Source of the DNA: Anolis carolinensis
Lineage: Eukaryota
Assembly: GCF_035594765.1 (NCBI RefSeq)
Contig: NC_085843.1
Location: 53,304,201-53,368,200 of the forward strand
DNA: 64,000 nucleotides
Reading direction: 5' to 3'
The position numbers and the translations under genes were made by a program. The notes beneath the pieces were generated by a model, which was not told where the DNA came from, ran no database searches, and was given only the letters and a program-made list of their open reading frames with translations. Every line of letters begins with the position of its first letter. Positions within the stretch are counted from its first letter, which is position 1. Shown piece by piece: positions 1 to 64,000 of the stretch.

Positions 1-850
1 CTGAATTCCTGAGCTAAGCTGAGTCCTTTATCTACACTTGGACAGAATAATTTATTCAACTAGATCAATTTTTTATTTTAAAAAATCATGTTATATTGTG
101 TAAGAAGCATTCAAGATTGACAATTTGAAAAGTAAATTAGTGGCCGATTTCTGGGTATATGAAATAGATTATCAATTACATGTAGAATTGATTCAACAAT
201 GTCTCTTGTCACCAAATGCAAAACTATTACAATATGTCTTGGGTCAGAATTATGATGAGGAAAGCATTAAAGAAAGTCCAGCGGGCACCGTGACCTTGAT
301 AATTTCCCATTAGTGTGAGCTGTTGATTTTATACATATGTAGTAGCTATTATATCTTAGCTCTCTGTGCATATAAATGTGCTGAGTTTAACTGGGCAGGG
401 TATGAAGCAAACCTGCCACAAGGCTTTATAGATCTGCTTTAAACATCAGCTTTATCAGCCATCTGACATTTGCATGTAAATGTATTTCACTGACATTTTG
501 AAATAACTACTTACTTTGCAAAGTGCCAAAACTCCAAAATGCCTATAGCTCAAGCTAGAGCTGAAATAAAAAAATATGATTGTTCAAAGTAGTGTGGCAC
601 AACCAAAAGTAAAATAAACATTAAATCATTTTTTCATGATTTTATTACAAAAGTATGTAAATATGGTGCTATAATATTAGATAATGGAATAATTGCACAA
701 TATAAATGTCTTTAAATTAATAATATGACTTTAAAAATCTTGCATAAATCCTAGCTTTTCATGTGTGTGTATTCAGATGCAGATTTAATTCAGGGGTGCC
801 CTTCCCATGAGGATGGTGTCTTACCCCTCTTTTCCCTCATAACTGAACAA

Positions 851-908
851 AATCATAGATTTGGAAGGGACCTCGTGGGCCATCCAGTCCAACCTCCTGC
901 CAAGAAGC
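851..908 (-). mobile_element. CR1 LINE 3'-terminal fragment
   Basis: aatcataga-ttggaagggacctcgtgggccatccagtccaacc matches the reverse complement of the CR1 3' end at 37110-37185. Confidence 0.8.
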
Positions 909-999
909 CAAAAAGTGTTTCATGAGAACGGTTGAATCTAATCCAATATACTCTTCAAGTTTAATATTGGCAAGATAAGCTACCTGCATTTGCAAAATA

Positions 1000-1322
1000 C
1001 AGTAGAGTCTCACTTATCCAACATAAACAGGCCGGCAGAACATTGGATAAGCGAATATGTTGGATAATAAGGAGGGATTAAGGAAAAGCCTATTAAACAT
1101 CAAATTAGGTTATGATTTTACAAATTAAGCACCAAAACATCGTGTTTAATAACAAATTTGTCAGAAAAAGTAGTTCAATACGCAGTAATGCTATGTAGTA
1201 ATTACTGTATTTACGAATTTAGCACCAAAATATCATGATGTTTTGAAAACATTGACTACAAAAATTCGTTGAATAATCCAGAACGTTGGATAAGCAAGTG
1301 TTGGATAAGTGAAACTCTACTG
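1000..1322 (+). mobile_element. Tc1/mariner(pogo)-type MITE, copy 1 (subtype A)
   Basis: TIR CAGTAGAGTCTCACTTATCCAA, TA TSD at both ends, five copies in the window. Confidence 0.92.
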
Positions 1323-1865
1323 TAGCTTGAGAACACATTCTATTTGTTTGATCTTTGCGTACAACAGAAACGATGGATTGTTGCATGTCAAAACTGTCAT
1401 GTCAATATAGTTATGATGATTTCAATTGCATGAGCAAGTCACCTGACATTTAAAACCATAGGCATGCTCTTTCAAGCAAAGGGAGACCTTATGATTTTAT
1501 TATTATCACTGGTATTTTATTATTATAAAAGACTACTACTATACCCAACTGCATGAATCATAGATTCAAGTACGCATTCAGTACTTGATGCAATAGGTTT
1601 ATTCTGCTTAGAACTTACCAAGAGGTTTCCAAATTATATCTGGCTCTATTAAGACTGATTTTTGTTGTGTGCAAATGGCAGCTGTAAATGCTGTAATATT
1701 GGATTTTAAAGTAGTTATGGGACAGCATAACTGGTACAAGTTCACATAGACAAATTTGATGTGTTCAACTTTGGCAATATTTATCCATTTTGAGGAAATA
1801 CAGTGAAATAAATGTAGGGTTTTTTTTTGTTTTTTTTTGTTTTCCTGGCAAAACTTACCCTCCTT

Positions 1866-2096
1866 AGGACTCATCTACACAGACCATTTAATGCAGTTTG
1901 AACCTAGCTTCAAACTGCAGTGACCAAATTCCCACAAAAATATGCAAAAAACCCCCCAAAAAACCTCTTAATGTACACCAGTGCCATCAGGTTACCAAAT
2001 TAGTTCCAAGATTTCCTGTGTAATCATCTGCACATCAAAACCATTTTATTCAATACCTCTTTGAAACTGAATTAAATGTTCAGTGTGGATGCACCC
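1866..2096. mobile_element. PIF/Harbinger-like MITE
   Basis: Imperfect TIRs ggactcatctacacagaccatttaatgcagttt / aaactgaattaaatgttcagtgtggatgcaccc. Confidence 0.65.
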
Positions 2097-5000
2097 AAGA
2101 TTTCTGGTCAATGAGCATATAGATATATAGATATTGTTATATACATATATGTACATGTGCATCAGTGAGTTTGTTCATAGATAAGGAAAGATAACTTAAG
2201 TTAGCAATTATACTCTCTTACCCATAGTTCTCAAAAGCATTCCCAACCAGAAAATTAAAAGTTTGAGGAGCAACGTGTTTAACTATGTGGACACTTGCCA
2301 ATTAATGAAATTTTGTACATGTTATTAGAAAAGTATAGTGCCTTGAATCTAATTTTTCTGATGAAACCTCTGACTTTATATTGTCCCATGTATTCTAGTA
2401 CAATGAAGGATACTTCTGAAATCATGGGTATGTCAGGAGAACAGTCAAAAACCAGATGCCCAAGCCTGTGGGCATCCATAAAGTTGCTCATTAAGTCCCA
2501 TCCAATAGATGTCCAAAATAAAATTTGGCAAGATAAATATGAAATGTAATAAATGTCAGTTGTTATGATTTTTTTTAAAGCCCTAATATTTTGGCTTCAG
2601 TTGGGGGTATCTGCAATAATATGTTTTGATGGTTATCAGAAAACCCCTTGGAAGTTTCCTTCTATCTGCTTTACCCTTTTTTGTTTGGTTTTGGTTTTTG
2701 CTTTGCATTTAAACACAGAAAATATGTTTTATTGAAAATGCAACAACTCCCGCAGGAAAGCACTCTAGCAGCAGTCAGGATTCAGTTATTCGCCCTGTGT
2801 CTGCTGTGAGAAATGTTTATCTCCCTGCTCCCTTAGGTAGCAATGGCTTTCTCTCTTCTAAAAGAATGTCTACTGGTCAGTGTATTTCTAATTCTCTCAG
2901 AACAGTCATTTACATATCAAAGGCCTGGGATGAGTAAACATACTTCATGGTTCCATCTGTGATTTCATTCACTATTGAGACTGAAAATAAAAACTGTGTA
3001 CTACTGAAGAAATGTTTGTCCTTCAAGTCCATACTGTTTTTCTTTTGAATTTTCACAGCAAGCTATGGCACATTTCGTTTTTTCAGAGTTGTGACAGACT
3101 TTTTCCAACTTAATACATGTTTCAATAAAGCAAATACTGTAGAAATAATAGTTTGACAAACCTTAAAAACAAACTCATTGCTGTTTTTGGTAGTAAAAAC
3201 AATTTCTTGCTTTGTTTCCCAACACTAAAAAAATATTATAGTCCTTTACTTTTATATGTACAAACAATGCTGGTGGTGGAAAAAGAGAATATATGTATTA
3301 TATTTTATTTTATATCCTGCTTTTCTGCAGGATGGGATTTGATTTTTGCTAAGCAACAGATAAAATCTCTAGGGTTTTAAAAAATTATTTCATTAACAGC
3401 ACGTGCAGGGTCTACTCTCATAGATAAGTCACACAGGGCTTTGTAGGATTTATTCCATAGAAAGTGTTTTTGGGATTTCTGCGTAACAGCAAATGTTGAT
3501 AAAGATTTATGTTGATATCAGGGAATAAGTTCTTCCTTGAAAGTTTGGAACATGTACCATTAAGGGAAGAGGCATTTCTGCTCATTGTTCTAATTTTCTG
3601 GGTGATGATCAAAATACTTTTCATTCTCTATTGAAAAATGTAGTACATATTAAAAGCTGCAGTATTATTTGAAAATTTTAATCAAATACATTTTGATTTA
3701 AAAGTAAGCAATGCCTTACTAGATTTGTATGAACTTTTTGATATGACCTGAGTTGCTGAATTTTCTACAATTAATTAGTAACAGAGGAAACTATTAATAG
3801 ACTCCCCACCCTGCCCCCGGTATTGCCTGGTTCCAATCCTTGTAGAAGTGACATTACTGTGGAATATTTTGATGAGAACTGAATTCTCAGAGAACAGATT
3901 GATTAAACTATGAATTTCCTTTGGAGAACAGTCATTTCTCTGGAAGAAATAAATCCTGCCCAGTGCTCATTTATATTTCTGCACTTATTAAAATATGTTT
4001 CAATTTTCAATTGCTCATTTCCTGGCATAGAAGCTTAGCTAAGAGAATGGATTACAGATAATTTATTTTCTTTTTCTTCTTCATGCATTTTAAGCAGAAC
4101 TTATTAGTTAGTTGGACTGTGAACTGGACTTCATCTTCTGCTATTTCCCACTAGAACAATAGCAACAAACAAGTCTTCATGAGTTCATTCACATTTTTCC
4201 CTATTATCATTAAACCCACAGATAACAAAGTGAGGGAGGTATCAGTAAACCTGTGGTCCCTTCCGTTTCCTATGTTTTATAGTATCTAATAAATGAAGTT
4301 TACATGAACTAACTTTTGCAGCACTGACAAGCAGAAGGACATCCCCAATTTATCAAAGAGTAGACAGTGGAAAATAACGGGCATAATATCTCATCTAAGA
4401 TGTACTCAAAGCAGATCTCATATCAGCAGGACCTGTCATTAATTTATTATCTGCAAAGTCAACACAAAAGTTTGAAACAGGTTTTAAGCATTGCAAAAGC
4501 AGCAAGGTTCACACTGATTTTCAAGCTTCAGCAATGTCCCTTCTGGGTTTACTATGATATGTAAATCTATTCAGCTCAACTTTTTTCCACAAACGTATGT
4601 TAAGTTTAAGTTCGAGGGCAGCTTGTATGGGGAATGAATCCACAGAGGAACACAAGAAAAAAGGCTATTATGGAAACACTTGGAATGTAGCCATTGCCCA
4701 AAGAGCAATTTGGAATCTTCTAAACTCGTCAATCATAAAAAAAAAAAGATGTATTGTGCTGCACGACCTCATTGCCCTCTAGCAGCACTGATCCAGAAGG
4801 AGAGCAGCTGTCACTGGCTAGCTTCCCAATGAGCTGCTCAGTAGCAGATGCAGACAGCTCAACAAAGATTTAATAGGGCTTCAAATATTAATTCTCATTT
4901 TGATATTTTGAAGGATATCTATTTTTTATAGGATGCCGGGCCCAGACACTGACATGTTTAGTCTCCTGAAATGTTATCACTTGAACTCATCTCCCTGTGT

Positions 5001-6749
5001 CAAGCTGTTTTATGAAGCATCTTTCTAATAGAGGTGTCAATTGATACAAGTCCTGGAAGCTCAGCCTTTTTGTACATGCCTGAGCTACCTGTTGCCACAA
5101 ATAAAAGCCACACTCATTTGTGTTTTTGAAAAACTCACTGCATTAATTATGTGCATGTATATATTGTGGGTGCACACATGTGGTGCCAGCCTGCATATTT
5201 TTGGGATGGCTGTGTTGTGCACATGGCCATTACCTGAATCTTAGCTTGGGCCTATCTACTGACATAGCAAAAAGAGGAGGAAAATGGAGCCGAGTTGCCT
5301 ATTTGGCATACTCACTCATTCAGTAACATTCTTTTTTACTCTCATGTATAGTGAATAAGAGTGTTGGGTAGGAAGAAGATCGATGGTGAGGCATAACAGT
5401 GAGACACATTGATTGGCAGTGACTTGTTTATTTTGCTTCTTCAGTTCTGTGGCAGCCAGGTCAGCCTCAAGGAGGTGAGTTGTGGGAAAGATTTCAGAAG
5501 CAAATGAAATATGGGAAGGTAGCCAGGCAGTGAAAGGCATCATGAAGACAGGTGCTGTAGGGCTGCAGGGTCACTCATCCAGCACCAGGCTTCTGATGGA
5601 GCCAGCAGGAAATAACGCAAGCTTTGAGGCTGTGTTAACACTTAGGTTGGTTGGGCAGCTGTTTTCCCTGGCTATTTTGAACACCCTTTGATAAATGAGA
5701 GACCTCAATCCTATTCAGAATTACAGCAAAGTGATAAAAGATTATATGACTGAGCAAGTATATGAATCAACTGAAATCTGGAATGAGACTATTGGCAGGA
5801 ATGGGAATTTGTAAACCCAGTTGTCTCTACCAAAGAGCTATAATGCAGGAAGAAAACAATATCAGGCTGAAGCAGAGAAGCATCATTTTACAGCTGTTTT
5901 ACCTTTGCACATGCAAAAGATTGCACATGGATTTTTTGTCAATTGTGCTAGTTTTTAAGGACTATGGTCATCAGCTTTTCTGACCCTGGATGGTTGATCC
6001 TGGCTATTTCAGTAAGTTTGTTTGGACTTTGCTTCCACACAGTGGCTCTGTTTACAACATTCAAGGCCACTTAACATGGCCTGAACTACATATTTAAAAG
6101 TCATGACTTGCTGCAAATTTCCCTAAGAATCTGAAGCAAACTATGTAAGCAGTTGTATCTGTTCCAAGGTAGAATTGGCTGTAAATATTTACATGTCATC
6201 CCATATTCCCCAGGCTCCCAAGGACATGGGATAGCACTCACTGCCCCCCCCCCCCTTCTCATCATAATGGCAGCCACTGTGCATGACATGGTTTCTGTCT
6301 ACATTCATCACCCAGAGTGACGTTTCCTAGGGCCCAAGGACGATTAGAGAAAGGAGGGGGGGAAGTAGAAGGCAATTTCTCTCCCCCCCCCCCCCCAATC
6401 ACTCTGGTGCCCTAGCTGACATTATTCCAGGTGATGAGCAATGGATCCTAGCTATGTTGTGTCTGGTGGCCACCACTACGATAAGAACAGGAAGATCATG
6501 ATGGATTTGCAGCTGCTAGATGGTCAGGACTCCTCACCTCCACAATGACCTGGGAGCTGTTAGTCAAAACCATGTCAGGATCCATCTGGAATTTTACACT
6601 CCTGATTAGCCTTGAGATAAAATGCCTTGGTAGTAGTTTGTTTACACTGTAAATGTGATCTGAATCTGAAATCAGTTAAGTCAACTCCAATCCTTGCAGC
6701 AAAAAATCAGACTCTTTAGCATCTTCCTGATGCTTGCCTCAGCAATTAT

Positions 6750-6885
6750 ATGTGTATGTGCACACCTTCAAGCTGCCTATCAACTTACAGCCATTTCATG
6801 ATTTTCATCGGGTTTTCTTAGGCAAGGAGAATCAGATGTATTTTTGCCAGACCCTTCTTCTGACATATAATAGTCTTAAAATTCT
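6750..6885 (-). mobile_element. Degenerate squamate SINE 3' fragment
   Basis: ccttcaagctgcctatcaactta...gggttttcttaggcaagg pattern, related to 63035-63262. Confidence 0.45.
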
Positions 6886-7843
6886 CTACTTCTGCTGTGC
6901 AAAATACAGATTATAGGAAATCTCCTATAATAGTGTATTTGTATGGTCCACATTGGTATGCAAGGGATATTGTGTAATTACAATACCATCCATTTTTCAA
7001 AGCATGACATAGTCACATTTATTTATTTTTATTTTTATACATTGCAGGCAAGACACACCCCATGCTAAACATATTAACACAGATTCTGCTTGAAATGCAC
7101 AATGTTATCCCAAATGAACACCTATGAGTATTTTTTTTTCAGGCTTCAAAAAGATATCACATTATGTTTTAGAGTGTATCTGTTTAATTTTGATATTAAT
7201 AACTTCATCTTATAAGAGAAATATTGCATCATGTTATATTTTGTATTTCATTTCTCCACTTCAGAAATAACTACACAGTATACTAATGTAATATATAGAA
7301 CTTTCAGGGCATTCTGATGATTCAGTGTTTAATAAACTATAGATATTTGTAGACAAGGAAATAGAACCAAACCTGAGCCATTCACTAAATAAAGACTCTG
7401 CATTACTAAATAGTTATTTTAAAAATATAATAACAGAACTGGCAGAACAAGTTTTAACCTTTTTTCAGCAATTGTGTACAATATGTTTGCCAAACACTTT
7501 ACTCTTGGGTCAATTTCAAAGTATTTTCAGCAGTATCCAATTGGCTTAGCACAATAGATAGTAGTGGCTATAGCATCAAATTTAGTACATCAATCTACTG
7601 TAGTGCTGTTTTGTGTTTTCCAGATGGCAGCATTCTGTGTAGGGCGCTATTACAGGAGACTCTCAGTGTGCTTCCAGACAGCGCCAAATCATGGGATTTG
7701 TTAGAGGGGCAAAAAAAAAAAAAGGACCTGAGAGCACACAGACCTGTAGGTCCTCCGTTTTAGAAGCCCACAAGATGGCTGCGAGATGTCCAGTGAAAAT
7801 TCTGGCGGTTAAAAAATAGTTTAAATACACTGATGTGGATATG

Positions 7844-8409
7844 CACATAGCTTGTACAATTTTTGTTCCCGGGTTATAAATGTTGGTTCCTCATTGGTTC
7901 TATCATAAAAACATGGGCAAAGTTGTTTAAATGGAACAAACTGGCTGATGAAGCAGACACTTTACCACAGGGGCCTTATTTCTCTTTTTCATTGCTCCTA
8001 CAATGAAAAAGCTTTTGCTGTTTAATCAACTTTCCCCGTGTTTTTATGATAGAACCAATGAGGAACCAACATTTATAATCCATGAACATCACCCCCTTCT
8101 TCCAGACAGAAATACATAATCAAAGCTGTCCAGATAGATGGCCATTCAGGCTCTGAATAATGATAATAATGAACAAAATCTTTTCATAGTTTGCAAGTAT
8201 TATTACCTGTTTAATTGTGTAGTCCTTACTCTGAAAGTAGTTGTACTCCAGAAACTTCAATTTTGTGCCAAAAACTTTGTTAAATAGATGCATGATAACG
8301 TCCCCCTTGCAACAACAAAGTGTTTGCCATTTAATAAACTTTCCCCATGTTTTTATGATAGGACCAAAGAGGAACTGGCATTTATAACCTGGGAACAAAA
8401 ATTATAGTG
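7844..8409. mobile_element. Chapaev3-like non-autonomous DNA transposon with long inverted arms
   Basis: An arm of ~65 bp (ttgttcccgggttataaatg...ttggttctatcataaaaacatgg) at 7865-7931 is inverted at 8021-8087 and again at 8327-8400. CAC...GTG termini. Family name is from recollection. Confidence 0.6.
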
Positions 8410-8992
8410 TAGAAACCAACAGAAAGAACCCCATCTTTTCTGAGTACGGGACATGCGAATAACCCCATCTTCTGGCCGGAACCAGGATATTCACAGACCT
8501 TTTTATCTCTCAGTTTTCCGGCTTTGCAGTAATTGGTCATCTGATGTTAATCCATGTTAATTTTATACTTGACATGGCTATTAATATTATTTGGTGTACT
8601 GTTTGATTTGATTCACCTTGCTATACACATTTGTATCTGGGTTTTTTTTTATCAAGTTTTGGGAAGTGAATGGTAGATTCTCTAGTCTAGTCTAGCTTCT
8701 TTCTTTCCCTAAACACTGAGGCCAAAGCTACTAGGAAGATAGCTACACTGCAAATGTGAATAAATGTTATAGCAACTTAGTTGTTATGGATTTTCCTTAA
8801 AGAATCCTTTATCTGTTTAATAAGAAACATTATAGAGTTATACTTCACAGAGTTCTCTGGAAAAACAGAATTGTAGTTAAATCATAATTGGTTTTGACAC
8901 ATTAACTGTGACTACTTTGTAGTTGACATCCAACTTCCTCTGCTGGTTACTCATACCACTGAGAAGCCTGCAAAATTTCAGAATTGCCACTT

Positions 8993-9145
8993 AGACCTCC
9001 TCTACACTGCCATACAATCTAGTTTCTAAATCCAAATTATCTGCTTGACCTGAATTATAGGCAGTGTAGACTCATATAATCTAGTTAAAAGCAGATAATC
9101 TGGATGCAGAAACTGGATTACTGTATATGGTAATGTGGATCCAGA
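8993..9145. mobile_element. Harbinger-like palindromic MITE
   Basis: tctacactgccata...tatatggtaatgtgga ends; same family as 57877-58060. Confidence 0.65.
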
Positions 9146-10133
9146 TTTTGCATCCTTGTGAATGTTCAGGCATGCCTGAAAATTGTGTGTTTCATTTCAC
9201 TATAAATTTCTGTTCTTAAATTTGCAATGGTAGTGGGCATCATTTTCACTTTCTGTATCTTTTCCTCAAAACATTTTGGTGTTCAAATTCTATGCAAAAT
9301 AAAAAGTACTACAATTTAAAAAACAAAAAAAAACAAAGACTGAAGAATTATTTGTATTAGACTCAATGAAACTGTTCAAATATGATCTATTATCTTGCCT
9401 TTAGTTTATCACAACCCAAATGGTTCACCTTCAGATTAACTTTGGCAGACTCTTCAATCACTCTCGGAAGCTGAGACTGTAGAAGGTCAATAGTGTTATG
9501 GAATTTGGCTTACCAAAAGGGACACCTGGGCTCTCAGAATTTGTTTTTCTGCTATTTGTGTCAAAACCAGAATGAACTCAACCGAGACTACCCCTGTTTC
9601 AGTATTGATTTAACCAGCAGCTGAAAGGGATAAGAACTGAGAATTTCTAATTTAGCAGGAGTCTTGGCTGAGTCCAAAGACAAATAATACAAACCTACTG
9701 TTACTAGAGAAATTACAGCTTCTGTGACATGAAAAAAGTCAAACAGACAAAAAGAACAAGTTGGAAACTCTGCATGTCAGTACTTTAAAAACAACCTGGA
9801 ATTGTTTTTGGGGGTGGGGGTGGAAGGACAATAATATATATTCTTATTGAACATAAGTAGCTGAAAGGAGAGTTGTATCAGCAATATTTAAAATAGCAAT
9901 GCTAAATCAAAAAGAGTATTTCATATTAGTACTGCTGAGATGTCAATAAATACTAAAAATTAGGAGCATAGCCCTTTGAAATTCTCTTACATAAACCCCA
10001 TGAAATGAATGAGAGTGCAGTCCTTTCTTTAAAAACAAATTGTATACTTTAAGTGCAATTAATATCATATGTTTTCTATGCTAATTGTTAGGCAAATCAA
10101 AGACAGATTTTTCACTCCTTTTAAGGAAGCTGG

Positions 10134-11005
10134 GGGCACATATACACTGACCATTTAATGCAGCTTGAAGCCAAGTCCAAATGCAGTGGGTAGAAAACAC
10201 ACATCACCAACGTATACTGCAGTGTAAGTTAAAAGATTTAAAGCACATCACACGAAGTCACAAAAGGTCTGAGTTAAGGTCCTTAATGCACTTCAGTGAG
10301 CCCTGAACCTAAACCACACTGCATGGCAAAATCATATCTGCAGAATGCAAAGTGCTTTATAGACATCCACCTGTGCTGGAGCACATTTTAAAATTTGGAA
10401 TGTGTGGGTAGAGGCTGCTGAAAAATATGCCAAGTGTATAGCTGGACCCAGGTTCAAATCCCGGGAGCAGAGTGAGCACCCTCTGTTGCTCCAGCTTCTG
10501 CCAACCTAGTAGTTCAAAAACATGTCAATGTGAGTAGATCAATAGGTACCGCTCCAGTGGGAAGGTAACGGCGTTCCATGCAGTCATGCCGGCCACATGA
10601 CCTTGGAGGTGTCTACGGACAAGGCCAGCTCTTCAGCTTAGAAATGGAGATGAGCACCAACCCCAGAGTCAGACATGACTGGACTTAACGTCAGGGGAAA
10701 CCTTTACCTTTACCTATAGCTGCACAGCAGGGGGCAAATAGATCCCCTGGAACAAGTCATTGGTTACCTTCACTTTCTTTCTCTCTCTTTTTTTCACCTC
10801 TTATGCCTCTAGACTGCTGGTGCACATCTTCCCAGAAATGGAGAAAAACTGGTTTCTGGAACCAGTTTGAGGCTGTGGTTAATGTAATCACAATCCTGGT
10901 ACTCAAAAGCTGTTCCAGACATGTAAATCTAATTACCCACACCATGAAAGCTGTATCTCCCAAACTAGTTCCAAACCAACCTAAGTGATCAGTGTAAATG
11001 TATCC
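10134..11005. mobile_element. Harbinger-like MITE interrupted by a Sauria SINE
   Basis: Left end ggcacatatacactgaccatttaatgcag, right end gatcagtgtaaatgtatcc; related to 1866-2096. Confidence 0.55.
10448..10714 (+). mobile_element. Sauria SINE, 5'-truncated
   Basis: B-box ggttcaaatcc, core gtgagtagatcaataggtaccgc, BovB-like tail (acctt)n. TSD tatagctg at 10437-10444 and 10715-10722. Confidence 0.92.
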
Positions 11006-13254
11006 TCTGAAAAGCCTCTGAAATATTTTTCTTTAATCACATTATTATTCTCTTTTCAAAATTACTATTGTTTTGTCAAAACGGCACATTCTCGGGCTAT
11101 TTGCATATGCCTTCATTAGGTTTGACTGTGTTAAACAGAATCGGGGGTTATCCTGATGTGAGTGGTTCTTCTTCCACAGCTGTGGCAGACCAAAGTTGCA
11201 TTGAATAGGACCTTAACACTCACTCACTATCATCAGTAGTCATAAATTATTTGTGGTTCACCCCAAAGTTTGGCAAGGTCAATCAGGCAACTTGGTGAGA
11301 AGGAAAATAGTGAAGTTCCCCCAGGATGAGGACAAGCAGTAAATGGATATAGATAGAAGAAGAGCAATGCATTTGACAATGATAGAAGAGAGCAGAGAGA
11401 TGAAGGAAAGTAAAATGGCAATGTGGAGAAAAAGAACAGAAAGGAAAAAGACAGAAAGGAGGATACAAGAAGTGGCACTTTAAGAGACAAGCTGAGAACA
11501 AAGTTTGAAGGAAAAATATTGTCAATATGTTATGTGACAGAGTAGTAAGGGTAAAGAAAAGGAAGAATGCAATGGGATGGGATGAAATCAAGACGCCTGG
11601 GAATGATGCCTGGGAATGTATGAGAAGCTCAAATACTGGCCAGTGAAGAAGAAATTTATTCTGAAAAGCTTAAGAAATATTAGAAGACGGGCAAAGTCCA
11701 CCAGCTAAGGAACCCACATGAGCAATATTTTCCTGATGAAAAAAATACTCCAGTGTTTTGAGATGCCCAAAATGTCTGTCAAGGACTAAATCCTAAAGAG
11801 GGATTGGTCTAAATTTCCACTAGGACAGTGGTCTACTACATGGGTGTCAGCTTTTAAACTGTTTTCCAGCCTTTAACCCGATCCCTCCTGATCCCTCCTG
11901 TATTTTGGCTAAACATCGTTTAGCCACCCCCCTTTTAACCCAGTATAACTCGGTTTATAATGCATATGTAGAAGAGTCCTCAGAATCCCTGACCACTGCC
12001 CATGCTGATGGGATTAATGAGAATTATTCCAATTGGATTTTGGGAACCAGGTTTGAGAAATTCTGCACTAGTAAGATATGGGATGCATTTTAAATTTCAG
12101 GTTCAATTGTCTTCATTTTTAACATTAGAAATTTTTTTGTTTAAAAGGCTTTTATAAATTTTAAAATACTCAGAAAGCTTTTATAAGCATTTTATATGTT
12201 CAAACTGCACTTAAAGTGATGCTAAGAATTTTTCTGTCTGACAGTCTAAAATGTATAAAAGATGTTTACATAGGTGACTTCAATACAATTTTTACCCAGT
12301 TATGCTTAAAGTCCATGTGGATTTTTTAAAATCAAAATGCTGTTCCTGACATTCTTCTAATGTACTTATGATCCCCATGCATTTACATACTACTAAAATA
12401 TAGTCTCTTGATCCCATCTGTTTCTTCATTAAGTGTTTAATCATATTTAGGAGAAAGGTTGGATATATTTATTTAAAATAAATAAATTAAATAAAACATT
12501 TAAAATTGTCTAAATGTCATCAATCCCTACCTGCAGTTCTCTCCCCAGTTGAATTAATTAACGTCTGGGTATATTTATTGTACTTATCTCGGAGATTTGA
12601 AAAATAGCAGCATGAGTATTTGATTTGATTTCAGATAACTGCCTTATTGCCTTTGTTTATTAACTATATTTATTTATCTCAAATATTTATATAAGAGCTT
12701 TAACCTCTTATACAATTGAATTTTTTTATTCCCTCATGGCTAAATGTCAACACCATGGTTTCTTTAGTAAAACTGTTTCTGTTTTAAAATGTTTCTCGCT
12801 ATATTCTTGTAATAAAACCTTGGCACCAGGTAAAATGATTTTTTCTAGTTATTTCAATATAATACTACCTGACCTTTTATTCTTAATGTGAAATTTCCCT
12901 AAATATATGCCTAATGCTTTATTGGATTTGATTTTGATATGTGATGAGTTTCTATCTACACTACCCACTGTGGGCTAGTTATTGGTTTTGTTGATTTTGA
13001 GGCTTACTGTTAGTATGAAGAGAGTCTCCTGTGGAGTGGTTGTTTTTATGATGTTTTCTTTCCTTACTCAAAGCATTAATACTTTATATTATATTTCCTC
13101 TAGTTAATGCATCAGGAAAATCTATTTCCCATATTTTCCTATATCCTACTCAGACCCAAAAGCAAATAATCTACTGTGATGTAAGAGACCATTCAATTTT
13201 TTTTACTAAAATTAAATCCTGACTTTTGGCTAATTAGTAATTTGTGTGAGCCCA

Positions 13255-13855
13255 AGGACGCATCCAGATAGCTTGCAAAATGCGCACGCTCCTACATTTT
13301 TACCTGGGGCATCCAAACAATTCCTCAAGTAAAAGCGAACTAATTTGGCACAAAGCAGGAAAAGTGAATTTATTTGGCATGTGGAAAGATCCAGGTCATG
13401 GCACGTGACTTCCGGGCCCAATCCACACAGCTGTCTTGGGATTTCTGGGATCCTAGACTCCTAAAAATGCAAGACAGCCTCCCCACCCCCACGCTCCGAA
13501 AAGCCTTTAAAACTAAAAATTACTTGCTGCCATTATTCTGCTGCCAACCTTCTCCTGGTGCATAGAAATGGTGTGCCAGGAGAAGGGCGGGGGGAGGAGC
13601 GATTTTCCTCCTGCCCCCCTTCTGGCATGTCATTTCTCAGTGCCAGGAGAGGACTGGCAGCAGGGTAATGGTGGCTGGGCAAGTAATTTTTAGTTTTCGG
13701 GGGGGGGGGGTCGTGCTGTCTGGGTGCCCTACCAGAAGGGCCGGTAGGGCATCTGGACACCCTCCCCCAGAAAAGTGTGTGGTGAGTGTTTTCCACCAGT
13801 GTGGGACAGAAGTCCAGCCTGACCCGGGTTTTATCCCCTATGTGGAATTGGCCCT
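13255..13855. mobile_element. Probable Harbinger-like non-autonomous element
   Basis: Degenerate TIRs aggacgcatccagatag / ctatgtggaattggccct around a GC-richer interior. Confidence 0.4.
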
Positions 13856-14586
13856 AGATGTAAAGTCATTTTAATCTCCACATTGAGAAGTATTGACTCC
13901 ATATCTATATCTCTAACACAAATACACTTTAATTTAAAATTATTACTACTTAGAAATTTATTTCCTCAGATGTATACAGTTGTACACAGTCTACCAGCCA
14001 CTATTGCCTTGATTTGTGGCAGAATGCATATGAAGAATAGCAGCAATAACATAGATATTTTAAGGAAGCAGGAGAAGGCAAAATTGCGAATCTCCTTCCA
14101 AGTTTCATTTCTATGTTTGTGCTCCCCTTGTTCCAAACTGCATGGTTTATAAATGCTGTTGTTCACATATCATCTGCATGCAATATTGATAATGGATCTG
14201 CCTTTCGGTAAAAAAAAAATTGCTGAGCAATGGCAATCATTTTATTCTTTTGATTTGGCTGCCAAAGGGGCTGAAAATAAAAGCCTGCTACAATATCAGT
14301 TCTGTCTCCATTGCATCTGCCATCCAGGAATAGTTTCATTCAGCATTAGTAAAGGGAAAGAGCCATTCCATCAGCTCTGCTGAAACATCAGCACTTCACA
14401 GCTTATTGTGACTTTGAACTATTTTCATTTTAACCAGCCATCAGTAATACCTGACTGCATTAGAGGTCGTCATTATAAGAACAGTATAATGGTGACTTAA
14501 TGATCATGTTTTTCTTTACCCTTTCTATCTCTTTTTGCTTTGTGCATTTTTAGACATGGTCCTAGATCATTGGTGTCAGATCTGGA

Positions 14587-15060
14587 TGTCAGATAGCTAC
14601 GTTGCTCAGGGAGTCATTGTTAGCGAGTGCGTATAGCGGAACCAGCAGCGTCCAGTTAACACCATGTGCAAAAGACTCAGACCAGGCAGAGGAATTAAAA
14701 GAACAAAGAAAACTTTACTTGTTGAGTTGAAGTTAAATAAACAGTTCAGCAATCGTACAAAGTCCTTGTAGTTGTATAGGATCAATAACTAATCAATCAG
14801 CATTCAATATATACAGCATAGCATATTTAGAACTGCTACTTGACCGTAGCTAGAGAGCCTGTCTTTTCTGTGCTCTCCCTACAAGCTCAGATTTCCAACT
14901 GACAAACTCAGCCACCTGCTAGCAAACCGATAAATTGTTTGAGACGTGGCTTGCCTCTGCAAAAAGCTCTCAGCTCCCTTTTTGCAGAGAAAGCAAGCAA
15001 CTTTGCAAGGATTTCTTTACACACACACATACATAGCAATTTGGCGCAATAGTCATATCA
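14587..15060 (-). mobile_element. Probable solo LTR (~474 bp)
   Basis: TG...CA termini, near-perfect 5-bp TSD CTGGA/CTGAA, more CpG than the flanks. Orientation is tentative. Confidence 0.55.
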
Positions 15061-15152
15061 CTGAAAACCATGATAGCAATGCTGTAAATTCTTCAGTGAA
15101 AATATTAGATAAACCATATCAGTGCATAAGTTTCACTAATGTAACTAAAATA

Positions 15153-15569
15153 CAGTCAGTTGTCAAGTAACAGACATCCAACTTACATACGACTCCTAGT
15201 TAAGAATTTAGAAGACATCAGGAAGTGAGAGGAAATTTGCCCCTAGGAAGGCAAATACACTCCTGAAAGACTTATCGTGAGAAAAAGGTTTCTCCAATGA
15301 AACTTTCTCACTAATCTTTGTTTCCATGATAACCTAAAATGTTCAAAATCCAACTGTCACAGGGATAGAAAGTGAGGTGAAATGTTCTCAACAGAGGCAC
15401 AGACAGCAAAACAAACATTACTGTGTTAACTCTTCCCTGTGCTATCCAAAACTATCTCTTTCTTTATGTGTGTGTGTGTGTGTGTACACATATATATGGG
15501 CTAGAGTTAAACTTTAACTTACATACAAATTTAATAAACCTAAATTGTATATAACCCAGGAACTGCCTG
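15153..15569. mobile_element. Tigger/pogo-like MITE containing a (TG)n tract
   Basis: TA-flanked imperfect TIRs cagtcagtt / aactgcctg; internal repeated aacttacatac. Confidence 0.6.
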
Positions 15570-15939
15570 TATGACCAAATCAAATGGATAACTGTTCATA
15601 TTCAGTAGACTGGCTACATTCCATTATGTTCTTTGATGTTATCCAATGTGCTAATATTTTTTGAGACAAGAACACTAGCATGTTTCTACTTACAAGCCAT
15701 AACAACTTTCATCCATCAATAAGCATAACTTTGTTGAGTGCATTTTAAAACATTTTCACACCTGGAATCTCTTTAATTGTTTTTGTACCCTCTCCTTTCC
15801 AAAAAGGAAAAGGTAAAATGGGTAAACTGGAATAGCATAAGTATTCTCAAATGTGTGTCCAATGAAAATTTGTTTTTTGTTACCGGAAGAAAAGTATGAC
15901 TTAAAAGATAGCTGACCTGCATTATGTATATATTAACAC

Positions 15940-16102
15940 TTGTCACATCTCAAAAAGACTACTGCAACGTGCTCTACACGGGGCTGCCTTTGAAGACTGT
16001 TCGGAAGTTCCAAGTAGTCCAACAGGCAACAGCCAAATTGCTCACTGGAGCAGCATACAGGGAACATACAACCCCCCTGTTGTGTCAGCTCCACTGGCTA
16101 CC
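15940..16102 (+). mobile_element. L2 LINE ORF2 fragment
   Basis: Translates DYCNVLYTGLPLKTVRKFQVVQQATAKLLTGAAYREHTTPLLCQLHWLP, a typical L2 post-RT region. Confidence 0.88.
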
Positions 16103-17220
16103 AGAATGGCAATTTATTTAGTGGTCCTATAAAAAAAAAATAACCTAACATGGATATAGAAAAAGTGGTGAATTTGACAGTGGTCCTGTATTTTTTTTCT
16201 TTAAGGATATCTGAAATTTTGGAAAGCTAGGATAATGAAAAGAATCAATGACTTCTCCCCCATCTGTTGCTCATTAATATCACGCAGTAACCAAATACAA
16301 GCTGGAAATCGCTTTCACACTTGAAGGGGAAAATGTCTTGTTCTCTCTGTCTCATTTCTGTTTACATTGCTGTGAAAATAGTTGGTGTGACATGTAACAT
16401 TAGAAAAAGCCAATTTCAGTTGAAATGCTACTCCTTAGAAATGTAACTATTAAATGTGAAACATCTGGAGAAAGCATAGTAATATATTACCATAGATAAA
16501 AATGTTATTATCACAATCTCAGCACAGAGAATAGGACTTCATCCCACGGTTCCTTTCCAAGTGTTTCTATACATTTGAAACACAAAGCCCCACAGAGCCC
16601 ATCAGATTACACAAAATAATGGGTTTCCCATTTGAGCCCTTTTAAAAAAAATTATTAAGATGTATTTTTTACAACATCACTAAAAAAGAAAGGAAAGGGT
16701 AGCTGTAGAGAGAAGAAACGATAGCAGAAAAAGGATGTGGATGGAGAAGGGGGTAAAAGAAAAGGGAATAAGGGGGAAAGAAGAGAGAAAAGTTTATGTA
16801 CTTCCAGTCTTCTTCATTGTGATTTGGTTGTTATGCTTAAATTTCAGTTTCTTAGTCTATGCTTCTCCTATATAACCCTCCTCCTTGTGAGACCATTTTT
16901 CTTTTTAGTTGATTGCACTATATTATCATCTTTCATTTCTCTCATAACATATACTCCTTAATACATTTCTCAAATGTGTAAAAATGTAAAGATTTTTAAA
17001 ACGCTTAGGAATTGACTCCAGGTGGATCCCTGCACATAGAAATCAGTTAAACCAGTGAAATTTTGGTGTGATAGCAATTGTTTTCTTTTTTCATGTTCTT
17101 TCTGTTTTGTTACGTTTTCCTGTGGGCGGTCCTTAAATTATTATTATTATGACACAGCAAACAAGATAGATATGCTGGATTTCATATCACAAAATCACAA
17201 GTCGAACACTTCCCAAGTGT

Positions 17221-20200
17221 CTAAAACTGTGTGATGTATTTTCGGATGATGCGCTCAGATCCCAGCAGAGTGGCCTTTTGCAGCTGGCAGATCGTAATTT
17301 TGTCAATGTCTATTGTTTCCAAATGCTGGCTGAGATCTTTTGGCACGGCACCCAGTGTGCCCATCACCACCGGGACCACCTGCACTGGTTTCTGCCAGAG
17401 TCTTTGCAGTTCAATCTTGAGGTCCTGATAGCGGCAGAGTTTTTCCTGTTGTTTTTCGTCAATGCGACTGTCACCTGGGATGGCGACATCAATGATCCAA
17501 ACCTTTTTCTTTTCCACAACTGTGATGTCTGATGTGTTGTGTTCCAGAACTTTGTCAGTCTGGATTTGGAAGTCCCACAGTATCTTTGCGTGCTCATTTT
17601 CCAATACTTTTGCAGGTTTGTGATCCCACCAGTTCTTTGCTGCTGGGAGGTGGTACTTGAGGCATAAGTTCCAATGAATCATTTGGGCCACATGGTTGTG
17701 CCTCTGTTTGTAGTCTGTCTGTGCAATTTTCTTACAGCTGCTGAGGATATGATCAATGGTTTCGTCAGCTTCCTTGCAGAGTCTGCACTTTGGGTCATCA
17801 GCTGATTTTTCGATCTTGGCCTTGATTGCATTTGTTCTGATGGCTTGCTCCTGGCCTGCAAGGATCAGGCCTTCTGTCTCCTTCTTCAGGGTCCCATTCG
17901 TGAGCCAGAGCCAGGTCTTCTCCTTATCAGCTTTTCCTTCAATTTTGTCAAGGAACTTCCCATGCAATGTTTTGTTGTGCCAGCTGTCAGCTCTAGTTTG
18001 TAGTGTGGCTTTCTTGTACTGGTTTTTTGTCTGCTGTGCTTTGAGGAGTTTCTGATTTTTGACTTCAATCAAAGCAGGTTTATCATTTTGCTTTACATAT
18101 TCTGCCAGGGCATGTTCTTCCTCTTTGACTGCTTGTTTTACTTGTAAGAGTCCTCTGCCCCCTGATCTTCTAGGCAGATAGAGCCGGTCAACATCACTGC
18201 GAGGGTGCAGTGAATGATGAATGGTCATGAGTTTTCTTGTTTTTCTGTCCAAATTGTCCAGTTCCATCTGTGTCCAGTTTATGATGCCAGCAGTATATCT
18301 TATGACAGGTATGGCCCAGGTGTTTATGGCCTTGATGGTGTTGCCTCCATTGAGCTTGCTTTTGAGAATTTTTCTGACCCTTTGTGTGTATTCTTTGCTG
18401 ACCACAGTTTTCTCATGTTCATGCTTGATGTTGTCCAGCTGTAATATGCCCAGATATTTATAGGCCTCTGGCTGGTGACACTTTATTGTTTGGCCATTAG
18501 GCATTTTTATGCCCTCACTTTCAATGATTTTTCCCTTCTTCAATGCCACTGTTGAACATTTGTCCAAGCCAAACTCCATGCTGATATCAGTGCTAAAAAT
18601 TCGGACAGTGTTAGTCAGAGACTGGATTTCAGTTTCCGTTTTCCCATACAGCTTCAGGTCATCCATGTACATCAGATGCGAAATTTTGTGAGAATTCTTA
18701 CAAATTTTGATAGCCGAGATTTGTTTTTTGTAAAATTGTTGACAGAGGGATCATGGCAATAATGAAAAACAGAGGTGACAATGAGTCTCCCTGGAAAATT
18801 CCTCTCCTGATGTTGACAAGTCCATAGTTTTCATTTCCAACAAACAGTTCAGTTTTCCAGTGCTCCATCATGTTTTCAATGAAGGTGCCAACGTTTTTAC
18901 TAATCCCGATGGCGTCCAGGCACTTGATGATCCAGCTGTGTGGGAGTGAGTCAAAGGTTTTTTTGTAGTCAATCCACGTCATGTGAAGATTAGCTTTTGG
19001 GCTTTTACAGTTCTCCAGAATCATTTTGTCAATCAATAACTGGTCATTTGTGCCCCTGCTTTTCCGTTTGTTGCCTTTCTGTTCATCTGGCAAGATGTTT
19101 TTTTCTTCAAGATAGTCTTGAATTCTATCAGCTATGATGCCAGTCAGTAGTTTAAACATAGTGGGCAGACACGTTATTGGCCTGTAGTTTCCTGGTGCTG
19201 CTCCTTTTGCTGGATCCTTTTGCATCAGGTAAGTTCTTCCAGTTGTTAGCCATTCACTGATACTTCCTTTCTGCAGCATCTCATTGAATTGTTGGGCCAT
19301 TTTTCCATGTAAACTAATCAGATGTTTGAGCCAAAATCCATGAAGTTGATCACTACCAGGCGATGTCCAGTTCTTGACTTTTTGCACTCGTTTGCTGATC
19401 ATTTCAGTTGTTATTTCCATCTGTTCCATTTTGTTCTGTGAGAATTTTCCTTCAAACTCCTTTATCCACCCAGCGTTTTTGTTGTAGTTCTTATTATTTT
19501 CCCAAAGCTCTTTCCAGAACTTCGTTGTTGCAGTTTTCTCTGGCTTTATGGTTACTGTGTCTGTTGTTTGGTTCAGGCTCTGGTAGAACCGTCTTTGGTC
19601 TGATTGAAATAGTTGATTTTGTCTGTACTGGATGATTCTGGCTTCATATCTTTCAATTTTTCTGGCTGTTGCTGTAATTTGTTCTTTCACAATTTCCAAG
19701 GCTTCTTCAATTTTTCTGGTGTTCAGCCAGTACTTTCTGATCAGGTGTTGCTTGATTTTGTCATTCTTCAGTTTCTTCTCTTTCATATTTTTCAGGTTAC
19801 TTGCATCTGATCTAAGTTTCTTGATTTTCAACTCTAGCCTGACCTTCCACTTTGGTTTTCCAGTCGATTTTCTTTGGGGCTGCCTTGGTTGTAGGAGCCC
19901 AAGCTCTTCTGTTACTATCACTGCTGCACTGTAGGCATACTGGTTTGTTTGTTCAATTGATGTTATTTGGGCAGTGGAGAGTACTGCATTCACATCTTTC
20001 ATGAGAGGCGCCAGGTGTCTCTTGGGAACTGTTTTTAGAGTTGGGAGCCGCTGTCTTATTGCATTTGCTGCAGCATGAGCCATGATCTTATCCTTGAGCT
20101 CTTGTTGTCTTGCTGTCAAGGTTCCTGGTGGTTCAACAGGTGTTTAAAGTGCTGGTTCATCAAATTCTTGCAAAAGCTCCACACTTTCTTCTGGTTCAAT

Positions 20201-20635
20201 CTGTTCCACCATTCCAAGTGTTGCTGGAGTCTCTGCTGCTGTCTGTGCTGTGGTCTGATGGTAATTTGCTTTGCAGATTTTCTGGATTTCTTCAAGTTGA
20301 ACTTCACTGAACACTTTGTTTCTGATTATGAATCTTCGTTGGTCAGCCAGTCGGGGTTCTGTTATCTGTGAGTCAGGGTACTCTTGTTTCCATAGCTGAT
20401 GCATCCTTTTTTGGTAGCCGCGCTTTTCAGGTTCAGAGTTGCAATAGCATTTCATGACTGTGCGGTTTTCTGGCATTGTATATTTCTGCCTCTTCTGTGA
20501 CTGTTCATTTGGGTTTTGATGATTCCGTAGCCCACTTGTCGATGGATGTCCAGAATCAGCAGCATCCACCGCGGTCCTTTTTATCCTGGGCGACGACCGA
20601 GCCAGTATAGACTTCGTTTTGGTTTGATTCTCCAT
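17221..20635 (-). pseudogene. R4/Dong polyprotein (~1137 aa when repaired): N-terminal Myb-like domain, reverse transcriptase, CCHC zinc knuckle, restriction-like endonuclease
   Basis: ORFs 20144-20635 and 18698-20119 share a frame and are separated only by a TAA at 20144-20146. A +1 frameshift near 18700 leads into ORF 17221-18672. Motifs: NYRPITCL, WIDYKKTFDS, GIFQGDSLSP, YMDD, YKYLG, CRLC..ETIDHILSSC, RHN, (S)D..DVAIP..EK. Confidence 0.95.
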
Positions 20636-20721
20636 AATGCTAATGGGTTAGGTGCACTTGGTTGCATTCCTCCACTGAGGCCTCTCTGGCTTGGTTGGAC
20701 CTGCCGGTAGTTACACTACCG

Positions 20722-20795
20722 CCAGCACAGCCCTCAGCATCCTCAGAATGGCTAAGCCCCCCACCACGTCAAGGTGGCACCTGCGGGGGGGGGGG

Positions 20796-20796
<1 letters not shown>
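20722..20796 (-). ncRNA. Putative HDV-like (L1Tc Pr77-type) self-cleaving ribozyme at the 5' end of the R4/Dong element
   Basis: Minus strand reads (C)12-GCAGGTGCC-ACC-TTGACGT-GGT-GGGGGG-C-TTAGC-CATTC-TGA-GGATG-CTGAG-GGCTGTGC. Hand-folds as P1, P2, P3/L3, P1.1, P4 and a CNRA J4/2. Confidence 0.72.

Positions 20797-20844
<48 letters not shown>
20797..20844. repeat. (TAT)16 microsatellite, upstream target flank of the R4 element
   Basis: Directly visible; gives the poly-Y and poly-L spurious ORFs. Confidence 0.97.
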
Positions 20845-21360
20845 GCATTTGCAATGCTGAAGTAATGCTACTTTTCTGTATCAGAATTGAGAAGTTCTCT
20901 TTTTAAAAAAATGTGGGGGAAGAGAAACGGGGAGGAGCTTGCAAAGCAAACAGATGATTTCTGTAGAAACGGGAGAAGAAAAACAGGATGCTAGAAAACA
21001 ATTTCCTCCATTTTCCACCCCCCACCCTTGGTGGGATGAAGTCCATACTCCTAATAAATAAGGGAGTATTTAGTGCTCTCTGCTTACAAATCTGTCTTTT
21101 TCTGCCCACTTGAACAGTTTGCTTGGATCTGCAAGATGTCTAAGTACTTTCTTACTGACAAAGAAGTATGGACTGGTATAGAAGGAGGACCTACATGTGT
21201 AGCAGCAAGTAACAAATTTCTGGCGTGTGGATTGCAGCACACAGATCTGGCCATTTACAAACTGACAGAAGTGACTGGTATGGAAGAAAGAAGTTGTGCA
21301 TGGAAATATCTGGTTTTGTCTAAATGTCCCGCCACCACTGCTAGTATGGGGCTGGAATAG

Positions 21361-21425
21361 CCATACCATGTTAATAACCATACCATGTTAATAACCATGT
21401 AACTATACCATGTTAATAACCATGT
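21361..21425. repeat. Short tandem repeat (ccataccatgttaataa, ~3 copies)
   Basis: Directly visible 17-bp unit with a spacer before the third copy. Confidence 0.85.
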
Positions 21426-22659
21426 GAGGAGTGCCTTTGCTAGGGATGCTAGAGAACCTGCTCATGGCTGCTTCCAGGATGTACAACTTAATTTAAAAGA
21501 TCTTAGCTTGTTTGTAGAACAAGCAGTTCTTTATCCATTCCAATGGGTTGCTATAAGATAAGGTTTTACTTTAGTGATGACTGTCCTTTGATTTTGTTGT
21601 CTTTCAATTGATTTGTTTTTTTTATTGCTTCTAAAGTCATTCAGTTAATATGTTTAATTCTGATCATTGCTGGTCATCTTGAGATCACATTGTTCGGAGA
21701 AAGGCAAATCATAAATTTAACAAAAAAAACTGGGGAGATGATTAGGGTCGAAGTTGACATGTGTTAAGTGCTACCGCCTTGTTGATTCTGCATTTTGTGA
21801 ATGGCCTCTTTAACAAATTCTGGGTTGTCTTTTTTCCAAACAGGTTTGTGTTGTCACCAGAATAATCTGATTTTAATCCCACAATGACAGTCTAGGAATG
21901 TGGGTTGCTTTAATATTTTTCTTAAATACTGGGAGGATGATATAGTTAATTACCTTTGAGAACAAGAACGAGTAATTGGATTAGTTGGTTTTCAACATCC
22001 TGAAAAGTCCATCTCTAGGTATACCTTCAGCCATGAGTTTCTGCATCCATTAAAATAAATTAGAAGTGGCTTGAGAAAATAGCAAATCAGCATCAGCTAA
22101 CCAGATAGAACTGCTGTAAATTTTAGCATATCAAATTGGGGCGTCTATCTTCATTATTTTATTTTTCAGCTTATTCCAATTATGCAGTTCAATTAAATCC
22201 CACTCCTTTTAATTCAAGAACAAAATAGTATTTCCTATATACTTAATGTCTAATAAGACAATACTAAAGAAGACCTACAAGGCATGTCAGTCCCTGGAAA
22301 ATGAGGCTGAAGAAAAGCTTCCTTAAATTGTTGGGTTGGACAAGGAAATGTACTGAATGGAATGAGCTCCACAAACAGAAGTGTTGTTGTGTGGACCTGT
22401 AGAGATAGTGCCCCAATAGCAGATTGTGTCTGAATGTGTACCAAGAATTGCACCATATCCAGAGAGATACTTGTTTAATAAGGAACAGATATTTCTTTCT
22501 TTTTTAGCATACACTGTGGGATGATAATAGCCTTCTAACTTCATTCTATAAACCTTAAACTCCCCTTACTCCTAGTGTCTGTATTTAAATACAGTTATGT
22601 TCATTTGACAATCACCGAATAAATAGAATAAAAAATAAAAGGTTCATACTTGTCTTGGC

Positions 22660-23265
22660 TATTTATTTATTTTTTATTTATTTATTTATTTACAACATTT
22701 ATATCCCGCCCTTCTCACCCGAAGGGACTCAGGGCGGCGTACAAATTGGCAACAATTCAATGCCTGCACATAATTAAAACAGCAATGAAAATCCAATAAA
22801 ACAATTAAAACAATAGAAAAATATAAAACATATGATTAAAATCCATTCCTCCAAAATCCTCGTGCTGTAGCCGTAAATCAGTCCAGGGTCGTCTTTTATC
22901 ATTTAATCTTTGAAAGCCTGGGCACATAGCCATGTTTTCAGGGCTTTTCTAAAACTCAGAAGGGTTGGGGCGTGCCGTATTTCTCTGGGGAGGGTGTTCC
23001 ACAGCCGGGGAGCCACCACCGAGAAGGCCCTGTCCCTCGTCCCCACCAGCCGTGCCTGTGAGGCAGGCGGGACCGAGAGCAGGGCCTCTCCAGATGACCT
23101 TAGGGATCTTCCTGGCTCATAGGAGGAGATACGTTCGGACAAGTAGATTGGGCCAGAACCGTTTAGGGCTTTATAGGTCAAGACCAGCACTTTGAATTGG
23201 GCTCGGTAGCATATCGGCAGCCAGTGGAGCTGGCTTAACAAGGGGGTGGTATGCTCCCTGTAAGC
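22660..23265 (-). mobile_element. L2 LINE, 5'-truncated 3' end (young)
   Basis: ORF 22903-23352 segment AYREHTTPLLSQLHWLPICYRAQFK...RAFSVVAPRLWNTLP...FRKALKT. 3' stem-loop ccgccctgagtccc and (TAAA)n tail. Confidence 0.93.
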
Positions 23266-23884
23266 TATTACGTTACACCTGGGACAGTGTGGTGAGAGTT
23301 TGTGTACCGCTGTATATAGTGAATCGTATTCCGAGTTCTTGTCTGCATACAAGGAATTAGCAATTTTTTAAAATTTATATATGTACTTATTTCCTTTCCT
23401 TCAGATCATGTCTGCCTCTGGTAATATAAAATAACTCTAAATGAACAGTATAATCAGGTAATTTATTCTTTATTTTCCTTTGTATGTACATTTTGTATGA
23501 TTTTTGAGACAAAGGGAGAGTATCCTATAACTTAAAAAGTTGACATCATATAAAAACTGGGGTTATTTTTGGATTCAGATGCCAAAAGTTAATCAAAAAC
23601 AAGTGTCAGATCTAACTCAATGAAAATCGTGCTTCCCAATGTAATAGTATTACTAAATGGTTGAATGAAACTGAAGCTGAATTCTGATAAAGATAGTGTA
23701 GACCTATGAACTATTAGTTCTTTGGTCTGTTCTGGGTGGGACTGCACGATCCTAAAGGCGTTGGAAGTACTCCTGCACCATCTTTGCCAATAGGGGTCCA
23801 AGTGGACTCTGTTGCTTAGACCACATGGGGGCAACTGTCTTGTCCACCAGTCTAATTTTTTCTGGAAATGTAACCAAAACAAAA

Positions 23885-24010
23885 GGGTTTTTGCATTAGT
23901 AACTTTCAGTTTACTCTATTGTCAAGCACTCTATATGAGGTTGCCCTTGAGGGAAACCCAGAGCCTGCAGTTAGTTAAAAAAAACATTATCTTTGAGCCA
24001 GACTGCTAAT
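23885..24010 (+). mobile_element. Old L2 ORF2 fragment
   Basis: Translates ALVT..L.YCQALYMRLPLRETQSLQLV. Confidence 0.55.
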
Positions 24011-24371
24011 GAGAATACCATATAGATGTTATGAAATAGATGTCTTAAAATAATTGTGCTTGTTGCCAATATTCTTCTGGCCTGAAGTGAAGATGCTTGT
24101 GATTATATCTAAAGAATTAAATAGTTTGAGACCACAGTTCTTGAGGAAGCATCTTCCTCTATACTCTATAGACTGAGATGTGCTAAGGGGTTCCTCCCTG
24201 ACCCGCTCAAAGATAACATGGGAGAGGAACTGGTAGGCAGTGGCACTATCATTGTCCTCCCCTTGAAGTCCCAACTGACAGCCATGCTGGCTTCATTTTA
24301 ATTCCAATAAAAACATGACTGTTTCTTGAGGACTTAGGGTCCAAGTTACTAAAAATATATTTACATCGTTT

Positions 24372-24478
24372 TAAGTGACTGGCTTAACCTTGAAGGAGCT
24401 GAGGATGGCGACAGCCAACAGGGAGCACTGGCATGGGCACGAAGATTCAGAAGCGACTGAATAAATAAACAACAATAA
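24372..24478 (+). mobile_element. BovB/RTE 3' tail fragment
   Basis: gaaggagctg...acagggagcactggcatggg...cacgaaga.tcagaagcgactgaa..aataaacaacaa; atcgttt duplicated on both sides. Confidence 0.7.
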
Positions 24479-24632
24479 ATCGTTTAAACATGTTTTGATT
24501 TTTTCACACCACTTTAGTTCATTTTTTAAATATGCTTTTAATAATTAAATTTATTTACCTTATTTTGTGGGCTTACATTTTTGATCTGCTTAAATACTTC
24601 ATTTGTATTCAGCCCTAGGATCTTATTAAATA

Positions 24633-24956
24633 CATTAGAGTCTCACTTATCCAAGCTAAACGGGCCGGCAGAAGCTTGGATAAGCGAATATCTTGAATAA
24701 TAAGGAGGGATTAAGGAAAAGCCTATTAAGCATCAAATAAGGTTATGATTTTACAAATTAAGCACCAAAAACTTCATGTTATACAACAAATTTGACAGAA
24801 AAAGTAGTTCAATATGCAGTAATGTTCTGTTATAATTACTGTATTTACAAATTTAACGCCAAAATATTACGATATATTGAAAACATTGACTACAAAAATG
24901 GCTTGGGTTATCCAGAGGCTTGGATAAGCGAGGCTTGGATAAGTGAGACTCTACTG
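24633..24956 (+). mobile_element. Tc1/mariner-type MITE, copy 2 (subtype B)
   Basis: Same TIR and interior as 1000-1322; TA TSD. Confidence 0.92.
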
Positions 24957-25812
24957 TATAAATATTTTAATAAGTACACAATAATATTATTGAAAGGTTG
25001 AGCAATTTGTCTGGTTGAAGAATGAAATTTGTTGTGATGTCTTAATATTTTTACCATAACTCTTTTCCTATAAAAAATTAATGAGTTATCCATAGTTTTT
25101 CCCATACTGATATTATAGCTAAACTAACCAGAAATTCTTATAAGTAGGGAAAATATTTCCTGTAACAAGCACTGTCTTCTGTCAAAACTATGTCTTGATT
25201 GATGTGAGCAACAGATCTGACTAACTGCCTAAATGATAGAACATTCTGGGTCATATGAGTGTAGTAACACTAGTGCTATAAATACAAAGTGATGCTCCAT
25301 ATAGCTAACATGTTCCTGCTTAGTGTCTTTTTGATTTAATGCTTGGGTATGACCTTCCCTCAGATAAGCTTCTTAGTGAATGTTGAAAACCATTTAGCAA
25401 TTCTCATGATGTATGACTTGAACTAAATGAACATGCCATTAAGATGTCAACAGTTTAACTTGCAAATTTTCCTGTGTTTTCCCCTCATTGCTTTTTTGGT
25501 GGGGGATATATATTTATGAGAGTTTAAAAGAGAGTGTATATATGACTGGCCATTAGGTAGCAGTTACACCAAATAATGCTTCAACTGTATATCTCACTCT
25601 TGTTTCTTAATTCTGTTTTACTGCATATGAAATTATCTCTATTTTTTCAAAAGAGGTTGCCTTGTTTCCTATTCAAAGCAGACACAGTTGTTCCCTTTCT
25701 TGTACTTTTTGTTGTTCCTTTTTGAATTACAGAAGTATAAGGGGGCACTTGACAAGCAGACCAATTGCCCGCATGCAAAACATATAACTGTCCCTTTTGG
25801 AGTGAGATATGC

Positions 25813-26127
25813 GGCCTCATCAGACAGGCAAAATTGCTCCACTTCACTTGAGGCATGGAGTCTGCCGGCTCCCATCACATGATGATGGGATTCTGGCAGG
25901 GCTCAGTGCTTTAAGTGGAAGTGTTGCAGGAGGCAACAGTGGCAAAACAGGAGGCTTGCCATGTTGTATAGGAAACAAAAAAGGGGAAATTGGGTGGCAA
26001 CACTTCCTCCTGTGAGATGAGATGAGGGGGAAGGTGGGCAATGCGGGGTGTTGGGCGAGGGGTCCTCCATGTCCCAGGCTGGACCCCACTGAATTCACCA
26101 TGTTGCATGGCGATGTGATGAAGTCCT
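25813..26127. mobile_element. Probable Harbinger-like MITE
   Basis: Imperfect TIRs ggcctcatcagac / gtgatgaagtcc. Confidence 0.4.
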
Positions 26128-38516: not shown

Positions 38517-39798
38517 CAGGGTCAGTTTTCAGGAGACCTGTAGAGCACCTTACAGGAAAGGGACCCTGTCAATCCACCCCCTCCTCCCATCCCCCCCATT
38601 TCCCCCCCAAAAAACTTACTAGGGGCCTGCTGGCAGTACAGGCCCCTCCATAGAATATTCCTGATGCTTGAAAAATATGTCAGTAGGGGGGGGGGGGAGG
38701 GATTTAGGTACACAAATCATTAATATCACTAACCATCATACATTTTTATTCATACTGATAATGGCATTGTTAGTGCAAGATTATTTTAAATGGAGAAGTA
38801 TTAACTGAACCTTGCTTCCTTTCATCTTGCCCTTTTGTTCCTCACATGCTTTCTTTCCCTTGTCCACTTGTACTCCATGGGGTACAACCATTGGTTTTCA
38901 TTTCTCCACAGCTCCCATCCCTCTCTTACTTTCATTCCATCACTTTCCATTCTTTTTGTAAGCTTGCTAGCAAACTCACTCATATAACTTTTAGTCTTCT
39001 CACCTCTCATGTGGAGACTACCTCGCATAGTCATCATCCCCATCCCCCTATAAAATACTTCCTGATTTTACTGAATATAAACTGGTTTGTGTCAATGTTG
39101 CATTCCTAGAAAAGAACAGATATATATTATATATAAAAAGAACAAAGGAAAAAATGTAGTGCTCAGAGGTTACCGCTCTGAAGTACGAGTAAACATACAA
39201 GTCTTGCCTATTGTGGGAAGATCTTCTCATGCTTGCCTGGGTTTTTGAGTCATCGACAATGTAAGAAACAACTGCATCTAGTCTGTTCCTGTTCATTCAG
39301 CTGTGCTATGACTGATAATGCCTGAGAAAATGGTTTTCATATATTTGTTGCTCATTTATTATAGGTTATAGCAAGGAGTTCAAAGCCTATAATATGAGTA
39401 ATCCTGGAAACAGATCTGGAAAAATATGCTGCATGGTCTTTCCCCCTCAATCTTCTTTCTTGGTTGTTTTTTAGCAACAGAATCTTGAAACCTAGCTTGA
39501 CAAGAGATGGGTAAAGCCTTTGTGATATATTTAGACAGCTTGAAATAATAATGAGGCTTCAAAATGTGACATTTTGCTCTACATCAGTTTGATACTAATT
39601 TAGCTTTGTTCAATAACTTTGCTTTTAAAAAGAAGACTAAGAAAAATAAGAAAACCGAATGGTCCAAATCCCCTGGGGTGGAACAGCATTAAGCCTGAAC
39701 AAATGTGTGGTTTTCAGATTAAGTATGTGCATACCTATTATTTTCAGGCCTAAATTATATTCACTTTGATATATTTTAGTTTGGAGAAAGGGAGTAGG

Positions 39799-40419
39799 TG
39801 TGATGATTGCAGAACCTTGGTAACAATTAAATTCGCTCCCAAGGAGATCTTGGAAATTTATGTAATGCTAGATTACTACTATACAGCAAAGTTATGAATG
39901 AAGAAAACATGGTCAACTTCTCAGTTTCAATCCCCACAACCCCACCCTTCAGCTCCCTAAGGTTCTCCTATCAAGCTTTCAGGCTTTCCAGTCTGAGCTG
40001 GTTTGTGTTATTAAGCTCTTTCCCAGTCAGGGCATCCAGATGGTTTCATTCCTTGACTTTGGCTTTGAAACTCATGGCATGGAGGTGTTCTGGTGTCTTT
40101 TGGCATTTCAATGAGAGACGTCCCCTTTTCCTTGTTACCCCCCCCCCCCGGTGGAGTAAATGGTTGCCCCTTTAGAGGAGGCCTTGAACCCTGATGGTTC
40201 GTCCAGCTTCACACCCATCTCTAATCTTAGGGTTGCCCTGGCTAAAAAGTAGAAAGCCACACGTAGACTTGGATATGGAGGTATTCCGATTTCTGGGTGG
40301 AGTTTACAAACCACCACCTGAGAAACCGGACAGAGCTTTGGTAGCATTTAAATTCACATAGAGAGACTCCGTAATTTGTAAGTGAATTTAATTGCTACCA
40401 AGGCTCTGAAATCATCACA
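39799..40419. mobile_element. LTR-like or TIR element with 39-bp terminal inverted repeats
   Basis: TGTGATGATT.CAGA.CCTTGGTA.CAATTAAATTC.CT at the left and its reverse complement at the right; imperfect 5-bp flanks GTAGG/ATAAG. Confidence 0.65.
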
Positions 40420-41304
40420 ATAAGCTAGTTTCTCACGTCTGCATTCTTGGACAAACTTTTTGTCAAGGGGGAGAAGGAAAGAAACTATAGCTATCTAGTA
40501 GAAACCATTAGACTTCTCCCCAGCTATTTCTGAACAGATAATCAATTATTGACCTATAAATGAATGTGGAGCTTATATTCTCTCACAATAATACTCAGAC
40601 CCTTAAAAATGACTGATCTAAGTAGGAACACAAGTGCAATGCAACAGAGATATCTTATCTTTCTCTTGAGCTAACCAGCCATAATACAGTATCTGTATCT
40701 GTATCTTTGCAATGATTTGTGATTTGTGAGAGAGATTTGTGATCACTGCAGTTTTCATTTCTCACAATAACATCAGTAGAGACTCTTTCTTGCTTATGGT
40801 ATACTATTTGTGGGAATATAATTTAGAATATTCTGTGTTTGCCCATGTACTGAGTTGATTCACCTAAGGTTTGTCCTGAAACAACCTTCCACTTTCAGCC
40901 CCAAGCCTTTTTAAAGCAAAACACCAGCAATCATATTGAATTGTGCAGTAGCTTTATGATGTGAACAAGCGTCCCCCAGGGATCAGGGTTAGATAGCCTA
41001 ATGCATTTTGCTTTCCTTGTCACCATAAGCAAGATTTGCACACAGCCTGAGTGCTTCCATATTAGCCTACTACACAGAGGAGACACATCTAGATTCTGAA
41101 ATATTAAATATGTACTTTCATTCCTCCAGTCCATTTCCTTGCTTTTTTGATTCCTCCCCCTCCCCTCCTTGTTCATCTTGACTTCTAGAGAAAAACTGGT
41201 CAATTGGGTGGTGGAGGTTGCAGATACTCCTTTGAAAGTGGGCTGTGTTCTAACTTCTTTAAAAGAAACAATAAGACCACCACAGAGGAGAGATGTAATA
41301 GGCC

Positions 41305-41606
41305 ACATCTCTGTCTTCTGAGTATTTATCTTCATTTACTGTCCTGATGTTAGAGGGTGTTTTTTTTAATACTGGTAGACAGATTTTGTTCATTTTCATG
41401 GTTTCCTCCTTTCTGTTAAAATTGCCCACATGCTTGCAGATTTCAATGGCTTCTCTGTGTAGTCTGACATGGTGGTCTAGCATTTCTGTGTTCTCAAATA
41501 ATATGCTGCACTGGCTAACTTCTCTGGTTGAGTTAGTCTGCAGTGCCTTTCATGTTCCTTGATTTTGTGTTTGGGCACTGCATTTGGTGGTCCCTATGTA
41601 GACTTG
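41305..41606 (-). mobile_element. Penelope-like element, GIY-YIG endonuclease C-terminal fragment
   Basis: Translates (with shifts) QVYIGTTK..IKEHERHCRLTQPEK...ILFENTEMLDHHVRLHREAIEI.KH..NFNRKEETMKMNKI. Confidence 0.88.
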
Positions 41607-43128
41607 AAATCGAGCTAGAATTTGGGGGTCCCCCTAGGAAAAGAGGGGGACCTGAGACCTCCCTGTGGGTCAGACACTCCTGGTGAGAAGGAGAGAGCTG
41701 CTGCGAATCAGAGCTTCCCCAATCCCAAATAATTCTCACCAAAAGCCGAAGAAGGAGCACCGAGATGTTTATTCGATCCAGCTGGATAGGATGTCAAACT
41801 GCAATCATTCGTCAAGCAAGACATGATCATACAACAGAAGATAGTACCCTTTATAGTGAAAAGAGAGGGCAGAGAGGTTTGAATTTCCCACCCCGCCTCC
41901 CTCCGCCTGCTCTGCGTTGATTGGTTATTGAAGTGAAGGCGCGAATGTCCTGTCCAATGAGTGAGCTATCCCCACTTCAGCTCCTCAGCCAATCAGGAGC
42001 AAGGGGGCATTCTGAGCCTTTGACAAAGGGTGACTGAGTGAATTTGTGATTGAATCAATGGTTCTAATATGTACATGATGGCACCGATAGCTTTAAAAAG
42101 CTCTCAAGGTGTGCAAAGATTATTTCCTGGGGTGAAAATATACATATTTGTCTGGCGTGTCTTGCCAGATTCTGGTTGTCATATAGCTGGAGGCTGATCA
42201 GGTGGGTGAGTGCTTTGTCAATGTGTTCAGCCGGGTAAATAGACAAAATGAATAATCAGGCAGGGCGATCTTGGCTTTCCGAAGGCTAAAACTGCCCCAG
42301 ATATTAATGTGACAAGTAACCAAGTGATCAAATCCTCTCTTTTGAGTGGCCTGCTCCGAGGCTGAAAAGGGGCGACTGATGTCTATTGTCCATGCAAGGG
42401 ATTTGGTGATGTCCTTTTGTGAGAGGATTTCGCTCTCTGGAATGCAGATGACTCTCTGCCAACCAGGTCAAACAGAGGTGGCTCACAATATTTTCATACA
42501 TTGGGGAACATAAAGGAAAAGGTGACATATGGGGGTACAGAGAATACATTCATAAAGTCAAAAATCATATTGCCCACTCCCACCCACCCAAAGGTCCAGG
42601 ATAAATCCATAAAGTTCATAGAAAAGTTCAGAATCCAAGGGGAGAGGATAAGGGGTTTCATTGAATGTTCATGGCATGGTCAAGCCAGTCAGAGTTCAGT
42701 GCAAGGAGGGGCCGACTGGAGATTGGGGTCTCTTCCTGAGACACAAGGAGACCCCATGGTGACCCTCTCCGTGTTCAGCATGCCGTCTGAACCCATGAAT
42801 CCATGAAATGGCAGCGGGGCGGGCGATGCACTGGCAGAGAGGCTTGAATTGACAATCAGCTATTGTCTCTTTAAATCTAGTTGCTGCGGTACTAAAGATG
42901 GTTTTCCCGGAGTGGAGAGATTCCGAATGTAAAAGCAAGATAGCAGTTATGCTTAGGGTTAGTTCAGAATGAAGCGGTGTGAATTTGAGACCAATCCATT
43001 AATGCGTGGTTACGGAAATCCAGGGATCTCCGTAACCGCAGTTTAAGGGAAGGCATTCCAGCAGGTTGCCCGTGGCTTGAGAAAGGAAAAGAAGCATGGC
43101 GAAAGGTTAATCATTAACCGCTCGGAGC
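41605..43128 (-). mobile_element. ERV-like LTR plus upstream U3/internal sequence, 5'-truncated
   Basis: On the minus strand, in order: CCAAT (41920-41924), GC box (41891-41900), TATAAA (41850-41855), AATAAA (41768-41773), terminal CA at 41605. CpG-rich. No TSD found. Confidence 0.6.
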
Positions 43129-43129
43129 C

Positions 43130-43265
43130 TATGTTTGTCTTGTCTTTGTTCTATGTTAAAAGGCATTGAATGTTTGCCTATATGTGTAATGTGATCCGCC
43201 CTGAGTCCCCTTCGGGGTGAGAAGGGCGGAATATAAATGCTGTAAATAAAATAAAATAAAATAAA
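43130..43265 (+). mobile_element. L2 3' tail
   Basis: gatccgccctgagtccccttcggggtgagaagggcggaatataaat plus (aaata)n. Confidence 0.88.
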
Positions 43266-43550
43266 TTAGACAGAAAGGATAGGTTCCCATGCCAGAGTCA
43301 AAGAAGGATACAAAATGACCACTATGAGAAGGGAAGGTTAAAATGAAATGATACTTTTATTTGGGATTAGTTACATTGTTAGGGATAGGGACGGAGGCAA
43401 AAAGGAAACATGTTATAAGCTGCTGTTGGAATACACATTTCATTTATTGATTGATTCAACAGGGCTTCTTTCCGGATCTGTGGAACTCCCTGCTGCAGGT
43501 CAGATTAGGTTGAATGCAGGAAGCCTATTCTGTTTGACCTCAGATTTGTC

Positions 43551-43950
43551 CACAACCTGGACACAGCATATTATTTGAGAACACTCAGAAGACAGGGGAA
43601 TTCCAGATAAGAAACAATCAGAACCAGTTAACACCTCACAACAAAGGATTCCCCCTGGCAGGAAGCAGCCAGGCTTTGAAGCTGCCAGGCTATTCAATGC
43701 TAATCAAGTTGGCCAATTGCAACATTCATTGTCTGCCTCAGGCAGGCAAGAGTTCTTTCTCCCACCCTGAGCATTCCACAGATATATCAACCCCACTTGC
43801 CTAGTTTCCAACAGACATCACAACCTCTGAGTATGCTGCCATAGATGTGGGCCAAATGTCAGGAGATAATACTTCTGGAACATGGCCATACAGCCAGGAA
43901 AACTCACAGCAACCCAGTGATTCCAGCCATGAAAGCTTTCGTCAACACAT
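43551..43950 (+). mobile_element. Penelope pseudo-LTR with a mutated hammerhead (43824-43863)
   Basis: QPGHSILFENT remnant, then the pLTR; cct-CTGAGTA...CAAA-tgtc-agg. Confidence 0.85.
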
Positions 43951-44796
43951 TAATGGAATTTGCTGTAATTTGAAAGCTCTGATAGAGTGAGTCGTCAGAA
44001 AGTGGGGTATCAAAAGTTGGAGGATGTCTGTAAAAAGAAGTCACATTTCCTCAATACTTTGCACCAAGTTTTTGTGGAAGCACTAGTAGTCAAAACATTT
44101 TCACAGTGTTCTACTAGCTATTTATTTAGTGAATACAAAAATGACCTAGCTTCAAAAATATATTTCTTTTAATTAACCTTAACGTGTGCTTCTTTCATGC
44201 TATCTATTTTTCAGCATTGTGCCACCTAAAAACTGGATAACAGGAAATTATGTTGGAGATACAAAAAAAAACAGCAATATTGTAATTGTGGTACATTTTA
44301 ACAACAATGAAAAACTGATGGAGGATGTCCAAGGCAGTCCTCTCCAGAAAGTTTTGTATCCCAGTGGCCTGTGTGAGCAGATGCGATCATCACATGAACA
44401 GGGTTATTCCTTTAGGATTTTTTTTTTAAAAAAATCACACATCAACTACCAGTAGTGAGCTGCATAACATGAAAAATCAGTTGTCACAAATTATTAATAA
44501 TAACAGAACTTAATTGTAAAAATATTTCTATGTATATAAATGTAAGCACTTACACTTACTCAAACAACAATGCTCAGCTGTGTAGTAAGAAAGAAGCTGA
44601 AGATCTTAATATATAGCTATTTGGCATTTTAATATTTTGTTGAGTAGCTAAGCTTATACATTTTTAAGTATAAAATTTAATATCAATTAATGCATAAAAT
44701 ATGGACACAGAGGTTAAAATATTAAATACATGTATACTCGGAGTCCTAAAGGGCAATGGATCTACCTTATGTTATTACTACATAAAATAACTCATA

Positions 44797-45396
44797 TCCG
44801 AAGTGTCCAAAAATAAGTTTCCCTATTTTGTCCCTCTGAGTAGGGACAAGCTTGCTGTGCGGGAACTTTCATACAGATTTAAGGGCTGCCCTGAATTTTA
44901 CACAAGGCAGGTCCATTAGTTGTGGGTTAGTTGCTTGTGAGTTTCAGGCCGGTTAACATGGAGCTGCCCCTTCTGTGTCAGGGCAAAGAGCAAAGGTATT
45001 AAGGGCAAAGTGTTATTTGCTTTTTGACAATGCAAGGCCCCACTCTCCATGTCAGACACAGGAAATTCAGATGGGAAATCTTTGGGCATCCTCCGTACAC
45101 TCCCGACCTAGCCCCTAATGACTTCCACCTCAAAACTCACCTAGGGGAGCTGCAGTTTCATACGGACTATGAAGTCAAGGCAACAGTGGACACCTGGATA
45201 AGAAGTATGGGGGCAGAGTGGTTGTACAAGGCATACAAAAAATGTTAGCATGTTATCAGAATTGCCTGGAGAAATTTGGAGACTATGTGGAGAAAATAAG
45301 AAACATTGTAGAATGTAAATAAATTTTGTTTGTAATTTTTCTACTGTTGTTCAATTTATCCTAGCATAAAGAAATTTACTTTTTGGACACCTCTCC
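44797..45396 (+). mobile_element. Internally deleted mariner transposon
   Basis: TIR gtgtccaaaaa.taagtttc / gaaatttactttttggacac. Transposase motifs DNARPH and WEIFGHPPYTPDLAPNDFHL. Confidence 0.88.
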
Positions 45397-46505
45397 TTCC
45401 ACAGTTTTTCATTACTTATGCATTTGCAAAGTAGTCTGGCTACTACTTCAAGAACTTTCTTCAGAGCAGTATGCTCTTCATTACATTGATAATCCTTTGT
45501 TAGCTTTTTCTTTTAATTGCACATATATTCTATAAAAGCTTGTTGATGGCTATTCTCACCTAGAACATTTTATCATTCTTTTGCATAATGTTTAAAATTC
45601 ATTAAGTTTGGAAGTGTGTGTATCTGAAATGTCACATGTTTCATAGCAGCCTGTTTCATATGTAATCTTATGCTTGCAGGTGATATGCAAATAGAGCACT
45701 AATCTTAAAGAAATACTCAATTTCCACAATATCAATTTAAAGTTACGCATTATTTGGCTAACATAGCTCCTGTGTCTGATGTATATTTATATCACTGGTT
45801 TAATTTATTGCTTTCTGAAATTAAGCTTAAAGATTTAGGAAGTAAACAAATAATCTTGAAATACAACTAGTTTGAAAAAGCACCACAGCAAGAGTGCCAA
45901 CCCCACACGCCTCAAAGCTAGACATTAGATGCATTGGCACATTTGGGTGTACCTTATGGATGCCCCCCCCTTTGAACACCATATACATGCAAAAGCACAA
46001 AGTCATATCACAGTCTATGTTTGCAATTTTCAGTCTGCTAAGTTTCAAATCAAGAGATTTGCAGTGACAATGCTTCTTCAGCATACATGGTGAAGTATTT
46101 TAAAAAATATTCATGGGAACCAAATGTTCTGAATGAGCTCATTATTTTATCACATCATCAGTGAAACTTTTTATCATATTACTTCTAACTGATCTTTTCT
46201 TTTTTCCAGAATATCCCTTAAAATGTTAAAGCATAGTAGTGCCTCAATCAGAAAAAAAGGGAGCAAAATGCCTTTGACCACCACTGTTGCTAGAGTTGAA
46301 ACTCCCTCATGCTAGACATTGCTACCTATTTTCAGTTCTCCTTTTTACCTATCACTCTGACTTATGAAACAAATTTTACATTCACTTGAGCTTTATACAG
46401 GCTTTGCTTTTATGTAGTATCTATTTTAATGCTGGAGCCAGTCTGAGTTCTGTTTTTAAGAGTAAAGCAAAGTAAAGATAATAGCAGTAACTACTACCTA
46501 TACTA

Positions 46506-49353
46506 TAACTTGAGTATCCTTTGTTTGAAATGCTCGGGAAGTTCTGGATTTTGGAATACTTCTATATATGTACATAATGAGATATCTTATTGATGGGCCC
46601 CAAGTCTAAACATAAAATGCATCTATATTTCATATAACCCTTATATACCTAGCTTGAATGTGATTTTGTACAATATTTTTGTGTGAAACAAAGTCTGTAT
46701 ATCCCAAGGTGATCACTTGTGGCTGAATATGATGATTATCTTCTAAGGGTAGAATCTTGGCATTGGATTCGTAAGTAACTGTAGAGACCTATTGTGTACC
46801 AGCTGATCTTTCACAATGAAGACATAGATTTCCAGGTGCGAGGCTGTCCTCACAAGGGTTTGCTTGCCTTCCTCTTGGCACATTTCTCCTTTTCACCCTC
46901 TGTTCATGCCTCTTCAAAATCCATAGCACTGTTGGTAACAGCTGACCTCCAGTTGGAATGCTTGCATGCCAGGGTTTCCCAGTTTTCTGTGTTTATTCCA
47001 CATTTGGGGTGGGGGTGGGGGGGGTTAGCTTTAAGCCTCTTATACTGTCCACTTTCCATTCTCGAGTTGAAAGTAAAGTAACTGTTTGGGAGACAGTGAT
47101 CCGGTATTTGGACATTGTGGTCAGTCCAGTGAAGTTGAAGGGAGAGAATCATAGCTTCAGTGCTGCTGGCCTTTGTGTCTTCCCAAACCCCGAAGTTTGT
47201 CCTCCTGTCCAGGATTTTTCAGAGGCAACACTGATGGAATCTTTCCAGAAGAGAGTGACGTTTGTAAACAGTCCATGTTTTGCAGGTGTACAACAGAGTT
47301 GGAAGGACAATGGCCTTATCAGCTAGCATCTAGGTATTCCTACAGATGTCAAACACTCTCTGCTTCATTCGAAAAAATGCTGCACTCGCAGAGTTCAAAT
47401 GATGTTGTATTTCAGCATTGATGTCAACTTTTATAGAGATGGGGCTGCCTAGGTAATGGAAATGATCAACATTATTTAGCATTACACCATTAAGCTTTAT
47501 TTCTGGCATTGCACAGGGATTGGTTGGTGCCTGCTGGTAGAGCAGGTCTTCACCTTTTCATATGCTTCTGCAAAGGTGTTTAAAGTGACTTGTAGATCTT
47601 TCTCTAAATGAGCACAGGCTGCATTTTAATCAGAGTTCTATAACCAAAGTTGTTGGGACCTTACTTTTGTCTTTCAGCCTGCTGAGGTTAAACAGTAGCC
47701 AACAGGTCATTTCCACACTAGTGGGGAGATTCCCATCAACAAGATGTAGAATCATAGTTATGAACATAGAAAACAATGCATCCCTGTTTGGCACCTGATC
47801 CCATCTTAAATGGGTCACTTTGGGAGCCATTGCTGTCTAAGACTGTTGCCACTAGGTCATCATGGAGGAGCTGCAGGATGTTCACAAATTTATCAAATTT
47901 TCAAGAGGATACTCCTGAGAGCTTCATAGTGTCAAAGACCTTTGCAAGATCAATGAATGCCATGTACAAAGATTGGTTTTGTTTCCTGCATTTTTGGAGG
48001 AGCTGTGCTGTGAAAATTATATCCCCTGTTTTTCTGGAGCAGCAAAAACCATTATGGGACTCAGAGAGAATGTCTTTTGAAATAGATAGAAGGCGGTTTG
48101 CAAGGATTCTTGTGAGGATTTTCCTGGCAGAGGTTAAAAGGGAGATACCTCAATAGTTTCCACAGTTTGTTATTTCTCCACTTTTTAAAAGGGTGATGAT
48201 AATGGCATCCTTGAAGTCGGCTGAGATCTTCTCAATCATCCATACTTTTTCAATGAGCTTGTGGATTGGCATGTCAGCTCAGGCCTGTTTGTTTGTTTTT
48301 TTTAAGCTTTCTGCAGTGATCCCATCAGGTCTGCCGGCTTTGTTATTTTTTTAGTTGGTTGATGGCTTTGCTGGCTTCCTCTAAACCAGACAGTGCTGCA
48401 AGTTCATCACTGGTTTGTTGTTGAAAAATTTGCAAAATAATCTCTTCAGCCATATTGGACTGCAGTCAAGAAGGTTGTAGTAGTGCTCTTTGCAATGTAG
48501 TGCCATGGATTTTTTTTGTCCTTTAGAAATTTGATTCCATATGATGAATGTAGAGGGTGTATGTCATGATTTGTTGGACCATAAATGACCTTTGTTGTTT
48601 TAAAAAAATACTCGTGTGTCATGGACATCTGCAAAGTGGTGGCTTTCTTGAGTCTTTTTTGGCCCCCAAATGTTCTTGAGTTCTCTGGTTCCTCTTTGGA
48701 CCTCAGCTTTTTCACTTGCATAGATCTTTTTCTTAGCAGCACAGCTGATGTATCTTTGCCATATTTGGGAGGTTTTCCTTTTCTTATTAATTAAATGTTG
48801 GATCTTGTTATCATTCTCATCAAACTAGTTAAGGTGTTTCTTAGTTTGGTGTCCAATAGTTTGTTCACAGGCTGTCATGATAAGATCTTCAGTTCATTCC
48901 AATGTTCCTCTACATTTTAAGGGGGTTCCAGGGGTAGATTATTCTTAAGCCTTGTTTGGAGAAAGGTTTGTTTAGAGGGCCCTTCAAGGGTGTTAATTTT
49001 GTGCCTTATCTTTCTTCCTTGTAATCTATATTTGGGAGTGATCTTGATTGCCATCATGGATCAAATTAGTCAGTGGTCTGTCCAGCAGTCATCAGCGCTT
49101 GTCATGGGTTTTGTGAGAAATACATCACAGCAGCTGCTGACACACATAAATATATAGTCTAAGAGGTGCCAATTCTTTAACCAGGGGTGCTTTCATAATG
49201 TCTTAAACTTTTTTTTTGGCAGAAGAAAAATATGTTTGCATGTATTGATGCATCAGAAGGGAATGGCATCACTGTCTCAGCCACTCATAAGGACAATGTT
49301 GGATTTTGAAATATTTTAGAATGTGGAATTTCAGATAAAGGATGTTCTACCTG
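46506..49353. mobile_element. Tigger4b/MER46C-like MITE, split (46506-46700 and 49240-49353) by an RTE LINE
   Basis: ttgagtatcc..., ataatgagatatctt..gatggg.cccaagtctaaaca, and after the RTE catcagaa.g..a.gg..tcact.tctcagccac...ggatgttctacctg. Confidence 0.65.
46702..49235 (-). mobile_element. Decayed RTE-clade LINE (endonuclease C-terminus, RT, 3' end)
   Basis: Minus-strand remnants WHLLDYI, ADDCWTDH, GNYxGISLL, GAKQGCI, CGINTENWETLA..WRSAV; many stops. Confidence 0.85.
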
Positions 49354-50669
49354 CATAGTATTAAAGGTTTTGGCCATATCACTAGTTTTGAAGATGGATT
49401 ATAATGGCAACAGTAAGAGTAATAGTTGTATGCCTGTGTTGTCTTTTTGTAAAATCAGGTTATAAGAATGAAATTCAGCTTATTATTTAAATAAGTAACA
49501 CAACTGATCATTGGAGTGCATGTTTTGTGGCTGATGCTAAAATCTTAATAGCCAGAAAAGCAGCTGATATGAATTTAGATGCTATCTCACCATTGTGACC
49601 ATCTATGGTAAACAAATTTAAAATGTTAATGTTACTCATGTGGCATACTGCTATCTAATAACCCTAATCAGAAGCCATCACATATGGGGTGAAATGATTG
49701 ATTTGGCCTGTTCTATCTTAGACTTGTTTTTGCCCCATTTATCCTGCTTTGCAAGAACTGCATTACCATGAGTGGCTTAGGTTTTTCTTCATGAAAGATT
49801 CTCTCAAAACTCTTAATGAGTACTCAGTGTCGAATGACTGATTGAGTGTTTTTCAAGAAAGAGTTACTCAGTGGGAATAGGGTTAAAGGGGGTTAGGGCT
49901 CCGGTGAAATGCTTGTGCTTTTCTGACCTTCTGTGAATAATTAACATGAACTATGGTCTATGAATATTTATTTTGCAGTTAATTAAACAGGTGAATAGTC
50001 CTTGTCATGTAATATTCTTATTGATGTTTACAAATCTCAGACACTTCTACTAGACATTTTCCCTGTTTTAAACAGAATCACAGTATTGAACTATTAAAAG
50101 TCCTTAACTTTATTTTACTTCTCTAAAAAAAAAAATCAGTTACTGCAGACATTTAAAAACGGACAACAGATAACAAAATTCAGGAGATAACATTATGGCT
50201 CTGCATAAATTCATGATGCAAGTACACCGGAAATTCTATGAACCATTTTGGATTCTCTGGCACAAAAATTATATCATACAAGAAAGGACCTATTTTAAAG
50301 GGAAAAAATGAGCATGTTAAGGGATATTGAACTCAGATTGTATAAGGAAACAGATATTAAATATTACTTTCAACTTTTGATTCTAATTATATTACATAGT
50401 GAATTTTGTTAAAACTGTTGCTTTTTAATAGCAGAAAATGAAAGCAGTCCTTTAATAAAGGGAATATGATAGTGTCTCAAACTCAGAAACAACTGTACTG
50501 TTTCAAATACATGTCATTTATACATTTTACTCATAGCCCCTTTCCATATTGTCTCTTCACCAATGTATGAATTTTGTCTAAATCATGTTCAAATATTTAA
50601 TTACATATATCACACACACACAAAACAAATAGTATTTATATGCATAATTTGATATACCACAAACAGCAT

Positions 50670-51000
50670 TAGGAAGCAGTGGCGTGTGTGCTCTCCAGCC
50701 GCTGCAACCAGTGGGAGCAATCTCCTGAAGACTGCGCACGCTGCTGCTTCCGACAGGAGGCTTCCTCCCGCCGGAATCGGCGGCATGCGCAGTCTCGAGG
50801 AGGTTGCTCCTGCCAGGGGCAGGACCTGTGGAGCCCCCAGATGCCGCAGCTGTTGCCTGGATCCATGGCAGGGATGCTGGAGAGGCCGCCAGGCCGCGGG
50901 AAGGGCTCCACGCAGCCCCTCGGGGAGTTGCGGGAAGGACAAGGCCCCGCTCCTTGGTGCTAAAGGCCCAGTGCTGGGTGGAGCGCTGGGTGGAAGGTCC
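50670..51000. other. GC/CpG-rich segment containing a 97-nt palindrome (50714-50810)
   Basis: Sharp GC and CpG rise against the AT-rich background; 47-bp arms with a 3-nt loop. Confidence 0.8.
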
Positions 51001-51394
51001 CATTGAAGAGACAATGGGATGAAACAAATCTCAGTGCAAATCACCCCAGGGAAAGTGCCACTTTAAGAAAGGTGCATAACTCTGTTTTAGTGGAAAGTGT
51101 CACCTTAAGAAAAATGCCTTAAATCTGCTTCCGTGGAAGGGTCTTGAAGGCAGTGTTGCCTTAAAGAATGCCTCTTTTTAAAATTGTGCTGGTATCCTTG
51201 AAATGGGAGGAGTCATCGTCTTTCCATGTAATGGGAATTAAGTGAATGGTTGAGTTAGAAGCTAGAGAAAGTGATTGTGTGATGGGAGTGAGTAAATTCT
51301 TCATTTTCTTTAAAAACAGAACACCATGAAACTCCATCCTTTTTCCCTGATTTCCCTCATTTTCTCCAGCTCCTTGTGATGAAATCCTTACAGT

Positions 51395-51468
51395 TACAAT
51401 CAGCCCTTTGAAGGCAACCATAAGACTGATGTAGCCTTGATGGAAATGTGTTTGACAGGGGTGGTCTA
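51395..51468 (+). mobile_element. hAT element 3' terminus (degenerate)
   Basis: gccctttgaaggcaaccataag.ctgatgt.gcc...aaatg.gtttgaca pattern typical of hAT right ends. Confidence 0.5.
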
Positions 51469-53970
51469 GAAAAAGAAAATAAGAGACATGGGATTCAAGG
51501 AAGCTATCTTATTTCCCCTTAAATTTTATCAGTTCTTATTTTTAAAGATATTTACCACTTTTCTGATGAAAATGAATCTATTGTAAAGAACATAATGGTT
51601 TCACCGACTGCAACCATATATTTAGCTAGAGATATATTGTGTATATGTAAACAGTATGCATGGGGGAAACTATCACAGTGTCATGTAGATTATTTTTGTA
51701 AAATCTATACACAAGAACAAATGTGTGTCTTCTGAATTCCTTTATTTTTCAGTCCTTAAAGCATAATTTTCTCCCATCAGTCTGAGAATCTGGCCTCCTG
51801 TGAGAAAACAACTGTGTTGGTTTAAATAAATCAGCTGGCAAGCTGGCATAGTTCAGGTTTCTACATTTAATCCCCCCCCCCCCAAAAAAAGAAGCTGGTC
51901 TACGATTTTGCATTGATTTCTGTCATATAGTTGTTTTCTTAATATACAGAATTAAGGATGAATCAGTTTTTAGAGCTGATTATATTGAATCTATTCAGTA
52001 ATTTTAGTATAAAATAATTGTTCAAATAGAATTTTTAAATCTACACATACATACACCTGTTTGATCTAAAGAAGACATGTGCCTCTAAGTCAACCCATTT
52101 TTTTCAACACAAAAAAGGAAGCATCAATTTTGTTAACTGGTTCTCCCTTCAGTTCCTGAACCTGATAATAAAATGTATAGATTAGGCTTGTACAATTCAG
52201 GCAAAAGGCATGCTGTTTCAGGGTCAATTTTCAGCTACCCCCTTATTCTGTTTACTGGGAAGTTACTTGAATCAGGAGGAGTGTTGCCATTTTCATTCAG
52301 CAAAGATTCAGCCCATTAGCTACAATAGGAAACTTTAAAGGCTCAATTATTTTAAGACTATCTGCATGAAACCTACCTCAGTTTTAGACCCCATTTACAA
52401 CTGCAGGCCTGCCAAGTTTTAGGACAATTCACCAATCTATTGATTTTTAGAATTATTTTAAGTTTTTACCATAACATTTTTAAAAATAAGACAAACGACA
52501 AAAGTGTGTTCTGGGAATTGTAGTTGCTGGTTGTGTCCATTCTGAGCCAATTGGAGCATGGACACAACTAGGCATTTTATTGGCTGGGAAACAGAGAGAG
52601 AGAGAAACTTCAACTCCCATCATGCTCCAAGAGGAACTCAGAGACTTTTCAATGCCCACCCCATGCAAGTGCTGCTGGGAAAGCAAGTTCCCAGCATGGC
52701 CCTCTCTGGAGAAGGAGCCAAAGGAACTTTTCCACTGCCAGGGAGGGAGAAAAAACCCTGCATGATCTTCTCCAGGAGCCCCCTGGAAGACCCCTGCCTC
52801 AGGTATAATGCACTTAACTCCATCCTCTCCAGTAGCCAATAAATCCAGCTCTCTTGATCCGTTTTGCCCAGCTTTTCAATTTCCTCCTCCCCATTCTGTT
52901 GTTTTGGATTACACAAAATGGACAACCGAATATTACAAATCACTTTTGATCAAACTGATCTGCCTATTATGGATTTGTTGTTCTATTCTTTATTAGGGTT
53001 TCCAGTATGTCATCTGCAGAGCAAACTGGACCAGAGAAACTAGGTATTCATGGCCTCATTCTGTATCACAGAAAAGGAAATGCAGATTGACAAAGTTTCC
53101 ATTGTCTACATATGTAGGCAGATACCACTTTAAGTTATATGCTTGGGATATTGTTTGTGTTCCTAATGTTACAAAAGTCATGTTTTAAGCAAGTAAGAAT
53201 GAGTACAAATATATTTTAAAAATAAAAAATGTGGAAAAGGTTTGAAAATATCTTAAGTATTTTCTGGAATATTTCTTTTTAAATATAGTATGACTCCATA
53301 TTCTCAAGACCAGTAGCCATGTCTGACAAAATGTGTCCTCTCTAAGCATCTTCTAGGTCCTTCAGTGCACTATATTGTATTTTTGAAAGTCCTTCATTTC
53401 AACAGAATTTGTTTGTAATTATCTGCAATTTTGCACATTCACATGAAGTCCAGGAATGAATCCCCTGTGGATATGGGAGCCACATTGTACTTAATTTGTA
53501 TTCAGATGATCCCCTATCTAAAATGGCTTTGCATGTAAACAACTACTGTATAGCCATTTTTGGTGGGTGAAATGTTAATCCACATAAGAAGGAGCAACCA
53601 CATTGTTTGCCTGATTGCCTATTCTTTTCTTTTCCTGTAAGATCCAGAATAAGGCAAGAGCCCCTCAGTCTGATTCCATTCCAGTAACTGTGCAACCAAA
53701 TCACATAAAATATTGGTGACATTTGCTGTAATTTGCTATGTGACATTATCATACTGCAAATTAGACTCAACGCAGAACATTTCTCTGAGTCTGATCTGGC
53801 TACATGGCAATGCCAAATAGCTAATGAGCCCAGACCACAATCTGGAAGTGGAGAAGAATTGAAAGGGATGAACAAATGAAGGTTTTCTGAAAACTCCTAA
53901 AATCCTTACTAACCCACACAAATTAAATAAAATTAAAATCTGTTTTGTTTTAGATATCTCATGCTCAATA

Positions 53971-54290
53971 CACTAGAGTCTCACTAATCCAAGCCTCACT
54001 TATCCAAGCCTCTGGATAATCCAAGCCATTTTTGTAGTCAATGTTTTCAATATTTTGTGATATTTTGGTGCTAAATTCGTAAATACAGTAACAACCTAAC
54101 ATTCCTGCGTATTGAACTACTTTTTCTGTCAAATTTGTTGTATAACATGATGTTTTGGTGCCTAATTTGTAAAATCATAACCTCATTTGATGTTTAATAG
54201 GCTTTTCCTTAATCCCTCCTTATTATCCAAGATATTCGCTTATCCAAGCCTCTGCTGGCCCGTTTAGCTTGGATAAGTGAGACTCTACTG
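53971..54290 (-). mobile_element. Tc1/mariner-type MITE, copy 3 (subtype B)
   Basis: Reverse-orientation copy; TA TSD. Confidence 0.92.
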
Positions 54291-57200
54291 TATATGCATA
54301 AAATAGACTGAATATCATATTAATTGTACTTAATGGCAGTGGTTTGAATTAAGGCTGAGTCAAAACTTCTCAATCAAACTTTTGTTTGTATATATATCCT
54401 TGCCTGGATTCAATGGGACAGAAAAGTGAACAAATTTGTCTATATTATGATTGCTATGTTCCTTTGTTACATATATTTTATGGAAGGTATTGGGAATTTG
54501 AATGATAGGAAGAGTTGAAAATGTGCACTGGGGCTGTTTAAATAAGCCACCAAAAGAAAATCCTTTGTTATACATAGTCAGTGACCTGAAACATTAGACT
54601 GTTGGTTCCTGGCTTGTTGATATGTTAATGTGAAGTAATTATTCCAATGAATTGAAGCTGAAAGTCAACATGTATATTCATTAATTCAGTATAAGCACTC
54701 TCATTGTTAATCACAGTTGGGAGATCTATTTTCAGCATGCAGATTGAGAACCTACCCATCATGCTTTGCCAACCATAACATTTGATCACTTTTAATGTTA
54801 TCTTTAAAAGTCCCAAGGAGGAAATATTTATGATAATATATCTAAGCATTCCATATTGCGAAAAGAGAGGAAAATAATTATATCGCATATCTCTTACTTT
54901 CAATCAAGAATGAATGCAATATAGCATTTATTATAAACTACAGAGTGTAATTTCACACCACTGTAGTATTTGGGGAATTATACTAAACACTAGAATAATT
55001 CTCAGTTTTGTAATCAGGAAGCATTACTTTAATTAAACCTTTAATGCATTATGAATATCTCATTTCTGCTATGCATAGGGAAAACTATGATTTCAAGGTT
55101 CATTTCAATAAACAAAGGTTAATGGATGTGATCCTTTGGAAGAACTTTTATAGCATTTATATCTGCATCATCTTCATTTAGCTGTAAAAGTCTGGTAGTC
55201 CTGCTGGATAGCACTGATTTGGCTATTTTCCCTGAACATATTTAGATCAGCAAAATGTGCAAAGAGAAAGTTTTCATCAATTTTGTAATGAGGTCCATAT
55301 GTGCTCTTTTTTCTCCTTCAGCATTGGCATTCATTACGGTATAATTCAAGTTGGTTTTAGTTAAAATTAAATCTATTGATACTCAACAATAATGGCAAAA
55401 CATGTTTCCCATAAGCTCAAAAATGCTATCCCTAAGTTTTGCGGAACTTACTAGATCCACAATGATTGTGCTAACTATGATTGCCTAATGACAAACCTGT
55501 CCTGCAAAACAGTAATCAGATGTAGACTTTGATTTCCTACAGACCATCACATTTGTTTGTGTTGGCATGAGAAATGGCCTAGTTCTGGATGTGGCACTTG
55601 CCCTTTGCAACCAGCTTATAATGTGCTGGGTAGATCCTGGGATTCCTCAGTTTACTAGACTGTGAGAGTTGAGAGCATGGAAAAGTTATTTAGATGAGTC
55701 TCTTAAAAAGAGGAGTCTCAACTGATGTAGTGGATGCTTTACACAGAAAAGGTATGTTTGTCATGCCATCCCTTCTGCTTAGTTCTAAATTTCAAAGATG
55801 AGAATGTATAGCAGCTTCCCAACCCATGTACTTTTAACAAAATCAATGTTATAGTTGCTTTAAAGTCTGAGAACAAAAAATAATTTCTTACAATTATATT
55901 GTCAGAGCACCTATATTTCTAGTGATAATAACCTATAAAAACAAACCACAATAAATAATACCAAGGTACATCTTTTTACTGGTTGAGTCTTGAATGCATT
56001 CAAAAGTAGGCTGTACTTAATTTGCTAGTTGAGTCAGTAGGAATTTATCTTAAGGGTTCCCATGTGTGAAGTGACTCTGCAAGTTACATAAAGATTGTCC
56101 ATTTTTATTTAGATACCTCCTGATTAATTTCCTTGTTGCAGTAGGTACACAGTATATATATTGGAAGAAACACAGCTTGTGGGTTTTTTTTAATTTATTC
56201 ATTAATTACTTTATTATAGTGGAAAAACCAGATGCTTTAATTCTAGACAGTACCAAGTTTCCTTTGCTGTATATCGCCACAATAAATCTCTCATATACTC
56301 TATATACAGCTTAATTTGTTCTTGGACTTTTAAAGTGCAAATTATTCTTTTCAGTGTGTCCATTCTCTGAAGTGCATATTGTTTTCATCCTGTAGTAATT
56401 ATTCAGAAGACTTATTTCATGGAGACTGTATTAATGTAGTACTTTGAGGTTTGGCCTCCCCATGAAAATATTTGAAGTATTCTTTTTACAGACCAAGCCT
56501 AATGCTATGGTTTTCAATTACTTAGTCCATAGCTTAATGAATCTTTCAACTCATTTTAAGCTTGTTTCTATGCCACCTGCTCCCAGCTTGTGTTCCCAGA
56601 TTCCCTTGCACATCGCAAGAATGCTAATGAGAACATGAACTAGGACTTTTGTAGACTCTGGGTGGAGAAAAAGTATAATAGAGCTGAGATATTTTGAATC
56701 ACATTGTTCTCGAAACAGATTTAACAAAAAGCAACAACGCTAAACATTACAACAAGCTTCCCCAGAAGACATTTCAAATCCATTATTAAATGAAAATGGA
56801 ACCTGTCTTGTTAGCTTTGTTTCCTATTTCAAGTTCTTTGTATATTCAAACTCAAAAGAATGCCACAACAGTTGGCCCTAGTTTGAATTCACAAATGCCT
56901 CACATTAAATCAACCATATGAAATGTAGGCTGTACCTTTTTCCCCTCTCCCTGGTCATCAGGATTAATATAAATTAGGTTACATTAAAAGCAATTTAGCA
57001 ACAAAACCAAAATAGTTGTAATGAATTCATGCAGAAGATCACTGTCTATCCAGGGTGTGACCTCATAATTAGATTTGCATGGTTCTTTACTCATTCTTTG
57101 AAAAGATCTAATGGCTTTCTAAAGCATCCACCCCCAGCTCCCTTTTTAAGTACTCTGGTTAACTAGAGAATGACTGCCTGCTGAATTCAGAAAACATAGT

Positions 57201-57876
57201 TGAATGCTATATTTATCTGACAGCATACATTCAGCTCTAATTCAATGCAGTGTCCAGGAACATTTTTTATAAAGTAAGTCAACTGCACACCACAGCATCC
57301 CAATTGTTTGCATAGAATGAGTAAACATTAAAACATCATCAGTGGCATAATTCTTATTTGCAGATATGCAGAATCTTTGGCAATAGGCGACACACCCATT
57401 TTTGCAGCCAACCATTCAGAACTGGAAATATTTTACACACTCCAGCATGTTAACATAGTCTCTCACCTCAGCAATAGCAAAGTCAGTATAATAGAAAATG
57501 CCAACAAAGATGCGCTGCTGCATCAGTATATCAGACAGATATGTCATATCCCAAATTCTTTAGATTATTACAGATGGTGAGGGCATGAATCTTGATTTGA
57601 TGATGAGAGGAGAAGTATCAGCAATAACAGATTTTAATTATCTAACACCAATCAGACACTGAGACATATAATCAAGTAGAAGTAGCATGGTTACTGTTAT
57701 TAACTAATGATTTATACATACCCACAAGTAAAGAGATCTTTGCATGCTTTGGATTCCCATGGATCCCTGGATAACTTTGCTTATATTACCGACACAAAAA
57801 GTCAAAATGAAATCATTGAGGAATACCCCATTGATGGTATGTCTTCATTAAAAGCACTGTTCCCTCCTACACACAG

Positions 57877-58060
57877 GGGCCTCATCTACACTGCCATATA
57901 ATCCAGTTTGAACTGCATTATAATGGTCAGTGTTGACTCATATCATGCAGATTGAACCACATTGACACTGGATTATATGAGTCTATACTTTCACATTATC
58001 CAGTTCAAAGCAGTTAATCTGCATTCTGAAACTTGATTATATAGAAGTGTAGAGGTGGCC
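57877..58060. mobile_element. Harbinger-like palindromic MITE
   Basis: ggcctcatctacactgccatataatc / gattatatagaagtgtagaggtggcc. Confidence 0.75.
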
Positions 58061-58338
58061 AGTGATACTTATTTTAGTTCAATTTAAACTGTATCCATAT
58101 ATTGACACATAGGAACTCTTTTCAGTGCATACACCAAAATATAATTCAGAAATGGTATAAGTAAGAACAGTTCAATAATGAGTAGATCTATAGTCCCAAG
58201 GCAGGACCAAAGCAGTGTGTGAGATTATATATGATTCTTATCAATTTGGGCATTTGCCTATCAAACACACAAAGCACAGTTTAATTTTACCTATACTCCA
58301 GTGCAAGAATTTTTTGTGTGTTTCTTGAAGAAAATAAT

Positions 58339-58637
58339 GGTGACATGATAGCCATCTTTTAAGTATCTGAAGGGATGTCATGTAAAAGTTTTGCAAGCTT
58401 GTTTTCTGCTCCAAGGACTTGAATAAGAACCTATGGATTCAAATTGGAAGAATTTCATTTGGAGAAAAAGACTGACAATAAATTCCTGACAAAAAGAAAA
58501 TGAAATGGATGGTTTCATTGGGGATCTTTAAACAGAGGCTGAATAACTGTTTCTCAGGAGTGTTTTAGCTATCTATTCCTGCATGATAAGTGAACTGAGC
58601 AGATGCAACCTCTGTCAGCTCTGTGATTCTTTGATTC
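58339..58637 (+). mobile_element. Old CR1 3' end
   Basis: gacatgatagcc, gcttgttttctg, ttaaacagaggctg and a gattct tail, colinear with 36840-37185. Confidence 0.7.
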
Positions 58638-59108
58638 CAAGGGGTGCAAAACACATAAAATCACTCTCGTGTAGAACTTCCTAGATTGCAAACAAAAACT
58701 CAGTCCCATGCATATATACATTAGTCAGTTTCAGGCAACATCTTCCTAGGATTAGGATGATGATAGTGATCATTTATAACACCCCTTTCACCAAAGTGCA
58801 GAATATGAAACATATGCAATCAAAGACAAAGAGAAAAAAGCATTACAGTATAAATATAGATAAGACCTCCAGAAGTCACTAAAGGAAAACGGTTCCACAG
58901 ATGTAGAGCCAGATCTTGAAATGAAATAAAAGAGAAAGGAACAAAACCAGAAAAAAGAGTTCCCCAATATTCCCAGTGATGATTTAAACATGTCCTTATC
59001 TCTGATCACAGTATGAAGATAAAAACAGAAGTTACTTGTGGGTCAGAGGCCCACCTGCAGCCTTCAGGATAGAGGCTCTCCTGTTTCTAAATTGAAACTA
59101 TGGATATA

Positions 59109-59420
59109 CAGTATAGTCTCACTTATCCAACATAAACGGGCCGGCAGAACGTTGGATAAGCGAATATGTTGGATAACAAGAAGAGATTAAGGAGAAGCCT
59201 ATTAAACACCAAATTAAGTTATGATTTTACAAATTAAGCACCAAAACATCATGTTGTACAACAAATTTGACAGAAAAAGTAGTTCAATATGCAGTAATGC
59301 TACATAATAATTACTGTATTTACTAATTTAGTACCAAAATATCACGATGTATTAAAAACATTGACGTTGGATAATCCAGAACGTTGGATAAGCAAATGTT
59401 GGATAAGTGAGACTCTACTG
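59109..59420 (+). mobile_element. Tc1/mariner-type MITE, copy 4 (subtype A)
   Basis: TIRs and TA TSD. Confidence 0.92.
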
Positions 59421-59632
59421 TATCTACACTATAGAATGAATGCAATTTAGCACTGCTTTAACTGTCATAATTCAATGGGATCATGGGAGCTGAAGTTTTA
59501 CAAGGTATTTAGCCTTCTCTGTCAAAGAGTGCCGGTTCCTCGCCAAACTACAATACCCATGATTTCACAGTATTATGACATGGCAGTTAAAGTGGTGTTG
59601 CACGGCATTTAATTCTACAGTGCAGATGCACC
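59421..59632. mobile_element. Harbinger-like MITE whose left TIR was hit by MITE copy 4
   Basis: atctacactatagaat.aatgc / gcatttaattctacagtgcagatgcacc. Confidence 0.7.
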
Positions 59633-59951
59633 GTTAGGGAAGCAAACAACAGGCTATACAAGAATCATTGTTCATTTCTGTGCTAGAAGTGATAGTACTG
59701 AAATAGATGTAATACATTAATATTGAGTGTGACCATTTCCTAATATATATTTTTTTAATCTCACAAACTAAATATGCTGGCACGGCAATGCCAGGAGATT
59801 TAAGCCTTTTCTTGCACTACAAGTTTGTAAGGTAGCTTCTCTCAGGTTGCAATTATAGGGCTAACAACTTGGCAATCATCAACAGGAATCTTTAGACCCG
59901 CCCCTTTTCCCAGGATTTTGGAGGGAAAGGGGGGATTTTGCCCAGTCTCAC

Positions 59952-60424
59952 TGTTAGAAGCCTAATAGCAGGACGTGTGGGATTCTCTTTCCCACCTGCA
60001 AAAAGCTTCACCGTCTTTGTGGAGTAAATCAAAAGGACACCTTCCAGTTTGACAGAATCTGCAGCAACCTTGCCTGGTAAGGGACCACTCAGACTATCAA
60101 TAATGCAGCTTGGAGCTGGGAGTAGGGGCCTCACGCCAGCAAGGTAGAGAAAGATTGCCCAGGGAGGGGTCAGAAGATTTCCCAAAGGTAAAAGGAAACA
60201 GTTTACCAACAGTTGCCTGCCCTTGATAGCAGATTGAGAAAGCTATCGATTTTCCAAGGTTTTAAAGCATTTGTTTGAAGATTTAAGCCCAAATAAAGAA
60301 CTTTGTTGAACTTATTTTGAGCCTCAATAGAACTTTGTGTTGGGAAATCTAAGGGACCCTTCAGCTGAGGCACCCCGGCGTCCTGTAAACAGTCATTCTT
60401 ACAGGCCCAGCATGCGACAGCACA
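59952..60424 (+). mobile_element. Probable solo LTR
   Basis: TG start, AATAAA at ~60292 followed by a U5-like tract ending in CA, CpG retained. Boundaries and TSD are uncertain. Confidence 0.45.
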
Positions 60425-61184
60425 CTAAATATATTGTGCTTTCACTAGAAGAGCAGTTTAGACAGATGGAAAATAGCCACTATAATATCATATAGCTGTA
60501 CATGGAGCCTGTATACTCATTCCTCTTTGATCACCAGAAAAGCAGAATCTTAATGACTATTACATAGATATAGTCTGTTTGTTATAAGTCACTGTAACTA
60601 CGCTTCATGGGAAAAAAAATTAATTTAAAATAGGATTTACTTTCAGGCGCATGATTCTCCATTGTTTCATTTATTAAACTCCTCTTTGGAATAACAAAGA
60701 GTGCCATCATCACTATCACTTCCATCCAGAAGGATGTACAGCTGCTATAACTAGTTGTCCTGCCAGCAGAAAACCCTCAAATGGAACTGGGAGAGTTAGC
60801 CTTGGATTTGCTCAATGTAAAGCTGCTCTATTCCTCGAAATAGGCCCAGTCAAGGACCATAAACTAATCAAGCTATAATTTTGACTAGCATAATTCCTTC
60901 CTTTTGTAACCAACATGCCAGATAGAATCTGACCATTATTTAAAATCAACATCCACTACATTAAAAAGCAGTCTTCTGGCCTTTAACCCTGGCATGCACA
61001 TTAGATTGGAATTTACTTCTAAATAAAAATGCTGTTAATGACTACTGCAATTCTGTATATAGTTGGCATGTGAAAAGCAGATCTAAACTGTGTGCACAGG
61101 TTCTCCCCCAACTTCCCCACACTGATACAATTTTTAAATCAGAACTGATATATATCCACACTCCAGATGTGGACTCTATAAATA

Positions 61185-61507
61185 CAGTAGAGTCTCACTT
61201 ATCCAACATAAATGGACCAGCAGAATGTTGGATAAGCGAATATGTTGGATAATAAGGAGAGATTAAGGAAAAGCCTATTAAACATCAAATTAAATTATGA
61301 TTCTACAAATTAAGCACCAAAATATCATGTTATACAACAAATTTGACAGAAAAAGTAGTTCAATATATGGTAATGCTATGTAGTAATTACTGTATTTACA
61401 AATTTAGTACCAAAATATCATGATGTATTGAAAACATTGTCTACAAAAATGCAATGGATAATCCAGAATGTTGGATAAGCGAATGTTGGATAAGTGAGAC
61501 TCTACTG
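61185..61507 (+). mobile_element. Tc1/mariner-type MITE, copy 5 (subtype A)
   Basis: TIRs and TA TSD. Confidence 0.92.
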
Positions 61508-61851
61508 TATAATATGTATCATGTAAAACACTGGATGGTTCAGCCAAATAGGTAATGTACTCATTAGGTAAAGAAAAGCCAGACAATCAATACTTCCCCC
61601 TGTGGAATGATCAACTGGGTGAGTAAGGCAATGTGGGGCATGGAGCGACAGGTTCCCCATACCCCCTGACATGAACTGCTGGAATTGCCACAGTGTGTGC
61701 CGATTCTGGCGGCCTTTAGATGAAGTTGTTAAACAGATGCATAGCAATGCCTTTTTCCAAGTTGGCTTATAGCCTGGCTAGGATGTTAGATGAAGAAATT
61801 GTATGTGTCATGGTCAACAGGAACAACCTATGATTAAGCCACAGCAGCAAC

Positions 61852-61853
61852 TT

Positions 61854-61884
<31 letters not shown>

Positions 61885-62040
61885 CAGTATTTATATTCTC
61901 CCTTCTCACTCCAAAGGGGACTCAGGGCAGATCATAGAAAACATATACAGCACACGTTCAATGCCGATTATAACAATGCCAAGATAGAGGCTGTTTAACT
62001 GCATAGACTTTCCCATCTTTCAGCATCTTTGGAAGCTAAG
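61852..62040 (-). mobile_element. L2 3' tail with (TTTA)n
   Basis: (ttta)n-cagtatttatatt..cccttctcac.cc.aaggggactcagggc. Confidence 0.8.
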
Positions 62041-63034
62041 CAAACTTTTGCGATGGTTGTGGTGCTAGGAAGGACCATATCACTTGTAAACCTAGATATT
62101 TTTTTTAAAAAAATAGAAAGATTTAGAAACTAGTTTTTATTACCAAAACTTCACTGGGGAGGGGGCAACGACAATGTTAGCCCAAAATGTTTTTTTCTGT
62201 CATATTTTTATCAGTTTTCAGGTCTAGCATTGTAAATTAACCTGTCAGCTCCCTGACTATGATTTCACAATATTTCAGTACATCATTTGTGACAACCTTT
62301 GTATAAAGAATGTCTATTTAACTGCATAATGTTCCCCTGTGGTAGCAAATGTCATGCATACATGCACATTTTATTCACCAGCAGAACTCATCCTGTACCC
62401 TGTACTTTAACTTTCATCTTTAATGTTTCAAATATTCTAACATGTAAAATATTAATTCCTGCTTAAAGAATGAAATTTCTGATAAACCTTGCATTTCATG
62501 GATTGTATTTAAAAGAACTGTCTGCAGAAATGATTCAATGGATTTTATGTGGCATGTGCTTGACAGTCAAACTGAAGCAGCAATTATACTCTTTCTGTCA
62601 CACATATTTCCAGCATTTATTATTAATTTTTGGTGTAAGAGGATTTTTGCTCTATTCCCACTTAAGCTTTTGTTTTCAGCTTTTCGTATAATAAGCAGTA
62701 TGTGCCATCATACTTTTAATTTTCATGCCAAGTAGAGACTGACAGCTGGGAAACAATATGCAAACTGTATTTACATCTTTTCCAAAACTGCAAGAAGGGG
62801 AAAATGTTCAAGTCACCATGTTTTACATTTCCTCATGAAAACTTTTCCCTAGCATTAACATGCATGCAATAAGGGGGGAAGTTCACATTTACTTAGATAT
62901 ATGCAGGAAATGTAGGATTTAGTATGGGCATCTCTTCACCCTCCATGTTACAGAAATTTCTTGCATGTTTTGATTAATAAGCTGATCCATCCTAAAATAA
63001 ACTTCTCTTTTGTTTTTGATTGTAAAAACCTGTT

Positions 63035-63262
63035 TTGTGTGTTATAGTCCAAGTTATTTCCAATTTATGGTGGCTCTGATGCAAACCTAGAATGGGATTT
63101 TCTTGGTGATAGTTGTTTGGAATGGATTTTCCTTAGCCTTTCTCTGAGGCTGACAGAATATGATTTATTCAGTCACCCAGTGGATTCCCTGCCCAAGCAG
63201 AAATTGGATCCTGGTGTTCAGATCTGTAGTCCAACATTAAAACCATGGCACCTTGTTAGCCC
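63035..63262 (-). mobile_element. Old tRNA-derived squamate SINE
   Basis: gggattttcttgg...tctctgaggctga.agaat.tga...gtcacccagtgg, plus a degenerate B-box at ~63200. Confidence 0.55.
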
Positions 63263-64000
63263 TCTATTGGAACAGTGTATATAGCCTAATAAATATTTCA
63301 TAAGCATTTTATATCATGCAATGTAAATGTATACATATACTCTTTTATTCTAGAAGGATGAATCTCTTTATAGATGATTCAGATTATGCAAAAGAATACA
63401 AGTTTAATCAGGTTAAAAGAAATTGAAATATGATTCTTTTTTTAAACTAGGGCATCTTCTGTCTTCTTGTCTCTTTTCCTGATTTAATCAGGATGTTAGA
63501 GAATACTGAATGTTGATGTATGGGATTATGCTTTTTGTCCTGGCAAATAGAAATGATACAATAGATTGCAAATCTAGTCAATTGACAGTTGCCTAGGAAA
63601 TGAAATATTGACTTTGGACAAATTTATACTGGGGGGAATTCAAATCACATCATTGTTAAATTACTTGCATTTTCTTGAGAAAGGAGTATTGAAAAAGTTC
63701 AGCCACTTTGTTTTATGATATTATTCAAAAATATCATACATACAAAGAACTGTGAAAGTAACACTTTGTGCTGATAGATGTAATGTGTATTTCTTCTAGG
63801 ATGACCATATGGTACTCATATCGACTACATGCAATATACTACAAGGTTACATTCTACATTCCATCTTTAATCAGCACAAATGGTTACTTTTGCAGTTCTT
63901 TACATGTAGAATATTATTGAATAATATATAACAAACATACATGTAGAATATTTTTTCATTTATGGTATAATAAATAATATCATATGGCAAAAAACTTTGG

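Follow-up and report, generated by a model that had tools for sequence, protein, structure and literature searches.

Here, we report that the first nucleotides of a Dong/R4 retrotransposon in the lizard Anolis carolinensis probably encode a self-cleaving ribozyme of the HDV-like, nested double-pseudoknot type. The candidate covers positions 20796-20650 on the minus strand (about 141-147 nt) of the window, the 64-kb stretch of DNA analysed as a whole, which contains no N. P1, P3 with its loop L3, P1.1, the P2 pseudoknot and J4/2, the features that define the HDV-like class, can all be assigned in it; a G.U pair at the base of P1 and a match at the Rfam gathering threshold are absent. The prediction draws on the sequence of the head, on its alignment with related heads from other genomes and on the variation found among Anolis copies of the family.

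The element and its target site

The element that carries the head is, from its coding sequence and flanks, a Dong-type member of the R4 clade, an RLE-type LINE sitting in its (TAA)n target. Its position and that of the flanking (TAA)n are as follows.

17149-20796, minus strand: Dong/R4 element
20797-20844, minus strand: upstream (TAA)n target microsatellite, 48 nt, the leader in a putative read-through transcript
17137-17148, minus strand: short (TAA)n-type tail at the 3' end

Three ORF pieces make up the coding region of this copy (20635-20144, 20119-18698 and 18672-17221, all minus strand), the second corresponding to the RT and the third to the end of the RT, the CCHC and the restriction-like nuclease. 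The start codon, an ATG at 20635, lies 15 nt past the 3' strand of P2. Pfam recognised only RVT_1 and zf-RVT in the ORF, and an APE nuclease (Exo_endo_phos) was absent in the same search. Near the C-terminus, a CCHC knuckle (CRLCx12HxxxxC) is followed by SDITVV...IIDVAIP...EKxxKY, a restriction-like nuclease. The RT motif, found where ORF pieces meet, reads MYMDDLKL; in a published alignment the corresponding motifs are FYMDDLKLY in R4, IYMDDIKLY in Dong and AFADD in R2 (R2 type AF/YADD). The closest protein matches are Anolis carolinensis entries with 97% identity. Finally, (TAA)n flanks the element at both ends, as it does in the relatives L002, L004, L007 and L024-L026. The R4/Dong identification made in a first-pass annotation of this DNA is borne out by the YMDDLKL motif, by the CCHC and restriction-like nuclease without an APE domain, and by the (TAA)n on either side.

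The 5' half of the fold

Read on the minus strand, the (TAA)n (20844-20797) gives way to 12 C and then to GCAGGTGCC-ACC-TTGACGT-GGT-GGGGGG-C, in which the following parts of the fold can be assigned.

20785-20796, minus strand: P1, 5' strand, the C-run (12 C here), with the predicted cut 5' of the first paired C
20783-20784, minus strand: J1/2 (GC)
20773-20775, minus strand: P3, 5' strand, ACC
20766-20772, minus strand: L3, UUGACGU, 7 nt; U20772 and C20768-G20767 occupy the conserved U...CG positions and G20770 takes part in P1.1
20763-20765, minus strand: P3, 3' strand, GGT
20757-20762, minus strand: P1, 3' strand, GGGGGG; 7-8 G in some copies (letters inserted at 20756)
20756, minus strand: P1.1 partner C, forming a single pair with G20770 of L3

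This half agrees with what had been proposed: P1 from the C-run and GGGGGG, P3 from ACC and GGT, the 7-nt L3 and the P1.1 pair G20770-C20756 are all present, and the C-run begins exactly where the 48-nt (TAA)n stops, placing the fold at the very 5' end of the element. The first pair of P1 is C-G in the anole head, in contrast to the G.U wobble of HDV. Active L1Tc-type ribozymes likewise have C1-G39 at the base of P1 and lack the wobble (PMC4035085), so that a G.U at this position is not universal. A second P1.1 pair is impossible in the anole head, where it would be U.U.

Relatives and the nine-sequence alignment

Conservation was assessed on an alignment of nine sequences, a small set of which several are decayed: the Anolis head, two from Phrynocephalus, one from Hemicordylus and five copies of a repeat from metagenome contigs. 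The Phrynocephalus forsythii (L007, L006) and Hemicordylus capensis (L008) copies were retrieved through the N-terminal ORF piece; outside the comparison stayed a Crotalus locus (L009) and L010, which offer no usable 5' end, and a Hemicordylus copy (L001) 5'-truncated inside P4. JGI metagenome contigs scanned for the core pattern gave 13 matches, eight of which carry the same head and supplied the five distinct sequences used. The remaining matches (L011, L013, L017, L020 and L022) come from GC-rich contigs in which no other part of the fold is present; we treated them as fortuitous or unrelated and did not use them.

The head of L007 follows (TAA)n as it does in Anolis, and reads CCCCC-AAGGGTGCC-TCC-TTGTCGT-GGT-GGGGG. 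Across the nine sequences P3 is paired in 96% of cells and P1.1 is kept in eight; the CG of L3 is lost only in PhrynoB and in the Hemicordylus copy, both decayed. Neither P1 nor P1.1 covaries in this alignment, the pairs being always C/G, and in P1 no covariation is possible because its strands are homopolymers. The ribozyme core has at least 27 identical nucleotides between the lizard elements and the unrelated metagenome repeats.

The 3' half and the predicted catalytic cytosine

The first-pass annotation had described a compact architecture of 75 nt. In the alignment, J4/2 and the 3' strand of P2 fall distally, about 110 nt past P3, and the predicted catalytic cytosine is C20661 and not C20737, some 75 nt further downstream. 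The 3' half is accordingly mapped as follows.

20776-20782, minus strand: P2, 5' strand, AGGTGC plus C20776
20664-20755, minus strand: P4 domain, 92 nt, closed by the helix GC(C)ATTCT 20752-20745 / GGAATGC 20670-20664
20738-20750, minus strand: CATTC/GGATG hairpin within P4, mutually exclusive with the closing helix
20701-20725, minus strand: 10-bp hairpin within P4
20669-20680, minus strand: CCTCAG..GAGG within P4
20658-20661, minus strand: J4/2, C-C-A-A, with C20661 as the predicted catalytic cytosine, invariant in 9/9
20650-20657, minus strand: P2, 3' strand, made up of G20657 (pairing with C20776), a bulged T20656 and GCACCT 20655-20650
20722-20737, minus strand: the J4/2 (CTGA) and P2 3' strand proposed earlier, reassigned to the interior of the P4 domain

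P2 is a contiguous helix of 6 bp to which a C-G closing pair is added across a 1-nt bulge; otherwise J4/2 would count 5-6 nt. Its strands are AGGTGC/GCACCT in Anolis, GGGTGC/GCACCC in Phrynocephalus L007, GAGGCACT/AGTGCCTC in Hemicordylus and TGAGGTGC/GCA(C/T)CTCA in the metagenome heads. Overall, 93.7% of its cells are paired, and three of the seven pairs are compensated by changes on both sides (A-U/G-C, U-A/C-G and G-C/A-U). A C-N-A-R-G junction stands just before the 3' strand in all nine sequences, with its C, A and G columns invariant. When the strand most complementary to the 14 nt preceding P3 was sought without bias, it lay directly after C-N-A-R-G in eight of the nine; in the ninth, the decayed and 5'-truncated PhrynoB, it lay inside C-N-A-R-G, and a parse anchored on the junction pairs five of six positions.

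Taken over the whole alignment, the distal model leaves 87.4% of cells paired, versus 40-56% with slid partners, and nine pairs are changed on both sides versus 3.1 expected; none of 500 shuffles reached its pairing. RNAalifold, run on the same nine sequences, preferred P1 plus a shifted GCCAC/GTGGT hairpin and returned nothing further because it cannot draw pseudoknots.

It is against these data that the compact ribozyme must be weighed, in which CATTC/GGATG would be P4, C20737-T-G-A would be J4/2, and P2 would form between GCA..GCC and GGC..TGC across an internal loop. Every one of these parts exists in the window copy, and Anolis copies do not vary at 20737. When the 5' half was held fixed and the downstream 115 nt were shuffled, a 3' half of the compact type turned up in just 2.5% of shuffles (0.5% for the distal type). 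The CATTC/GGATG hairpin itself is kept in seven of the nine sequences, with 91% pairing and two compensated pairs. Against this, both Phrynocephalus copies lack the ~40 nt that carry the proposed P4, J4/2 and P2 3' strand, and yet retain the 5' half and the distal junction. Moreover, the column of C20737 is G in Hemicordylus, the outer pairs of the interrupted P2 have letters in only one or two of the nine sequences and its inner three are 71% paired, and G20732, which it would place in P2, reads A at 9-33% of depth in Anolis. Other Anolis subfamilies, finally, carry CT(G/A)CTCC as the 5' strand of the hairpin and could not pair there at all. We consider the compact fold very improbable, and neither its J4/2 nor its interrupted P2 has been retained. 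The practical consequence is that a 75-nt construct designed on it would be without the active site.

The P4 domain

The hairpin proposed as P4 is real, although it is only one hairpin within a domain of 92 nt. Its 5' strand, CATTC, has two alternative partners: GGATG in the hairpin, which is conserved in the metagenome copies, and GAATG in the closing helix, which has support from the lizards. An unconstrained fold of 20755-20662 recovers the closing helix (-37.8 kcal/mol, z -2.3). Anolis has three versions of this helix, each complementary within itself, namely GC(C)ATTCC/GGAATGC in the subfamily of the window copy, CTGCTCC/GGAGCAG and CTACTCC/GGAGTAG, the strands having been matched across copies (clipped ends against variants). 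Between the last two, the lone G/A difference faces a lone C/T difference on the opposite strand. Phrynocephalus has a fourth version, CTGCTCC/GGAACAG.

We also noted that most copies of the family read CCTCAGCTGAGG at 20669-20680 (minus strand), a perfect palindromic hairpin within P4 that is retained in Phrynocephalus. The window copy departs from the palindrome, with TG for CT at 20674-20673.

Chance and model searches

A resemblance to HDV arising by chance in a GC-rich 5' end has to be considered, since homopolymer runs of C and G pair trivially. We regard it as hardly credible. The window has a single occurrence of the 20-nt core, which appeared in none of 100 shuffles, and conservation with compensated pairs extends over three lizard genera and unrelated contigs. 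A generic HDV descriptor (P1 of at least 6 bp, P3 of 3 bp, L3 with U...CG, P1.1, C-N-A-R and a contiguous 6-bp P2) matched a sole locus, the one proposed, in the 128 kb of both window strands and nothing in 40 dinucleotide shuffles. Because the descriptor was written after the sequence had been seen, this result only supplements the covariation. Its matches always give 20655-20650 as the 3' strand of P2, with the cytosine at 20661 or 20660; it is the comparison with relatives that singles out 20661.

At the gathering threshold Rfam found no ribozyme family in the window or in eight loci; in E-value mode the sole relevant match was a partial one of 13 bits (gathering 44) to RF02682, the F. prausnitzii HDV ribozyme, over P1-P3-L3-P1'. 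A match this weak is expected because the models handle neither the pseudoknot nor a 92-nt P4, but it does not count as positive evidence.

Variation among Anolis copies

Logan contigs from four runs and three organisms yielded 834-3072 pieces per run on 20500-20800. Among these pieces no variant occurs at 20655-20650 (the 3' strand of P2), C20661, A20659, A20658 or G20657. Position 20660, in contrast, is C or T in RNA sense, with T at 30-65% of depth across copies, and 20656, where the window copy has T, reads A at 81-99% of depth. Thus, positions that the fold leaves free vary while the predicted core of P2 and J4/2 is invariant. The 3' strand of the P4 closing helix varies at 20667-20664.

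Clipped ends at 20791 read (TAA)n; a typical copy therefore has a run of 7 C, and its 5' end lies where P1 begins. The longer run of the window copy (12 C) is an expansion. A loose end at 20520 at first suggested that another family might carry this head, but it is explained by clipping close to the edge of the interval to which the contigs were aligned.

Function and proposed mechanism

The head might instead be a conserved, structured 5' UTR in which cleavage has been lost or was never present. It could then serve in translation initiation, as an internal promoter or as a binding site for the protein of the element, and it would resemble HDV by inheritance or coincidence. The canonical G.U is missing at the cleavage site, a single P1.1 pair is possible and the very long P4 could slow folding. 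In addition, the alignment between lizards and metagenome repeats takes in the entire 5' UTR and is not confined to the ribozyme core, and the L1Tc head doubles as a promoter (PMC3383444). On the other hand, all positions that define the HDV core are kept and variation falls on nucleotides that the fold leaves free; the 5' ends of genomic copies lie where P1 begins; an active ribozyme stands at the homologous position in Bombyx Dong; and L1Tc ribozymes, too, begin with a C1 paired to G (PMC4035085). We judge such a non-cleaving leader unlikely.

The self-cleaving head is most simply read as a device that would free element RNA from read-through transcripts. What the sequences show is the fold, its covariation and the position of the genomic 5' ends at the start of P1; cleavage and this role are inferred. 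The mechanism is proposed by analogy with the ribozymes of Bombyx Dong, R4, R2 and L1Tc. The element would be transcribed within a longer host transcript running through the microsatellite, and the head would fold co-transcriptionally. C20661 would act as the general acid/base, with attack by the 2'-OH of the last leader nucleotide. The resulting cut at the junction of (TAA)n and C-run would leave an element RNA with a 5'-OH that begins at nucleotide 1, leaving the compact fold 15 nt ahead of the ATG that opens the ORF. The window copy keeps all core features, and its head may therefore still cut despite the broken ORF.

Comparison with known ribozymes

HDV-like ribozymes were reportedly described in Dong of Bombyx mori and in R4 of Ascaris by Ruminski et al. 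in 2011. The closest known system is Bombyx Dong, which belongs to the same LINE clade as the anole element, inserts in the same (TAA)n target and has its ribozyme at the first nucleotides of the element. In 2013 it was reported to cleave itself co-transcriptionally, exactly where a (TAA)7 leader meets the element (Eickbush et al., PMC3774820); the same cut site is predicted for the anole head. P3 also starts with ACC in both, the Bombyx sequence being known to us from a published-primer 5' end only. An HDV-like ribozyme is present in Ascaris R4 as well, its self-cleavage likewise being published, and ribozymes at the 5' ends of R4, RTE and L1Tc elements are cited in the same work (PMC3774820). 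The novelty implied for an R4 ribozyme in the first-pass annotation is thus forestalled by these published cases. What sets the predicted ribozyme of the anole apart from those of Bombyx Dong and Ascaris R4 is its vertebrate host, the C/G homopolymer P1, the 92-nt P4 and the bulged P2. A literature search, with the 2009 and 2011 Luptak-lab papers outside its scope, returned no description of such a ribozyme in lizards.

L1Tc of Trypanosoma cruzi (L1TcRz/Pr77; PMC3185411, PMC4035085) resembles the anole head in that its first nucleotide is a C paired to G, and it shares with the lizards GGUG before the 3' strand of P1 and CUAAG-CGC at the passage from J4/2 to P2. Rebuilt from its published primers, L1Tc reads ...TGGTGCCAGGGTCTAG...GAAGCTAAGCGCC, and its CUAAG-CGC is identical to Phrynocephalus and to those Anolis copies with T at 20660. 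The GCTAAG given for L1Tc in the first-pass annotation was therefore right as to CUAAG, although it aligns with the distal junction and not with the CTGAG to which it had been compared. The two systems differ in other respects: L1Tc, an APE-type LINE from the ingi clade, has a compact ribozyme of 77 nt that is also a promoter, whereas the lizard fold takes ~145 nt in an RLE-type LINE. ACC-U..ACGU-GGU-G of RF02682 aligns with P1-P3-L3-P1' of the anole head, its 3' half remaining unaligned, so the first block of shared letters fits that family equally well. Given its length and host, the label of an L1Tc/Pr77-type ribozyme does not suit the head, the shared letters being those of a conserved core; a likeness that extends over such a core shows neither the swap of a module from an ingi-type LINE, as had been suggested, nor common descent.

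R2 (PMC3774820) is, like the anole element, an RLE-type LINE that is co-transcribed with its target and bears an HDV-like fold with a variable P4 and a P1 of 6-7 bp. Unlike the lizard core, which is so closely matched in the metagenome repeats, R2 ribozymes show little sequence conservation, and they usually cut 9-36 nt upstream, in the 28S.

The present analysis extends the Dong/R4 ribozyme, which is experimentally established, to a predicted member in vertebrates, and provides a corrected map (C20661, the distal P2 and the long P4) for a very abundant repeat family of the anole. RNA-templated gene insertion now makes use of RLE-type LINEs and their ribozyme heads as components (PMC13708176), and in view of that use further natural heads are of some applied interest.

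tRNA-like heads in sister lineages

In L024, L025 and L026, which at about 50% identity are the nearest intact relatives of the ORF, as well as in L002 and L004, a tRNA-like head and no HDV-like fold is found right after the (TAA)n.

L025:2336-2412, L026:25-100, L024:28-230, L004:5165-5243 and L002:5651-5730: tRNA-like heads

These relatives have 50-55% amino-acid identity to the anole Dong ORF, and three are intact and full length. The Rfam tRNA model scores above gathering at L025:2340-2412 and L004:5171-5243; ARAGORN called no tRNA in the tRNA-like heads. Such a head could be processed by RNase P or be of pol III type, doing the job of the ribozyme. We tentatively suggest, as a possibility that we would not favor outright, that (TAA)n-specific Dong elements may carry an exchangeable RNA-processing module as their 5' head, either an HDV-like ribozyme (lizards, Bombyx) or a tRNA-like head replacing it. 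The ribozyme head, nearly unchanged, also stands in front of a non-coding repeat in unrelated metagenome contigs. The tRNA-like head could then be cut by RNase P at the same position, and template jumping by the reverse transcriptase may have supplied the heads. If this is true, release from a read-through transcript would have been achieved in two unrelated ways. The tRNA-like heads of sister Dong lineages bear on how promoter-less, site-specific LINEs get defined 5' ends.

Downstream of either type of head there is a conserved block, CTATACCGG.TCGGTCGTCGCCCGGGT.

Window 20584-20610, minus strand; L007:4822-4858; L025:2490-2525; L026:181-216: CTATACCGG.TCGGTCGTCGCCCGGGT block

The block lies inside the N-terminal coding region in lizards and upstream of the called start codon in L025 and L026.

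The metagenome repeat

The metagenome heads belong to a repeat, at least 1.1 kb long, found in JGI contigs from a eukaryote, the boundary of the repeat being the C-run of the ribozyme-like head.

L014:3916-4885; L018:1904-804, minus strand; further copies in L015, L016, L019, L021, L012 and L023: metagenome repeat

This head, which shares the stretch of identity noted above with the lizard core, is alignable across the whole ~110 nt. No ORF of at least 70 aa follows it, and searching the repeat contigs by tblastn with the ORF pieces from Anolis gave no match; the only blastx match was a short piece of RT encoded on the opposite strand in L018.

Two of the contigs set aside from the scan, L013 (1392-1480) and L017 (minus strand, around 1077-1158), are bacterial-looking and share the 22-nt search pattern together with 60 nearly identical nucleotides upstream of it. 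They diverge completely right after GGGGGTTA, a point that looks like the junction of a mobile or variable segment unrelated to the ribozyme.
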